DNA of 63,982 nucleotides, filler included, from an uncultured bacterium (lineage in GTDB: Bacteria; CAZSTA01), in NCBI GenBank assembly GCA_964609495.1. It is 5 parts of 5 records of this genome, joined end to end, with 100 filler letters (N's around TTAATTAATTAA, not from the genome) between each part and the next. Parts side by side here need not be neighbours in the genome. Positions count along the whole stretch, not along the records: positions 1 to 13,861 come from CAZSTA010000089.1; 4 more parts are not named here. The stretch is one strand, 5' to 3'. The notes under the pieces are model-generated. The model saw only the letters and a program-made list of their open reading frames with translations. It was not told where the DNA came from and did no database searches. The position numbers and the translations under genes are program-made. Each line of letters opens with the position of its first letter. Position 1 is the first letter of the stretch. Below are positions 1-63,982 of this stretch, in pieces.

Positions 1-171
1 CGATGCATATAAAATTAGGGACTCGGAAAACATTGGATATCACTCCCAACTCCTCCTCTTAAAGGAGAGGAGAAATTGAAATGCAGATGGAGAGAGAGAC
101 AATCCTCCCTTTCCTCTGAGAAGAGGAAGGCAGAGAAGTAAGATATCAGGTCCCCGATTTTATATGCTTCC
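1..171. mobile_element. MITE-like element with imperfect terminal inverted repeats and two internal hairpins
   Basis: 1-22 CGATGCATATAAAATTAGGGAC versus revcomp of 150-171 GGAAGCATATAAAATCGGGGAC (18/22). Internal hairpins CTCCTCTT/GGAGAGGAG and TTCCTCT/AGAGGAA. The TIR resembles the GTAAGCATGTAAA end of the 12499 element. The left flank lies outside the window. Confidence 0.55.
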
Positions 172-195
172 TATATTTCTCCCTTCTCCTGCTAT

Positions 196-224
196 ATTTT
201 ACAATAAAAAACTCGAACTGTCAA
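196..224 (-). promoter_or_regulatory. sigma70-type promoter (leftward)
   Basis: Minus strand TTGACA-17 bp-TAAAAT. Confidence 0.55.
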
Positions 225-508
225 GTCCTTCCCTCAAAAATTTATTAGCTCTACGGAAATTTACGGGACGATCCCTTACTCCCAAATAAGTTACCGCTAG
301 AAATAACCAGAAAGGTTATCAAAAGCTTGAGGATATCACAATTGGAGAAGAGATACATCCCCGAGGACAGAGGGGATAATATGGTTAAACTCTCGTTTTT
401 ATACGCATCCCTAACCTGACCAATATAGTTGTTTTTTTCTCTAATTTATGTTAAAATTAAATTGGTTGTAAAACTTATAAAAACGACAAGGGTGAAATGA
501 AGTAAACT

Positions 509-2425
509 ATGAAGTTGAAAGCTAAGATTGTGATCTTTACGATAATTCTGTTGTTAGGATGGGGAATAACCAGCTCGGTTTACTCCGCTGGTCGTATAAC
601 TATGGAGGTAACCGTAGGTTTTGATGGGATCTTTCGCCTGGAGAAATGGACTCCGATCCAGATAATATTAAATAACGAGGGAGAAGACATAATTGGAGAG
701 ATAACAGCGGAAGTGACCGAAGGAATACAATACAAGGATAATCTTTTAGTTAGTAGCTATTCTCAATTAGTTATTCTGCCCTCTCGTTCTAGAAAAAGAT
801 ATGTTCTCTACGTACCTTTAAACCAATTCAACCATCCTCTACGTATTAAGCTTACCTCGGCTGGAAGAATCTTATTAAACGGACAGATAAACCTACGCTC
901 TCTGCAAACCGATTTAGATATAGTGCTGGTTTTAAGCGAGGAAGAAGCTGGTTTGAATTTCCTCTCCTTTTTCTTCCCTCAACTACGAATAACTTATTCT
1001 AAGGTGGGGCAATTGCCCGATAAATGGAAGGGATATGAGGGATTAAAAGCTATAATAATCGGAGATGTGTCGCTGAGAAATCTTACCACTGCTCAGGAAG
1101 TAGCTCTCGAGAGATGGGTATATCAAGGGGGAACGTTAGTGGTCACTGGGTCTGCAGACCTCAGTAGATTTGGAAAGACATCTCCAGGTGATCTCCTTCC
1201 AGTTACGATAATCGGCACTGAAATCCTATCCCATTTAAACTCTTTAGAGGAGAATTATGATCAGAAATTGAATATCGATTCTGATTTTGTAGTTTATAAT
1301 TCAAAGTTAAGAGAAGGGAGGATCATATTAAAAGAGGGCGATATTCCAATTCTAGCTGAGGTAAAGAGAGGATGGGGAAGAGTTGCCTTCCTCGCCTTAG
1401 ATTATGAGCACTCCCCGCTTAAAGGTTGGGCTGGAGAACCAGCAATATGGAAAGATATCCTAGGCATAAAGACCAAAATATATTTAGAGACTAAGTTGAA
1501 AGAAGTTAATAGAGGGGAGGATATGCTCAGAATTCAGGGGCTAGACTTTCCTCCTTATGATATGATCGGTTTGTTTTTACTGATCTATGTTTCCCTATTC
1601 AGCTTAACCTACTTCTATATATCTCGAAGAGCTAAACATAAACTTGGTCTTTTGCTCTCTACTCTTCCAGCGATAGTGATATTATTTAGCCTTATGGGAT
1701 ACTACTTCTTAGCTTATGGAGTAGCCGAGAAAAATATCGTAGTAACCGAGCTATCCACTCTGGATATTCCTCCGGGTCATAAGTCGGCTCAAGTCAGTAC
1801 TGACTTAGGGCTATTTTCCCCTCAGGAGGATAGCTACGGATTATACTTTCCCTCTAACGATGTATTTATCTCCCTACCTGGTTACGGTAAGGGGAGCCAG
1901 AGGAAAATAAATGTTCTCGAGGAGGAAACTCCTCGAATAAGAGATATCAATATGGATTCCTATTCGAATCGATTATTCAAGATTGAACACTATGTGCAAT
2001 TCCCTACTGAGGTCTGGATATCAGATAAAGAAACAACTGCTGTGATCTCTAATAATACTATTTACGATTGGAAGGAGTGTCTTCTCATAATTGAGGATAG
2101 TGTCTATTCCATAGGCAATATTGCCTCTATGGGAGAGAGAAATATCGATCTCATATCCTCACAACTTCCCTCCCATAAATCTGATGTTTTATCTGCTATA
2201 AGAAAGTGGTATAATGATTCTACCGAGAATATCTCTTTGAAGGAACTTAAACTCTTGCTGATAAAGGATAATTTAGCAGGTAGAAATAAAGATGAGGGGG
2301 CTCTATTGATAGGTTGGATGGAGGATCCTTTAGCCGATATAATTATAAACTACTCCTCAACTGAGGAAAGTATAAATACCTTCAAACATAAAGCTTTGGC
2401 TCTTCTCAAGATATCGATCGAGTAG
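509..2425 (+). CDS. Exported/membrane hypothetical protein with a class I glutamine-amidotransferase-like middle domain
   Basis: 638 aa. N-terminal signal peptide, GFDG...W.PI motif, 'LP..W.GY.GL..III.D...L...Q..ALERWV..GG.LVV.G' segment, two internal TM helices. Confidence 0.65.
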   Translation: MKLKAKIVIFTIILLLGWGITSSVYSAGRITMEVTVGFDGIFRLEKWTPIQIILNNEGEDIIGEITAEVTEGIQYKDNLLVSSYSQLVILPSRSRKRYVLYVPLNQFNHPLRIKLTSAGRILLNGQINLRSLQTDLDIVLVLSEEEAGLNFLSFFFPQLRITYSKVGQLPDKWKGYEGLKAIIIGDVSLRNLTTAQEVALERWVYQGGTLVVTGSADLSRFGKTSPGDLLPVTIIGTEILSHLNSLEENYDQKLNIDSDFVVYNSKLREGRIILKEGDIPILAEVKRGWGRVAFLALDYEHSPLKGWAGEPAIWKDILGIKTKIYLETKLKEVNRGEDMLRIQGLDFPPYDMIGLFLLIYVSLFSLTYFYISRRAKHKLGLLLSTLPAIVILFSLMGYYFLAYGVAEKNIVVTELSTLDIPPGHKSAQVSTDLGLFSPQEDSYGLYFPSNDVFISLPGYGKGSQRKINVLEEETPRIRDINMDSYSNRLFKIEHYVQFPTEVWISDKETTAVISNNTIYDWKECLLIIEDSVYSIGNIASMGERNIDLISSQLPSHKSDVLSAIRKWYNDSTENISLKELKLLLIKDNLAGRNKDEGALLIGWMEDPLADIIINYSSTEESINTFKHKALALLKISIE

Positions 2426-2440
2426 CAGAAATCATTCTTC

Positions 2441-2469
2441 TTGACAACAAGCTCAAAATGGTATATGAT
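2441..2469 (+). promoter_or_regulatory. Promoter for the TA-like pair
   Basis: TTGACA-17 bp-TATGAT upstream of 2535. Confidence 0.6.
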
Positions 2470-2534
2470 AAAGATAGTAATTGAACTTTCTAACTAACGC
2501 CCAGCTAGAAGATCTCAATTTGATTTATTGACAG

Positions 2535-2789
2535 ATGAGCATAACCTATACGAAGCACTCAAAGACGAAGTTTGAAGTACTTAAAAAGCATGGATTCGAA
2601 TTAACAGAGAATCAAGTAGAAGATGTGATTCTTAATCCTGATGATGTTATCTCTGCAGAAGGTGAGACATTTATTGCCCAAAAGAGTATAGATGAAACAC
2701 ATTTATTGAGGGTTATATATCGGACATAAAATAGTGACTATATCATCATAACCTTCTATCCAAGCAGGAGAAAGCGATATGAAAGTTAA
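2535..2789 (+). pseudogene. DUF4258 (RelE-like) toxin interrupted by an internal TAA
   Basis: Reading through TAA 2727-2729 gives ...HLLRVIYRT*NSDYIIITFYPSRRKRYES*, the typical DUF4258 C-terminus, overlapping the DUF2283 start. Confidence 0.8.
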
Positions 2790-2991
2790 TTATGACAGAA
2801 GTGAAGATATCTTAATGATAGAGATATCTGAAGATAAGATCGATTATGCTGAGAAGGCTGGAACGATTATTGTGCACTTTACTGAGGCTGGAAAGCCAGT
2901 TCTTTTAGAAATTCTATCTGCTAGTGAATTTTTGTCTTCAGTTGTAAAGACGGCGATTAGATCTGAGGAAGAACTATCGGAAGTGGCTTGA
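2779..2991 (+). CDS. DUF2283 family putative antitoxin
   Basis: MKVNYD...DIL.I...G.PVLLEIL.AS pattern, 70 aa, directly after DUF4258. Confidence 0.85.
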   Translation: MKVNYDRSEDILMIEISEDKIDYAEKAGTIIVHFTEAGKPVLLEILSASEFLSSVVKTAIRSEEELSEVA

Positions 2992-3034
2992 GTTTGCCGA
3001 AGAGAATTTGAAGATGGCTGAGATCGTCTAAGTA

Positions 3035-3202
3035 GGCTTACGTTCCCTCTCCCCTTATGGGAGAGGGATAGGGTGAGGGGGAATCATACCTTGAACTCCC
3101 TAACGAAGAACTAAGAATATGATACCCCGATTATAAGTTCAAAAACCAAAAGGGAGGGGGAACTAAAGAGAACCAGCTTATCTCGATGTTCCCTCTCCCC
3201 TT
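3035..3202. repeat. REP-like hairpin cassette, junction of two partial tandem units
   Basis: GTTCCCTCTCCCCTT at both 3042 and 3188. 3106-3159 matches the revcomp of 63928-63982 except for one indel. Confidence 0.85.
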
Positions 3203-3219
3203 TTCTTAAAGACCCATAT

Positions 3220-3732
3220 TTATTTCATCCGCTTTCCAAACTCATCTAAAGAGAATAACTGATCTATTGGTTTCCTACTCTTAGCTGGAGGAGATACATC
3301 GGGGACCCCCAGAGGAGTTAGAGCTACAACCTTTTTATCCGCTGGTATATTCAAGATCTTCTTAACCTCATCCTCTCTAAAAGCTCCAATCCAGCACGTG
3401 CCGTATCCCATACTCGCCGCCGCAATAATGAGATTTTCCATAGCGATGGTTGTATCCACCACACACCACTTCTCACTGACATCGGGCAGAGCTACTCCAG
3501 CTATGACGACATCAGCATCTCCGACCCAAGTTTGACCATTGCAAGCCTCCGCCACTCTCCTCTTTATCCCTGGGTCCTTCACCACTACTATATGCCGTGG
3601 TTGTCTATTAGCCGCTGAAGGCGCTTGTCTAGCCACCTCCAAGAGAGTTTTAAGGTCATCCTCAGGGATATTATCCGGCTTATACTTCCTAATACTCCTT
3701 CTAGCCATAATCGCCTCTATCGTATCCATCAT
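3220..3732 (-). CDS. Nitroreductase family protein
   Basis: RRSIRKY, APSAANRQP and GYGTCWIG motifs. Likely start is the ATG at 3732 after an AAAGGAGAGG SD. Confidence 0.9.
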   Translation of the reverse strand: MMDTIEAIMARRSIRKYKPDNIPEDDLKTLLEVARQAPSAANRQPRHIVVVKDPGIKRRVAEACNGQTWVGDADVVIAGVALPDVSEKWCVVDTTIAMENLIIAAASMGYGTCWIGAFREDEVKKILNIPADKKVVALTPLGVPDVSPPAKSRKPIDQLFSLDEFGKRMK

Positions 3733-3761
3733 ATCCTCTCCTTTCTTAGTTAGAAAATAGT

Positions 3762-4565
3762 TTATTTGTGAACAGAGTTCCAAGCTGTGCTACCGTGGAT
3801 ATATGCCTTCTCGATATGTGGCGCCGCCTCGTCCTTCCTTCCCTGCTGGACTAGCTCACTAGCGATCTCATACTCATTCTTAGCTATTTCCAACTCTTTC
3901 CTTCCAAACTCATCACTAGGTTTGGTGTTCTCGATTATCAACTGATCAAGATAGAGATTCTCATCGATGATATCGAAATCCATAAACTTGGTATTCCTGT
4001 GCCAGACGAAACGATCCGCTAAACCGGAGAATGGCTCAACTTGGCTTGCTTTCCGAGCAACTTCCACTCCACCTTCATAAGCCTTCTTCAGAGCCACCTC
4101 GAAGTTGAATCTACAGACAGGAAGAGGATGGATGCCCCTCAAACTCACGCAGAAGAAGTAGTAATAAAGCGATTTAAGAGCAGAGGTTAATCCCTTACCA
4201 CTGCCCCCAGCTACCGCTATCCCCATAGCTGGCTTGCCATTAGCATTCAGCAAGCGAGTGCGATCGAGGAAATTCTTCGGAATAGCATTCATATCTAGAT
4301 AATATACGGGAGCGCCGAATATTAATCCATAAGCTCTATCCAACTCCTCGTTGAGTTTCGGCAGATCATCCTCGAATTTTGTGCACTTCCCGGTAGTCCA
4401 ACAATTACTTCCTCGGCAGGCTTGACAAGGCTCTATATGATAATCAGCCAAGAACCATCTTTCGACTTCCAAGCCTTGAGATTCAGCACCCTCGACTGCC
4501 TGATCGAGAAGCTGTTGAGTAAGACCATTCCTATGGGGACTCCCATTAATAGCTATGATCTTCAC
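3762..4565 (-). CDS. Iron-sulfur flavoprotein / NADPH-dependent FMN reductase family protein with C-terminal extension
   Basis: INGSPHRNGLT, C-x2-C-x4-C-x5-C cluster, GAPVY. Confidence 0.85.
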   Translation of the reverse strand: MKIIAINGSPHRNGLTQQLLDQAVEGAESQGLEVERWFLADYHIEPCQACRGSNCWTTGKCTKFEDDLPKLNEELDRAYGLIFGAPVYYLDMNAIPKNFLDRTRLLNANGKPAMGIAVAGGSGKGLTSALKSLYYYFFCVSLRGIHPLPVCRFNFEVALKKAYEGGVEVARKASQVEPFSGLADRFVWHRNTKFMDFDIIDENLYLDQLIIENTKPSDEFGRKELEIAKNEYEIASELVQQGRKDEAAPHIEKAYIHGSTAWNSVHK

Positions 4566-4617
4566 CGATTAATCCCCCCTCAAATTGAATATGACCTTCT
4601 TCAGAGTATATCTCTAC

Positions 4618-5130
4618 TCACTCATAAGTTTCCCAAAAAACAATCTCTTCCAAAGGCCTTCGCTTCTCTCCCTCCATAATTTGCGGTTTCTTGGGATAGC
4701 CAACGGGAACAACCGCCATCACCTCGACAGTTTCAGGGAAGCCAACTATATCCGCAACTCCCCTCTCATCAAAAGAGCCGATCCAGCAAGTTCCCAATTC
4801 CTCCTTGACCGCGGTCAGCATCAAATTCTGGATCGCCGCAGCGGTATCCTGAACGCAATATAGATTTATACTTCTTTCACCTTTGCCCTCGATATCCGCT
4901 CCAACCACGATCACCACAGGAGCGGTAGCTATCCAATGTTGCTCGGAGGCTGCCTCAGCTACCGCCTTCTTCCTCTCTTCATCCTGAACGATCACGAATC
5001 TCCAGCATTCGCAGGCATAAGGCGCCCAACGAGCCATATCCAATAATTTCATTATCACCTCCTTGGGAATCGGTTTATCAAGGAATTCCCTCACTGATCT
5101 TCTGGTTTTAATGATCTCCTCTAAAGTCAT
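4618..5130 (-). CDS. Nitroreductase family protein
   Basis: RRSVREF, QDTAAAIQNLML, LGTCWIG, VGYP. Confidence 0.9.
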   Translation of the reverse strand: MTLEEIIKTRRSVREFLDKPIPKEVIMKLLDMARWAPYACECWRFVIVQDEERKKAVAEAASEQHWIATAPVVIVVGADIEGKGERSINLYCVQDTAAAIQNLMLTAVKEELGTCWIGSFDERGVADIVGFPETVEVMAVVPVGYPKKPQIMEGEKRRPLEEIVFWETYE

Positions 5131-5171
5131 AATAAACCCTCCTTTTTAAGTACTCTTTCTCTCTATTAACC

Positions 5172-5201
5172 TTGACATTCAAGCGAACCTTATGTTATAA
5201 T
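5172..5201 (+). promoter_or_regulatory. Consensus promoter oriented antisense to the 5212-7665 gene
   Basis: TTGACA-18 bp-TATAAT with extended -10 TG. Confidence 0.45.
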
Positions 5202-5211
5202 TGATACAATC

Positions 5212-7665
5212 TTAATTCTCCATCTCCGAGCCGAACTTGAATATACCTCTCATCGTCATCCACCCCATAAAGTAGATAGCGCTAGCGATTATTAATACCG
5301 TTGGGAATCCAAAATAGAGAGCTAAGGCTACTGCTAATACTGAACTCACTACCGAGGCACAACTATTCACTCCCCAAGCCCAGGGGATCAGAGATGGGTA
5401 TAAGCTATCGGTAACTCGTATTCCTAGGGGGAAGGGTATCCCCATTACAAACCCTAGAGGGAAGAGCAAGATTATAGCCATAATGATACGGATTAACAAT
5501 CCCTGTCCTAAGAGAAGGTCGAATATCACTGATAGGGAAAAGGTGTATATCAAGATCAGCGCTCCTAATAATATCAGCAATATCGACAGATTTCTTTTTA
5601 TCTTATCTATTCCGAACTTTCGAGATACGAAGCTTCCTAAACCCGAGAAGCTCAAAAGCGAAAATAGAATAACCGAGAGCGCATATACAGGATGACCAAG
5701 GAAGAGGATAAATTTTTGAATAAGGGCTATCTCCACAAACATATATCCTAAGCCTAAGCAGAGGAAGTAGAAGAGGATTCGATGACGAAGTCCCTTGGGG
5801 GCGATTCCTTCGCTTTTATCCCTTCTTCTGAGTAGGGGAAGCAGAATAAGTATTATACCAGCGAGTAGTGCTTGACCTAAGACAGCCGCTAGTATAAGAT
5901 CGCCCCATAGGATAAATGGTTCCCATCTTCTTCCCATAGATTTGTAGAGGGAGAATATATTGCTCCACTTAAAGTAATGATAAAAGAAGGGGCGATCATC
6001 GGTAACTGGCCCTATATCTATGATATAATCTCGATAAAACTGTCTCCTATCATCAGTCGAGATGAGTCCTGATATCGCTCGATAATAATATGGCTCGGGA
6101 AGGTTATTATAGATATTAACCTCCTCACTCTTGATCGAAGGAAGATATACTAGATCAAAATTCATCTCCTTGCAAAACTCCTTTATCTTATCTATCTCTT
6201 CCGGAGTGAATTCGGATCTCTTCAGCAGAAAAGTCCCCATTCCCCAGGTGCGAATCAGAGCGAGATGATTTGGGGGATTTTCCACTCCTATCCGCTCTAA
6301 AGCGGTAAGAGCTAGAGAGGTCAGACGCACAAGATCGCGAGGAGGTAGGAATAACCAACGAGTGATCGAAAGCAATCCTTGCTCTGATAGATGATGATAG
6401 TAATCCTCAAAGGATTGAACGGTATAAAGATAATTCTCGGATAGGCTATAGACACCAGCGGAGGAGGCCGCTAAGGAATCTAATAGCGCTATCTGGATAA
6501 CATCGTATCTCTCTCTACTACTACGAAGGAAACTGCGACCTTCATCAACTACTATTAGCACTCGAGGATCGCTATATATATCCTGAGCGAATCGTCTATA
6601 CTTATTCTCAACTATATCAACTACCAGCGGGTTTATCTCTACTCCAGTCACCGAAGCAGCTCCGTTATATAAAGCAGTTAGGATATCTAGTCCTCCGCCA
6701 CAACCTATGTTCAACACCTCGGCTTCAGTCCGCAGACGATATGGCAGAGCGGTGGGAAGATAGGCGGTGAATTTGAGGTTATCCCAATCGCCTCCATAGT
6801 TAGTGATCGCGCTTAGGGAATCCCCATCGGTAGTTATCCCTAACTGAGGTGGAGGCAACTCCTGATGCTTGAGACTTAAACCCGGAGCACTCCTAATGGT
6901 AGAGCTTTTGACAACATCAACTCGAGCGAGGGAGTTCCATCTGGTTGATAGTACCTCAGTGCCTGGAAATCTCATGAGGGTGGGCAACGTCTTGTAGGGA
7001 GTTATCCTTATCTCTAGGAAGCCCGGAGGAGAAAGGGAGAAGAAGAGCAATATTGCGACCAGAACTACGAGCGGAGGGATAGCTTTCTTAGATGATAAGC
7101 CCAGGCTGAATAGCAGGGCGGCGAAAGCCCCTAAAGTCGCGGCAAATATGATTATTCCACTGCCTCCTAATTGAGCGAGAAAAGGTATCACTAATAAGCA
7201 TCCCATCCCTGATCCGAGAAGGTTGAAGAAATATATCTGATTGGCTCTGCTCGCTTCCTTAGTCAAGATTATCGTCAAACAAGCTCCTGTTAAGAAGAAG
7301 GGGATGGCTAATAAAATATAATATACTAATAGATAGAGGAGCTGCTTTCTATCCACGATCAAGCGGTACTGATCGAAAGGAACGAGATTAGCTATCCCAA
7401 AGCTTATGATACAAGTTACCGCAAATATAGTTGAAAATAGAGTAAGCAGTTTGCTGGAATCTCTCTTTAATAAGGAGGGGAATATCGCTATAAAAGAGCC
7501 ACTAGCTCCAAAGCCTAACAAGGCGAGGCTGATCACCATAAAGGCGAAGTGATGCCATTGAGCCACTGAGAATACCTTAGTCAGTGATACTTCCAGCATT
7601 AGAGTGGCGAGGGAGAGCAGTAATATACCGATGTAAATAGATGTTAGCTTGATCTTATTAGGCAT
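5212..7665 (-). CDS. Membrane-bound spermidine-synthase-like SAM-dependent transferase (TM - class I MTase - TM)
   Basis: Multiple TM helices at both ends. VLNIGCGGG, VEINP, DEGRSFL, ENYLYT, TDDRPFF, PWAWGVN motifs. Confidence 0.85.
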   Translation of the reverse strand: MPNKIKLTSIYIGILLLSLATLMLEVSLTKVFSVAQWHHFAFMVISLALLGFGASGSFIAIFPSLLKRDSSKLLTLFSTIFAVTCIISFGIANLVPFDQYRLIVDRKQLLYLLVYYILLAIPFFLTGACLTIILTKEASRANQIYFFNLLGSGMGCLLVIPFLAQLGGSGIIIFAATLGAFAALLFSLGLSSKKAIPPLVVLVAILLFFSLSPPGFLEIRITPYKTLPTLMRFPGTEVLSTRWNSLARVDVVKSSTIRSAPGLSLKHQELPPPQLGITTDGDSLSAITNYGGDWDNLKFTAYLPTALPYRLRTEAEVLNIGCGGGLDILTALYNGAASVTGVEINPLVVDIVENKYRRFAQDIYSDPRVLIVVDEGRSFLRSSRERYDVIQIALLDSLAASSAGVYSLSENYLYTVQSFEDYYHHLSEQGLLSITRWLFLPPRDLVRLTSLALTALERIGVENPPNHLALIRTWGMGTFLLKRSEFTPEEIDKIKEFCKEMNFDLVYLPSIKSEEVNIYNNLPEPYYYRAISGLISTDDRRQFYRDYIIDIGPVTDDRPFFYHYFKWSNIFSLYKSMGRRWEPFILWGDLILAAVLGQALLAGIILILLPLLRRRDKSEGIAPKGLRHRILFYFLCLGLGYMFVEIALIQKFILFLGHPVYALSVILFSLLSFSGLGSFVSRKFGIDKIKRNLSILLILLGALILIYTFSLSVIFDLLLGQGLLIRIIMAIILLFPLGFVMGIPFPLGIRVTDSLYPSLIPWAWGVNSCASVVSSVLAVALALYFGFPTVLIIASAIYFMGWMTMRGIFKFGSEMEN

Positions 7666-7697
7666 TTTGATTCCAGAAGATTGGGATATCTACAATA

Positions 7698-7726
7698 AAT
7701 ATAGCATAAAATTCGGTAAAAGTCAA
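7698..7726 (-). promoter_or_regulatory. Promoter of the leftward 7665-3220 gene cluster
   Basis: TTGACT-17 bp-TATATT with extended TG. Confidence 0.55.
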
Positions 7727-7802
7727 TTTGAAGCTGATCGAATAAGCCTCGTAACTGCTGGATCGAGTGCAAACGAATATTAGCTAAATGAAAGGAGAAA
7801 AA

Positions 7803-8564
7803 ATGAGAAAGAACGAAGTCAAAGCCAAACTAAAAGCAGGAGAGGTTGCAATCGGTGCATTCATATCATTTCCCTCGGCGACTATCGCTGAGTTCTGCGG
7901 GTATCTGGGATTCGACTTCATCATAGTCGATAGCGAACATGGCCCTATGAATGAGGAAACCTGCGAGAATATGTTAAGAGCCGCGGATGTCGCGGGAACG
8001 GTTCCCATAATCAGAGTTCCTCTAAATATCCCCCAGTTGATCTTGAAGTATCTCGATAGAGGAGCTTTGGGTATCCAAATTCCTCAAATTAATAGTAAGG
8101 AGGATGCTCTAACCGCAGTTCGCTCCGTCAAATACTATCCCGAGGGGATGAGAGGATTAGCTGGTCCAAGATCGGCGCTCTATGGCTTGAATATGTCTCT
8201 TAACGAATACGTCAAACTTGCCAACCAAGAGACGATGCTCATAACTCACGTGGAGAATACCAAAGGGGTTGATAACCTAGGGGAGATGCTGACCGTAGAG
8301 GGGATCGACGTCTTCTTCATCGGTCCGGTGGATCTGTCCCAATCGCTTGGCTATCCAGGTCAGATCACCGAGCCGGTGGTGGAGAAGACTATAGACAAGA
8401 TTATAGAGCAGGTCAGAGGAGCGGGTAGAGCCGTCGGAATCTACGCAGGGAGTGTTGATTTTGCTAAGAAATATATAGATAAAGGCGTGCAGTATATAGC
8501 AACTGGAACTACAGGATTGCTTGCCAAAGCCTCAAGGGAGTTTCTAAAAGAGCTAGGGAGATAA
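7803..8564 (+). CDS. HpcH/HpaI aldolase family protein
   Basis: GFDFIIVDSEHG, LDRGA.GIQIP, YPEGMRG, FIGPVDLSQSLG. Confidence 0.9.
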   Translation: MRKNEVKAKLKAGEVAIGAFISFPSATIAEFCGYLGFDFIIVDSEHGPMNEETCENMLRAADVAGTVPIIRVPLNIPQLILKYLDRGALGIQIPQINSKEDALTAVRSVKYYPEGMRGLAGPRSALYGLNMSLNEYVKLANQETMLITHVENTKGVDNLGEMLTVEGIDVFFIGPVDLSQSLGYPGQITEPVVEKTIDKIIEQVRGAGRAVGIYAGSVDFAKKYIDKGVQYIATGTTGLLAKASREFLKELGR

Positions 8565-8569
8565 GTTCG

Positions 8570-8782
8570 ATGGATGAGACGGAAGAAGAGGGAGAGACTA
8601 TAAATAGAATCCCTCAAGAGATCGTCATATATATTGATCCCGAGGGTGATGTTACTATTTCCAGCCTATTCGCTGATCTATTACCTCTAGCCTATAGTCT
8701 GGACGAAAGCGATGGTTATATCAGGGGATTAATGGAAGCTCAGAGGAAACTACAAGGGGAAGATCATCCTGAGAAACAGTGA
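8570..8782 (+). CDS. Small hypothetical protein
   Basis: 70 aa ORF filling the gap in a co-oriented operon. Confidence 0.55.
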   Translation: MDETEEEGETINRIPQEIVIYIDPEGDVTISSLFADLLPLAYSLDESDGYIRGLMEAQRKLQGEDHPEKQ

Positions 8783-8822
8783 TTTTGGAGGGATAATCAG
8801 AGGGAGATAGATTCTACCGCTA

Positions 8823-10070
8823 TTGCTGATAAGGAGAAAACTAATTGTGTTCGTAGATATCAGACCTGCGAAGGAGGAAGAATTAGAGGAATTAGTCGAT
8901 GTAATGTGTATAAGCTTCAGAACCCCTCCCGAGGAGAGGAAGATGAGAAGGCGCCAAATAGAGGCTATCCCGGGGATGGGAGTGGATAACGCAAGGGTAG
9001 TTACGCTAGATGGAAAGATCATTTCAGCTCTGATCATTATACCTGCTGAGATCCTGATTAATGGCTTCAAAGTTAAAATGGGCGGCCTCGGAGGAGTGTG
9101 TACTCTGCCCGATTATAGAAGGCGAGGATATGCTGGAGAGCTTCTCCGCTACACGGTCAGAGAGATGAGGAGACTGGGTTTTATAACCTCCGCCTTATAT
9201 CCCTTCTCCTTTGCTTATTATCGCAAATTCGGCTGGGAATTAGCCTCTAACGTCTGCTTATATAAGATCGATCCGTCCAATCTACCCCCTTTTAGGGAGA
9301 AAGAGAAGGTCAAAGAATATTCACCAGAAGATCTCCCAGCAATAAAGAAGATATATGGGGAGAATATAAGGGCTAAAAACTGCTGTTTTGTGAGAAGTGA
9401 TCTTTATTGGAAGAAGGTTACAGTCCCTCGTGCCAAAAGATTCTTAGTTTACAAGGAAGGTGAGCCAGAAGGCTATCTAATAGGAGAGATAAGACAGGAG
9501 GAAGATGGGAAGAGAGCTCTTAGAATTGGAGAACTATTCGCCTCGACCGATAGAGCCAGGAGAGGATTAGTTGGATACTTGACCGACTTAGACGAAGAAG
9601 TGGGTGAAATTAAAGCCGCATTTCCGATCTCCGATCTAACTCTCAACTATCTCTTACCATCTCTAGCTCATCGGATCGATGGTTACGAACCACGAGGTCA
9701 AGTCAAGATCATTCCTAACTTTATGTTCAGGGTAGTTGATATAGCAGGATGTCTGAAGACAAGCTACAAGCTGTGGTGTGAATTAGATAAGGAGATATCC
9801 TTCATAATCCACGATGATGTGGATGAGGAAAACGAGGGGATATTCACCATTGGGATTGAAGAGGACGAAGTCATTAAAGATCAGCATAAAAGAGAATTAT
9901 GGTTGGAGGCCGATATCCGCGTTTTCTCTCAAATCTATTGTGGATATGTGAATCCAACCGAGGCTTATTCCTTAGGGAGAATAGAGGTAAGTTCCGGTGA
10001 AGCTCTCAGTCTAGCAGATAAGATCTTTCCCTCAGTTACGCCTTACATCTGTTGGTTGGATAGCTTCTGA
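8823..10070 (+). CDS. Eis-family GNAT acetyltransferase with C-terminal SCP2-like domain
   Basis: GGLGGVCTLPDYRRRGYA, LYPFSFAYYRKFGWE, M.RVVD motif, about 410 aa. True start may be the GTG near 8848. Confidence 0.85.
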   Translation: MLIRRKLIVFVDIRPAKEEELEELVDVMCISFRTPPEERKMRRRQIEAIPGMGVDNARVVTLDGKIISALIIIPAEILINGFKVKMGGLGGVCTLPDYRRRGYAGELLRYTVREMRRLGFITSALYPFSFAYYRKFGWELASNVCLYKIDPSNLPPFREKEKVKEYSPEDLPAIKKIYGENIRAKNCCFVRSDLYWKKVTVPRAKRFLVYKEGEPEGYLIGEIRQEEDGKRALRIGELFASTDRARRGLVGYLTDLDEEVGEIKAAFPISDLTLNYLLPSLAHRIDGYEPRGQVKIIPNFMFRVVDIAGCLKTSYKLWCELDKEISFIIHDDVDEENEGIFTIGIEEDEVIKDQHKRELWLEADIRVFSQIYCGYVNPTEAYSLGRIEVSSGEALSLADKIFPSVTPYICWLDSF

Positions 10071-10110
10071 TATCGTTATAATCGCCCTTAATGGGAGGAT
10101 TGTCTATTCA

Positions 10111-10998
10111 ATGCTTGATTTATCAGTCATAATAGCTAGCTATAACGTTATGGATTTTCTGAGACAATGTCTAAAATCGATCTACGATAACACTCATCAG
10201 ATAACCTTTGAGGTATTGGTAGTTGACAATAACTCGAAGGATGATAGTGTGAAGATGGTCAAGGAGGAATTCCCGGAAGTTAAGATAATAGAGAATAGCT
10301 ATAATGCAGGCTTCGCTAAAGCTAATAATCAGGGATTGGAGATAAGCAGGGGTCGTTATGCGATCCTGTTGAATAATGATACCTTGATCCTGCCCGGAGC
10401 CCTTGATAAATTGGTGCAATTTATGGATGAGCATCCAGAAACTGGTGCTGTTGGGAGCAAGGTGTTAAACGCTGATGGAACTATTCAGCTATCTTGTCGA
10501 AGTTTTCCCTCTCATATAAATGCTATATTTAATAGCTCCTCTCTGCTCACAAAGCTATTTCCCAAGAATAGATTCTCCAGCAAGTACTTGATGAAAGATT
10601 GGGATCATAATAAGGTTAGAGAGGTGGATTGGATATCGGGGGCATGCCTCTTGGTCAGAAGAGAGGTTGTTGAAGATGTAGGCGGACTTGATGAGAATTA
10701 TTTTATGTTTTGTGAGGATACAGATTGGTGTTACAGAATAAAAAAGAGGGGATGGAAGATATATTATGTCCCTTCTGCTAGCATAATACACTATGGCGGT
10801 CAAGCAAGCAAACTTCACAGTAATAGAGTAATAATTGAGCATCACAAAGGTATGTGGCTCTTTTATAATAAACACTATCGTAAAGATTATAACTTCTTTC
10901 TGACCTGGATAACAGCGCTGGCTATAATCGGTAGGGCTATGCTTGCTCTTACCTCGAATAATGTTCATAAGTTATTAAATAAAGAGCGGAATTCTTAA
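10111..10998 (+). CDS. GT2 glycosyltransferase (WbbL/rhamnosyltransferase-like)
   Basis: VVDNNS.D, GFAKANNQG, LLNNDT, GACLLVR, FMFCEDTDWCYR. Confidence 0.9.
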   Translation: MLDLSVIIASYNVMDFLRQCLKSIYDNTHQITFEVLVVDNNSKDDSVKMVKEEFPEVKIIENSYNAGFAKANNQGLEISRGRYAILLNNDTLILPGALDKLVQFMDEHPETGAVGSKVLNADGTIQLSCRSFPSHINAIFNSSSLLTKLFPKNRFSSKYLMKDWDHNKVREVDWISGACLLVRREVVEDVGGLDENYFMFCEDTDWCYRIKKRGWKIYYVPSASIIHYGGQASKLHSNRVIIEHHKGMWLFYNKHYRKDYNFFLTWITALAIIGRAMLALTSNNVHKLLNKERNS

Positions 10999-11032
10999 CC
11001 ACTATTAGGCATTAGAAAGGGGTGAGTTTATA

Positions 11033-11941
11033 ATGACTGAAGAGTTTTTGAAACGGCTAGAAAGAGAGGTTCTGGTGATCGATGGAGCTATGGGGACTAC
11101 GTTGTATAGCAGGGGAAGGAGGATGGAGGATTGCCCGGAGGAATTGAACATCACTCATCGGGATGAGGTTAAGGATATTCATAGGGCTTACTTTGAGGCG
11201 GGATGCGATATAGTGATAACGAATACCCTGGGAGGAACCAGCTTCAAGTTGGATAAATATGACAAGAGGGATATGGTGCATATGTTCAACCTAGCAGGGG
11301 CGAAGCTGGCGAAGGAGGTTGCTCGAAGGTTCAAAAATAGATATGTAGCTGGTGATATAGGGCCTACAGGTGAGCTTATAGAGCCTCTAGGGAAAGTTAC
11401 ATTTGATCAACTCTATACCGCTTTCTCCGAGCAGGTGGAAGCCTTGCTAGAGGGAGGAGTGGATCTCTTCATAATTGAGACTATGAGCGCTATTGAGGAA
11501 GTAGAAGCCGCAATTAAGGCAGTTAAGGGAAATACTGATCTCCCGGTGATCGCCTCTATGTCCTATTCCCCAGGTCAGAGGGGATATAGAACGATGATGG
11601 GAGTCGATATCGAGACCGAGGTTACAAGGCTCACCGAGGCTTCTGCGGATGTGATAGGAACGAACTGCGGAGGAGTGGATATCTGGCAGATGGCTGAGAT
11701 CATCGAGCAGATGAGGGAACTAACCTCGACTTATCTTATAGCCGAACCTAACGCTGGACTCCCCAAGCTCGTAGGCGATAAAACGGTATTTGATCAGTCG
11801 CCAGAGGATATGGCGGCGGGAGTTCCCAAATTACTAGAGGCTGGCGTGAATATCATAGGTAGTTGTTGTGGCACAACTCCTGCTCATACCGAGAAGATAG
11901 CAAATATAGTCAAGTCCAGAAAACATCTAAGATCACGATAA
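11033..11941 (+). CDS. Homocysteine S-methyltransferase domain protein (stand-alone MetH N-terminal module)
   Basis: DGAMGT, AGDIGPTG, ETMS, GTNC, PNAGLP, GSCCGTTP. Confidence 0.9.
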   Translation: MTEEFLKRLEREVLVIDGAMGTTLYSRGRRMEDCPEELNITHRDEVKDIHRAYFEAGCDIVITNTLGGTSFKLDKYDKRDMVHMFNLAGAKLAKEVARRFKNRYVAGDIGPTGELIEPLGKVTFDQLYTAFSEQVEALLEGGVDLFIIETMSAIEEVEAAIKAVKGNTDLPVIASMSYSPGQRGYRTMMGVDIETEVTRLTEASADVIGTNCGGVDIWQMAEIIEQMRELTSTYLIAEPNAGLPKLVGDKTVFDQSPEDMAAGVPKLLEAGVNIIGSCCGTTPAHTEKIANIVKSRKHLRSR

Positions 11942-11965
11942 TTGAGTAAAATATAGCATAAATCT

Positions 11966-12006
11966 AAAAGGCGGTGGATCATAATATTCACCGCTTTTCA
12001 TTTTTT
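11966..12006 (+). terminator. Rho-independent terminator, probably bidirectional
   Basis: AAAAGGCGGTGGAT/ATTCACCGCTTTT stem followed by a T tract. Confidence 0.75.
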
Positions 12007-12453
12007 CAATTTCTCAAGCAGAATTATCGTTATTCTTACTATTTTGTAAACAGGGATCTCACCTCCTTATTCGATTCTGATGATGAAAGGCAACAAGTTT
12101 AAGAAGGAAATGGCTCCCCACCTACTATGGTATAGGCAGGAACTCCGAGGAGTGACGGGTAAAAAGACAGTTCTCCTGAATTAACAAGAGAGCTTTTTAT
12201 CCAGTTATATTTGAATTTGCAGAGTGGGTTAGAGAGAGGGATACGTCGACCTTAGAAAGCCGATATTTTCAAATAGAAGTCATTGGTTTTCTGACAAGGA
12301 AATCGTAATGTTTTACTTTTAATTTAGTTTATATTTTGGTATAATATAAGTTAGAATGAGAAATTCAGGAAGTCCCCTCGCAGTTTAGTATTCAAGTATT
12401 CATAGCTCGGAGACTTATTGAGGAACTCTTTGATTAAGGTAAGCTTCACCGTA

Positions 12454-12482
12454 ATTATAATATAAGAGCTTTCTCAAGTCAA
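12454..12482 (-). promoter_or_regulatory. Leftward consensus promoter with no long downstream ORF
   Basis: TTGACT-17 bp-TATAAT on the minus strand. Confidence 0.5.
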
Positions 12483-12498
12483 GAGAGTGAAAGCAGAT

Positions 12499-12776
12499 GT
12501 AAGCATGTAAAGTTTGTGCTAGCAGATTTTAAGTAGCTTTTCGCTAGGGAGTTCAAGATATAAATCCCCCCTCACCCTGGCCCTCTCCCACGAGGGGAGA
12601 GGGAACAGCAAGATAAGCTCGATCTCTTTAGTTCCCCCTCCCTTGACGGGAGGGGGTTAGGGGGAGGGTGATAATTAACAAGATTCCTTGACAGCCTTAT
12701 TAATTCAGCAAAAACCAAGATGGGAGGGTGATTTAAGGGAAGTTCAATTTCCCAGCACGGAGTTTTACATGCTTAC
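12499..12776. mobile_element. MITE (278 bp) with TIRs and 9-bp TSD, carrying REP-like hairpins
   Basis: Ends GTAAGCATGTAAA...TTTACATGCTTAC (13 bp perfect, ~22 bp imperfect). AAAGCAGAT is duplicated at 12490-12498 and 12777-12785. Confidence 0.9.
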
Positions 12777-12825
12777 AAAGCAGATTTAGAACTAAAATAT
12801 AAGGAGCAGGAGGTGAAGTAAGACA

Positions 12826-13861
12826 ATGGCAAATGCCCAGATTCTAGTTGTTGAAGATGAAAAAATCGTGGCTGAGAACATACGAGACAGGTTGAAAAGT
12901 TTGGGCTATGCTGTTGCTGTCGCCTATTCCGGAGAAGAAGCTATTCAAAAAACTACAGAGATGCGTCCGGATTTAGTACTGATAGATATCGTGTTAAAGG
13001 GGGATATAGATGGTGTAGAAGCTGCCGAGCGAATATGTGATAGTTTCGATATTCCGGTGGTTTATCTGACTGCTTATGCGGATGAGGATATATTGCAGAG
13101 AGCAAAGGTAACCGAGCCATTTGGCTATATCCTCAAGCCGTTCAAGGAAAGAGAATTACATACTATTATCGAGATGGCTCTCTACAAGCACGAGATGGGA
13201 AGCAAACTAAAAGAGAGTGAGAGGTGGCTTTCCACCATACTTAAAAGTATAGGTGATGCGGTGATTGCCACTGATACCGAGGGAGTCATAAGATTTATGA
13301 ATCCCGTTGCCGAGGCGCTGACAGGATGGGAGCAGGGAGAGGCTTTGGGTGAAGATCTGACAGAAATATTCAACATCATAGAGGGAGAAGCACTTATCCC
13401 GACTGAGAGTCCTGTAACGAAAGCACTTCGGGAGGGCATTATTGTCAGTCTGGCAGATCGTAGCATTGTGTTCATTGCCAAGGATGGAACAGAAACATCT
13501 ATTGAAGCCAACGCTGCACCCATCAAAGATGACGAAGGAAACATTACTGGTGTCGTTTTGGTCTTCCTCGATATCACCGAGCGCAAGCAGGCGGAGAGGG
13601 AAATAAGAAAATTAAGTTCTGCTGTTAAGCAGTCGATTGATGGTATAGCGATAGGTGATTTAGAACTAAAACTAGCATATGTGAACGATGCTTTTGCTAG
13701 GATGCATGATTATTCTCGCGAAGAAATGATTGGAATGAAAGTTGTAAATTTATATAATGAGGAGCAGATGGATGAATACAAGAGGAGTATAAATCAGATA
13801 AAAACACAGGGTTCATGGATAGGTGAAATAGATCATATCAGAAAAGATGGCACTCCTTTTC
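12826..13861 (+). CDS. Receiver-PAS-PAS signalling protein, 3'-truncated by the contig end (probably a hybrid kinase)
   Basis: REC domain (VVEDE, LIDI, GYILKPF) followed by two PAS domains. Runs into the linker. Confidence 0.85.
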
Positions 13862-13961
13862 NNNNNNNNNNNNNNNNNNNNNNNNNNNNNNNNNNNNNNN
13901 NNNNNTTAATTAATTAANNNNNNNNNNNNNNNNNNNNNNNNNNNNNNNNNNNNNNNNNNNN
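13862..13961. other. Artificial contig linker
   Basis: 100-nt N run containing TTAATTAATTAA (stops in six frames). Confidence 0.97.
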
Positions 13962-13970
13962 ATCACATTC

Positions 13971-13995
13971 CCCAGCCCAAAGTTTTACATGCCTC
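13971..13995. repeat. Terminal inverted repeat remnant of the MITE at the contig start
   Basis: CCCAGCCCAAAGTTTTACATGCCT resembles the right end CCCAGCACGGAGTTTTACATGCTT at 12751-12774. Confidence 0.7.
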
Positions 13996-14012
13996 GCTCC
14001 AAATATAAATAG

Positions 14013-14041
14013 TTGACCTTTTCCCTTAAATATGTTATACT
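14013..14041 (+). promoter_or_regulatory. Promoter of the 14087 gene
   Basis: TTGACC-17 bp-TATACT with extended TG. Confidence 0.6.
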
Positions 14042-14086
14042 TAAATCATTAGGAGAAGGAATTACGCACCGAGGAGAGCCAGTGTT

Positions 14087-15115
14087 ATGCCTAGCGAAAT
14101 TTATTCAAAGTTAAGCGAGATTTTGGATGATCTATTGCCTGGGGATCTCCCCGAAAGAGTCCTTAATGCGTCTTTGAAGGAGATGAAAATCTCTCCTGAA
14201 GAGATTAGCGATGAGCATTTCTCAGAGATAATAAGCGGTCCTCTCTTGAGAGTCCTGGTCTCTTTTCTGCCTAAATCCTTAAGTAAAGATATAATAAACA
14301 AGTTATTGAACGAGCTATCTCCGTCCGAGGTCTCAGTAGAGTTAGGATTTCAAAGAGAGGCTATAAGATGCCTTGAAGCTGAATATATTAAATACTCATC
14401 CCTAGGCTCTCCAACCTACCAAGAGCTAGAAGATTTAGTTCAGGAGATAAAGAAAGCTCATAACCAAAAAGAACTAGTTCCCGAAGAGATCAAAAAAGCA
14501 GGACAATTATTAGATGACTTATCCGAAGAATTACAGGAACGTTTAGCAGCTCAAGAAAAGGCGATAGAGGAACTAAAAGCAAATCTCCAAATCATCAGAT
14601 CAGGAGGGCCAGCGATCAGGAATATTAAGGATAGGATAGAGATCGTAGAGACTCTCAATCGACAAGGCTATCTAGCTATTGAACATATAGAAGAAATAAG
14701 GAGATATATGAGCGATCTAACTATCGAGATTACGGCCATAGCTAAGCCTAAGAAGGAAAAAAGGATCATCTTGATAGTCGAAGACGAAGCTCCTGCTCTT
14801 AAATTATTAACTTTTAAGCTAGAAAGGGAGGGATATGAGATAATAGCTGCCCGAGACGGTGTTAAGGGGCTGGAGAAGGCAGTATCCTCTCATCCTGATC
14901 TGATACTTATGGATTTAAGCCTTCCTCTAATGAATGGCTACGAGTTGATCTACACCCTAAGAGCGGACCCTCAGACGGAGGAAACTCCCATAATAGTAGT
15001 AACTGAAGCTGATGGTATAGAATCTCTTAAGTTAGATGTCCAAGGATATATCTCCAAACCACTTGAGATAGAAGAGATAGTATCAAAAGTTAGAGCCGTA
15101 TTAGATAGCAATTAA
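14087..15115 (+). CDS. Response regulator: helical/coiled-coil N-terminal region plus C-terminal receiver domain
   Basis: ILIVEDE, PDLILMDLSLP, YISKP in the last ~120 aa. Confidence 0.8.
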   Translation: MPSEIYSKLSEILDDLLPGDLPERVLNASLKEMKISPEEISDEHFSEIISGPLLRVLVSFLPKSLSKDIINKLLNELSPSEVSVELGFQREAIRCLEAEYIKYSSLGSPTYQELEDLVQEIKKAHNQKELVPEEIKKAGQLLDDLSEELQERLAAQEKAIEELKANLQIIRSGGPAIRNIKDRIEIVETLNRQGYLAIEHIEEIRRYMSDLTIEITAIAKPKKEKRIILIVEDEAPALKLLTFKLEREGYEIIAARDGVKGLEKAVSSHPDLILMDLSLPLMNGYELIYTLRADPQTEETPIIVVTEADGIESLKLDVQGYISKPLEIEEIVSKVRAVLDSN

Positions 15116-16303
15116 ATATTCTCGAAGCGAAGACTATGGATTATGGCTTGTATATCCTTCCTTGCTTTTTCATAATTTTCTTCTGGGACTGTGCCAAATA
15201 GAATATATATGAGGTCTCTATGAGGGATTACAGCTAGCCTACCATTTAGATGAAGATCCCCCTGGAAGATTTGATAAAGCACTAGCTCGATCTTCTCTTT
15301 ATTTAAAACACCCTCTTCTCTGGATATCTGTTTTACTCCCTTAGCTCTCTCAAATTCTGCTAATAATTCACTTATATAATTTTCTCTATCGAAGGGATAG
15401 GCTCTGGTGATATCGATCTTCGCGCCGAATTCCTCGTTACCAAAGGAGTGAGCCTCTAGTCGTCTCCAACCTGGAGGAAGAGCCAATGATAATCCGTAGT
15501 CGGATAAGTTGTACCTCCGACCAAATTCTATATTCTCCATAATACTATCCAAATAGGGAGATGCTTCCTCATAGCCCTTCTCTAAAGCTGTTCCTAAGAA
15601 GTAATATATAGCTTCCTCGTGATACCTGAGAAGGAGACGTGCTTTAAGCCGAGCCTCGGGGGATAAGATGAGGTAGGTTAAGTTATAGGCCCTATCTCCA
15701 TCGATCTCCAAAATTCTCGAGGAGAGCCTCTTTACTTCAGGAGTATCCTCAAATTCATTTAGAAACTCATTGGCCCAGATATCTGGATCACCCCATACAC
15801 TATCGATCACACCTACCTGACATAGAGAGAAGAGCTCCCGATTTCTGATGGTAACCTCTAATTTCCCGTCAGAGGGATCGATCTCCCAGCCAGGAGGGAT
15901 GGGGAGTTTAAAACCGTAATTGTTACTTATAAATACGTCTCCTTCCTCCTTATCTTTGATATCTACTAATTTTCTCCGCACTTTTTGAAGATAACTTTTA
16001 TCTAAATTGGGGTCTAACTCGAAGGCCTTCTCGAATTCGGATAAAGCCTCCTCCCACCTCTCCTGTTTATACAGGGCTATTCCCAAATTATAATAAGCGA
16101 TACTATAATCAGGAGCGATACTTANNNNNNNNNNAGGCCTCTTTAAACTCGGCGATGGCTTCGTCTAATTGACCCTGCTCCAGATAAGTTTCCCCTAGAT
16201 GGTTATGAGCTTTAGCCGCGATATTTTGAGCTGAGGCTTGTTTGCTCATCCCTATCGCCATCAGAAAGATGGCTAATATGATATACTTGCCTATTCTTGC
16301 CAT
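15112..16303 (-). CDS. Secreted TPR protein with two PsbP/DUF1795-like domains, split by a 10-N gap
   Basis: Signal peptide MARIGKY...ASA. Removing the Ns at 16125-16134 joins both ORFs in exact 34-aa TPR register. YGF.L..PPGW motif occurs twice. Confidence 0.75.
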
Positions 16304-16340
16304 TTCATCGCTTCCCTTTGGATATTCAAATTTAGCAGGG

Positions 16341-16427
16341 TTGACTTTCTCTCTCAATTATGGTATACTAAGTTATGTTAAAGTTTTATATATCGATTAT
16401 TATACTATAGTTATATCCACAAGTCAA
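16341..16427. promoter_or_regulatory. Face-to-face promoter pair
   Basis: Plus: TTGACT(16341)-17-TATACT(16364). Minus: TTGACT(16427)-17-TATAAT(16404). Confidence 0.55.
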
Positions 16428-16442
16428 GTTGCTTTTAGATTA

Positions 16443-16635
16443 GTAGGCATGGAAACTTTGTGCTGGGAAATTGAACTTTCCTTAAATCACCCTCCCGTCA
16501 AGGGAGGGGAAACTGAAGAAAGCAGGCTTATCTCGATGTTTCCTCTTCCCCTCGTGGGAGAGGGATAGGGTGAGGAGGGAATCATATCTTGACTTCTTAG
16601 TAGAAATCTACTAGCACGAAATTTTACATACTTAG
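16443..16635. mobile_element. MITE (193 bp), inverted relative to the 12499 copy, with 9-bp TSD
   Basis: Ends GTAGGCATGGAAACTTTGTGCT...AGCACGAAATTTTACATACTTAG. TTTAGATTA is duplicated at 16434-16442 and 16636-16644. Confidence 0.9.
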
Positions 16636-16799
16636 TTTAGATTAAGAGTTTTCGAGTCCCTCAAATATCATTTTTGATTTATTCGTAATAAAAACTTTTA
16701 TTTTATCACTTTTTATGTTATAATTTGTTATAGTAACTTTCTGATCTCCCTAAGATTTTATTCGAAGCGAAAGTTGTGTAAAAGAGGGAGTGGAGATCG

Positions 16800-17318
16800 A
16801 TGTTCAACTCTGGTGCTGTTGTATTTGAGGATGAGCTTAAGCGTATCAATGAGGTCCTGGAGGATTTGCTCCGCCAGTCTATGGCTAAATGTGCTTTATT
16901 GATAGATAGCATAGGACATCTCATAACTAGTCAAGGTGATGTATCCAAGATAGATACTACCGCCTTAGCCTCCCTTGCCGCGGGAAACTTTGCTGCTACC
17001 AGAGCCCTAGCTAGTCTCCTAGGGGAGAATAGTTTTTCTCTTCTCTTCCATCAAGGGGAAAAAGAGAATATTCACTTATCTAGCATCAGTAACCGCACTA
17101 TATTAGTCGTTGTTTTCGATAGTAGCGTCCCTATAGGGCGAATAAGGCTATTCGTCAAAAGAGCTATAGATAAACTAGCGCAGCTATTTGAAGAGCCCAG
17201 CTATATAGCTAGAAGAGAAGAGAAATTAAAGAAGGCTAAGGAGGTCTCTGGTAGTGTCTTTGGGGAGGAATTTTATGCCTTAGCCGATAGTGCTCTTGAT
17301 GAGCTATTCAAAGATTAA
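16800..17318 (+). CDS. mglB: Roadblock/LC7 protein, MglB-like
   Basis: ASLAAGNFAAT..LA.LLGE..FSLLFHQGEKENIH, plus acidic C-terminal helix ending LDELF. Confidence 0.8.
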   Translation: MFNSGAVVFEDELKRINEVLEDLLRQSMAKCALLIDSIGHLITSQGDVSKIDTTALASLAAGNFAATRALASLLGENSFSLLFHQGEKENIHLSSISNRTILVVVFDSSVPIGRIRLFVKRAIDKLAQLFEEPSYIARREEKLKKAKEVSGSVFGEEFYALADSALDELFKD

Positions 17319-17699
17319 ATGGTTATGGTCAGGGGAGTAGGGCTAGATTCGATAGAGATACGAAGGGTAGAAAAGGCGATCGAAAGGTGGGGAGAGGCCT
17401 TCCTTAATCGCCTTTTTACGCCCCTGGAGATAGATTACTGTCTGAGCAAAAGGAGGGCGGCTCAACACTTCGCGGCTCGTTTCGCCGTCAAAGAAGCAGT
17501 GATGAAATCTTTAGGGGTGAGGATAGGCAGCGTCAATTGGACCGATATTGGAGTTGAGAATGATTCTTCGGGACAACCTGAGATCAATTTATCTGGTCGA
17601 GCTTTGGAGATATCCGAGGGATTAAAGGTCTCTAAGATATATATAAGTATAACTCATAATGATAGCTATGGGTTAGCTTATGCTATCGCGGTTGGATAA
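17319..17699 (+). CDS. acpS: Holo-ACP synthase
   Basis: GVGLDSIEI.R, FAARFAVKEAVMKSLG, ISITH. Confidence 0.93.
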   Translation: MVMVRGVGLDSIEIRRVEKAIERWGEAFLNRLFTPLEIDYCLSKRRAAQHFAARFAVKEAVMKSLGVRIGSVNWTDIGVENDSSGQPEINLSGRALEISEGLKVSKIYISITHNDSYGLAYAIAVG

Positions 17700-17739
17700 T
17701 TAAGGCTTATTTGAAGATAAAGTGATCAGGGGGATTTGA

Positions 17740-20394
17740 ATGATTCAGGAGCAAATTGAGTTGTCTAAAGTCTATGATCCAAAGAAGGTTGAAGGTAAGT
17801 GGTATGATTACTGGATGAAGAAGAACTACTTTCATGCCGATTTAAACTCCTCAAAGCCACCTTATGTAATAGTTATTCCTCCTCCTAATGTTACCGGTTC
17901 CTTGCATATGGGGCATGCTTTAAATAATACGATACAAGATCTCCTCATCAGATGGAGGAGGATGCAGGGCTATGAAGCGCTGTGGCTCCCAGGAATGGAT
18001 CATGCGGGGATCGCCACTCAAAATAAGGTCGAGCAGAAATTGGCTGAAGAGGGACTGACCCGCCATGATCTGGGCAGGGAGAAGTTCGTCGAGACCGCTT
18101 GGGAGTGGAAAGGTAAGTATGGGGGGCAGATACTCAACCAATTGAAGCGGTTGGGTTGCTCCTGTGATTGGTCGCGAGAGAGATTCACTATGGATGAGGG
18201 CTGCTCGAAAGCGGTGCGAGAAGCATTTGTGAGGCTATATGAAAGGGGATTGATCTATCGAGGGAAATATATGGTCAATTGGTGCCCGCGCTGTCTCACC
18301 GCTCTATCGGATATCGAGGTGGAACATAAAGAGGCTCTTGAGAAATTATATTATGTTAAATATCCGCTAAAGGATGAGGAAAGTTTCATAAGCATAGCTA
18401 CTGCCCGTCCAGAGACGATGTTGGGAGATACTGCGGTAGCTGTTAATCCCAATGATGAGCGGTATAAATCCCTAATAGGAAAGATCGCTATCCTACCCCT
18501 CGTTGGACGGGAGCTTCCCATAATAGCTGATGAATATACGGATCCCGAATTTGGAACTGGAGCGCTGAAGATAACGCCGGCGCATGATCCAAACGATTTC
18601 GAGATAGGTCAGCGGCATAAGCTGGCTGTAATCAATGTCATAGCTGAAGATGGAACTATGAATGAGGAGGCGGGAGAGAGATATAGGGGGATGAGTCGGG
18701 AGGATTGTCGTCAGAAGATAATCGAGGACCTAAAAGAAGGGGGATATTTGATCGAGATCGAGGATTATAAACATACTTTGGGATTATGTTATCGCTGTCA
18801 CACGATCCTTGAGCCTTATATTTCTGAGCAGTGGTTTGTCAGGATGAAGCCCTTAGCTGAGCCAGGGATAAAGGTAGTCAAAGAAGGAAAGGTTAAATTT
18901 ATTCCCGAGAGATGGACGAGGATATACCTGGATTGGATGGAGAATATAAAGGACTGGTGTATATCGCGCCAACTCTGGTGGGGACATCGTATTCCCGTTT
19001 GGTATTGTCGTAATTGCGGTGAGATGATAGTCGCTAGGGAGGATCAAACTGAGTGTCCCAAGTGTGGGGGAGAGGTGATTCAGGATGAGGATGTGCTTGA
19101 TACCTGGTTCTCCTCGGGATTGTGGCCCTTCTCAACCCTGGGGTGGCCGGATGATACTGAGGATCTGAAACACTTCTATCCCACCTCCACTTTGGTCACG
19201 AATTACGATATCATCCACCTCTGGGTCGCGAGGATGATAATGCTAGGTCTGGAGTTCACTGGAGATATCCCCTATAGCGATGTTTATATGCATTGTTTGA
19301 TCCAGGATGCTTTAGGGAGAAGGATGAGCAAGTCCTTGGGAACTGGAGTTGATCCCTTAGAGCTTATGGAGAAGTTTGGAACGGACGCGGTTCGTTTCAC
19401 CTTGATGTTCCTCACTGGATATTCACAGAGCATGCGACTTTGGGAGGATAGATTCGATCTCGGACGGAATTTCACCAATAAGATCTGGAATGCCTCCCGT
19501 TTCGCAATAATGAACCTTAGGGATTTCTCTCCGAGCGAAATAGACGATAATAACCTCTCTTATGAGCTAATGGATTGTTGGATATTGAGCAGATATAACC
19601 GTCTCGTAGAGGAGGTAACGGATAATTTAGACGAATATAACTTCAACCTGGCGGCTAAATCGATCTATGAATTCTTCTGGGGTGAGCTGTGCGATTGGTA
19701 TTTAGAGTTGATCAAACCTCGCCTCTATCAAAACAGCTCTTCCCGAGCCGCGGCTCAATATACTCTCTATACCGTGTTAGAAGGGACTTTAAGACTTCTA
19801 CATCCTTATATGCCCTTCCTTACCGAGGAGATTTGGCAACTCCTTCCTCATAAAGGAGAAAGTATAATGGTCTCCCCCTGGCCCGAAACGGATAAAGACG
19901 CCATCGATCCTATCTCCGAGGAGAAGATGGAATTGATCACAGATGTCATCCGAGCTATTCGCAGTCTGCGAGCGGATGTGAATATCCCCCTGGATAAGAA
20001 GGTAAATGTTTTTCTAACAACAGCGGAGGATAATTTAGAAGGGACTTTAAGTTATTACTCCTCCTATATAAAGCTTCTGGGGAAAGTTGAAGAGCTGGTC
20101 ATCGATTCCTCGTTTGTTGATGTCAAGCAAGTAGCTACTGCGGTGACGAAGGGTATTCAGATATTCATTCCCTTAGCTGGATTAATCGATATTGAGGAGG
20201 AGATGAGGCGTCTGGAGAAGGAGATCAAGGCTACTGAGAATAGCCTTGCTAGGAGCGCTGACAAATTGGAAAATGAGCAATTCTTGACTAAAGCTCCTGC
20301 CCAGGTCGTTGAGGCGGAGAGAGAGAAGCAAAGGGATCTCAAAGAAAAATTAAACAAGCTCGAAGCCACCTATGATATGCTCAAGCCAAGTTAG
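17740..20394 (+). CDS. valS: Valine--tRNA ligase
   Basis: PPPNVTGSLHMGHA, DWCISRQLWWGHRIP, RMSKS, C-terminal coiled coil. Confidence 0.98.
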   Translation: MIQEQIELSKVYDPKKVEGKWYDYWMKKNYFHADLNSSKPPYVIVIPPPNVTGSLHMGHALNNTIQDLLIRWRRMQGYEALWLPGMDHAGIATQNKVEQKLAEEGLTRHDLGREKFVETAWEWKGKYGGQILNQLKRLGCSCDWSRERFTMDEGCSKAVREAFVRLYERGLIYRGKYMVNWCPRCLTALSDIEVEHKEALEKLYYVKYPLKDEESFISIATARPETMLGDTAVAVNPNDERYKSLIGKIAILPLVGRELPIIADEYTDPEFGTGALKITPAHDPNDFEIGQRHKLAVINVIAEDGTMNEEAGERYRGMSREDCRQKIIEDLKEGGYLIEIEDYKHTLGLCYRCHTILEPYISEQWFVRMKPLAEPGIKVVKEGKVKFIPERWTRIYLDWMENIKDWCISRQLWWGHRIPVWYCRNCGEMIVAREDQTECPKCGGEVIQDEDVLDTWFSSGLWPFSTLGWPDDTEDLKHFYPTSTLVTNYDIIHLWVARMIMLGLEFTGDIPYSDVYMHCLIQDALGRRMSKSLGTGVDPLELMEKFGTDAVRFTLMFLTGYSQSMRLWEDRFDLGRNFTNKIWNASRFAIMNLRDFSPSEIDDNNLSYELMDCWILSRYNRLVEEVTDNLDEYNFNLAAKSIYEFFWGELCDWYLELIKPRLYQNSSSRAAAQYTLYTVLEGTLRLLHPYMPFLTEEIWQLLPHKGESIMVSPWPETDKDAIDPISEEKMELITDVIRAIRSLRADVNIPLDKKVNVFLTTAEDNLEGTLSYYSSYIKLLGKVEELVIDSSFVDVKQVATAVTKGIQIFIPLAGLIDIEEEMRRLEKEIKATENSLARSADKLENEQFLTKAPAQVVEAEREKQRDLKEKLNKLEATYDMLKPS

Positions 20395-20429
20395 AAGGAC
20401 AACTTTGAAAATCAGGAGTTGAAATTATC

Positions 20430-20454
20430 AGGCGGATGCGGAATCATCCGCCTT
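20430..20454 (+). terminator. Hairpin after valS
   Basis: AGGCGGATG/CATCCGCCT stem with a weak U tail. Confidence 0.5.
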
Positions 20455-20520
20455 AGATTTGTATAAAGATCATTCGCATAATTAATATAAGGAAGGATCC
20501 CTTCCCCTTTAGAAAGGAAA

Positions 20521-21969
20521 GTGGTTTATTTGAGAGAATTAACTGAATTAGCTTTGGATACGGCCCAAGCCTTGAAATCTAGCTATGCGGACATTAGAAT
20601 AGTAAGGATTGATAAGGAGGAGATAACGGTAAAGAACGGTAAAGTGGAGGCTATATCCTCGAATCAAAGCCAAGGATTTGGAATCAGGGTTATCGTTTCT
20701 GGAGCTTGGGGATTCGCCTCCTCATCGAAGTTGGATAAGGAGGAGGTCAAAGCCACCACAGCCTTAGCGGTGAAGATCGCCCAAGCCAGCGCTCAACTTA
20801 AGAAAAAGGATGTCCTGTTAACTCCTGTGGAGAAGATAGTTGATAGCTACAAGACAAGGGTGGAGATAGATCCTTTCACTATACCCTTGGGTCGGAAGGT
20901 CGATCTATTGTTGAAAGCTGATGAGCTGATGCGCAAGGAGAAGGAGATCAAGGTCTCCGAGGCAACGATGGATTTCTTCAAGGAGAAGCAGATCTTTGCC
21001 AGCACTGAGGGATCTTATATCGAACAGGAGATAATCGAAAGTGGAGCAGGAATAGTGGCTACCGCGGTGCGCGAGGGAGAATTTCAGACTCGCTCCTTTC
21101 CCAACTCCTTTCGAGGACATTTCGCCACTCGAGGTTACGAGTTTATAGAGTCGATGGATTTGGTGGAGAATGCGGAGCGAGTCGCCTCCGAGGCGAGACA
21201 ACTCCTCTATGCTGATCCTTGCCCCAGCATGACGACTACACTGATCTTAGATGGAAACCAATTGGCGTTGCAGGTCCACGAATCGATCGGACATCCGATA
21301 GAGTTGGATCGGGTATTAGGGACTGAAGCGGATTACGCTGGAGCCAGCTTCTTAACTTTAGATAAATTGAACGATCTCCAATATGGTTCTGATATAGTCA
21401 ATGTAAACGCCGATGCCACTCTGGAGGGCGGTCTAGGGAGCTTCGGATATGATGATGAAGGAGTCCCTTCTCAGAGAGTTCAGATCATAAAGGACGGCCT
21501 CTTCGTTGGGTATCTAACCTCCCGAGAGACCGCTTCAGTTCTTGATCAGACGAGTAATGGGGCTATGCGTGCTGATGGATGGAATCGCATCCCCTTGATC
21601 AGGATGACTAACATCAACCTCGAGCCAGGAGAGTGGACCTTGGAGGATATGATCGCCGATACTGATGAGGGGATATATATGGATACTAACAGGAGTTGGA
21701 GTATCGACGATAAGCGATTGAACTTCCAGTTCGGCACTGAAATAGCCTGGGAGATCAAGAATGGAAAGAGAACGAGAATGCTAAAAGATGCCAACTACAC
21801 CGGAATAACTCCGGAGTTCTGGAACTCCTGTGATGCTATAGCCAATAAGAATTATTGGGTGATCTGGGGCACTCCGAACTGCGGCAAGGGACGACCCGGA
21901 CAAGTGGCTCACGTTGGGCATGGGACATCTCCCGCGCGATTCCGCAACGTGAGGATCGGTATCAAGTAG
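20521..21969 (+). CDS. tldD: TldD family metalloprotease
   Basis: HESIGHP.ELDR, YDDEG, RMTNINL, CGKG.PGQ. Confidence 0.9.
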   Translation: MVYLRELTELALDTAQALKSSYADIRIVRIDKEEITVKNGKVEAISSNQSQGFGIRVIVSGAWGFASSSKLDKEEVKATTALAVKIAQASAQLKKKDVLLTPVEKIVDSYKTRVEIDPFTIPLGRKVDLLLKADELMRKEKEIKVSEATMDFFKEKQIFASTEGSYIEQEIIESGAGIVATAVREGEFQTRSFPNSFRGHFATRGYEFIESMDLVENAERVASEARQLLYADPCPSMTTTLILDGNQLALQVHESIGHPIELDRVLGTEADYAGASFLTLDKLNDLQYGSDIVNVNADATLEGGLGSFGYDDEGVPSQRVQIIKDGLFVGYLTSRETASVLDQTSNGAMRADGWNRIPLIRMTNINLEPGEWTLEDMIADTDEGIYMDTNRSWSIDDKRLNFQFGTEIAWEIKNGKRTRMLKDANYTGITPEFWNSCDAIANKNYWVIWGTPNCGKGRPGQVAHVGHGTSPARFRNVRIGIK

Positions 21970-22022
21970 CAGGGAAGAAAACCTGCTTCCAGTTTTCAAT
22001 TGAAAAGGAGGCTTTTTTGAGG

Positions 22023-23363
22023 ATGATAGAGAAAGATGAAGCCCTTAAAATATTGCAGATGGCTATAGATATCTCTTCCGCCGATCAAACTGAGGCGGTT
22101 CTGATAGGGGATACCTCAGCCCTAACGAGATCTTCCAATTCCTATATTCACCAGAATGTGGCGGAGAGTGACGCAGAATTACTTATACGAACTGTAATCG
22201 GTAAGAAGATAGGCAGCGCCTCCACCAACACTCTATCGGAGAAAGCGATCCGAGGGGCGGTTCAGAAAGCGATGGATATCACCAAACTTCAGCCGGATAA
22301 CCCTGATTTCGTCTCTTTACCTTCAGCCGAGGCTCCTCCTAAGGTCGATAACTTCGTAGTGGCTACTGCGGAGTGTACTCCCCAGCAGAGAGCTAAGGTT
22401 ATTGCGGATATCATAAGGAAAACGGATGAGGCTGGCTTGAGAGCCGCCGGAGCGTTTTCCACTTCTGCGGTAGTGATAGGTGTAGCTAACTCTCTCGGTG
22501 TTCAAAGTTATGACGCGATAACTAATACCTCTCTAAATATAGTGGCGATGTCCGATAATAGCTCAGGATATGTGGACTTTTATAGTAAAGATGTAAATGA
22601 TATAGATGCTGAGAAACTAGCCTCGATCTCTATAGATAAAGCTCTGCGGAGCAAAGATCCAAAGGAGATCTCCCCAGGTAAATATACGGTTATCCTAGAG
22701 GCGGATGTGGTAGTGGATATGGTAGAATTCCTAGCTTATCTAGGGCTTTCCGCCTTAGCAGTGCAAGAGAGCCGTAGCTTTATGTGTGGAAAGTTCGGAG
22801 AGAAGATCGTGGGAGAGAATATAACGATCTGGGATGATGCTTTGGATGAAAGAGTTTCAGGAGTCCCCTTCGATTTTGAGGGAGTTCCTAAACAGAAGGT
22901 AGTCTTTATCGAAAGAGGAGTAGCTAAAGAGGTAGTATATGATTCCTATACCGCTGGTCGAGAGGATGGAAAGAGATCCACCGGTCATGCGCTACCTGCT
23001 CCTAACATTTATGGGCCAATGCCCACTAATATGATTATGCAACCAGGGGATTCTACTTTAGAGGAGATGATAAAGAGTACCGAGCGAGGGATCCTCGTCA
23101 CTCGTTTCCACTATACTAATGCGGTCGATCCGATGGAAGCGGTGATCACGGGAATGACTAGGGATGGCACCTTCCTAATCGAAGAGGGAGAGATCAAAAC
23201 GGGGATAAAGAATCTGCGCTTTACTCAAAGCATTTTAGAGGCGTTTTCTAACGTGGAGATGATCACTAAAGCGACTAAGCTCTTCGGTGGTTTCTTTGGT
23301 TGCTATTGTGTGCCAGCGATAAAGGTCTCCGAGTTTAACTTCACTGGGGTTACTCAGTTCTGA
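22023..23363 (+). CDS. PmbA/TldE family protein
   Basis: Downstream of TldD. PFDFEG.PK, STGHA, TGMTRDGTF, lacks HExxxH. Start at the ATG 22023 after an AAGGAGG SD. Confidence 0.88.
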   Translation: MIEKDEALKILQMAIDISSADQTEAVLIGDTSALTRSSNSYIHQNVAESDAELLIRTVIGKKIGSASTNTLSEKAIRGAVQKAMDITKLQPDNPDFVSLPSAEAPPKVDNFVVATAECTPQQRAKVIADIIRKTDEAGLRAAGAFSTSAVVIGVANSLGVQSYDAITNTSLNIVAMSDNSSGYVDFYSKDVNDIDAEKLASISIDKALRSKDPKEISPGKYTVILEADVVVDMVEFLAYLGLSALAVQESRSFMCGKFGEKIVGENITIWDDALDERVSGVPFDFEGVPKQKVVFIERGVAKEVVYDSYTAGREDGKRSTGHALPAPNIYGPMPTNMIMQPGDSTLEEMIKSTERGILVTRFHYTNAVDPMEAVITGMTRDGTFLIEEGEIKTGIKNLRFTQSILEAFSNVEMITKATKLFGGFFGCYCVPAIKVSEFNFTGVTQF

Positions 23364-23402
23364 GGGATGTTTTATTTGAGATATTCGAGATCAAATTACG
23401 CC

Positions 23403-23537
23403 TTGAACTTCCTTTAGATCACCCTCCTCTAACCCCTCCCATCAAGGGAGGGGGAACTAAGGAGAGCAAGCTTATCTGGATATCCCCTCTCCCCTCGTGG
23501 GAGAGGGATAGGGTGAGGGGGAAATTATATCTTGAAC
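23403..23537. repeat. REP-like double-hairpin cassette (MITE core without the GTAAGCATG TIRs)
   Basis: CCCCTCCCATCAAGGGAGGGG and CCCTCTCCCCTCGTGGGAGAGGG, same internal spacer as the 12499 and 16443 copies. Confidence 0.88.
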
Positions 23538-23571
23538 CCACAATACTCAAAGAATACAGGAATATAAGGAG

Positions 23572-24534
23572 ATGAGATTTCCTATGACAGCAAAGGGGAA
23601 GCTTGATCCTCAAGCAGAGGCATATTTGCGACAGATGGAACAACAGGGAGCACCGCCTTTAAATACTTTAACACCTGCTCAAGCGCGAGAGACTATGATA
23701 AATAACTTCTCAGTACTATGCGGAACCCCCCAAGCCGTGGCGAATGTTGAAGACCTAAATATTCTCTCTCCAGCAGGACAGATTCCTGTGCGCATTTACA
23801 CCCCGCAAGGTAACAACCCATTTCCCATACTCATCTATTTCCACGGTGGCGGTTGGGTTCTTGGCAACCTCGATATTTACGAAAGTGCGTGTCGGTCTCT
23901 TGCAAACGGAGCATCTTGTGTTGTGGTTTCTGTTGACTACCGACTGGCACCAGAGCATAAATTTCCAGTAGGAGTTGAAGATGCGTACGCCGCAACCCAA
24001 TGGGTAGCAGACAACACTAATCGGATCAAGGGTGATTCAACTCGTATTGCGGTGGGTGGGGATAGTGCTGGAGGCAATTTAGCGGCAGTTGTATCCCTTA
24101 TGGCAAGAGACAGAGGTGGTCCTAACCTTGCATATCAATTGCTCGTATATCCCGTTACCGATCTTTCTTCTCTCGACACTGCTTCGTATCGTGATTATGC
24201 AGAAGGTTATGGGCTAATGAGGACTGAGATGGAGTGGTTTGGAGATCACTACCTTTCGCAGGGAGAAGATGGGAAGAATCCATACGTGTCTCCATTGCTG
24301 GCTCAGGACTTGAGTGGTCTGCCTCCTGCGCTGGTGATAACAGCCGAATTTGATGTGCTGAGAGACGAAGGAGAAGCTTACGCAAACCGATTGAAAGAAG
24401 CAGGCGTCTCGGTGAAGTGCACACGCTATAACGGTATGATCCATGGCTTTATGACCATGGATGGGGTGTTGGATCGAGCTAGAGGTGCTATAGATGAAGC
24501 CAGCGCTGAGCTACGTGCGGCTTTCCTGAAATAA
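23572..24534 (+). CDS. HSL-family (family IV) esterase/lipase, alpha/beta hydrolase_3
   Basis: HGGGW, GDSAGG, D.LRDEG, HGF. Confidence 0.93.
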   Translation: MRFPMTAKGKLDPQAEAYLRQMEQQGAPPLNTLTPAQARETMINNFSVLCGTPQAVANVEDLNILSPAGQIPVRIYTPQGNNPFPILIYFHGGGWVLGNLDIYESACRSLANGASCVVVSVDYRLAPEHKFPVGVEDAYAATQWVADNTNRIKGDSTRIAVGGDSAGGNLAAVVSLMARDRGGPNLAYQLLVYPVTDLSSLDTASYRDYAEGYGLMRTEMEWFGDHYLSQGEDGKNPYVSPLLAQDLSGLPPALVITAEFDVLRDEGEAYANRLKEAGVSVKCTRYNGMIHGFMTMDGVLDRARGAIDEASAELRAAFLK

Positions 24535-24577
24535 ATATCCCTTGAAACCGCTTAAAAGGAGAAAATAAGAAATCAAG

Positions 24578-25411
24578 ATGTCCTTTAGACTTATAGCTAT
24601 AGATTTAGATGGAACTCTATTGGATAGGGAAATGAATATGCCTCTTGCCTCTCGAGAGGCGATACGAAAAGCGACGGAAAAAGGAGTAAAGGTCATAATC
24701 GCTACAGGAAGGATGTATCGCGCTTCTCTTCCCTTCGTTAAAAAGTTAGGATTGGATACCCCCTTAATTAGCTACAATGGAGCTTTAGTCAAAGGCTCGG
24801 CCGATGGAAAGGTCCATCTTCATATCCCAGTGCCGATAGAATGTGCTAAGGCGATAATCGACTTAGCTCGAAGGAATAAACTTCATCTGAACTTCTATCA
24901 CAATGATCAGTTATATGTGGAGAGTCTAGATAAGTATGGGGAGGATTACGCTAAGCGACAAAATCTCACACCAGAGATCATTGATGATCTTATGCTTCTT
25001 CTTAATGCGGAAGGTCCTACTAAGCTTCTTATCACTTGCGATGACGCCTTAGTTGATAAATTGGCGCCCGAATTACAGGAGAAGTTCGGGAATTATCTTT
25101 ATATAGCTAAATCTTGGCCCACCTACCTGGAGATAGTCAACAAGATCGTCTCCAAGGGATACGCTCTGAAATTTATCGCTGAGATGTCCAATATAGATAG
25201 AGATGAGGTTTTAGCTATTGGAGACCATATGAACGATCTTGAGATGCTCGAATATGCTGGTGTAGGGGTAGCAGTTGCCAAGGCTCAGCCAGCCCTCAAG
25301 GAGGCGGCTGATTATATAGCCACTTCGGATAATGGGGTGGTAGAGACGATAGAAAAATTCATATTATCTGATAAGCCGAATATATCAGAGATAATGGATA
25401 AGAAACGGTAG
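24578..25411 (+). CDS. Cof-type HAD-IIB hydrolase
   Basis: DLDGTLL, ATGR, SKG.AL, GDHMNDLEM. Confidence 0.92.
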   Translation: MSFRLIAIDLDGTLLDREMNMPLASREAIRKATEKGVKVIIATGRMYRASLPFVKKLGLDTPLISYNGALVKGSADGKVHLHIPVPIECAKAIIDLARRNKLHLNFYHNDQLYVESLDKYGEDYAKRQNLTPEIIDDLMLLLNAEGPTKLLITCDDALVDKLAPELQEKFGNYLYIAKSWPTYLEIVNKIVSKGYALKFIAEMSNIDRDEVLAIGDHMNDLEMLEYAGVGVAVAKAQPALKEAADYIATSDNGVVETIEKFILSDKPNISEIMDKKR

Positions 25412-25429
25412 CTATAGAGGTGAAATTCG

Positions 25430-25735
25430 ATGTCAGCGACAGAGGAGGATATAGTCAAGATGTATAAAAAGCTCCACCGCAAGGAGTTCGAGGAAAGGGA
25501 GACTGACGAGGTTATATGCGATATTTGTGGTTATCCCACTAAACGAAAGGCGGCTAAGATATATGATTACCCTCGTCCGGGGACGATTTATTGTTACCGC
25601 TGTAGAATAAGGTATGAGATGCAAAGGGCTAGATATGATAAATGGTATGAGAATAAGCCTTATGAGAAGTGGGAAAAGAAAAAGTCTCCAGAAAAGAAGA
25701 GGAGAAAGTGGTGGGGGATCTTTAATGGGAGGTAA
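25430..25735 (+). CDS. Small basic hypothetical protein with a Zn-ribbon
   Basis: CDICG...CYRC, GAGGTG SD. Confidence 0.6.
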   Translation: MSATEEDIVKMYKKLHRKEFEERETDEVICDICGYPTKRKAAKIYDYPRPGTIYCYRCRIRYEMQRARYDKWYENKPYEKWEKKKSPEKKRRKWWGIFNGR

Positions 25736-26675
25736 AGGGCGAGTCTACATTTGGTTTCTGCTATTCGCTATCATCGTAGCTCTTTTACCCCCGTTAGTCG
25801 GAGATGTATATTATATAAATGTCTTGGTCTTCGTGGGGATACACGCAATTATCGTTTTGGGCTTGAATATGCTTATGGGATATGCTGGTCAAATATCGCT
25901 GGGGCATGCGGCTTTCTATGGACTCGGGGCTTATATCTCCGGCATTCTCTCCACTAAATATGGTCTTTATCCCTGGTTCTCCTTCGTCATAGCGGTTGTC
26001 CTTACAGGGGGATTAGCTTTCCTTATCGGTCGTCCTATTTTGAAGCTGAAGGGTCATTACTTAGCGATGGCTACCCTAGGCCTTGGTATCATAATAAACA
26101 AGATATTCATCCAAATGTCCGATCTAACCGGTGGCACTTCAGGATTGATAGGTATTCCCTATCTGACGCTAGGTAGCTTCGCTTTAGATAATGACCTCAG
26201 ATATTACTATCTCGTCTGGGGGATAGCGGTCCTCCTGCTCATACTATCTTGGAATGTCATCGATTCCCGGGTAGGACGAGCATTGCGAGCGATACACGGA
26301 AGTGAGCTAGCGGCGAGCGCTTTAGGAATAGATATCTCCAAACATAAAGTTCAGGTATTCGTCCTGAGCGCAGTATATGCCGCTTTAGCGGGAGCTCTCT
26401 ATGCTCATTTCATTACCTTCCTCAGTCCAGCTGCCTTTGACTTTCATCTTTCAATTGGACTGGTAACTATGGTTGTCATCGGGGGGATGGCGAGCATTGG
26501 AGGATCGATTTTTGGAGCTGCGGCCCTCACTATTCTTCCCCAATATCTGATGGTATTTGAGGATTATGATATCCTGATCTATGGGCTAATCCTCGTTCTC
26601 ATTATGATCTTTATGCCTCAAGGATTGACCAGAGGAGTCGTGGATCTCGTGAAAAGAAGGATAATAAAGCTTTAA
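25725..26675 (+). CDS. livM: Branched-chain amino acid ABC permease (LivM-type)
   Basis: GYAGQISLGHAAF, GHYLAMATL, SRVGRALRAI, IGGMASI.G. Likely start is the ATG at 25725. Confidence 0.88.
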   Translation: MGGKGRVYIWFLLFAIIVALLPPLVGDVYYINVLVFVGIHAIIVLGLNMLMGYAGQISLGHAAFYGLGAYISGILSTKYGLYPWFSFVIAVVLTGGLAFLIGRPILKLKGHYLAMATLGLGIIINKIFIQMSDLTGGTSGLIGIPYLTLGSFALDNDLRYYYLVWGIAVLLLILSWNVIDSRVGRALRAIHGSELAASALGIDISKHKVQVFVLSAVYAALAGALYAHFITFLSPAAFDFHLSIGLVTMVVIGGMASIGGSIFGAAALTILPQYLMVFEDYDILIYGLILVLIMIFMPQGLTRGVVDLVKRRIIKL

Positions 26676-26702
26676 TTTAACTGATTAAAAAGGTGATTAT
26701 AT

Positions 26703-27755
26703 ATGCATAAGATAGTTGATCTAAGAAGTGATACTGTTACCCTCCCTACTCCGGAGATGAGAGAGGCGATGAAGAACGCGGAGGTAGGAGATGATGTCTA
26801 TGGCGAAGATCCTACCATGCGGAGATTACAGGAGGTATCTGCGGAGAAGATCGGGAAAGAAGATGCTATATTTGTGGTATCAGGAACTATGGGGAATCAG
26901 GTTGCCTTAAAGACCCATACTCAACCGGGAGATGAGATAATTCTTGAAGAAAACGCTCACATCTATCATTACGAGGTCGCCGCAATGGCGGCTATCTCTG
27001 GGGTTCAACCCTCTCTGATAAAGGGAGATAGGGGAGTATTAGTCCCAGAGAGAATTGAGGCGGTTATACGCCCTTCTAACTATCATAGCCCGCGCACTAG
27101 GCTGGTATGTATGGAGAATACGCATAACAGAGCGGGCGGAACGGTTACCTCTCCTCAGAGGACTCAGGAGATAGTCGAAGTCGCTAAGAGACATAATCTC
27201 AAGGTTCACCTCGATGGAGCGAGGATCTTCAATGCGGCTATCTATTTAGGAGTGGATGTAAAGCAACTTACGAAGGATGCTGATTCTGTTATGTTCTGCC
27301 TCTCCAAGGGATTGGGTGCTCCGATAGGCTCGATGCTCGCTGGAAGTAAGGAGTTTATTCAAGAGGCTATGAGAGTGCGTAAGATGTTCGGTGGAGGTAT
27401 GAGGCAAGCAGGAGTCATCGCCGCCCCAGGATTAGTAGCTTTAGAGAAGATGGTCGATCGCTTAGCGGAAGATCACGAGAACGCTCGTTTCTTAGCCGAG
27501 GGATTGACTGAGATCGAGGGAATATCAATAGATATGGATACCGTCCAAACTAATATCATAATCTATGATATCTCTGGATTGGGAATCGGTGCCAGTCAGT
27601 TTATAGCAAAGTTAGGAGAACAGCAAGTAAAAGCCTCAATGTTCGGTCCTGAACTGGTGCGGCTGGTTACTCATAAAGATGTAAATAGGGAAGATGTTGA
27701 TTATGCCCTGCAAGCTGTGAGGAAAGTGGCAAAGGAAGTGCGATGTAAAAGTTAA
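26703..27755 (+). CDS. ltaE: Low-specificity L-threonine aldolase
   Basis: DLRSDTVT, SGTMGNQ, ENTHN, HLDGARIFNA, CLSKGLGAP. Confidence 0.95.
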   Translation: MHKIVDLRSDTVTLPTPEMREAMKNAEVGDDVYGEDPTMRRLQEVSAEKIGKEDAIFVVSGTMGNQVALKTHTQPGDEIILEENAHIYHYEVAAMAAISGVQPSLIKGDRGVLVPERIEAVIRPSNYHSPRTRLVCMENTHNRAGGTVTSPQRTQEIVEVAKRHNLKVHLDGARIFNAAIYLGVDVKQLTKDADSVMFCLSKGLGAPIGSMLAGSKEFIQEAMRVRKMFGGGMRQAGVIAAPGLVALEKMVDRLAEDHENARFLAEGLTEIEGISIDMDTVQTNIIIYDISGLGIGASQFIAKLGEQQVKASMFGPELVRLVTHKDVNREDVDYALQAVRKVAKEVRCKS

Positions 27756-27800
27756 TAGACTTCAGATGGTTTCCTCTCATTAATATTGCTATTTATCAAG

Positions 27801-27900
27801 NNNNNNNNNNNNNNNNNNNNNNNNNNNNNNNNNNNNNNNNNNNNTTAATTAATTAANNNNNNNNNNNNNNNNNNNNNNNNNNNNNNNNNNNNNNNNNNNN
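27801..27900. other. Artificial contig linker
   Basis: 100-nt N run containing TTAATTAATTAA. Confidence 0.97.
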
Positions 27901-29727
27901 ACCAGAGAGAATATAAAAGCTAAGGAGGAGTTATATAAAGAAGCGAAAGATATGACCAGAAGGTTCAGAGAGGTAGCTGATATCTGGACTAGCTGTTACT
28001 TTGGTAATAAAGTTCAAGAATACGATAATCTTCTGGTTAATCTTAAAGAGGATGATAGTGAATGGCAGAGGTTAGCTGAGAAGGATTGGTTTAAGAGGGG
28101 GGTGGAGATAGGAAGGGAAAGGAGATTTTTCCACTGGGAGTTGGAGTTTCCAGAGGTCTTTTTTGAGGGATCGCAATGGAAGGATAATCCAGGGTTCGAT
28201 GCGGTTATCGGGAATCCGCCCTATGGTCTTAAGTTTGAAAAATATACCCGCTTATTTATAAATGAACTATATGCGATCCCAAGTAAAAATGATTCTGCTT
28301 CGATGTTTATAATTAGAGCATTAGAGTTAGGGCAATCTCAGAAATATATAGGAGTTATAGTCCCTAAACCGATAACCTATGTTAAATCTTGGGAAGATAT
28401 TAGAAGTGCTCTACTAGATCATAAGATAGAGAAGATAATTGACGTTAGCCGAGCCTTTGAAGATGCGCTTCAAGAGCAGGTTGTATTAATTATCAATAAA
28501 GCCAGACCCAATATGCTATTTAGATCCCATATCGGAACTGTTGGAATTGATAAAATATCTATGACATACTCGGTTAGTATGGATAAATTTGACAAGGATA
28601 TATTTCCAATATGGCTCAATGAAATAAATCGGGTTATATTTGATAAAGTTTGGTCTTGTTCAGATAGACTTTCTAAAGGGATAGGATATAGTTTCGAGGG
28701 GCCAGGTTATAATAAATATTTAAAAACTAGAGGACCCGGATATTTGTCCTATAATGGTAGTGATATCGGCAGATATGTTATAAGGAGTTCTCATTATATA
28801 GAGGAGGAGCTTATTAAATCTGAGATAGAAAGATATGAAGGAGATAAAATTCTGCTTCAGAGAATAGTTGCTCATGTAGAAAATCCGTTTCCTAGAATCA
28901 TAATAACAGCGACAATAGATAGAGAAAACGCCTTTACTGTAAATACTTTGACAGATGTTAAACCTATAGGCAAATACTCGGCTTATTACCTGTTATCTAT
29001 ATTCAATTCTATGCTCTTTTCTTGGTATGGCTATAACTTTGTCTATAATAGAGCAATTCGCTCTATGGATCTATATCCAAGCTATCTCGAATTGTTTCCG
29101 ATAAGGCTAATATCTTTTACTACTCCTGAGAAAGAGCGTAAGAGATTGGTAACTGATTTAGTGGAGCTTTATGAGAAACATATAGGAATTAATAATTATC
29201 TTATCCTAGAAAATATAGAGGAAAGATTGGTGAAGAGGTATAAACCAGATTTAGAACTCGTAAAGATGCATAATGCGAATCCACTGAATAGAGATTTTCA
29301 AATTCCTGAAAATGCCGTGTGGGAGCAATCCGATGTCATCCATGACTTCCTGGCTTTCCTCGCCGAGCAGATGATCGAAATGAACAAAGTCAAACAGGAG
29401 GAGATGAAGGGCTTCCTCAAGTGGCTATCCAGGGAGATAGGGGGTGATATAGATGCTCTATCCAATAAAACTAAGATCAGAAGTTATAACGAATTGACCT
29501 TCGCTGAGCTATTAGATATCCTAAAGAGGAATAAAAATAGACTAGCTATCGACCCCTCCTCCAGGAAGTTCCAAGATCGCCTAGAACCGACCTTCAATGA
29601 GAGCTTGGAGAAGCTGAATCCCCTAGTGGATAGAATTTCTGCTACTGATAAGTTGATAGATCAGATAGTATATAAACTCTACGGATTAACTGAGGAAGAG
29701 ATCGCAATCGTGGAAGGCAAGGTATAA
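27901..29727 (+). CDS. Type IIG (Eco57I-like) restriction-modification enzyme, 5'-truncated; N6-adenine MTase plus TaqI_C-like TRD
   Basis: FHWELEFPEVF, GFDAVIGNPPY, IDQIVYKLYGLTEEEI terminus. The frame is open from the contig start. Confidence 0.85.
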   Translation, partial: TRENIKAKEELYKEAKDMTRRFREVADIWTSCYFGNKVQEYDNLLVNLKEDDSEWQRLAEKDWFKRGVEIGRERRFFHWELEFPEVFFEGSQWKDNPGFDAVIGNPPYGLKFEKYTRLFINELYAIPSKNDSASMFIIRALELGQSQKYIGVIVPKPITYVKSWEDIRSALLDHKIEKIIDVSRAFEDALQEQVVLIINKARPNMLFRSHIGTVGIDKISMTYSVSMDKFDKDIFPIWLNEINRVIFDKVWSCSDRLSKGIGYSFEGPGYNKYLKTRGPGYLSYNGSDIGRYVIRSSHYIEEELIKSEIERYEGDKILLQRIVAHVENPFPRIIITATIDRENAFTVNTLTDVKPIGKYSAYYLLSIFNSMLFSWYGYNFVYNRAIRSMDLYPSYLELFPIRLISFTTPEKERKRLVTDLVELYEKHIGINNYLILENIEERLVKRYKPDLELVKMHNANPLNRDFQIPENAVWEQSDVIHDFLAFLAEQMIEMNKVKQEEMKGFLKWLSREIGGDIDALSNKTKIRSYNELTFAELLDILKRNKNRLAIDPSSRKFQDRLEPTFNESLEKLNPLVDRISATDKLIDQIVYKLYGLTEEEIAIVEGKV

Positions 29728-29857
29728 AAATATCTGTTCTCTACTTTTGAGCTATTTGACGAATCAACTCGGTCTATGACGATAATTTATCCGAGTAGGA
29801 ATTCGGATTAAATAAGCTATTATAGAGAGCAAACTTCAAGGAGGTTACGATTAAGAG

Positions 29858-31627
29858 ATGAAAGAAGTTGAGGGACTGAATGACGTTGTCGTAGTTATTG
29901 ATTTAGAATGTAATGTCCTGTATTGGAATAGGGCAGGTGAAGATCTCTTGGAGTGGAAGGCAGATGAGGTCCTGGGGAGAAAGATATCTGATATCTTTCC
30001 CGTCTGGGAGGAGATTCTTCCCTCTGTTTTGGAGACTGACAAGGTCAATGAAGAGATCACAATAGCTAAAAAGAGTGGGGAGGAGTTTATTGCCGATCTC
30101 AGCGTCTCTACGCTCCAAGATGGCGATGAAAATCCCTTCGCTTTCTTAGTGATAATTAAGGATATTTCTTCTCGCAGGGAGATAGAGAAACAACTTAGAA
30201 AGCTGAAGGAACGAGGAATACTGCTTGATATAGCCACCGCTATCAGTTCTAGCACTAATGTTGAGGAGGTCGCTTTTCACTTTCTAGAGCGCTCTTTAGA
30301 GATAACCGATTTCGATCGGGCTACTTTTAATCTCTTCGAGAAAGGAGAATCGGGAAGATTAGAGATTCTGTGGATCGTATCCGTATATGAGCCTAAGACG
30401 GGAAGCGTTCAGTTTGTTGGTCATAGAATTGAGCCCGGGCCCGGTTTCCCTATTACAAAGATGTTATTGCAAGAGATGAAAACTCTTCTCTTTCCTGATG
30501 CTCCTAATCACCCCGCTCTAAAGGAAACCAGAGTAGAGGGAGCGTTGAGGCAAACAAGAATGAATTATGTGATGGATATTCCGATGATCGTAAGCGATAG
30601 ATTGATCGGAGTTGTTACCTTCGAGCGAAAGGAGAATCGCGCTTTTAGCGCTAGTGAAATAAATTCCTATGAAACTTCGGTCAGCCAATCGGCGATGATG
30701 ATCGATAACTTGCGATTATTTGCTGAAACTCAGAAGCAGTTGCAGGAATTGACGGAACTGCGGGGATCACTTGAACAACAAGTAATGGAGAGAACTAGAG
30801 AGGTAAGGATTTTTCAACAGTTCGCAGAAAATTCCCTCGATGGAATAATAATGGGAGAGCAGAAGGATGAAGATAAAGTTATAATAAATTATGTTAATCC
30901 AGTTTGTTATGAGTTATATGGCTATTCCGCAGAGGAGATAATTGGGAAAAACATCGCTCTGCTTTGGTTTGAGGAAGACGAACCAATTCTTGAGCAGGAA
31001 ATATTGTCCGGGATCTCGCGAGGTAGTGGTTGGGATGGAGAGATGAAACAGAAACGCAAGGATAGATCTCCTTTCGATGCTCAGATGACTTTCTTTGAAA
31101 TTGAGGATGAATCGGGAGGCAGGGTTTGGGCGGCTATCGTTAGAGATATCACTATGAGAAAGCGATTGGAGATGGAGAGAGAGGGATTATATCGAGAGAT
31201 AGTAGAGGCTCAAAGGCGGGTTATTAGAGAGTTATCTACTCCTATCATCCCCGTTGCCGATAATATAATTGTGATGCCTTTGGTTGGGACTATTGATACC
31301 GCTCGCTCCCAGCAGATAATGGAGAGTCTGCTTCAAGGGATCAAACAGTATAAAGCTAGGATAGTGATAATTGATATCACCGGAGTGCCAATGGTAGATA
31401 CCGGAGTGGCCGATCATCTGCTCCAGTCAGCGAAAGCGGCTAGTCTATTGGGTTCTCAAGTGGTTTTGGCAGGAATATCGCCGGAGGTAGCTCAGACGAT
31501 TGTTCATTTAGGAGTGGATTTGACGGACATTGCTACGAAGAGTGACTTACAGAGCGGTATAGAATATGCCCTGGGGAAGATGGGAAGATATATAGGAACT
31601 AGGAAGGATGGTTCTGGCAAGCTCTAG
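29858..31627 (+). CDS. PAS-GAF-PAS-STAS (RsbR-like) sensor
   Basis: Two PAS domains, a GAF domain, and ELSTPIIPV...IDITGVPMVDT STAS domain. Confidence 0.88.
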   Translation: MKEVEGLNDVVVVIDLECNVLYWNRAGEDLLEWKADEVLGRKISDIFPVWEEILPSVLETDKVNEEITIAKKSGEEFIADLSVSTLQDGDENPFAFLVIIKDISSRREIEKQLRKLKERGILLDIATAISSSTNVEEVAFHFLERSLEITDFDRATFNLFEKGESGRLEILWIVSVYEPKTGSVQFVGHRIEPGPGFPITKMLLQEMKTLLFPDAPNHPALKETRVEGALRQTRMNYVMDIPMIVSDRLIGVVTFERKENRAFSASEINSYETSVSQSAMMIDNLRLFAETQKQLQELTELRGSLEQQVMERTREVRIFQQFAENSLDGIIMGEQKDEDKVIINYVNPVCYELYGYSAEEIIGKNIALLWFEEDEPILEQEILSGISRGSGWDGEMKQKRKDRSPFDAQMTFFEIEDESGGRVWAAIVRDITMRKRLEMEREGLYREIVEAQRRVIRELSTPIIPVADNIIVMPLVGTIDTARSQQIMESLLQGIKQYKARIVIIDITGVPMVDTGVADHLLQSAKAASLLGSQVVLAGISPEVAQTIVHLGVDLTDIATKSDLQSGIEYALGKMGRYIGTRKDGSGKL

Positions 31628-31663
31628 ATTATTCATAGATGAACTTCATTAGGGGTATAAATT

Positions 31664-31972
31664 ATGGATATTGAGGAGAGAAAGCAAAGCGCAGTAGAGA
31701 TGATCTCTGACGATGAGTCCTTAACGGATGAATTGACCGACGATGAAGCCATTGTTTTAAACGATTGGGCTTTCGCCAAAGCCGAGGAGAGAGCGGAAAA
31801 GAGTTTGGATCTACCCAGGGGATTCGTCTATTCTGCCCTGGATGATAGAATATCAAAGCTAAAAGTGGTTATGAGGGGGATAAATAAATTAGTCGCTAAG
31901 AACAATGAGGGATGCTTGGATAATATCGAACTCATAAAGGGGATTTTAGATATAATAGATGAGCTGGAATAG
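31664..31972 (+). CDS. Acidic hypothetical protein
   Basis: 102 aa ORF with SD, in an operon with the PLD gene. Confidence 0.65.
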   Translation: MDIEERKQSAVEMISDDESLTDELTDDEAIVLNDWAFAKAEERAEKSLDLPRGFVYSALDDRISKLKVVMRGINKLVAKNNEGCLDNIELIKGILDIIDELE

Positions 31973-31984
31973 GAGGCATAGCGA

Positions 31985-33043
31985 ATGAGGAGAAGAAGAC
32001 TTCTCATCTCAATAGGAATTTTGATCATCCTCTTGCTCATACTCCGAGGTTGCTATCTACAGATACAGGAGAGGAGAAGAGCCGAAGAGGAGCGTGTTAT
32101 AGAAGCTTATTGGTGCCAGGTATATTTTGGCCCAACCGAATCAGGTGATGAGAATGGCTTAGATAATAAATTGACAGAATTGATCTCCCAAGCGGAGAGG
32201 AGTGTTCAATCTGCCTTCTATGACCTGGATTTACAGAATGTAACGGATGCTCTATTAGATGATTATGAAAGAGGAGTCGAGGTTGGATTGGTGACCGATT
32301 CGGATAATATCACTTCTCAGATCGAAGAGCTTAGGGAGGCAGGGATTAAGGTGGTGGAGGATGAGCGCGGGGCTATTATGCACGATAAATTCTGCATAGT
32401 AGATGAAAGATATGTATGGACTGGATCATTTAACGTTACCGAGAATGGAGCTTATAAGAACGATAATAACGTTGTCCTCATAGATTCTGAGGAGTTAGCC
32501 CAAAACTTCCTAGCGGAGTTCGCGGAGATGTATAAAGATAAGGAGTTTGGTTCTACTTCTCCGAATAATACGAATAATCCTGAATTAACGATCTCTGGTT
32601 TCGAGGTTGAAACCTACTTCTCCCCTGAGGATAAACCTCAAGAAGTCATCCTAGAGGAATTGGAGAAAGCTGAGAAGAACATCTATTTCGCTGCCTTCTC
32701 CTTCACTGATGATGAGATTGGGGATTTGATGATAGAGAAACATAAAGAGGGGATAGAGATATCAGGGATATTCGAGAAGAGACAGATCAGCCGCTACTCA
32801 GAATATAAGAAGATGGAGGGAGAGGGGATGGATGTTTACTTAGATGCAAACAAATACATAATGCATCATAAGTTCATCATAATAGATGAAGAGGTGGTAA
32901 TTACTGGTTCTTATAACTTCACCACCAGTGCTAAAAGCAGGAACGATGAGAATTTATTGATAATTCATGATCCTAAGATAGCTAAGATCTACTATAAGGA
33001 ATTTTTGAGGTTAAGAGAATCTGCTAAATCGGCCGAGGATTAA
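31985..33043 (+). CDS. Membrane-anchored phospholipase D-family protein (two HKD motifs, Nuc-like)
   Basis: MHDKFCIVD...TGSFN and MHHKFIIID...TGSYN, N-terminal TM helix. Confidence 0.9.
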   Translation: MRRRRLLISIGILIILLLILRGCYLQIQERRRAEEERVIEAYWCQVYFGPTESGDENGLDNKLTELISQAERSVQSAFYDLDLQNVTDALLDDYERGVEVGLVTDSDNITSQIEELREAGIKVVEDERGAIMHDKFCIVDERYVWTGSFNVTENGAYKNDNNVVLIDSEELAQNFLAEFAEMYKDKEFGSTSPNNTNNPELTISGFEVETYFSPEDKPQEVILEELEKAEKNIYFAAFSFTDDEIGDLMIEKHKEGIEISGIFEKRQISRYSEYKKMEGEGMDVYLDANKYIMHHKFIIIDEEVVITGSYNFTTSAKSRNDENLLIIHDPKIAKIYYKEFLRLRESAKSAED

Positions 33044-33094
33044 GTAGTTTCAAAGAAGTTTCTGGCTATTTTGTGAGACGTTCAAGATCAGGCA

Positions 33095-33180
33095 TTGAAC
33101 TCACCTTAAACCACCCTCCCCTAACCCCTCCCATCGAGGGAGGGGAAATAAAAAGAGAGGGATAGGGTGGGGGAGAATTA
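33095..33180. repeat. Internally deleted REP-like cassette
   Basis: CCCCTCCCATCGAGGGAGGGG joined to GAGAGGGATAGGGTG, between convergent genes. Confidence 0.8.
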
Positions 33181-33233
33181 TAATATGTATCACATACAGT
33201 TAAAAGCTATAGTTCGTCTAGCCGTTACCTATC

Positions 33234-36200
33234 TTAAGGGGTCCATTCTGCACGTAGATATAATTTGTAAGTGCCGTCCTTGAACAAAGTTAAGGTCGTA
33301 TCTCCAGACAGATTTGAAATATCCTCGAGAAAGTGGATGCCGATGAGGTCATCTTCGTTCAGCAATGCCCATCTATCCTGATCCAATTGTTTTGCAACTG
33401 CACGGGTTATTTCAAACAGAATTTCGCCCCATGATTTAGGCAATGGCTTATTAGCAGGTATCTCATATTTATAGAGTATATCCGAGGAATACATTTTAAC
33501 TATACCCATTGACGCCGACTTACCGGGAAACCCTATATCTTCTTCCATCCCGATAGCCATTATCGTAGATTCCTTTCGGGGTAGACCAAAGATACTGAAG
33601 TCAAAGATCGAGAAATTGTCTGAAAACGTATCCCCCTCCTCGACACCGCTATGGACTCCCCTTGAGCCTATTCCATACGACCACCCTCCGCTAGAATCAC
33701 GACCGTTAATGATGAGAAAGATCAGATATGGTTCGTCAGAGAACGCTTCATTTTGATCGATGCATGTGAATCCGGTGAACCTCACCTTTAGCTTTTCTAT
33801 CGGTATCTGCCTTGGAGATGATTTTACCTGACAAGGATTGAGCACCGTAAGGCTAACCGCCTTTGGCATAGGCCAACCTGGATGTTTTACACTCCAATCA
33901 TCTAAAGCTAGGGCAGCCTGTTCGAGCAATTCTGAGTTGATCCTAAGGACGAGCTTATTTGGGGCGGCTTGTTCCTTAACATAGTTGAAACCGGTCAGCT
34001 TCCGACCGCAGTATTTCATCTCCACGACTACGCCCATTTGGAAGCGCGTGCCTAGGATAGTAATTAACTCACCTGGTTTAAGCTTGCCAGTTACTGAAGT
34101 TATATTAGGGACTACCGCTGGGGCTCGTTTTAGGACGATGCGGTTCGATTCCCGTTGGTTACCGTTAACTACGCTTACCACTACTTTGCTGTTAGCCACT
34201 GTTGGCATGAATATCTTTGGCGAAAGTGTATCTGGAAGTCGAATCCTGAGTTCGGTCGGCTTATATGAATGAGGTGTCACTACGTATGCGTAGTGAACCT
34301 TTGTGTCAATACTGCTAAGCGGTTCAGTTGGCTTCAGCTCGTAAAAATAGACTCGTGCCCCCTGCTGAAAGTTATGACCATTTACCACCATCACATCGCA
34401 TACCTTAAGTGGCTCCGGTTTGATAGTGGTTATCTTCGGTATCCCTTTAGCTGGTGCTGGGATGACTTTAAGCTCTTTCTTATTCGATTCTTTCTTGGTC
34501 TGCGGATCTCTGATCCAGACCACCAGTGTCTTTGGCGACTTAAAGAATTTCGGTGGTACATACACTTCTACTGGTATAGCACGCTCAAGCTCTTCGGCAC
34601 CCGTTTTTCCCTTTTCGCTAATCAACACCCTATAATGTGGCAGAAAAATCTCGCTACATTTTATCTTAAGCAAAAGGCCGCGATGTTGTGTTGGTACTTT
34701 ATCGGGTGTGATCGAAATAATTTTAGGGAATGGGAATTCATAATCAATTTCTTCAAATTTAGCCGCAAGCGAGTCCGGTCCGCTTTTACCCTTCGCTTGA
34801 CCAATCCAAGCTTCAATCATTGCTAAGGATGGCACAGCCTCGGGCTGACCGATCTGTTCGGCAAGCTCTATTAGTTGTCCTTGTAGTTCAGTTGGATCCT
34901 CGATGCTTGCTAGCTCTGTTACTGATTCTATGCCGGCTTCTGATAGAAACTCCACTTCGTCTGGTCCGAGGCCTTCAATATTCGTCAGCTCAGCCTTCAA
35001 CGCAAGCTCTTTTAACTCCTCTTTAGGAAGACCTGTTTCTGTAGATAAAGCGTCTAAGTCTTCTTTCGAACGTAACTCAGGAAGTAGTTCTTCGAAGGTA
35101 TAGATCCCGGCCGTGCTTAACTCTCTTGGAACTTCTGCTAGCAAAATTTCTTCTACCAGCTCTTCTCTAGCTATTATGTCTATGGTACTACTAGTTTCGT
35201 TGTTCTCCTCATCGCTTTCGTTGATAACGTTCTCTGGATCAGCAAGCACAGTGACAATATGTTCGCCAGCTGGTCGCATCCTGGCAGTGAAATCGACCTC
35301 TTCTGCCTCTCCTGGCTCGATATATTCGATGACAGTGTGATTTAATGCAGTATAGCCGAACTCGGTGCTCTCATCGGTAATGATAACTAAGATTTGTTCG
35401 GCTGGCACTGCGCTTAAATTCTTAACGATTACTGTTATAACCGCCTCTTCATTTTCATACGGCTGTTCTGGGCTGAATGCGATGTCTTCGATCATCAAAT
35501 CAGGTAATTCTTCAGGTAATTCCTCTGGAAACTCCCCCGGTAGAACTGCAATATCTCTAGTTAATTCATTGTTCTCTTCGTTAAGTTCCATAATTTGGTT
35601 CTCTGGATCGATAAGCGCAGTTATGATATGTTCGCCGGGATCTTGTGCTGTGACAGTGATCTCAACCTCTTCTGCCTGGTCCGGTTCAAGGTATCCGATA
35701 CTCGCTTCACCTAAGAAGTGTTCCTCATCAGTTAAGAAGATCACCGGGATCCCTTCAATCGAAGCTTCGCCAACGTTTCTGACTAGCGCAATTAGCGTCA
35801 TTTCTTCGCCCTCATACGGCCTTTCAGAGCTGAAGATAAGTTCTTCGATCAACAAATCGGATAACTCCTCTTCTGGATAATATTCCGGAGGCATTACAAT
35901 CAATACCCTCTCCATACGATTGTTCTCTTCATTGACTTCTCTGATTCGGTTCTCTGGATCGTCGATCTCTCTTACGATCTGTTCGCCTTGGTCTTGGGCT
36001 GTGACAAAGATCTCGACCTCTTCTATCTGGTCCGGTTCAAGGTATTCGATACCTGCTTCACCTAAGAAGTGTTCCTCATCAGCCAAGAAGATCACCGGGA
36101 TCCCTTCAACTGGCGCCTCGCTAACGTTTCTGACTAGCGCGACCATCATCATTTCTTCGCCCTCATACGGCCTTTCAGAGCTGAAGATAAGCTCCTCAAT

Positions 36201-36641
36201 CACCAGATCAGGAAGTTCGCCAAAAGGTTCTTCTTCTGTTGGAACAGGATAGGTTATCTCAAGCACACCTTCTGCCTCGCCAGGACCTAGATTAACGAAG
36301 ATCGCGCGCCATTCAATGCCTCTCTCCAAAAGTTCCTCGGTTATCCAGAATTCTATAATTAATGGACTGGGGCCTTCCCTTTGAGCATACACCTCGCCAG
36401 CAGGGTCTTGAAGCATCAAAACAGCCTCTTCGGCTGGACCGCCCCATTCTGCAATCAGGGTGATCATACCGACAGAATGAACGGCAAACTCAAAGGAGAT
36501 CTCCTCTTCCGGACCAATATAAAACTTATGGGTTCCGGTTTCAACTTGAGCGGCGACTATTCCATACAGTGATAGAAATAAGGTCGCGCTCATAACTATT
36601 ACGAAATAAATCTTTGATTTGTTCAGAAACATTCTCATCAT
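33234..36641 (-). CDS. Large secreted protein: CARDB x3, DUF4332/HhH-like, IPT/TIG-like repeats, unknown C-terminal domain
   Basis: Signal peptide, LPDL...DPEN.I.E.NEENN repeats, IEGLGP..VEFL.EAGI.SV.EL, P.I..I.P repeats. Confidence 0.75.
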   Translation of the reverse strand: MMRMFLNKSKIYFVIVMSATLFLSLYGIVAAQVETGTHKFYIGPEEEISFEFAVHSVGMITLIAEWGGPAEEAVLMLQDPAGEVYAQREGPSPLIIEFWITEELLERGIEWRAIFVNLGPGEAEGVLEITYPVPTEEEPFGELPDLVIEELIFSSERPYEGEEMMMVALVRNVSEAPVEGIPVIFLADEEHFLGEAGIEYLEPDQIEEVEIFVTAQDQGEQIVREIDDPENRIREVNEENNRMERVLIVMPPEYYPEEELSDLLIEELIFSSERPYEGEEMTLIALVRNVGEASIEGIPVIFLTDEEHFLGEASIGYLEPDQAEEVEITVTAQDPGEHIITALIDPENQIMELNEENNELTRDIAVLPGEFPEELPEELPDLMIEDIAFSPEQPYENEEAVITVIVKNLSAVPAEQILVIITDESTEFGYTALNHTVIEYIEPGEAEEVDFTARMRPAGEHIVTVLADPENVINESDEENNETSSTIDIIAREELVEEILLAEVPRELSTAGIYTFEELLPELRSKEDLDALSTETGLPKEELKELALKAELTNIEGLGPDEVEFLSEAGIESVTELASIEDPTELQGQLIELAEQIGQPEAVPSLAMIEAWIGQAKGKSGPDSLAAKFEEIDYEFPFPKIISITPDKVPTQHRGLLLKIKCSEIFLPHYRVLISEKGKTGAEELERAIPVEVYVPPKFFKSPKTLVVWIRDPQTKKESNKKELKVIPAPAKGIPKITTIKPEPLKVCDVMVVNGHNFQQGARVYFYELKPTEPLSSIDTKVHYAYVVTPHSYKPTELRIRLPDTLSPKIFMPTVANSKVVVSVVNGNQRESNRIVLKRAPAVVPNITSVTGKLKPGELITILGTRFQMGVVVEMKYCGRKLTGFNYVKEQAAPNKLVLRINSELLEQAALALDDWSVKHPGWPMPKAVSLTVLNPCQVKSSPRQIPIEKLKVRFTGFTCIDQNEAFSDEPYLIFLIINGRDSSGGWSYGIGSRGVHSGVEEGDTFSDNFSIFDFSIFGLPRKESTIMAIGMEEDIGFPGKSASMGIVKMYSSDILYKYEIPANKPLPKSWGEILFEITRAVAKQLDQDRWALLNEDDLIGIHFLEDISNLSGDTTLTLFKDGTYKLYLRAEWTP
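35569..36215. repeat. Intragenic tandem duplication (351-bp period, CARDB units)
   Basis: TTGTTCTCTTC at 35569/35920 and CTTTCAGAGCTGAAGATAAG at 35821/36172. A third, diverged unit lies near 35200-35510. Confidence 0.85.
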
Positions 36642-36697
36642 CTCCTCAATTTTATTAGATTCTGTCGAAAATCGATCCCCCCTATATTTTCACAGAT

Positions 36698-36728
36698 TTA
36701 TTCGGTTATGATTTGCATAACCGAATAA
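36698..36728. promoter_or_regulatory. 13-bp perfect inverted repeat, candidate operator or hairpin
   Basis: TTATTCGGTTATG-N5-CATAACCGAATAA, 57 bp upstream of the 36641 start. Confidence 0.5.
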
Positions 36729-37099
36729 TACAAAGATCTACTATTAATAAGAATTTTTGCAGGATTTGTTACATATATTCTCCTCTATCCCAAGATCCGC
36801 TTGGAAACTGTATTATGCGGAGCATAATTGCGAAGCTATAACTTTATAAGAACGCTGGATAACTTTATAGAGATATGCAAGCGGGTAACTCACTACAATC
36901 GCCGTCAAAAGTAGTATTCCTAAAAGTGGATATAACGTAAGTTATCGCTCTCCTCTCTTCCAAACCTTTATGACTCTTTAAGAAAAAGAGTGATAATGAG
37001 ATTGGAGATGATTACATGACTCAATTTCAACAAATCTAGTCGCCGATCATACTCGACTTTCATTTTCTATTTCGGATTCACCAATATCTCTGGTTTTAT

Positions 37100-38446
37100 C
37101 TACCTGCCTGCTAATTGGACCTCTCTAATTCTTATATAGGGAAGCACCATACCAGGTTCGTATCGAGCCTCCTTGGAGATCGCATCGATATTAGGAAGTA
37201 TCTCCAACAAATTCGAGCCGATCATCGTTCCCTTCACCGGCTTAGTCAACTCTCCATTCTCTATCTGAATTCCATAATCGATCATCGCGCTGATATTGCC
37301 CGTGATCCGATCAGCCAGAGGGAAGGATTCGATGTAGATTCCATCCTTGACCTCGGCTAGGAGGTCCTTAAAAGACGCCTCCCCTAATTGATATTGGATA
37401 TTAGAGGGAGCTACGCCTACGGGAGATTTATAGGAAGCTCGAGCCGCACAGGCGTTATTTTCCAGTCCCATTCTAGCGGCCGTATAGGAATTTTGGAGAT
37501 AATTCTTCAATACTCCCTGCTCAAGGATGGGGAATCGTTTCTTGGGAACTCCCTCGGCATCGACTGGCGAGGACATAAATCCGCCCTCTACAGTTCCATC
37601 GCTCACTAGAGTCAACTTATCGGAGGCAACCCTCTCATTCAGTTTACCAGCTAGACAACTACGATCATAGATGATATCCCTTGCGCCGGCCAGGTAACAC
37701 AGCCCGAAGGCGAGATCCCAAGCGGCGTTAGGATCAAGCAAGAGGCTACAGACTCTTGTCTTAGCTTGTTCTGCTCCTAATAACTTCTTTGCCTTCTCTA
37801 CCGCAGTCTCTGCGACTCCCTCCAGCTCAAAATCGTCCAAGCGACGGGCTATATCGAATTCGAATCCAGAGCCAACGTTATCTACTGATTCCTTTAGCAC
37901 CACCATCAGATAAGAGGATAAACTAGTCGATCTTCCCGAGGTGTCCACTCCTAGGCTATTAGCTATCGTGTAATAATGAGGACCGCTTATGCTCACCGCT
38001 CCACTTAGCGCCGCGTTAGGAGTAAGCTCAATCGCCTTCCCGATCATACTCTCAGCCATCTTCGCCGCTGCTGCGACGCTCATCCCCTCCAACTTTTCGT
38101 CATATAGTCCCTCTACTTTTTTGAATTCGAGTGGAGAAGGGAGAGAGACGAAATGAGGATCTGGTTGAGCCGCGATAGCTAGTTTAGCCGCTTTAGTCGC
38201 TCCCTCAGCTACCGCCTCCTCGTCCAACTGCATCGTGTAAGCAAAACCCATTCCTCCTTGGTGGTAGGCTCTTATTGACAAGCCCGCATCCATTACCGTT
38301 CTGATATTATGGATATGTTGTCCACTTATATCCACCTGAATGGAGCGAGAGGTAGCACTGTAAGCCTCTGCTTGTTCTGCGCCTGCCTTTATAGCTAATT
38401 CCACTCCTCTTTTAGCCAACTCAGATAATTTCTTTTCGGTAATCAT
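37100..38446 (-). CDS. PmbA/TldE family protein
   Basis: GAEQAE.Y, GMGFAYT, D.EG.P, G..IENGEL..PVK. Confidence 0.88.
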   Translation of the reverse strand: MITEKKLSELAKRGVELAIKAGAEQAEAYSATSRSIQVDISGQHIHNIRTVMDAGLSIRAYHQGGMGFAYTMQLDEEAVAEGATKAAKLAIAAQPDPHFVSLPSPLEFKKVEGLYDEKLEGMSVAAAAKMAESMIGKAIELTPNAALSGAVSISGPHYYTIANSLGVDTSGRSTSLSSYLMVVLKESVDNVGSGFEFDIARRLDDFELEGVAETAVEKAKKLLGAEQAKTRVCSLLLDPNAAWDLAFGLCYLAGARDIIYDRSCLAGKLNERVASDKLTLVSDGTVEGGFMSSPVDAEGVPKKRFPILEQGVLKNYLQNSYTAARMGLENNACAARASYKSPVGVAPSNIQYQLGEASFKDLLAEVKDGIYIESFPLADRITGNISAMIDYGIQIENGELTKPVKGTMIGSNLLEILPNIDAISKEARYEPGMVLPYIRIREVQLAGR

Positions 38447-38497
38447 TACTATTCTCCTCTCCTATATTATGATAACAAGAAGTTGTTCTCTAAGTAT

Positions 38498-38584
38498 ATT
38501 ATATGTATTTAGTCATAAAAAGTCAAGGATAATCCTCACAAATCTATTTGCTCTCTTGACCATTATGTCAAAATCAGCTATAAT
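38498..38584. promoter_or_regulatory. Divergent promoter pair
   Basis: Minus: TTGACT(38526)-17-TATAAT. Plus: TTGACC(38556)-17-TATAAT(38579). Confidence 0.65.
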
Positions 38585-38636
38585 ATATTCAATAAGTAAC
38601 CGATTCGTTTTTAATAAATACCAGGAGGCAATACTT

Positions 38637-41635
38637 ATGAAGAGAAGTAAACTGTTTATCCTTATTGCTGTTATATGTTTAGCAGTAGCGATGGCTTTTC
38701 CTGTTAAAGCAGCCCAGGAATCTGAACCTAATGATAAGAAGGAAGAGGCTAATGAGTTGAAAGTAGGAGAGGAAGTATCAGGTTATTTCCATCCTGAAGG
38801 CGATTGGGATTGGTATAAGATAGTGATTACTGATTCGGGGAGGACGCTTATTCAGGTTGATCTTAGCGGGGTGTCTGGGGTTGNNNNNNNNNNNNNNNNN
38901 NNNNNNNNNNNNNNNNNNNNNNNNNNNNNNNNNNNNNNNNNNNNNNNNNNNNNNNNNNNNNNNNNNNNNNNNNNNNNNNNNNNTGGGAGTAGAGCAAGGG
39001 GATTATTATATCGCCGTATGGGGTGGTGGAGCTAATACCGATGTTCCCTATAAACTGATAGTCAAGAAGATCGGAGCTTGGGAGGAGGGGAGCGAGTTTG
39101 AGCCTAATGATAGGGAGGAAGAGGCTAATGAGTTGAAGATAGGAGATACGGTATCGGGTTACTTCTATCCTGAAGGCGATTGGGATTGGTATAGGATAGC
39201 GATCACTGATTCGGGGAGGACGCTTATTCAGGTTGATCTTAGCGGGGTGTCTGGGGTTGATTCTGAGTTAAAGGTATTGGATTCCGAGGGTAGGGACTAT
39301 AAGTTTATTGATGACAAGGAAGAAGGAGAGGGTGAATCGATTCTCAATTTGGGAGTAGAGCAAGGGGATTATTATATCGCCGTATGGGGTGGTGGAGCTA
39401 ATACCGATGTTCCCTATAGGCTGATAGTTAAGAAGATCGGAGCTTGGGAAGACACTATGGAGTTTGAACCAAATGATGAGGAAGAGCAAGCTAACGAGGT
39501 GATATTGGATAATGATATCACCGCTTATATAAATGAAAGCGATCGGGACTGGTATCGCTTCACCATACCTGAAGGTGGAAAGGATGTATTCGTCATCTAT
39601 GTCTCTGCGACTCAGCCATCAGAGGAAATTAATTTCAGACTTGACCTTCTTGATGCTGGTGGCGAGAGAATCAAGGAAATGGATATCGCCGGCAGAGGGG
39701 AACCAGAGACTCTAGTTCTGTTGATGATGCCTTCAGGTGATTACCTGCTCAGGGTTGATTGTGGAGGAGTTAAAGAGTGGAGCGAATATAAGTTGCATAT
39801 AGGCTCTATAATGGGGCTTCCCGCTACTAAGGGGGAGGTAAAGGCGGCTCTCAAGAAAGCCCTAGATTTTCTAGCTAAAACGCAGAATGAGGATGGCTCA
39901 TGGGAAGGAGAAAACTCCACCGCAAATACCGGTCTGGCACTTATGGCTCTTATTGGAGGAGAATGCGCAGAAACCGATTATTCAGCGCAGATCGAATCTG
40001 CCCTCAATTATCTAAAAGCTGGTTATCAACCATCCACCGAGTTTGAGGCAGGATCGGAGGAGACTCTTAAGGAGGGCGGTCTATTAGCTAGAGAGGATAT
40101 GATGTATGCCCATGCGATAGCCACTATTGCGCTAGCTGAAGCTTATGCTCACTTAGAGGATGAAGCTCTGAGACCTATCCTTCAAGATGCAGTGGATCTT
40201 ATCGTTCGTAGTCAGAATACGGAGCATAAACCCGAGGGATTAGGGGGTCCTATTAATAAGGATTCCGAACATTATGGTGGCTGGAGATATGAGCCCGATA
40301 GCACCGATAGTGACCTTTCTGTAACCGGCTGGCAGATAGTCGCTTTAACCGTTGCAAAAAGTGCTGGAATATCTATTCCCGATTGGGTTATGCCGGTCGC
40401 GGTTACTTATGTTAAGAGTTGTTACAATGAGGAGAAAGGGAGCTTTGGTTATCAAGGACCGGGAGAGGGAAACGCTCGCGCTGGAATGGGAGTGTTATCG
40501 CTTCAGCTAGCTGGACAACAAGATGATCCTATGGTTAAGGCAGGGATAGAATATATGTTCAAATATCCTCCGGTGTGGGAGGAGGAAGAGGAGGGAAGTT
40601 ATCCCTTCTACTATTGGTATTATGCCACCAGAGCGATGTATGAGGCTGGGGCAAAGACGTGGAATATTTGGAATAGCTGGTTATGTCGCTTCCTCATCGA
40701 ACATCAAAACGAGGATGGCTCGTGGGATCTGGCTGAGAGTGAGGAGAATCTTGGCTCCGCTTATGGCACATCTTTAGCTGCACTTATGCTGGAGCTTTGC
40801 TGTGGTACCGCTCCTATCTATCTACGGCAAGGGGGAACTCTCCTAGTGGAGCTTAGGGAGGAGGAAACAGGGGAGAAGATATCCAGAAATAATGTCGAGC
40901 TTATCTTGGATGCTTCCTCCAGTATGCTGACTAAGATAGGGGATAAGACTAAGCTCGAGATCGCTAAAGAAGTTCTCATCTTCGTCATACAGAAACTACC
41001 CCAGGATATAAATGTGGGACTGCGAGTCTATGGAAGCGATGCCACGAAGAGATGTGAGGATAGCATCCTCCTAGTTCCTGTCTCTCCTCTAAATCGAGAT
41101 GAGCTTATCAGCAAAATAAATTCTATCCAAGCCAAAGGATGGACACCGATAGCTTACTCCCTACAACAAGCTAAAGATGATCTTAGAGATTTAACGGGAG
41201 ATAAGTTAATAGCTCTGGTATCGGATGGGATGGAGACCTGCGAGGGAGATCCAACTGCGGTAGCCAAAAGTATGATCGAAGAGGGTATAGATGTGATCAT
41301 CCACGTGGTAGGTTTCGATATAGGGGATACAAGAACGCGAAGACAGTTGGAATCTATAGCTCAGGCAACAGGAGGAGACTACTACGATGCTAGAGGAGCG
41401 GAGGATTTGCAAAGGGCGCTACCTCAGACGCTGGAGATAGGGATAAGAGTGTATGACGAGAGTGGCGAGTTAGTGGCGTCAGGAAGAATAGACGAAGGAT
41501 TAGAGCTTTTGCCAGGGAAGTATAGAGTGGTGGTGAAGGTGAAGCCAGAGATAGAGATCAAGGAAGTGGAGATCAAGGAGGGAGAGAAGTTGATTATAAC
41601 CTTGATGCGCTCTGGGGAAGAGTGGAAGGTGAAGA
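38637..41635 (+). CDS. Secreted protein: PPC-like (EPND) repeats + prenyltransferase/squalene-cyclase-like barrel + VWA; one gene across the N gap, 3' end cut by the contig
   Basis: AGGAGG SD and signal peptide MKRSKLF...VKA. EPND repeats, QNEDGSW x2, GGWRY...SDLSVTGWQ, VWA MIDAS DASSSM/TP/SDG. Confidence 0.8.
38717..39450 (+). repeat. Near-identical intragenic tandem repeat, 366-bp period
   Basis: TGGGAGTAGAGCAAGGGG at 38984 and 39350. The N gap 38884-38983 lies inside the repeat. Confidence 0.88.
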
Positions 41636-41735
41636 NNNNNNNNNNNNNNNNNNNNNNNNNNNNNNNNNNNNNNNNNNNNTTAATTAATTAANNNNNNNNN
41701 NNNNNNNNNNNNNNNNNNNNNNNNNNNNNNNNNNN
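41636..41735. other. Artificial contig linker
   Basis: 100-nt N run containing TTAATTAATTAA. Confidence 0.97.
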
Positions 41736-41810
41736 GAGATGAAGGGGAAAATAGATATTCGTATCCGAGATGGATAAATTCTGAATAAAGGGAGTCGGTT
41801 CATAGCTACT

Positions 41811-43631
41811 ATGAGCAGTAATGATTTAATCCCGCCCGATAGAATCCGTAACTTCTCCATTATCGCCCATATCGATCATGGCAAATCTACCTTAGCTGAT
41901 CGTATCTTGGAGCTTACCCACGCCTTATCCTCTAGGGAGATGGTGGATCAGGTGCTAGATAATATGGAGCTGGAGAGGGAACGAGGGATAACTATCAAGG
42001 CTAAAGCGGTTCGTATCAGATACAAAGCCAGGAATGGCAAGGAATATATCCTTAATCTGATAGATACCCCTGGTCATGTGGATTTCTCTTACGAGGTTTC
42101 TCATAGCCTCAAAGCTTGTGAAGGAGTGCTTCTAGTTATAGATGCCTCCCAGGGAGTGGAGGCTCAGACGGTAGCTAATACCTATTTAGCCTTGGAAAGC
42201 GATCTGGAGATCATACCAGTCATAAATAAGATCGATCTCATAAACGCTAATATCCCTAAAGTCCAGGCTCAGATCGATAAATTTTTAGGATTAGGTTCAG
42301 ATGAAACTTTATTTATAAGCGCTAAAGAGGGAACAGGTATCGAGGATGTTTTAGAAGCAGTGATAAATAGGATTCCTCCCCCTACTGGATCGTCAGATCT
42401 CCCTCTTCGCGCCCTGATCTTCGACTCTCAATTCGATTCGTATAAGGGAATCGTGCTTCATATAAGGGTGATGGAGGGAAGGATACGCGAGGGGATGAAT
42501 ATCAAGATGATGGCTGGAGGGAAGACCTTCGAGGTGGTAGAGGTGGGGGTCTTCACTCCCACGATGGTGCCAGGAGAGGAGTTGAGAGCTGGTGAGGTCG
42601 GATATGTCGCCGCTAGCATCAAAAATGTCAAGGACTCCAGAGTAGGTGATACGATAACTGAGGCCGATCATCCTGCTGAGAAGCCGCTTCCTGGCTATAA
42701 GGAAGCTAAGCCAATGGTCTTCGCTGGTCTCTATCCCATAGAATCTACTGGTTATGAACCCTTGCGAGAGGCGATCGAGAAATTAAGCCTTAACGACACC
42801 TCCTTTGTCTATGAGGTGGAATCATCCTCAGCTTTAGGATTCGGCTTCCGATGTGGTTTTCTGGGACTACTACATATGGAGATCGTCCAAGAGAGGCTGG
42901 AGAGAGAGTATGGATTATCCTTGATCGTAACTACCCCCAGTGTGATATATAGGATAACTAAAACCTCAGGAGAAGTAATTGAGATAGACAATCCCGCCAA
43001 TTTCCCCGATGATCCAAGTGAGATTCAGAAGATAGAGGAGCCGTATATCCTAGCTAGTATTATGACCCCCAGCGAATACGTGGGAAATATCATGCAACTT
43101 GCTAAGGAAAAGCGGGGAATCTATAAGAGTATGGAGTATATAGATGAAAATACGGTTATATTATCTTATGAACTACCTTTAGGGGAGATAGTTTTGGATT
43201 TCTATGATAAGCTCAAATCTCGCTCCCGAGGATACGCCTCCTTCGATTATGAATATATCGGATATCGGCAGGGGAATCTCGTTAAGCTCGATATATTGGT
43301 CAAAGGAGAGCCAGTTGATGCCCTCTCCTGTATCATTCACAAAGATAAAGCTTATGAACGAGGAAGGCAGTTAGCAGAGAGATTGAAGAAACTTATCCCC
43401 AGACATATGTTCGAGATACCGATCCAAGCGACCATTGGGCAAAGGATAATAGCTAGGGAGACGATCAGAGCATATAGGAAGAACGTAACTGCTAAATGCT
43501 ACGGAGGAGATATCACCCGTAAGAGGAAGCTATTGGAGAAGCAGAAGGAGGGCAAGAAGCGGATGAAACAAGTGGGTATGGTGGAGATTCCACAGGAGGC
43601 CTTTCTAGCGGTATTGAAGGTGGAGGAGTAA
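41811..43631 (+). CDS. lepA: Translation elongation factor 4
   Basis: [56 protein letters not shown]. Confidence 0.98.
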
Positions 43632-43652
43632 GAAAAATTCTCGAATATCCCC

Positions 43653-43681
43653 TTGACAAATTCCCAACTTTATGCTATAAT
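43653..43681 (+). promoter_or_regulatory. Perfect sigma70 promoter of the tRNA pair
   Basis: TTGACA-17 bp-TATAAT with extended -10 TG. Confidence 0.85.
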
Positions 43682-43744
43682 ATAGCTCGATCGGGAGACA
43701 TGATCTGCTTAGATTGAAGCCCATATACGAAGTATAGACTTAAT

Positions 43745-43818
43745 TGGGGAGTCGTCTAGCGGTAGGACAGCAGACTCTGGATCTGTCGGCGGAGGTTCGA
43801 TCCCTCCCTCCCCAGCCA
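43745..43818 (+). tRNA. tRNA-Gln(CTG)
   Basis: Acceptor TGGGGAG/CTCCCCA, anticodon loop CTCTGGA, GTTCGA T-loop, encoded CCA. Confidence 0.95.
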
Positions 43819-43835
43819 TATTGAATAAGATAAAT

Positions 43836-43911
43836 GGCGCTATCGTCTAGGGGCCTAGGACAGGTGGTTCTCAGCCATCAGACCGGGGTTCGACTCCCCG
43901 TAGCGCTACCA
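43836..43911 (+). tRNA. tRNA-Glu(CTC)
   Basis: Acceptor GGCGCTA/TAGCGCT, anticodon loop TTCTCAG, GTTCGA T-loop, encoded CCA. Confidence 0.95.
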
Positions 43912-43987
43912 TTGAATATGATGTGAGGGGATGAGAGATGGGGTAATCTCTTATCCCCTTTCTGTTAGTGCTGGAAGGAGGATACCG

Positions 43988-46708
43988 ATGGCTGAAGATA
44001 AAGAGAAGTTAGTTTTAATAGATGGCCATGCTATGGCCTATCAAGCCTTTTTTGCCCTCCCCCAAGATATAAGCACCTCCCAAGGACAGATGACTAACGC
44101 GGTATATGGATTTACTCGGATGTTGCTCAAGATCCTGAAGGAGGAGAAGCCCGATTATATTGCGGTAGCCTTCGATAAAGGGGGTCGTCCTACCTTTCGG
44201 CACGATAAATTCGCTGATTATAAAGCACATAGAGATAGGATGCCCGCTGAGATGAGGGATCAGTTGCCACTGATTCAAGATATACTCTCCGCACTCAAGA
44301 TCCCTATCTATGAGATGGAAGAGTATGAAGCGGATGATATATTGGGAACTCTCGCTAAGCAGGCCGAGAAAAAGGGGATTGAAACCATAATCGCCACTCC
44401 CGATAAGGACGCTCTTCAGCTCGTTTCTCCTCTGATTAAGGTTCTTACTAATCGAAGGAGGATCGGAGAGACCTTCACCTATGATGAGAAGGCGATCGAG
44501 GAACGTTACGGGATCAAGCCTAAGCAGATGGTTGACCTTATCAGTTTAACTGGCGATACTTCGGATAACATCCCCGGGGTCCCAGGAATCGGAGATAAGA
44601 CCGCGGGTTCTCTTCTCCAAAAGTTTGGAGATTTGGAGAATCTCCTCTCTAATATAAATCTAGTTCCAGGAGCTAAGAGACGACAGAACTTACGCGAATA
44701 TTCCGATCGAGCTATTGAAAATAGAGAGCTGGTGACCTTACTCATCGATCTGCCCCTCGAATTAGCTCTCGACAAATGTCGTTTAACACCCTTTGATAAG
44801 GAGGAGGTCATAAGTCTATTCTCAAGATTGGAGTTTGCAAGCCTCTTGGATATTTTATCTATAGATGCTGGGGAAAAAGGGAATTATATATCTATAACTT
44901 CTGAAGAGGATTTCCAGCGGCTGAAGGAGAAACTCGAATCCTCTTCAGGCTTCACAGTCGATACGGAGGCGACCTCCTCCGATCCGATGCAGGCTGAGTT
45001 AGTGGGGATATCCTGCGCAGTCAAACCTGGCGAGGCGAACTATATACCTCTTGGACATAGATACTTAGGAGCTCCGAAACAGTTGGATATGGATTTCGTC
45101 CTAAGTGAATTGAAGCCCATACTAGAGGATGAGAATAAGCCTAAGTGGGGTCAGAATATCAAATATGATCTGATATTATTAAAGCGTTATGGCTTAGAAG
45201 CAAAGGGGATAGAATTCGACACTATGATCGCCTCCTACCTGCTCAATCCCTCTAAAACTAGACATAACTTGGAGAATATAGCTTTAGAATATCTGGAGTA
45301 TAATAAGCTGACTTATAAGGAGGTAGTAGGCAAGGGAGCTAAAGCTTTTAGCTTCGATATGATCGATGTTAAGAGGGCAACCGAATACTCTGGTGAGGAT
45401 GCCGATATTACTCTCCGCCTCAAATCTATTCTTGAAGAGAGGTTAAGGAGAGCAGAATTATTTGGATTATTTCAAGATGTTGAGATCCCCCTGATACCGA
45501 TATTAGTAGCTATGGAGATGTGGGGGGTTAAGATAGATGTAGAATATCTCCATAAGATGTCCTCCGAGCTGAAAAGGGAAATGCAAGGGTTGGAGAAGGA
45601 GATATATGAGTTGGCTGGCGGGGAGTTCAACATCAATTCCCCTAAGCAGTTGAGCGATATTATCTTCGAAAAGTTGAAGTTGCCCAAACAAAGAAGGACT
45701 AAGACTGGCTATTCAACTGGTTCTGATGTTCTGGAATCGCTGATAGCTCAGGGAATCGATGATCCAAAGCTTGCCGATAGGATCGTGATCCTCCCTAAGA
45801 TATTAGAGATGCGTCAATTGACGAAATTAAAGAACACCTATATCGATGCTCTGCCAAAATTGATCAATCCTAAAACGGGGAGAATACATACCTCGTTCAA
45901 CCAGACCGTGACCTCCACGGGACGATTATCATCAAGCGATCCCAATTTACAGAATATCCCGATCAGGAGCGAACTAGGGCAGGAGATAAGACGGGCTTTC
46001 ATCCCTGCCGAGGGATGTAAATTGATGTCCGCCGATTACTCTCAGATAGAGCTACGTATCCTGGCTCATATCTCTGGTGATGCTAGTCTTATCTCCGCCT
46101 TCCACAGAGGGGAGGATATCCATACTCACACCGCGATGGAGATCTTTGGGGTCTCTCCCGAAGAGGTAAACCCGCTTATGAGACGAATGGCTAAGATCGT
46201 AAACTTCGGGGTGATCTACGGGATGAGTCCCTATGGCCTAGCGAAGAGGCTTATGATCGGGGTCGCCCAAGCCTCCAAATATATAGAGAATTACTTTGCC
46301 AGATATGGCGGAGTTAGAGATTACATAGAGACCATAAAAGAGGAAGCAAGACAGAAGGGATATGTCACCACACTTCTTAACAGACGACGCTATATTCCTG
46401 ATATAAAGAGTAAAAGTGTTAATATCCGTCTCTTCGCGGAGAGAACTGCGATCAACACCCCGATTCAGGGTAGTGCCGCCGATATGATCAAGCTGGCTAT
46501 GATCAGGATATTCGAGCGGCTGAAGGAGGAGAATTTAGAGACTAAGATGATCCTGCAAGTTCATGATGAGCTGATATTCGAGGTGCCAGAGAAGGAGCTG
46601 GAGAAGTTAGAAGCTCTAGTTAAAAGCGAGATGGAGTCTGCGATGACGCTCAACATCCCTATAAAAGTTGATATTAATATAGGGGATAATTGGCTAGATG
46701 CTAAATAG
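43988..46708 (+). CDS. polA: DNA polymerase I
   Basis: 5'-3' exo (YEADD, GDTSDNIPG), 3'-5' exo (DTE), polymerase motifs ADYSQIELR and QVHDEL. Start 43988 after an AAGGAGG SD. Confidence 0.98.
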   Translation: MAEDKEKLVLIDGHAMAYQAFFALPQDISTSQGQMTNAVYGFTRMLLKILKEEKPDYIAVAFDKGGRPTFRHDKFADYKAHRDRMPAEMRDQLPLIQDILSALKIPIYEMEEYEADDILGTLAKQAEKKGIETIIATPDKDALQLVSPLIKVLTNRRRIGETFTYDEKAIEERYGIKPKQMVDLISLTGDTSDNIPGVPGIGDKTAGSLLQKFGDLENLLSNINLVPGAKRRQNLREYSDRAIENRELVTLLIDLPLELALDKCRLTPFDKEEVISLFSRLEFASLLDILSIDAGEKGNYISITSEEDFQRLKEKLESSSGFTVDTEATSSDPMQAELVGISCAVKPGEANYIPLGHRYLGAPKQLDMDFVLSELKPILEDENKPKWGQNIKYDLILLKRYGLEAKGIEFDTMIASYLLNPSKTRHNLENIALEYLEYNKLTYKEVVGKGAKAFSFDMIDVKRATEYSGEDADITLRLKSILEERLRRAELFGLFQDVEIPLIPILVAMEMWGVKIDVEYLHKMSSELKREMQGLEKEIYELAGGEFNINSPKQLSDIIFEKLKLPKQRRTKTGYSTGSDVLESLIAQGIDDPKLADRIVILPKILEMRQLTKLKNTYIDALPKLINPKTGRIHTSFNQTVTSTGRLSSSDPNLQNIPIRSELGQEIRRAFIPAEGCKLMSADYSQIELRILAHISGDASLISAFHRGEDIHTHTAMEIFGVSPEEVNPLMRRMAKIVNFGVIYGMSPYGLAKRLMIGVAQASKYIENYFARYGGVRDYIETIKEEARQKGYVTTLLNRRRYIPDIKSKSVNIRLFAERTAINTPIQGSAADMIKLAMIRIFERLKEENLETKMILQVHDELIFEVPEKELEKLEALVKSEMESAMTLNIPIKVDINIGDNWLDAK

Positions 46709-46729
46709 AGAATTAGGTGATTCTCGTTC

Positions 46730-46915
46730 TTCGCTAGTGAGTTCGAGATAATTTTCCCCCTCACCCTTAAAAGGTAACTTTTGCTTCAAATAGGACTCAA
46801 GGTTAAAAAGTTACCTTTTATCCCTCTCCCACGAGGGGAGAGGGGATTCTTGAGACCTGCGATTCCTTTTATTTCCCCCTCCCTCGATGGGAGGGGTTAG
46901 GGGAGGGTGATTTAA
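46730..46915. repeat. REP-like cassette carrying a nested insertion
   Basis: Same core as the 12499 and 63787 copies, but interrupted at CACCCT^ATCCC. Confidence 0.88.
46768..46820. mobile_element. 53-bp mini-insertion with perfect 15-bp inverted ends
   Basis: TAAAAGGTAACTTTT...AAAAGTTACCTTTTA, absent from all other cassette copies. Confidence 0.7.
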
Positions 46916-46943
46916 ACAACAATTCTCCCTGAAACTACTTAAA

Positions 46944-47441
46944 TCACAAGACCACCTCTTCAGTTAATAATACTTTGCCATCAGGAGTAGCAAATACGAT
47001 TATCGAGTCTCCTGTTAAATCTCCCTTCTCAACTACGACCATCTGATAAAAGCTGGTGAACGCTTGGCTGACCATAGCATCCTTCGAAGGAGAACCCACC
47101 TTTACCGTTATCCACAAGCCATTTTGCTCTCGTTTAACATCCTGAATCTCAATGCTATATCCACCAGTTGGTTTTCTACCTCTAAGAGCCAATATAACAA
47201 ATTGAGTGTTGAAATCGACAGCGCTAAGATCTTTACTAACGGACATCGTCCCGACTGTTCCAGCAAAATCTGCTTGATCAGTTATGATCTTGAAGGCTAA
47301 ATCTCCCATATATCCTGATTGGGCGCCTTTATCCATAACCTTAAATTCCTTAGGGATCTTTTCCTCGGGAACTTGTTTAGGAGGACAACCGCTGAAGATC
47401 AAAGCCCCGGCTATTAAAATCAATAGGATACTCACCTTCAT
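46944..47441 (-). CDS. PrcB C-terminal domain lipoprotein
   Basis: Lipobox IFSGC, VDF...VI....G.KPTGGYSI.I, V.QAFT..Y. Confidence 0.85.
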   Translation of the reverse strand: MKVSILLILIAGALIFSGCPPKQVPEEKIPKEFKVMDKGAQSGYMGDLAFKIITDQADFAGTVGTMSVSKDLSAVDFNTQFVILALRGRKPTGGYSIEIQDVKREQNGLWITVKVGSPSKDAMVSQAFTSFYQMVVVEKGDLTGDSIIVFATPDGKVLLTEEVVL

Positions 47442-47475
47442 TTGATCACTCCTTCCTTAATATAAAATTAGGATA

Positions 47476-47498
47476 GGTGGGTGAAAAAAACACCCACC
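47476..47498 (-). terminator. Hairpin between the protease and PrcB genes
   Basis: GGTGGGTG/CACCCACC stem, no clear U tract. Confidence 0.35.
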
Positions 47499-47508
47499 CT
47501 CTTAAACT

Positions 47509-48903
47509 CTAGGCAAGCAATGCCTTAAACAGGCTCTTGAGCCCCAGAGCTAGCATACCCGCGTAAGCGAAGAACATTTCCCACGAGCTTGAGCAGGTGC
47601 CTCCATTGCCGCCGTTAGAAGGCGGTGGCTTGGCTTCTTTTACCGCTTCATAGGCATTCAACAAGCCAGCTCCGAACTGGTATATATCGCCGAGATCAGT
47701 AGCTGTATTACGCAGGATATTCCTCACCTGGGTAAAGTTCAAGCTGCTATCAAGGCTGAGCATCAGAGCTGCAACTCCAGCCACATGCGGAGTAGCCATC
47801 GAAGTTCCCTGATAGTCAAAAGAATAGAGATATGACCCAGTCAGGGGGATCGTGCTACAGACACCATCCGCATAGCCATCATGGTTATCATCTCTGCTGG
47901 TATCTCCTCCGGGAGCCACTAGATCTAGACCAGTTCCATAGTTAGAATAAGAGGCTCGGACGTTCCCTCGAGCGTCAACTGCCCCTACGGCGATAGTCTT
48001 AGAATCGGAGGCTGGATACAAGAGAGACGAAGTTCCATTGTTACCAGCCGCGGCGAATATAATGGAGTTTTTATCGTAAGCGTAGGCGACCGCGTCTTTC
48101 ACAGTATCACTATATCCTCCCCCAACGCTGAAGTTTATGATACGTGCTCCAGCATCAGCCGCCGCTTTCAGACCCTTAGCGATGTTAGCAGCACTACCAG
48201 AGCCGACACTATTCAAGACTTTATATACCATAAGCCTGGCATTCCAGCAGGTTCCAGCTACCCCTTTCGCGTTATTAGTCACCGCCGCAACAGTGCCAGC
48301 CACATGAGTGCCATGTCCAAAATCATCGTTGGGAGTCGAATCATTGTTGACATAGTCATATCCTACGAGCTTTCCGCCTGACATCAAGAAATTGCCCGTT
48401 AGGTCCTCATGGGTCATATATATCCCCGAGTCCACAATCGCCACCTTAACGCTGGTGCTTCCAGTCGTTATATCCCAGGCTTGAGGCAGATTGATCATAG
48501 GGTAATGCCACTGGTAGGTGGAGTAGTAAGGATCGTTAGGGACTTTTTGAGCGTAGTAATAGTAGTTAGGCTCAGCGTATTCCACATCGGGACGAGCTAG
48601 ATATCGCTGGACAACTTCCTCTACAGTGCTTCCATCCACTATCTCCAGCTCGTAGATCTCCAGATCGGGGATCTTATCGAGCATCTTCGTTCCCATCGCT
48701 TGAATAGTCTGAGCTATAGCCGCTTCGCTGGCGATCTTGAACTTGACCAATACCTCATCAGGAACGTAATCGAAGAACGTCGGAGCCTGTCCTATCTTGA
48801 AAGTAGGAGTGGTTTCGATCTCACCCTCATCAAAAGCGAACGCAGTTTGAAAGAGCAGGAGACAGGACACCAACATTGCTAAAGCTATTATACTTTTTCT
48901 CAC
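47509..48903 (-). CDS. Secreted S8 subtilisin-like serine protease with prodomain and C-terminal anchor
   Basis: VAIVDSG, HGTHVAG, GTSMATPHV triad. YAEPN prodomain end. GGNGGTC plus hydrophobic tail. Confidence 0.93.
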   Translation of the reverse strand: MRKSIIALAMLVSCLLLFQTAFAFDEGEIETTPTFKIGQAPTFFDYVPDEVLVKFKIASEAAIAQTIQAMGTKMLDKIPDLEIYELEIVDGSTVEEVVQRYLARPDVEYAEPNYYYYAQKVPNDPYYSTYQWHYPMINLPQAWDITTGSTSVKVAIVDSGIYMTHEDLTGNFLMSGGKLVGYDYVNNDSTPNDDFGHGTHVAGTVAAVTNNAKGVAGTCWNARLMVYKVLNSVGSGSAANIAKGLKAAADAGARIINFSVGGGYSDTVKDAVAYAYDKNSIIFAAAGNNGTSSLLYPASDSKTIAVGAVDARGNVRASYSNYGTGLDLVAPGGDTSRDDNHDGYADGVCSTIPLTGSYLYSFDYQGTSMATPHVAGVAALMLSLDSSLNFTQVRNILRNTATDLGDIYQFGAGLLNAYEAVKEAKPPPSNGGNGGTCSSSWEMFFAYAGMLALGLKSLFKALLA

Positions 48904-48958
48904 TTGAAATTCCTCCTTTTGCTTAGTTATTCTTCTTGATTAAACTTCAAAGTTCGAC

Positions 48959-49867
48959 TTATCTATCACCTCCCCTCCTTACAGGGTTTGTTAATATCCC
49001 TAATCCCTCCACCTCCGCTTCCGTCACATCGCCAGATTTTATAGCCCCTATTCCTGAGGGGGTGCCGGTGGCTATTACATCCCCCGGCTCCAAAGTTATA
49101 CATTGAGAGATATATTCGATGAGATCGGCTATCGGAAAGATCATATATTTAGTATTAGAATGTTGTTTGACCTCCCCATTAACCCTTAGCTCAAGTTCCA
49201 AGTTCTGAGGATCTTCGACTTGATCCTTGAGGGTAAGATATGATCCCATAGGACCAAAGGTATCAAAGCTCTTTGATCTAGCCCAGGGGCGACCTGCTTT
49301 AATATCGCGAGATTGAATATCTCTAGCGGTTATATCTTTGAAGATCGTCCAGCCAACTATAAAATCATAAGCTTGCTCCTTTTTGGCTTTAGTGCATTTC
49401 TTCCCGATCACTACCGCTAATTCCACTTCATAATCAACTCGCTTCGCTATATCTGGATAGAGTAATATCTCGTCCCCAGGACCGATAACTGAGGAAGAGG
49501 CCTTTAGGAAGATTATCGGCTCTTCAGGGATTTCTGCCCCAGTCTCCCTAGCATGCTCGGCGTAATTCCTACCTAAACATATAAGTTTAGGAGGGCGCCT
49601 GATTGGAGCATTTAATTTAACCTCTCCTAGTTTATATAACTTGCCCTCTCTTTTAGATTTTTCGACAAATTCGCTCTTCCCTATTTCATTCTCAAATCCC
49701 CTGACTATCTCCTTTACTTCCGCGATCGCTTTCTCTCCTAAATTTATCAGATCGATTAGTCCTCTCAGATTATGAGATGAGGCTCTCTCCACCTTAACTA
49801 CAAATTCGTCTTTTACCACTGCTCCTACATAATTTTCCCCTTCTACCTCGAAGTTGACTAATCTCAC
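48959..49867 (-). CDS. Fumarylacetoacetate hydrolase family protein
   Basis: GRNYAEHA.E, VDYEVEL, KSFDTFGP, LEPGDVIATGTP. Confidence 0.92.
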   Translation of the reverse strand: MRLVNFEVEGENYVGAVVKDEFVVKVERASSHNLRGLIDLINLGEKAIAEVKEIVRGFENEIGKSEFVEKSKREGKLYKLGEVKLNAPIRRPPKLICLGRNYAEHARETGAEIPEEPIIFLKASSSVIGPGDEILLYPDIAKRVDYEVELAVVIGKKCTKAKKEQAYDFIVGWTIFKDITARDIQSRDIKAGRPWARSKSFDTFGPMGSYLTLKDQVEDPQNLELELRVNGEVKQHSNTKYMIFPIADLIEYISQCITLEPGDVIATGTPSGIGAIKSGDVTEAEVEGLGILTNPVRRGGDR

Positions 49868-49881
49868 TTGGAAACCCCCTT

Positions 49882-50736
49882 CTAATTATGAATTAACCTC
49901 CATAGAGCATCACTTAAAACACCAAATTCCTCTAAAGATAGCGTCTCTGCCCTTCGCCCTCCCTCTATTCCGCTCTCGATAAGTGCTTTCTCCACAAGCT
50001 CTCGATCCAACTCCTCTATATCCGAACCGATCAGAGAATTGCGCAGAGTCTTGCGCCTCTTCCCAAAGGAGGCTTTGACTATCCTGAAGAAAAAATCCTC
50101 ATCTATCGTCTCAATAGGAGGTTTATCTCTTGGAATCAGCTGGACTAGGGAGGAGCGAACTTCAGGGCGAGGAAAGAAAGAATTCCTAGAGATGCCGAAT
50201 AGGATATGAACTTGAGCGTAATATTGTGCCACCAGGGAGAGGATACCATTCTTTTTATTCCCCGGCTGAGCGGCTAGGCGCTCGGCTACCTCCTTTTGAA
50301 CTGTTATCACCATATATTCAAGAGGGAGTCTATCTTCAAGTAACTTTCTGATTATATGAGTGGCTACATAATAGGGCAGATTAGCCACCAGCTTAAAGGA
50401 TGCAGGGGTAAGCTCTTTATATCTTATCTGTAAAGCATCCGCTCTTATAATATCTATATTATCATAGGGGGATAATATCTCCTCCAAGACGCGCAGCAAT
50501 CCCTGATCTACCTCGATAGCGATAACCCTCCGCACTCTCTCCGCTAAAGCCCGAGTCAAAATCCCTATCCCTGCTCCGATCTCTACTACGGTATCATCTT
50601 CCTTAAGATCTGCCGCGGCTATTATCTTATCTAGAACATTGTTATCAACTAAGAAATTCTGTCCTAACCTTTTAGCAAGCCTTAAATTATACCTGTTTAA
50701 TATCTCCACAACTGAACTTGGAGAAGTCAACAACAT
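49882..50736 (-). CDS. rsmA: 16S rRNA m6(2)A1518/1519 dimethyltransferase
   Basis: LGQNFL, EIGAGIG, ANLPYY, QKEVAERL, RRKTLRNSL. Confidence 0.96.
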   Translation of the reverse strand: MLLTSPSSVVEILNRYNLRLAKRLGQNFLVDNNVLDKIIAAADLKEDDTVVEIGAGIGILTRALAERVRRVIAIEVDQGLLRVLEEILSPYDNIDIIRADALQIRYKELTPASFKLVANLPYYVATHIIRKLLEDRLPLEYMVITVQKEVAERLAAQPGNKKNGILSLVAQYYAQVHILFGISRNSFFPRPEVRSSLVQLIPRDKPPIETIDEDFFFRIVKASFGKRRKTLRNSLIGSDIEELDRELVEKALIESGIEGGRRAETLSLEEFGVLSDALWRLIHN

Positions 50737-50791
50737 CTTTAGGGGGAGGAATCCTCCCCTCTACCCCTCCTATTTTAATAGAGATAGGAGA

Positions 50792-52495
50792 TCAATCTCC
50801 TATCTTATAATACCTACTTTCCCTACTCTCCTTTCCTTCCACCGAGAAGCTACTTCCCATGGCTTTCACTGGTTCAAAGATCCCTGTTAATTCCTTAATA
50901 TTCTCAGCGAAGAACTGACGACTCCGATATCTGGTCCAATTCGATATATTGCCTAGATCCTCTAGGAACTCCGCTCCTATATTTAGTAGCTTCTCAACAT
51001 CTAGATAATTCATTCTCTTAAAGGAGTCTGGGAAATGAGAACGAACCTCCCTATATTTTTTATCTCCCTCTAAACTCCGGCTTCTTCCTTTAGAGGTGTT
51101 GATTATCCTCTCTATAGCTTCTAGGCTGTTGCTCAGGACCAGGAAACCATCGACTACGGTATAAGCAGGACTGGCAATATCTCCAAAGGGAGATGGGTAA
51201 TATACTACTTTCTGCCCGACAACTTCCCTCTCCTTCGCCTCTATAGCCACTTCAGGATCTTCGGCTATGTCCTCGGTAAGCACCTCTCCTAAGGGTGTTC
51301 TTATCTTATCCATAAATTCCCAAGCTTTATCCTCATCCGTGACCCCAAGCAGAGCGACCGCTTGAGGATAGAAGAGCACCGAATCGATCTTAGTGATAAG
51401 TAGAGCGTAGCCTACTTCACTCCCCAGCCAAGGGGCTATATCCTCAAGGAAGTCGATCTTACCAGCTTCCTCCAAACGTCTCAATTTATCGCCAGCACTC
51501 CGAGGGGCGACTTCCTCCTCATCGCGCTTTAATAAGCGATCCCAAGCGGAAGATGGAGAGAGAGAAGTCAAGGAGGAATAATAGACAGCCTCCGCAGGAA
51601 TCAGCTTGAGGGAACTAGGCTTCCTCTTACTAGTTGGGCCTGATAATAAGGCAAGCGAAGGAGGTTCGCTCTTATATAAAGTATATCTTTCCTCCAAAAG
51701 TCCTCCTCTATCCAAATTCAATTTTATCCCCAATCCTAGCATCCCCTCAAGATGCTCAGAACTTCTCTGATACCAATATCGGGTGAAGTAGGGATTGTCT
51801 GCTAATTCCGACATATTAAGATAGGCTAAAGCCTCAGCTTCGCCCTTGAGTTCCTCGTTGACCTTCTTGAAATTATCATCAGAGAGGAGAGAATCGCCTC
51901 CGCCGCGATATAGATCGATGGCCTGTTTGAGACGCGAGATGTTGCTACCCATTATCACCAAATTATCTAGGGAACAGTATCCAGCTTCTATTCCCTTATC
52001 TTCATCTTGGACGATATATAGAGATAAGTCATTGTATTTAGTCGATTCAAATCTATCCTGATATCTGCTCAAGAATTCGGTGACTTTCCTACTTATGCCG
52101 GCTTTAGTTATGAAGATAAAATCGACTGTAGGGAATCCATAGATCGCAATTGCAGTTGAATCGCCCAGCAATTTATTTATATTATCGCGATCGAATTTGA
52201 AACCGACTAACCTCTCTAACTCCCTCAACTTATCCTGAAGACGAAGCCATTGGCGAAGCCTGAGGAAGTCCTGCCAAGCCTTAGATTTGCTAAAGCTAGG
52301 CCAAAAATCGGAATCGAGGAAATCGTTGAAGTTATCCTCGGCTTCGCTCATCGCGAAGTAGATCAAAGGCGTCTCTGGAACTAGTCCGGGAATCCTATCT
52401 CTGATGTCATCTGAAGGACGCCCTTGAGCAGTGCTATTCATCAGTAGAAAGCAGAGAAGTATTATACCAACAAAGAGCGAGAGCGATTTACTCAT
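50792..52495 (-). CDS. Exported protein, DUF3352-like
   Basis: Signal peptide, DIAPWLGSEV, AY.VVDGFLVL, F..V...L repeats. Confidence 0.65.
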   Translation of the reverse strand: MSKSLSLFVGIILLCFLLMNSTAQGRPSDDIRDRIPGLVPETPLIYFAMSEAEDNFNDFLDSDFWPSFSKSKAWQDFLRLRQWLRLQDKLRELERLVGFKFDRDNINKLLGDSTAIAIYGFPTVDFIFITKAGISRKVTEFLSRYQDRFESTKYNDLSLYIVQDEDKGIEAGYCSLDNLVIMGSNISRLKQAIDLYRGGGDSLLSDDNFKKVNEELKGEAEALAYLNMSELADNPYFTRYWYQRSSEHLEGMLGLGIKLNLDRGGLLEERYTLYKSEPPSLALLSGPTSKRKPSSLKLIPAEAVYYSSLTSLSPSSAWDRLLKRDEEEVAPRSAGDKLRRLEEAGKIDFLEDIAPWLGSEVGYALLITKIDSVLFYPQAVALLGVTDEDKAWEFMDKIRTPLGEVLTEDIAEDPEVAIEAKEREVVGQKVVYYPSPFGDIASPAYTVVDGFLVLSNSLEAIERIINTSKGRSRSLEGDKKYREVRSHFPDSFKRMNYLDVEKLLNIGAEFLEDLGNISNWTRYRSRQFFAENIKELTGIFEPVKAMGSSFSVEGKESRESRYYKIGD

Positions 52496-52886
52496 ATTAT
52501 CTCATCCTTTCCGAGGTAGGCGGATACTCCGAAGACTACCCCTAATTATAATAAGATTTTATATCGGTTTTGTCTCATTTATTTTTGACTTTATTATAAC
52601 ATACTAGTCGAGATTTTGCTAATATTTTATGAAGACTGCTATCTTGGAGTACAAACACCATTACGAGGTTTTCCTTATCTCAGAGTCCTACATCTAGCTA
52701 TAAAGATAGCATCAGAAGTCAGCTATAGTGCGATTCGATATTGAGAAATCCGAGTCTAAAGCCGGGCAGACAAAAATCTTCATACATTATTCGCTAAATC
52801 GAAAAAATTGCCTCCTCTATACAGACCTTAACTAGAGGATTTATTTTTATAAGAAAAATAAATTCCGATATTTGGCTGATAACCTA

Positions 52887-52915
52887 TTGACATTTTCTCA
52901 ATAATATATTAAAAT
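52887..52915 (+). promoter_or_regulatory. Promoter of the XRE-TPR regulator
   Basis: TTGACA-17 bp-TAAAAT. Confidence 0.6.
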
Positions 52916-52982
52916 AGGATATAAATAATATATTTCTATTAAAGTTTTATATTATAAAAATATGGATTGGGGGTGTCAGCTT

Positions 52983-54953
52983 ATGAGCTCATTACATATA
53001 TTCATTGATAATGTTCGGAGAAAGATGAGCAAGAAGGAACTCAAAGCTAGAGAATTAGCTAAGCTGATAGGGCTAAGCCCTTCTTACCTCTCCTTAATCC
53101 TCAGCAAGAATAGGGACAACTTGAATGATAGAGTTAAAGATAAGATAGCGATAGCTTTGGGCACCACGGTAGCTGAACTTTATACTGAGCTAAAAGTGAA
53201 AGATAAGGATGAGGAACTCCCCACCCTTCTAAGAAGCCAACTCGAAGAGGAAGAGAGGATAAGGAGAGATTATCGAGAGCTATTTGAAGATTGGTTATAT
53301 CTCCTCAAATTGGACGATGATAAGTTAAAATTAGCTCTATACTATAGTTACGGCTCCTTGACTGATAAGGAAGTAGCAGCTCTATCTCGTTTCTTTCAGG
53401 ATACTATAGAGAGATATCAGCTCTCGTTGAAAGGGGAGGGGAAGGAGTATATCAAAGAGAAATTGCTCTATGATCTGAAGGAGGAGGAAAGGGAATTACT
53501 ATCCTTTATAGCTCTAGCTGGGAATGTCGCTTCCTTACAGATATTGAAATTTTTGATTGATGAGGAAGAAGAGGTATTAAAGGATCAACTCCAGAGCTTG
53601 AAGGAGAGGAATTTATTAAGTCTATATATATCCAACAGTGATATAGATATAAAGATAAACGATCTGGATATTAGAGATATAGCCTATAATTTTCTAAATC
53701 CTGCCTACCGGCAAGAAATACACCACCGTATAGCTGAGTATTTGGAGGAAAAGAAGGGTGATAAGGAGGAGTTAATATATGAGATAGCTCATCACTATAA
53801 ATATAGTGGTGAGGTGAAGAAATCCCTAAAGTATGCCCAAGAGGCTGGGGAAAAAGCTATGAGGGAACATCGCTATAAGGAAAGTCTTATGTATTTCCAA
53901 GATGTCCTAGCTATAGCTGAACTTTATCCAGAGCAATCCTCGCTAATAGGCTATCTCCAGAGGATGATCGGAGATGCCTACTATTATCAAAGTTATTGGA
54001 GTAAAGCCTTAGCATATTATCAGCTCTCCTTAGAGACCTCCAAGAAGAATAAAGATAATTATGGTATAGCTAGAGCCTATTGTTCCCTGGGCTATACCTA
54101 CTTTGTTCAAGGGCACTTCAATAAAGCCATAAATTATCTTGAAAAAGGGTTAGCCACTCCCGCGGTAGAGGATAACTCTCTAAAAGCACTGCTGTTCATC
54201 AATTTAGGTGATGTATATACCAGGGAGGGAAGATGGGAGAAGGCGATCGAGCATCTGGAGAAAGCTGTAGCGATAGCAACTGATAACGAAGACCTATACT
54301 ATACAGGAAGAGCTACGATCTCCTTAGGATTAGTTTATTATCGCCAAGGCGAGACTAAGGAGGCTATAAGCTATACGGAAAAGGCGATCGAGATATTTGA
54401 AGAACTAGGGGATAAGAAATATCTAGCCATAGCTTTCAATGACTTAGCTATAGCTTTATCTAAGCAAGGGAAGTTCGAAGAGGCTCTAAGGCGAGAGAGA
54501 AGAAGCATCGAACTCAAGAGGGAATTGGGACTGAGTCATTCCCTAGCCTATTCCTATACCGAGATCGCTCAAATATACCTCGCTGACGGGCAGTTGGATA
54601 AAGCCTCTCTCTACTGTGATCGGGCTCTGGATATTCTAAGGAAGGGAGAGGACGAATTAGAGATAGCCCGGGTATATAATGTGTATGGCAATATCTCAAG
54701 ATTTCATCAGCAATGGGAAAAAGCTGAGGGTTATTACTTAAAGAGCATAGATATCTTCTTGAAAAATAATGATATCTATGGTCTCAAGTTAGTCTCCAAG
54801 GACTATACCGATATGCGTATCCTACAGAGAGAGGACTTTAATCTGGGGCAAGTCTATCTCGATTATAGCCTGATGCTAAAGAATATGGGTAGAGATGAGG
54901 AAGCACTAGTTTACCTAAGAAAAGCGCAAAGAATAACAAAAAATATCGACTAG
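52983..54953 (+). CDS. XRE-family HTH regulator with a long C-terminal TPR array
   Basis: ELAKLIGLSPSYLSLI HTH, R..AY..L....RQEIH.RIAEYLE...IAHHY linker, about 8 TPRs. Start 52983 or 52962. Confidence 0.85.
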   Translation: MSSLHIFIDNVRRKMSKKELKARELAKLIGLSPSYLSLILSKNRDNLNDRVKDKIAIALGTTVAELYTELKVKDKDEELPTLLRSQLEEEERIRRDYRELFEDWLYLLKLDDDKLKLALYYSYGSLTDKEVAALSRFFQDTIERYQLSLKGEGKEYIKEKLLYDLKEEERELLSFIALAGNVASLQILKFLIDEEEEVLKDQLQSLKERNLLSLYISNSDIDIKINDLDIRDIAYNFLNPAYRQEIHHRIAEYLEEKKGDKEELIYEIAHHYKYSGEVKKSLKYAQEAGEKAMREHRYKESLMYFQDVLAIAELYPEQSSLIGYLQRMIGDAYYYQSYWSKALAYYQLSLETSKKNKDNYGIARAYCSLGYTYFVQGHFNKAINYLEKGLATPAVEDNSLKALLFINLGDVYTREGRWEKAIEHLEKAVAIATDNEDLYYTGRATISLGLVYYRQGETKEAISYTEKAIEIFEELGDKKYLAIAFNDLAIALSKQGKFEEALRRERRSIELKRELGLSHSLAYSYTEIAQIYLADGQLDKASLYCDRALDILRKGEDELEIARVYNVYGNISRFHQQWEKAEGYYLKSIDIFLKNNDIYGLKLVSKDYTDMRILQREDFNLGQVYLDYSLMLKNMGRDEEALVYLRKAQRITKNID

Positions 54954-54966
54954 TGTATCTTGAGGG

Positions 54967-55155
54967 GATAATGATAACAAGTTTATACTAACTATCCGTG
55001 ATAACGGCGTCGGCTTCCCGAAAGACTTGAACCTTCGGAATACAGAATCATTAGGTTTGCGATTAGTACACACCTTAACCGATCAGCTTAAGGGAACTAT
55101 TGAGCTTGATAGCAATGGTGAAACAACATTTAGGATTAGGTTTGCTAAGCTATAA
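54967..55155 (+). pseudogene. C-terminal HATPase fragment of a HisKA_2-type histidine kinase
   Basis: Hand translation DNDNKFILTIRDNGVGFPKDLNLRNTESLGLRLVHTLTDQLKGTIELDSNGETTFRIRFAKL*. In-frame TGA at 54961 and no start codon. Confidence 0.85.
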
Positions 55156-55171
55156 GGAAGGGGGAAAGAAA

Positions 55172-55249
55172 ATGGCAAATGCCCAGATTCTAGTTGTTGA
55201 AGATGAGAAAATCGTAGCTGAGAACATACGAGACAGGTTGAAAAGTTTG
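55172..55249 (+). CDS. Receiver-domain protein N-terminus, truncated by the contig end; paralog of 12826
   Basis: 76/78 nt identical to 12826-12903, both differences synonymous. Confidence 0.85.
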
Positions 55250-55349
55250 NNNNNNNNNNNNNNNNNNNNNNNNNNNNNNNNNNNNNNNNNNNNTTAATTA
55301 ATTAANNNNNNNNNNNNNNNNNNNNNNNNNNNNNNNNNNNNNNNNNNNN
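55250..55349. other. Artificial contig linker
   Basis: 100-nt N run containing TTAATTAATTAA. Confidence 0.97.
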
Positions 55350-55357
55350 ATTAAGTT

Positions 55358-56383
55358 ATGAGATCATACTGGTTATGGGCATATAGATTGCTAATAGTAG
55401 TGCTACTTCTCTTCAGCTTCACATTTATACTTCCCGATTCAACCTCGGCTGATGGAGCATTCTTCTCTGGATATTACCAGGACGTAATTGAACCAGCTCA
55501 GAAAGCTGTGATCGTATATGATGACAACATAGAGAAGCTGATCATTCAAGTGAAATTCGAGGGCAAAGTTACGGATTTCGCTTGGGTGGTCCCAGTTCCC
55601 AACTATCCGGGTGTCGAAGAGGCAGAAAAGGTTTTATTCGCGGAATTATCGAATCTAACTAGCCCTCCGACAAATTACGGAGATATACACTACGGATGTG
55701 GATGCATAGCTGAAGGAGACAGACTCGCCCCTAAAGAAGGAGGAGTTGACATCTGGGAGGAGAAACGAGTCGGAAACTACTCGGTAACTATCCTGAGCGC
55801 AGATGACTCTCAAGCCTTGATAAACTGGCTTGGGGATAATGGTTATGTTTTTCCCGATACCGCGCAAAGCATTGTGGAATACTACGTTAAAAATAACTGG
55901 TTCTTCGTGGCGATGAAAATAGATGCTTCAACCATCGAGGTAGATGAAACAGGTCGCATATATGGAGCAATCGAGCCAGTTCGCTTAAGCTTCACCTCGG
56001 ATACCATAATTTACCCTATGAAGCTCTCCTCTTTAAGCGCTGCCGAGACTCAAAATGAGATATTGCTTTATATCTTCGCCGATTATCGCGTCTATCTATC
56101 CGAAGCTCATCTCGAATATGCGCAGTGGGTAGAGGGGGAAGAACTAGGAGGAGAATATCCCGCCTTAGCGAAGATAGTTGATCGCAAAATGTTTCTATCT
56201 AAGCTGAGAATTTTTCTCTCCGCTGAGGAAATGAATTACGATCTTCTATTATACTCAGCATCGAATAACAAAGAATATCTTCAATCAGCCGCACTATCTC
56301 CTAGTCCTATCAATCAATTTCTCCTCATCATTGGCGTTGCCTTAGCACTTATCTACGGAAGGAGGATAAAAGGAAGAAAGTAA
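55358..56383 (+). CDS. DUF2330 domain protein
   Basis: Q.AVI, FAWVVPVP, WL..NGY, YV...WFFVAMK, YPMKLS. Signal peptide and C-terminal TM. Confidence 0.85.
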   Translation: MRSYWLWAYRLLIVVLLLFSFTFILPDSTSADGAFFSGYYQDVIEPAQKAVIVYDDNIEKLIIQVKFEGKVTDFAWVVPVPNYPGVEEAEKVLFAELSNLTSPPTNYGDIHYGCGCIAEGDRLAPKEGGVDIWEEKRVGNYSVTILSADDSQALINWLGDNGYVFPDTAQSIVEYYVKNNWFFVAMKIDASTIEVDETGRIYGAIEPVRLSFTSDTIIYPMKLSSLSAAETQNEILLYIFADYRVYLSEAHLEYAQWVEGEELGGEYPALAKIVDRKMFLSKLRIFLSAEEMNYDLLLYSASNNKEYLQSAALSPSPINQFLLIIGVALALIYGRRIKGRK

Positions 56384-56411
56384 CTCCCCTCAAAGCTCAT
56401 ATTAAGAAATA

Positions 56412-56435
56412 AGCGGTCGAGATTCTTCGACCGCT
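56412..56435. terminator. Hairpin between convergent genes
   Basis: AGCGGTCGA/TCGACCGCT. Confidence 0.6.
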
Positions 56436-56464
56436 ATGCTCCGATCTTCTATAAGTAATCTATA

Positions 56465-56905
56465 TTAATATTCTTCCTCAATCATGCCCGGTCCTTGCAT
56501 CATCATACCTTGCATCAAAAAAGGAGCTAATCCCTGTATGATATCGCTCAGAGGAGCAAGGGGACCTGGCTGAACGGGAAGTATTTTAGCTTCCCCCTCA
56601 GATATGACGAGAAAAGCGATAGGGGTTATCATACCGCCGCCACCGCCGCCTCCACCTTCCTCTCCTCCTATCTCACTGCCACCAGCTCCAAAACCAAAGC
56701 CAAAGCCGATGCTAGCTACTGGAATAATGGTCATTCCATCAGCTTCAATAGGAGTCCCGAAAGCGGTATCCACCTTAAGAGTATCCTTTATCTGGCTTGT
56801 AATTGCCTCAAGCATTTTGCTGCTTATCCCCTCTTCCGCGTAAGCGACGCTTGTGAGCAAAGCGAGAACCCCGATTAACGTCGAGATCAATAAAGCTCTT
56901 TTCAC
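56465..56905 (-). CDS. GerW/YtfJ family protein with signal peptide
   Basis: GTPI...G.TIIPVAS.GFGFG.G.G...GGGGGG.I.PIAFLVI. Confidence 0.85.
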   Translation of the reverse strand: MKRALLISTLIGVLALLTSVAYAEEGISSKMLEAITSQIKDTLKVDTAFGTPIEADGMTIIPVASIGFGFGFGAGGSEIGGEEGGGGGGGGMITPIAFLVISEGEAKILPVQPGPLAPLSDIIQGLAPFLMQGMMMQGPGMIEEEY

Positions 56906-56918
56906 CGAATATCCCTCC

Positions 56919-57821
56919 TTAATACAATAGTTTTTCTAATTCTTCTTGAGCTTTCTCGTTCATTGGATCCAATTCTAACACTTTTTCAAATTCAACTATT
57001 GCCTCTACCTCATCCCCTTTCTTCTCATAAGCTATCCCTAACCAGTAATGAGCTTCAACATTATCCGGCTCCATTTTCAGGACAGATGAGAGATCCTCTA
57101 TAGCTCCTCTTGTATCCCCTACAACTGGAGGAAAGGTGAGGCGCATTTTACCTCTCTCCAACAGAGCCCTAGTATTCTTAGGATTCAGTCCGATAGCTAT
57201 CTCTAATTCTCTAGCTGATCCCATCCCATAAGATAGCTTAGAACTCATATCGGAAACCCCTTTTGATAATTCCAAGAAAGCTATTGCTAACCAGGTATGA
57301 GCATCTGAACTGAGGGGATCTAATCTGATGGCTATCTTGAACCCCTTTATAGCCTCCTCTAAATCGTCTCTTCGGAGGAGAATCCTACTTAGTCGTATGG
57401 CTAGATCCACGACTCTTGGAGCTACATCCTCCCCTATTCTCTTTATCTCCTCCCCTTCCTCCTTACCATAGGAGAGGAACTTTTCAATAGCTTTAGCCAT
57501 AATCTCTTTTCTCTCCACGGGAAAGGACTTTATCCTTCCCTCGGATACGATCATAAAGACTGGAGCTTCAGCTCTTACCCCTTGCTCAGATATCTCTTCG
57601 TCCGAAGCTAACCCAAATAAAACAATAGACACCGGAATGATGTCAACTCCTTGACTGTTGGTGATCCTGTAACCAATAGCTTCGTCGGGGGTAAGCGTCC
57701 TCTCCATAAGCTCATCCAGAAGTTTATGAACATCGGATTCATCCGTTGCTAGAACTGGCGAGATAGCTGAAATTAGAATAGCAACTGAAATTAGGGTTGA
57801 GAATAGAACTTTTATCTTCGT
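56919..57821 (-). CDS. Divergent GerW/YtfJ domain fused to TPRs, with signal peptide (non-canonical start)
   Basis: IG..I....G.DIIPVS.V.FG...APVFMIV plus C-terminal TPRs. The frame extends to a signal peptide beginning at ACG 57821. Confidence 0.65.
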   Translation of the reverse strand, partial: TKIKVLFSTLISVAILISAISPVLATDESDVHKLLDELMERTLTPDEAIGYRITNSQGVDIIPVSIVLFGLASDEEISEQGVRAEAPVFMIVSEGRIKSFPVERKEIMAKAIEKFLSYGKEEGEEIKRIGEDVAPRVVDLAIRLSRILLRRDDLEEAIKGFKIAIRLDPLSSDAHTWLAIAFLELSKGVSDMSSKLSYGMGSARELEIAIGLNPKNTRALLERGKMRLTFPPVVGDTRGAIEDLSSVLKMEPDNVEAHYWLGIAYEKKGDEVEAIVEFEKVLELDPMNEKAQEELEKLLY

Positions 57822-58012
57822 TTTAATATCCCCCCTTTCCCAATAAAATTTTTGAGATATCCGTCATATCCTCTTAAAATCATAAAATTTTACTTGATAA
57901 GTCCCCAAAAGTTCAGTATAATAATAAAAACTTATGTTTAATTAGATTATACTATAATTATAGTTAGAAATCAAGAAAAATTAAGCATAATTTTGCTAAA
58001 AAGCGAGGAATT

Positions 58013-59056
58013 TTGGAAAGGAGCTCAGATATAGTGAAGAATTGGGATATGAATAAAATAAATCTTGCTATCATTGGTTGTGGAGCAATAGCTGATGTTC
58101 ACGCTGAGAATGTATTGTCTATGTCGGATAGAGTAAATCTTTCCGCAGTAGTGGATATCGATGAGGAAGTAGCACAAAGAAAAGCTCTCCTCTGGCGAGT
58201 AAAGGACTACTATACCGACTATCGAGAAGTTCTCAAAAGAGATGATATTACCGCGGTTGATATATGTCTTCCTCATTATCTTCATAAGCCAGTGACCATT
58301 GAGTCAGCCGAGGCTGGGAAACATATCCTCTGTGAGAAGCCGATAGCCAACACTCTTGAGGAAGCAGAGGCTATGATCGAAGCCGCTCGTGAATCTGGAG
58401 TGAAGTTGATGATCGCTGAAGTGGTATGTTACAATCCCTTATATCATCAGATCAAAGAATTAATCGAGCGAGGATATGTAGGGGAGATATTTATGATTAG
58501 GATGACGAGAGAACATGAGATGCACCAATACTTGAGAGAGCGACCTTGGTTCTTGGATAAGAGGAAAGCTGGAGGAGGTATTATGATGGCTGGTGGAGTG
58601 CATGATATTGAGGTTATGCGAATGCTTGCGGGAGAGATAACGAGTGTCTATTCTCGCCAAGCTAGAAAATCGCTCAAAGAGATGGAAGGAGATGACACTT
58701 CAGCCGCTATCTTCGAATTTGAGAATGGAGCTATCGGCACTTTAATTGAGAGCTTTTCGATCAAATGTCCGAAGACCGCTTTTAGATTATGGGTTCATGG
58801 CGATCTAGGGACGATAGCGATAATCAATCCAGGTGAGTTGACTTTATATAGCGATAAGATAAAGGAGTTCAAGGGTGAGATCAAGCTCGAGGTTGAGAGG
58901 GAGCCAGATCCGTTCTATAGCGAGATCGAACATTTTCTAGATTGTGTTCAGTATGATAGAGAGCCAAAGACCAACGGTGAAGCAGTTTTAAAGACGCTCA
59001 AGGTTATTATATCAGCCTATAGATCTATGGAGACTGGAGAGAGGATAATTGTATGA
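58013..59056 (+). CDS. Gfo/Idh/MocA oxidoreductase
   Basis: IIGCGAIA, AGKHILCEKP, GGG.....GVHDI. Start may be the ATG at 58049. Confidence 0.92.
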   Translation: MERSSDIVKNWDMNKINLAIIGCGAIADVHAENVLSMSDRVNLSAVVDIDEEVAQRKALLWRVKDYYTDYREVLKRDDITAVDICLPHYLHKPVTIESAEAGKHILCEKPIANTLEEAEAMIEAARESGVKLMIAEVVCYNPLYHQIKELIERGYVGEIFMIRMTREHEMHQYLRERPWFLDKRKAGGGIMMAGGVHDIEVMRMLAGEITSVYSRQARKSLKEMEGDDTSAAIFEFENGAIGTLIESFSIKCPKTAFRLWVHGDLGTIAIINPGELTLYSDKIKEFKGEIKLEVEREPDPFYSEIEHFLDCVQYDREPKTNGEAVLKTLKVIISAYRSMETGERIIV

Positions 59057-59880
59057 TTAAGGATATCTCAAGGCAGAAGGAATTAATTCGGAAACTCAAG
59101 TCCCTTGCTTTGAAGGATCCTGATGTTGTAGGAGTAGCTGCTTATGGATCATTCACCAGAGGAGAACAGGATTACTGGTCCGATATCGAATTTTCAATAT
59201 TCGTTCGAGAGGAGAAGATAGAGGACTTCAAAGAGAATTGGAAGGATTGGATTGGGCAGATAGATAGATTACTCGTGGCTTTTATAGCGTATGGCGAACA
59301 TCAATGGGTAGTATTCGAGAATCTAGTTCGAGGGGAGTTCACCTTCTTCAAGGAAGCGGAGATGGGCATATATGATGCCCTGCCTATATCTATAATCTCT
59401 GTAGAATCGACAGTTCTAGTTGATAAAACCGAGGGAAGGGAACTAACCAAGATCTGTGAAAAGCTCGTTAATAAGCCGATAAATATCGATCAAGAAAAGG
59501 AGTTTGAGAGGATAACCTCGGAGTTTTGGTATCATTCCCTTTATGGATTAGGGCTCTTCAAGAGGAGAGAACTTTGGCACGCTCGTCAAATAATCGATAT
59601 GATGAGGGTCTGGCTCATCCAATTGCTCAGACTTCGATGTGAATACGTTGAGGAACACTGGTTCTTGCCTTGGCGTCATATCGAAAGGGAATTCGATAAA
59701 GATACTTTAGCTAGATTAAATGCTACAGCTTCGGAATATGGAGAGGAGGAGATAGGATCATCCTTTAAGAGGATAGTTTCTTTCTTCCAAGATATAGCTT
59801 CTCCGCTAGCGGAGAAGAGAGGATGGGAATATCCCGAGGAATTAGCAGAAAGAGCTAGCAAGATGATTGCGAAACTTTGA
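59053..59880 (+). CDS. Pol-beta-fold nucleotidyltransferase, lincosamide nucleotidyltransferase LnuB/F/G-like
   Basis: QKELI, YGSFTRGEQDYWSDIEF and VFENLVRGEF match recalled LnuB motifs. Confidence 0.75.
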   Translation: MIKDISRQKELIRKLKSLALKDPDVVGVAAYGSFTRGEQDYWSDIEFSIFVREEKIEDFKENWKDWIGQIDRLLVAFIAYGEHQWVVFENLVRGEFTFFKEAEMGIYDALPISIISVESTVLVDKTEGRELTKICEKLVNKPINIDQEKEFERITSEFWYHSLYGLGLFKRRELWHARQIIDMMRVWLIQLLRLRCEYVEEHWFLPWRHIEREFDKDTLARLNATASEYGEEEIGSSFKRIVSFFQDIASPLAEKRGWEYPEELAERASKMIAKL

Positions 59881-59941
59881 TAGTGTTGACTTCTCAAATC
59901 CAATACTATAATTTGTATGAACCAATGGTAATAGCTGAGGG

Positions 59942-60496
59942 GTGAGAAGGGATATGATCAAGGGGGAGAAGATCGTCTTACGTGCTTTTGAAAGAGAGGA
60001 CCTTCCCAACTGTGTCCGCTGGTTTAACGATCCTGAAGTGGTTATATACTATGGTCGTTTTCGACCCCTATCAATGGCAGAAGAAGAGGAGTGGTATGAG
60101 GAGCAGTTAAAGGATAATAACCAGTTCATTTTTGCTATCGAGTTCGAGGGGAAACATATAGGAAACTGTGGCTTTTTCGATATCGATAGACCAAATCGTC
60201 AGGCTGAGCTTATTATCCTCATAGGAGAGAAGGATTATTGGGATAAAGGACTGGGAACTGATGCGGTAAATACGTTAGTGCGCTATGGCTTTGAACAGAT
60301 GAACTTCCATCGTGTCTATCTTAAAATATTTGAGCCAAACGGGAGAGCTATCCGTTGTTATGAGAAATGCGGATTTGTTCACGAGGGGTTGGAGAGGGAA
60401 TCTCAATTTCGCCATGGTCGTTATATGGATCTTGTGGTGATGAGCATCCTCGAACAAGAATTTAAAGCTGGACTACAAAGGGAAGGGGAGGGATAG
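59942..60496 (+). CDS. RimJ/RimL/SpeG-type GNAT acetyltransferase
   Basis: IGEKDYWDKGLGT, N.RAIRCYEKCGF..EG. Confidence 0.9.
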   Translation: MRRDMIKGEKIVLRAFEREDLPNCVRWFNDPEVVIYYGRFRPLSMAEEEEWYEEQLKDNNQFIFAIEFEGKHIGNCGFFDIDRPNRQAELIILIGEKDYWDKGLGTDAVNTLVRYGFEQMNFHRVYLKIFEPNGRAIRCYEKCGFVHEGLERESQFRHGRYMDLVVMSILEQEFKAGLQREGEG

Positions 60497-61048
60497 ATGA
60501 TAGACGGAGAGAGAGTTCATCTGCGTGCTATTGAGAAGGATGATATCCCTCGATATTTTAAGTGGATAAACGATCTGGAGGTAATCGATTGCTTGGAATA
60601 CTACCGTCCTCGACCTATGACTGAGATTGAGCTTTGGTTTAATGAGCAATTGAACAAAGATTCCACTCAAGCATTCGCTATAGAATTAAATGGGAAGCAT
60701 ATCGGTTTTTGTCAACTTGAATATATCAGGTGGCACAGTCGTCAAGCGGAGCTTTTCATCCTGATCGGAGCGAAGAAATATTGGAATAAAGGATTAGGAA
60801 CCGACGCCGTCAAAGCTCTTCTAAATTATAGCTTCAGGGAACTTAATCTTCACCGTATCTATATGAGAATTATTGCCTCTAATAAGAGAGCTATTCGCTG
60901 TTGTGAGAAATGTGGATTTGTTAAGGAAGGGGTGGAAAGAGAGACAAGATTTCGCCATGGGCGATATATAGATGTCATCAGGCTGAGCATCCTCGAGCAG
61001 GAATTCTATTCCCTTAATGAAGATAGTGAGTCTCAATATGAGATTTAA
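60497..61048 (+). CDS. RimJ/RimL/SpeG-type GNAT acetyltransferase (tandem paralog)
   Basis: IGAKKYWNKGLGT, N.RAIRCCEKCGF..EG, FRHGRY shared with the upstream copy. Confidence 0.9.
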   Translation: MIDGERVHLRAIEKDDIPRYFKWINDLEVIDCLEYYRPRPMTEIELWFNEQLNKDSTQAFAIELNGKHIGFCQLEYIRWHSRQAELFILIGAKKYWNKGLGTDAVKALLNYSFRELNLHRIYMRIIASNKRAIRCCEKCGFVKEGVERETRFRHGRYIDVIRLSILEQEFYSLNEDSESQYEI

Positions 61049-61091
61049 TAAGTAGCTCAAGTGGCTCATAAAAATAAAAAGGTGAGCTGTC

Positions 61092-62129
61092 ATGACAGAC
61101 AAAAAATTGCTCGACTATGTGTTAGAAGATAAACAAGACACTATATTGAATGATGGATTGGGTAAATACTTGAAGCTATGGATCGCTACCTGTAAACGAT
61201 TTAAGGACTTCGTTTGCTGCTATAAAGACAAAATACGCAAGAAGATCAAAGGTATTAAGAAGGAGAAGGATGATGATGAGAGGAAGAGGAAGCTAGAGGA
61301 TCTTAGATTCGAGTTAGAGATTCCATATCTTATTCTTCTCGATGATCGCTTCGAGGTCGAATATGAAAAGTATGGCACAAAAACTAAAGGTCCAGACTTT
61401 TCTGTCATCTTTAATAATCTCATCGAATTCAATATTGAAGTTACGCATTTTCGTGAACATTATTTGAACGAACGCTATAACAAATGGGAAGAGGAAGTTG
61501 AAAGTGAGATTAGAGCTATACCATCAAATTTCCATTTCATCCTAGATGTTAACCCAGTCAAACCCTACCTGATAATTCGATTGGAATCTGCAAAAGAAAA
61601 AATCATCCAATATATGAAGGATTTCAGCCAGGAGGTAGATCAAGAGGTAGATGAGATAGAATCTCCTATACCTGGTTTTGAAAGAGAGCTAAAGCTGACT
61701 CTGTTAAATAAAGCTAGGAAGGGTCAAACATACTTTCGTATCTTGAGATTTGAATTCCAAACCGGTAAAGAATATCTCAAATTGGGCAATGTTCTCTTTG
61801 GTAAGAAGGGTAAACTTAAACAGATGAGACCGGGGATGATCAATATACTTATCATTAATACCACAAGTGCTAACTATGATGAAATAGATATACAGGATGG
61901 ACAGGATGAGATTGTCAAAATTCCATCCTGTAAGGATGAGAAGAGCTTTGTTGAAAAGGGATTTCGAGGGAGAAAAGATTTTCTTCAACATTGGAAGAGA
62001 TTAAGCGGTATTTTGTCCAGATTATTCGGAGGTGAAAAAAGTCGGATTTTTTGGTGTAGTGAACAGGCTGATCACCAAATCCCAGAACCTATAAGACAAT
62101 ACTTAAAAGGAATGACCTCTCTATTCTAA
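61092..62129 (+). CDS. Hypothetical protein, possible PD-(D/E)xK nuclease fold
   Basis: VEYE.......GPDF.......FNIEVT motif, 345 aa. Confidence 0.55.
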   Translation: MTDKKLLDYVLEDKQDTILNDGLGKYLKLWIATCKRFKDFVCCYKDKIRKKIKGIKKEKDDDERKRKLEDLRFELEIPYLILLDDRFEVEYEKYGTKTKGPDFSVIFNNLIEFNIEVTHFREHYLNERYNKWEEEVESEIRAIPSNFHFILDVNPVKPYLIIRLESAKEKIIQYMKDFSQEVDQEVDEIESPIPGFERELKLTLLNKARKGQTYFRILRFEFQTGKEYLKLGNVLFGKKGKLKQMRPGMINILIINTTSANYDEIDIQDGQDEIVKIPSCKDEKSFVEKGFRGRKDFLQHWKRLSGILSRLFGGEKSRIFWCSEQADHQIPEPIRQYLKGMTSLF

Positions 62130-62220
62130 ATAATAGTTTTATGTACCACTTGAGAACTTTATAAATAGGTTACGATCAACATCCTGAAGGTCATTAAGAG
62201 AGTATATAATTGATACGAAG

Positions 62221-62577
62221 GTGATTAAAGTGGCGGACATTGAGAGATTAAAGGATCTAGCGGTGGATATAGCTTCTTTGGATATAAGGATCGATCTTGC
62301 TGAGAAGCATTTGGTAAAGCTAAAAGATGAACGCAATGAGATACTGCGACAACTTGAGCGGATCGTAGAAGAATTTAAAAGCGACGGGAATTATATAGAG
62401 GCGCTTGAGGTATTGGATAAGTACGGAGTGTCCTATCCGAGCGGAAGAGAAAAGGAAGAAGTCAAAGTTGAGGAGGAAATTAAACCTGTTACAGAGGCTA
62501 AGAAAAAGACAAAAAAGATTCAGGCTAAGAAGGTTAGGACTAAAGACGAAGATGACGGACAGCTAAGTTGGATATAA
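62221..62577 (+). CDS. Hypothetical coiled-coil protein
   Basis: 118 aa with a charged tail ending GQLSWI. Confidence 0.6.
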   Translation: MIKVADIERLKDLAVDIASLDIRIDLAEKHLVKLKDERNEILRQLERIVEEFKSDGNYIEALEVLDKYGVSYPSGREKEEVKVEEEIKPVTEAKKKTKKIQAKKVRTKDEDDGQLSWI

Positions 62578-62618
62578 TACGCTTTGATATAAGGAGAAAC
62601 TAATCTCATTAAGAGAGA

Positions 62619-62685
62619 GGCTTAATTATGTTCCCTCTCCCCTCGTGGGAGAGGGATAGGGTGAGGGGAATTTATATTTTGAACT
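62619..62685. repeat. Partial REP-like cassette (single hairpin)
   Basis: GTTCCCTCTCCCCTCGTGGGAGAGGGATAGGGTGAGGGG. Confidence 0.85.
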
Positions 62686-62723
62686 GATAATCTAAAAACT
62701 AATAATAGGAAGGTATTTTAGAG

Positions 62724-63737
62724 ATGAATGATCAATTTCTTCGAGAAGCCATACTTCAAGAGAAACTGGATGACGAGAAGGTGAGATGTTACACCTGTGA
62801 GAGAAGATGCGTAATTGCTTCTGGTGATCTTGGCTTCTGCAAGACTAGAAAGAATATCGAAGGAAAACTTTGGACCACAACTTATGGTGATATTTCAGCT
62901 ATTTCGATAAATCCTATTGAAAAGAAACCGCTCTATCACTTCTATCCGGGAAGCAAAGCTTTAACCGCGGGAAGTTGGGGATGTAACTCTACCTGTCCCT
63001 GGTGTCAGAATTGGGATATAACTAAATCCTTTACTAGACAGGGTAGCAAATATATGTCTCCTGAAAGGTTTATCTATCAAGCTATCGCTTCCGATTGTCA
63101 AGGCACTTCCATCAGCTTTAATGAGCCTACCCTCTCGCTGGAGTGGTCGCTGGATGTTTTTCGATTGGCTAAAGAGAAAGGGCTGTATAACACCTTCGTC
63201 ACTAATGGCTATATGAGTTCTGAAGCCTTGCAGATGTTGATAGATAGCGGATTAGATGCGATGAATATTGATATTAAGGGAGATGCTGAGACCACACTTA
63301 AATATTGCGGATTACAGGTAGAAAAAGTTTGGAGGAATTCCGAAAAAGCCAAGGAAGCAGGTATTCATCTGGAGATATCCACCCTTATAATTCCCACGGT
63401 AAATGATGATGAGGAACAAATAGGGAAGATTGCGGAGAGAATATATAGGGATTTGGGAGCAGATACCCCCTGGCATTGTAATGGATACTATCCTGCCTAC
63501 AATTTTAATCAACCGCCTACCTCTCTATCTTCTTTAGAGAGAGCTTGGGAGATAGGCAAGGAAGCAGGATTGAAATTCGTCTATATTGGCAATCTTCCCG
63601 GACATAAATACGAAAGCACCTTCTGCCCTCGATGTGGAGAACTACTGATCGAGAGATATAGGATGGAAGTGCTCAAGATCAGAGTCGGCGAAGGGAAATG
63701 TTTCAGATGCGGGGAGAAGATCCCAATTGTTATCTAA
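62724..63737 (+). CDS. amrS: AmmeMemoRadiSam system radical SAM enzyme
   Basis: N-terminal CxxC..RC....G.C, PIEKKPLYHFYPG, CNSTCPWCQNW, C-terminal CPRCG/CFRCG. Confidence 0.92.
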   Translation: MNDQFLREAILQEKLDDEKVRCYTCERRCVIASGDLGFCKTRKNIEGKLWTTTYGDISAISINPIEKKPLYHFYPGSKALTAGSWGCNSTCPWCQNWDITKSFTRQGSKYMSPERFIYQAIASDCQGTSISFNEPTLSLEWSLDVFRLAKEKGLYNTFVTNGYMSSEALQMLIDSGLDAMNIDIKGDAETTLKYCGLQVEKVWRNSEKAKEAGIHLEISTLIIPTVNDDEEQIGKIAERIYRDLGADTPWHCNGYYPAYNFNQPPTSLSSLERAWEIGKEAGLKFVYIGNLPGHKYESTFCPRCGELLIERYRMEVLKIRVGEGKCFRCGEKIPIVI

Positions 63738-63786
63738 ATAGCGAAGAATAGTCGGCATCTGCAAGAGAAGAGTTTACAGAGGAAGT

Positions 63787-63982
63787 CTAAGCATGTAAAC
63801 TTTGTTTGTGCTAGCCAGATTTTAAGTAGCTTTTCGCTAGTGAGTTCGAGATATAAATCCCCCCTCACCCTATCCCTCTCCCACGAGGGGAGAGGGAACA
63901 TCCAGATAAGCTGGCTCTCTTGATCTTCCCCTCCCTTTTGGTTTTTGAACTTATAATCGGGGGTATCATATTCTTAGTTCTT
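63787..63982. mobile_element. MITE copy, truncated by the window end
   Basis: Begins CTAAGCATGTAAAC and follows the 12499 copy closely through the first hairpin, then switches to the module seen at 3106-3159. Confidence 0.85.

What the first reader, a model, noticed from the sequence alone, without database searches (positions are those of the whole stretch)
12490..12785. MITE with 9-bp target-site duplication that carries REP-like hairpin cassettes
Seen: a 278-bp non-coding element with TIR GTAAGCATGTAAA, flanked by an exact AAAGCAGAT duplication. It encloses the CCCTCTCCCACGAGGGGAGAGGG and CCCCTCCC..GGGAGGGG hairpins found in 8 places in this window. Known: TIR plus 9-bp TSD is the signature of DDE transposases (e.g. 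IS4/IS256-type), whereas classical REP/REPIN hairpins are associated with HUH RAYTs. Inference: a DDE-mobilised MITE is the vehicle spreading this hairpin family, a hybrid I do not recognise as described.
Basis: partly seen in the sequence, partly recalled or inferred. Interest (0 to 1): 0.75.

Follow-up and report, generated by a model that had tools for sequence, protein, structure and literature searches.

The report
Promoter-seeking mini-transposon carrying BoxC hairpins
This is a real miniature jumping element, most likely moved by a known transposase type that lands just upstream of promoters, and it carries a long-known, widespread bacterial hairpin repeat as a passenger rather than being that repeat's main source.

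Summary
The element is real: 278 bp, 13-bp perfect TIR, 9-bp TSD. A second copy (16443-16635) has its own 9-bp TSD, and a third left end lies at 63787. Both complete copies sit 16 and 15 bp upstream of the -35 box of near-consensus sigmaA/70 promoters. That spacing is the published signature of Mutator-like p-MULT3 (ISLre2/TnGBS) and ISKra4 transposases, and the ends resemble ISLre2 ends (C-start left, G-start right), though the core motif lies 2 nt further in. The hairpins are not RAYT-type REPs but the BoxC/PIT/TM triplex repeat, in the same type A+B pair as in E. coli. The MITE as 'the' vehicle is not supported: 5 of 8 hairpin loci lack any TIR trace or adjacent promoter, and TIR-free BoxC occurs across phyla. 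Best reading: an ISLre2-type MITE that captured a BoxC pair and carries it as a secondary vehicle. Side result: BoxC-type hairpins flank DUF559 endonuclease genes in 9 of 11 loci tested, a candidate primary mobiliser that I did not find in print. Neither the cognate transposase nor an empty allele was found.

The parts
12490..12498 (+). Left target-site duplication (9 bp)
12499..12776 (+). MITE copy 1, 278 bp, non-coding
12499..12524 (+). Left end: perfect 13-bp TIR plus imperfect subterminal repeat (to about 24 bp); ISLre2-like
12551..12556 (+). Left GTTCAA motif, near the left limit of the hairpin core shared with TIR-less copies
12569..12603 (-). BoxC/TM triplex motif, type-B-like (second loop CCA); strict match to the published E. 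coli consensus
12634..12668 (+). BoxC/TM motif, type A (second loop TTA); within 2 mismatches of the consensus; forms an inverted pair with the first
12645..12718 (+). 74-bp segment absent from copy 2; starts at the BoxC-2 loop, ends in CAAAAACCAA and rejoins a second BoxC-2 right half at the same loop position
12742..12747 (+). Right GTTCAA motif; similarity of the TIR-less 23.4 kb and 33.1 kb copies stops right after it
12751..12776 (-). Right end (perfect TIR 12764-12776)
12777..12785 (+). Right target-site duplication
12454..12482 (-). Host sigma70/sigmaA-type promoter-like site TTGACT-17-TATAAT, -35 box 16 bp from the element end, pointing away (consensus match only)
16443..16635 (-). MITE copy 2, 193 bp; C-start left end, G-start right end; BoxC pair inside
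16434..16442 (+). TSD of copy 2 (TTTAGATTA), repeated at 16636-16644
16399..16427 (-). Promoter-like site TTGACT-17-TATAAT, -35 box 15 bp from the right end of copy 2
63787..63982 (+). MITE copy 3: left end and BoxC core; right end lies beyond the window, TSD not testable
3040..3201 (-). TIR-less BoxC cassette (two partial units), between convergent genes
23403..23541 (-). TIR-less BoxC pair bracketed by GTTCAA motifs
33095..33176 (-). TIR-less, partly deleted BoxC pair, between convergent genes
46738..46911 (+). TIR-less BoxC pair interrupted by a 53-bp inverted-repeat insert (46768-46820), between convergent genes
62629..62685 (-). TIR-less single BoxC

Best explanation
A non-autonomous derivative (MITE) of an ISLre2-like (p-MULT3, Mutator/IS256 superfamily) insertion sequence. 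A transposase supplied in trans binds the two ends and excises the element, by family precedent as a circle (inferred). It inserts the element 15-16 bp upstream of the -35 box of a housekeeping-sigma promoter, making a 9-bp duplication (spacing and TSD shown in 2 of 2 complete copies). An ancestor acquired a BoxC type A+B pair, a repeat that was already spreading in this genome by another route (inferred). Since then the MITE has copied that cargo to promoter regions. It is a secondary carrier of BoxC, not the source of the family.
For: Two independent 9-bp TSDs. -35 boxes 16 and 15 bp from an end; only 11 sites of 11/12 or better exist in the window, and an intergenic position has such a site 15-17 bp away in 22 of 6870 cases (0.3%), or 49 of 6870 at 10/12. 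Published rule: TnGBS/ISLre2 insert 15-17 bp upstream of -35 with 8-9 bp DR, at IR-right, or at either end if the IRs are nearly perfect (PMC3942029). Copy 2 (asymmetric ends) has the promoter at its G-start right end; copy 1 (perfect TIR) has it at the left; copy 3 (C-start left end) has none on the left. ISLcr1 starts CTAAG and ends with a GTAAG end, 9-bp DR; ISCbe4 starts CTTAG; TnGBS1 starts GTAAG (Table S1 rows). The 5 ends score 7.2-10.2 on a profile from 10 plasmid ISLre2 ends, reached by 2-3 of 4000 random positions; two IS66 ends score below 0. TIR-less copies show no end remnants (scores 10-15, null 95th percentile 14-15) and no promoter within 80 bp (0 of 5).
Against: No transposase with these ends was found: none among 49 window ORFs scanned in Pfam, and the GTDB scan gave 2 hits, both inside ORFs with no partner end. 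No empty allele was seen. n = 2 complete copies. The TAAA core lies at position 9, against 7 in the ISLre2 ends seen and 8 in TnGBS; the profile score needed a 2-nt insertion chosen after seeing the data, and about 100 of 127,964 window positions score as high as the weakest end. The promoters are consensus matches only. With my strict scan only 1 of 4 plasmid ISLre2 copies with a clean DR had a promoter at 16 bp. ISLre2 is 92% Firmicutes (PMC9208149) and the host is unidentified. TIR-less copies share some inner flank with the MITE, so loss of ends cannot be excluded.
Confidence: 0.68

Rival explanations
1. One reading: the MITE is the vehicle of the hairpin family in this genome, and TIR-less copies are decayed MITEs that lost their ends (as truncated QMITE2 copies resemble REPs).
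For: Cores with and without TIRs are about equally alike (e.g. 12k/63k 88/100, 63k/23k 86/98, 12k/16k 83/99). TIR-less copies share about 15-30 nt of inner left flank and the right GTTCAA stretch with the MITE. Precedent in QMITE2.
Against: 0 of 5 TIR-less loci keep an end or a promoter at the expected place. Two stop at the same point after GTTCAA. 3 of 5 lie between convergent genes and the other 2 just downstream of a gene, unlike the promoter sites of the complete copies. BoxC without these TIRs occurs in many phyla.
Confidence: 0.15
2. The MITE is mobilised by another 9-bp DDE family: IS256 (p-MULT1), ISKra4 (p-MULT4), IS66/ISBst12 or IS4/IS10; the promoter spacing is coincidence or belongs to ISKra4.
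For: IS256 ends carry a similar TGTAAA..TTTGTG motif (ISCcl1, ISCbe6). IS66 ends start GTAA. ISKra4 targets promoters at either end.
Against: IS256 insertion is not promoter-linked. Both IS66 examples have 8-bp DRs and share only the first 3-4 bases. All ISKra4 rows seen start GGG. The chance of the spacing twice is about 1e-5 to 4e-4 in intergenic DNA, by threshold.
Confidence: 0.14
3. The primary spread of the BoxC cargo is driven by a DUF559 (Vsr-like PD-(D/E)XK) endonuclease whose gene is flanked by BoxC-type hairpins, in the way RAYT is flanked by REPs. This is complementary to the best explanation, not exclusive of it.
For: Of 11 DUF559 loci (E. coli ycjD plus 10 of 34 tblastn hits, chosen for distinct genera), 6 have a TM-like motif within 250 bp (11 hits in 9.0 kb near against 1 in 59 kb far). 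8 have a C-rich/G-rich hairpin; 9 of 11 by either test. Three window copies show a precise junction at the BoxC-2 loop.
Against: Association only; no DUF559 among the window ORFs. The far controls are mostly coding, and the 0 of 6 ISLre2 control loci are not matched for host or base composition. ycjD absence in E. coli Nissle is a replacement by another cluster, not a clean empty site. DUF559 genes could instead be targets or neighbours of BoxC.
Confidence: 0.35
4. The TIR and TSD are chance or an assembly artefact around an ordinary BoxC mosaic.
For: Draft assembly with 6 gaps; no outside copy of the ends was found.
Against: A second, diverged copy has a different exact 9-bp TSD; three copies share the ends; copy 1 is more than 1 kb from a gap.
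Confidence: 0.02

Closest known systems
ISLre2 family / TnGBS (p-MULT3), e.g. ISLcr1, ISCbe4, ISLbu1 (PMC3942029)
   Same: 9-bp DR; insertion 15-17 bp upstream of the -35 box; C-start left and G-start right ends with a TAAA core; promoter at either end when the IRs are symmetric.
   Different: No transposase gene, 190-280 bp; core motif 2 nt further from the end; both ends of the TAAA type; BoxC cargo. I found no ISLre2-derived MITE or in the passages read; ISfinder could not be checked.
BoxC / PIT / TM intrastrand triplex repeat (PMC4666352)
   Same: Strict consensus match at 5 window loci; inverted type A + type B pair; intergenic.
   Different: That paper found no link to transposons or transposase remnants in E. 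coli; here 3 of 8 loci are inside a TIR element.
QMITE2 of Coxiella burnetii (as reviewed in PMC10969869)
   Same: MITE of about 190 bp, 7-9 bp DR, bears a REP-type palindrome; truncated copies look like REPs.
   Different: GTAG-type REP, not BoxC; no promoter targeting in the passages read.
REP/REPIN-RAYT systems and TIRtrons (PMC3733652)
   Same: Paired G+C-rich hairpins, intergenic, mosaic arrays.
   Different: No GTAG/CGTC tag on the hairpins, no RAYT in the window, third-strand tract present, flanking TSD present.
ISKra4 promoter-targeting lineage (p-MULT4)
   Same: Promoter at either end, near-perfect IRs, 8-9 bp DR.
   Different: Ends start GGG in all rows seen.

Membership tests
Prokaryotic MITE | TIRs, short, non-coding | tested here: met
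   278 and 193 bp; 13-bp perfect TIR; longest open frame 66 codons
Prokaryotic MITE | TSD differing between copies | tested here: met
   2 of 2 complete copies, different 9-mers
Prokaryotic MITE | Empty allele in a relative | not testable with these tools
   No related genome retrieved; the paralogous gene start at 55166 shares no upstream DNA
ISLre2/TnGBS (p-MULT3) derivative | 8-9 bp DR | tested here: met
ISLre2/TnGBS (p-MULT3) derivative | Insertion 15-17 bp upstream of a sigmaA -35 box | tested here: met
   16 and 15 bp, 2 of 2; background 0.3-1.9% per intergenic site by threshold
ISLre2/TnGBS (p-MULT3) derivative | Promoter at IR-right, either side only if the IRs are near-perfect | tested here: met
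   Copy 2 right, symmetric copy 1 left, copy 3 none at left; n is small
ISLre2/TnGBS (p-MULT3) derivative | Family-type IR sequence, 18-39 bp | tested here: inconclusive
   Same first 5 bases as ISLcr1 and top 0.1% on an ISLre2 profile, but the core is 2 nt further in and about 100 chance positions score as well; the Fig. S1 logos were not visible
ISLre2/TnGBS (p-MULT3) derivative | Cognate ISLre2 transposase bounded by the same ends | tested here: inconclusive
   None in the window, GTDB, plasmids or phages; the rest of the host genome was unavailable
ISLre2/TnGBS (p-MULT3) derivative | Circular transposition intermediate | not testable with these tools
   needs reads or PCR
ISKra4 (p-MULT4) derivative | Ends starting GGG | tested here: not met
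   All 12 ISKra4 rows shown start GGG
IS256 (p-MULT1) derivative | No promoter-linked target | tested here: not met
   DR length and IR motif are compatible
IS66/ISBst12 derivative | 8-bp DR and IS66-type IR | tested here: not met
   9-bp DR; only the first 3-4 bases shared with two IS66 examples
BoxC/PIT/TM repeat (cargo) | Consensus CCCTCNCCC N3-6 GGGNGAGGG N3 GGGNGAGGG | tested here: met
   5 strict matches in the window, 0 in 100 simulated windows
BoxC/PIT/TM repeat (cargo) | Inverted type A + type B pairing, intergenic | tested here: met
BoxC/PIT/TM repeat (cargo) | Triplex formation in vitro | not testable with these tools
   shown only for E. coli oligonucleotides
RAYT-associated REP/REPIN | GTAG/CGTC tag next to the hairpin | tested here: not met
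   read from the aligned copies
RAYT-associated REP/REPIN | RAYT gene flanked by the repeat | tested here: inconclusive
   none among 49 window ORFs; rest of genome unseen

The most novel reading that the evidence does not exclude
BoxC/TM repeats, unexplained since the 1990s, are the non-autonomous partners of DUF559 endonuclease genes (a RAYT-like system built on a PD-(D/E)XK nuclease that cuts at the hairpin loop), and in this host a promoter-targeting ISLre2-type MITE has captured the BoxC pair and acts as a second carrier, placing triplex-forming cassettes at a fixed 15-16 bp upstream of housekeeping promoters.
Probability: 0.27. Interest if true: 0.78.

Novelty: new variant of a known kind. 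Interest (0 to 1): 0.52.

Why it matters
The element extends the promoter-targeting Mutator-like family to miniature non-autonomous forms and gives a first concrete route by which BoxC triplex repeats can move; the 2015 survey found no mobility functions near them in E. coli. Such a MITE drops about 200-290 bp of strongly folding DNA into regulatory regions without breaking the promoter it targets. The DUF559-BoxC adjacency makes the old question of what spreads BoxC directly testable in E. coli K-12 with YcjD. On its own the MITE is a new combination of known parts.

Tried and rejected
GTDB scan with an end-plus-subterminal pattern: 2 hits, both within ORFs, no partner end, no BoxC; treated as chance. 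No further scan was available, so neither relatives nor the autonomous element were found; the host may be absent from the collection or masked there. Metagenome and IMG/VR collections stayed unchecked. blastn of the ends against plasmids: 3 and 1 weak hits (E of 3 or more), none at an IS end. Whole element against plasmids (487 records; 40 listed) and phages (24 records; 15 listed): the listed rows match only the BoxC part. The paralogous response-regulator start at 55166 is not an empty site. Rfam: nothing at gathering score; the whalefall-1 match is 16.7 against 37 bits, rejected. IS66 was my first lead from memory and was dropped (8-bp DR, dissimilar IR). A 7-bp TSD with a 14-bp TIR is formally possible for each copy, but the extra base differs between copies, so 9 bp is preferred. 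Of 8 ISLre2-like loci examined, 4 gave IR plus 9-bp DR, 3 gave IRs without a DR, 1 was masked; the profile used those 4 and L020. E. coli ycjD: 3343 of 5426 genomes cover at least 80% of the locus, but the one lacking strain examined has another gene cluster there, so this is inconclusive. The 345-aa ORF near the 62.6 kb BoxC matched only unnamed clusters. The cluster look-up for window proteins could not be made, so the host lineage is unknown. No fold or complex prediction was run: no element-encoded protein exists.

Full report
OBSERVATION. The sequence is as described. The element spans 12499-12776 (278 bp) with a perfect 13-bp TIR and an exact 9-bp flanking repeat; of flank lengths 4-13 only 9 matches. 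It is non-coding (longest open frame 66 codons) and lies between a homocysteine S-methyltransferase gene and a response-regulator gene. A 9-bp match has probability 4.6e-6 per register, 85 of 200,000 with slack, and 1 of 47 perfect 13-mer inverted pairs in the window has one. A second copy at 16443-16635 (minus, 193 bp) has imperfect versions of the same ends and its own exact 9-bp TSD. A third left end lies at 63787 and runs off the window. The other 5 of the 8 hairpin loci have no trace of either end: local scores 10-15 against null 95th percentiles of 14-15, versus 23-50 for the TIR copies.

THE CARGO IS BOXC. The hairpins carry a third C-rich tract and match the E. coli BoxC/PIT/TM triplex consensus (PMC4666352; passages, sections 18 and 19 in full). 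There are 5 strict matches in the window and 0 in 100 simulated windows. Copy 1 holds a minus-strand type-B-like motif (12569-12603) facing a plus-strand type A motif (12634-12668), the pairing that paper reports for all five E. coli pairs. The same pair without these TIRs is in Enterobacter and Pantoea plasmid records, and in-frame inside a Pseudanabaena methyltransferase gene; 487 plasmid records match, and the 40 rows listed match only the BoxC part. The hairpins lack the GTAG/CGTC tags of RAYT-type REPs (PMC3733652, passages), and no RAYT or other transposase was among 49 window ORFs scanned. The paper states that no transposase or integrase remnants were found near TM sites in E. coli.

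THE TARGET SITE NAMES THE MOBILISER. Both complete copies sit next to a TTGACT-17-TATAAT site pointing away from the element: 16 bp from the left end of copy 1 and 15 bp from the right end of copy 2. These sites lie outside the TSDs, at opposite ends, with different spacers, so they are host DNA. The window has 11 sites of that quality. An intergenic position has one 15-17 bp away in 22 of 6870 cases; at looser thresholds 49 and 133 of 6870. I noticed the spacing first and recalled the family afterwards, so these are post hoc figures on n = 2. PMC3942029 (main text parts 1-4 of 6; supplementary legends; Table S1 rows through five searches; logos not visible) reports that p-MULT3 elements (ISLre2, TnGBS) and one ISKra4 lineage insert 15-17 bp upstream of sigmaA -35 boxes with 8-9 bp DRs, at IR-right unless the IRs are near-perfect, while IS256 shows no such bias. 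The three copies fit that orientation rule: asymmetric copy 2 has the promoter at its G-start right end, symmetric copy 1 at the left, and copy 3 has none by its C-start left end. ISLcr1 has a CTAAG left end, a GTAAG right end and a 9-bp DR. All 12 ISKra4 rows shown start GGG. A profile from 10 plasmid ISLre2 ends scored the five ends 7.2-10.2, reached by 2-3 of 4000 random positions. Against this, the TAAA core lies 2 nt further in than in ISLre2, the score needed that insertion, the ends are not independent, and about 100 window positions score as high. Only 1 of 4 plasmid ISLre2 copies with a clean DR passed my promoter scan at 16 bp; p-MULT3 rows seen in Table S1 give ratios of 0.22-0.59. 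IS66 was considered and dropped: 8-bp DRs and dissimilar IRs in two examples (PMC12898284 passages). PMC8024623 (passages) shows 9-bp DRs also for an IS4-family element, so TSD length alone does not decide.

MECHANISM. Shown: repeated TIR-bounded insertion with 9-bp TSDs; fixed promoter spacing in 2 of 2; BoxC identity. Inferred from family precedent: an ISLre2-type DDE transposase acting in trans through a circular intermediate. Inferred from anatomy: capture of a pre-existing BoxC pair. The TIR-less copies lie at gene 3' ends (3 of 5 between convergent genes), have no promoter within 80 bp (0 of 5), and two stop at the same point after GTTCAA. Cores with and without TIRs are equally alike, so the data cannot order events, and decay of older MITEs remains possible. 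The cognate transposase was not found: the single GTDB scan returned two hits inside ORFs, and plasmid and phage searches found no end match. No empty allele was seen. The host is unidentified (could not be made).

WHAT ELSE MIGHT SPREAD BOXC. From memory, BoxC was first seen near E. coli fabI, beside ycjD (DUF559). I tested this. K-12 has a strict TM motif 166 bp from ycjD. Of 34 tblastn hits on plasmids I fetched 10 from distinct genera. With ycjD, 6 of 11 loci have a TM-like motif within 250 bp (11 hits in 9.0 kb, against 1 in 59 kb further off). 8 of 11 have a C-rich/G-rich hairpin (18 near; the 13 far hits are one array continuing from the gene in L015). 9 of 11 pass one test; the two cyanobacterial loci show related hairpins by eye only. 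Controls are weak: far DNA is mostly coding. DUF559 is a Vsr-like PD-(D/E)XK family that includes an intron homing endonuclease (PMC3424549, passages). This is an association, not a mechanism, and no DUF559 is in the window. In three window copies a 10-mer is joined exactly at the BoxC-2 loop with no duplication, which suggests a second agent acting on the loop.

COMPARISON AND NOVELTY. It works like an ISLre2-family element, and membership as a derivative is likely but unproven. A MITE bearing a REP is described (QMITE2, PMC10969869 passages), and IS insertion into REPs is well known (PMC3184786 passages). I found no report of an ISLre2-derived MITE, of BoxC inside a TIR element, or of a BoxC-DUF559 link in ten full-text searches (listings only, except the papers named) or in passages of PMC11602168 and PMC9208149. 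The library lacks most subscription papers, one review was not held, ISfinder was not available, and the MITE catalogue in the supplements of PMC11602168 was not examined and could hold this family.

VERDICT. New variant of a known kind, interest 0.52. The promoter spacing gives a sharp prediction for the rest of the genome, and the DUF559 lead is the part most worth an experiment.

Noticed in passing
window 46768-46820: 53-bp insert with a perfect 15-bp inverted repeat, sitting in the TA between the third strand and hairpin of a BoxC copy; single copy in the window; looks like a different mini-element with a TA-type target.
   Followed up: partly
window 3140-3149, 12709-12718, 63938-63947: The same 10-mer is joined to a BoxC-2 half exactly at the loop in three copies, in either orientation and with no duplication; agent unknown.
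   Followed up: partly
L006 2706-2920; L008-L017 around 3000-3400: DUF559 endonuclease genes are flanked by BoxC-type hairpins in 9 of 11 loci by script; Photobacterium L015 has a 1.5-kb array of them next to the gene.
   Followed up: partly
window 11942-12482: The targeted promoter points into a 500-bp stretch with no ORF over 42 aa and a terminator-like site at 12191-12172 (minus); possibly a small RNA of about 260 nt; no Rfam match.
   Followed up: partly
window 12328-12357 and 16341-16369: At both insertion sites a plus-strand promoter-like site faces the targeted one, so the MITE may lie in the 5' leader of the downstream gene (response regulator; roadblock/LC7 protein).
   Followed up: no
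L004 789-2529: Four BoxC motifs are translated in-frame within a Pseudanabaena DNA methyltransferase gene.
   Followed up: no
window 61092-62129: 345-aa ORF with no Pfam or NCBIfam match and a PD...ExT motif by eye (possible nuclease); nearest Atlas clusters (0.95-0.96) are unnamed.
   Followed up: partly
window 12820-12903 and 55166-55249: Two 96%-identical response-regulator gene starts with unrelated upstream DNA; the second ends at an assembly gap.
   Followed up: partly
window 13862, 16125, 27801, 38884, 41636, 55250: Six assembly gaps; five are 100-bp N runs with a TTAATTAA linker, which create the largest 'repeat family' in the window.
   Followed up: yes
window 33234-36641: 1135-aa protein with three CARDB repeats and DUF4332.
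   Followed up: no
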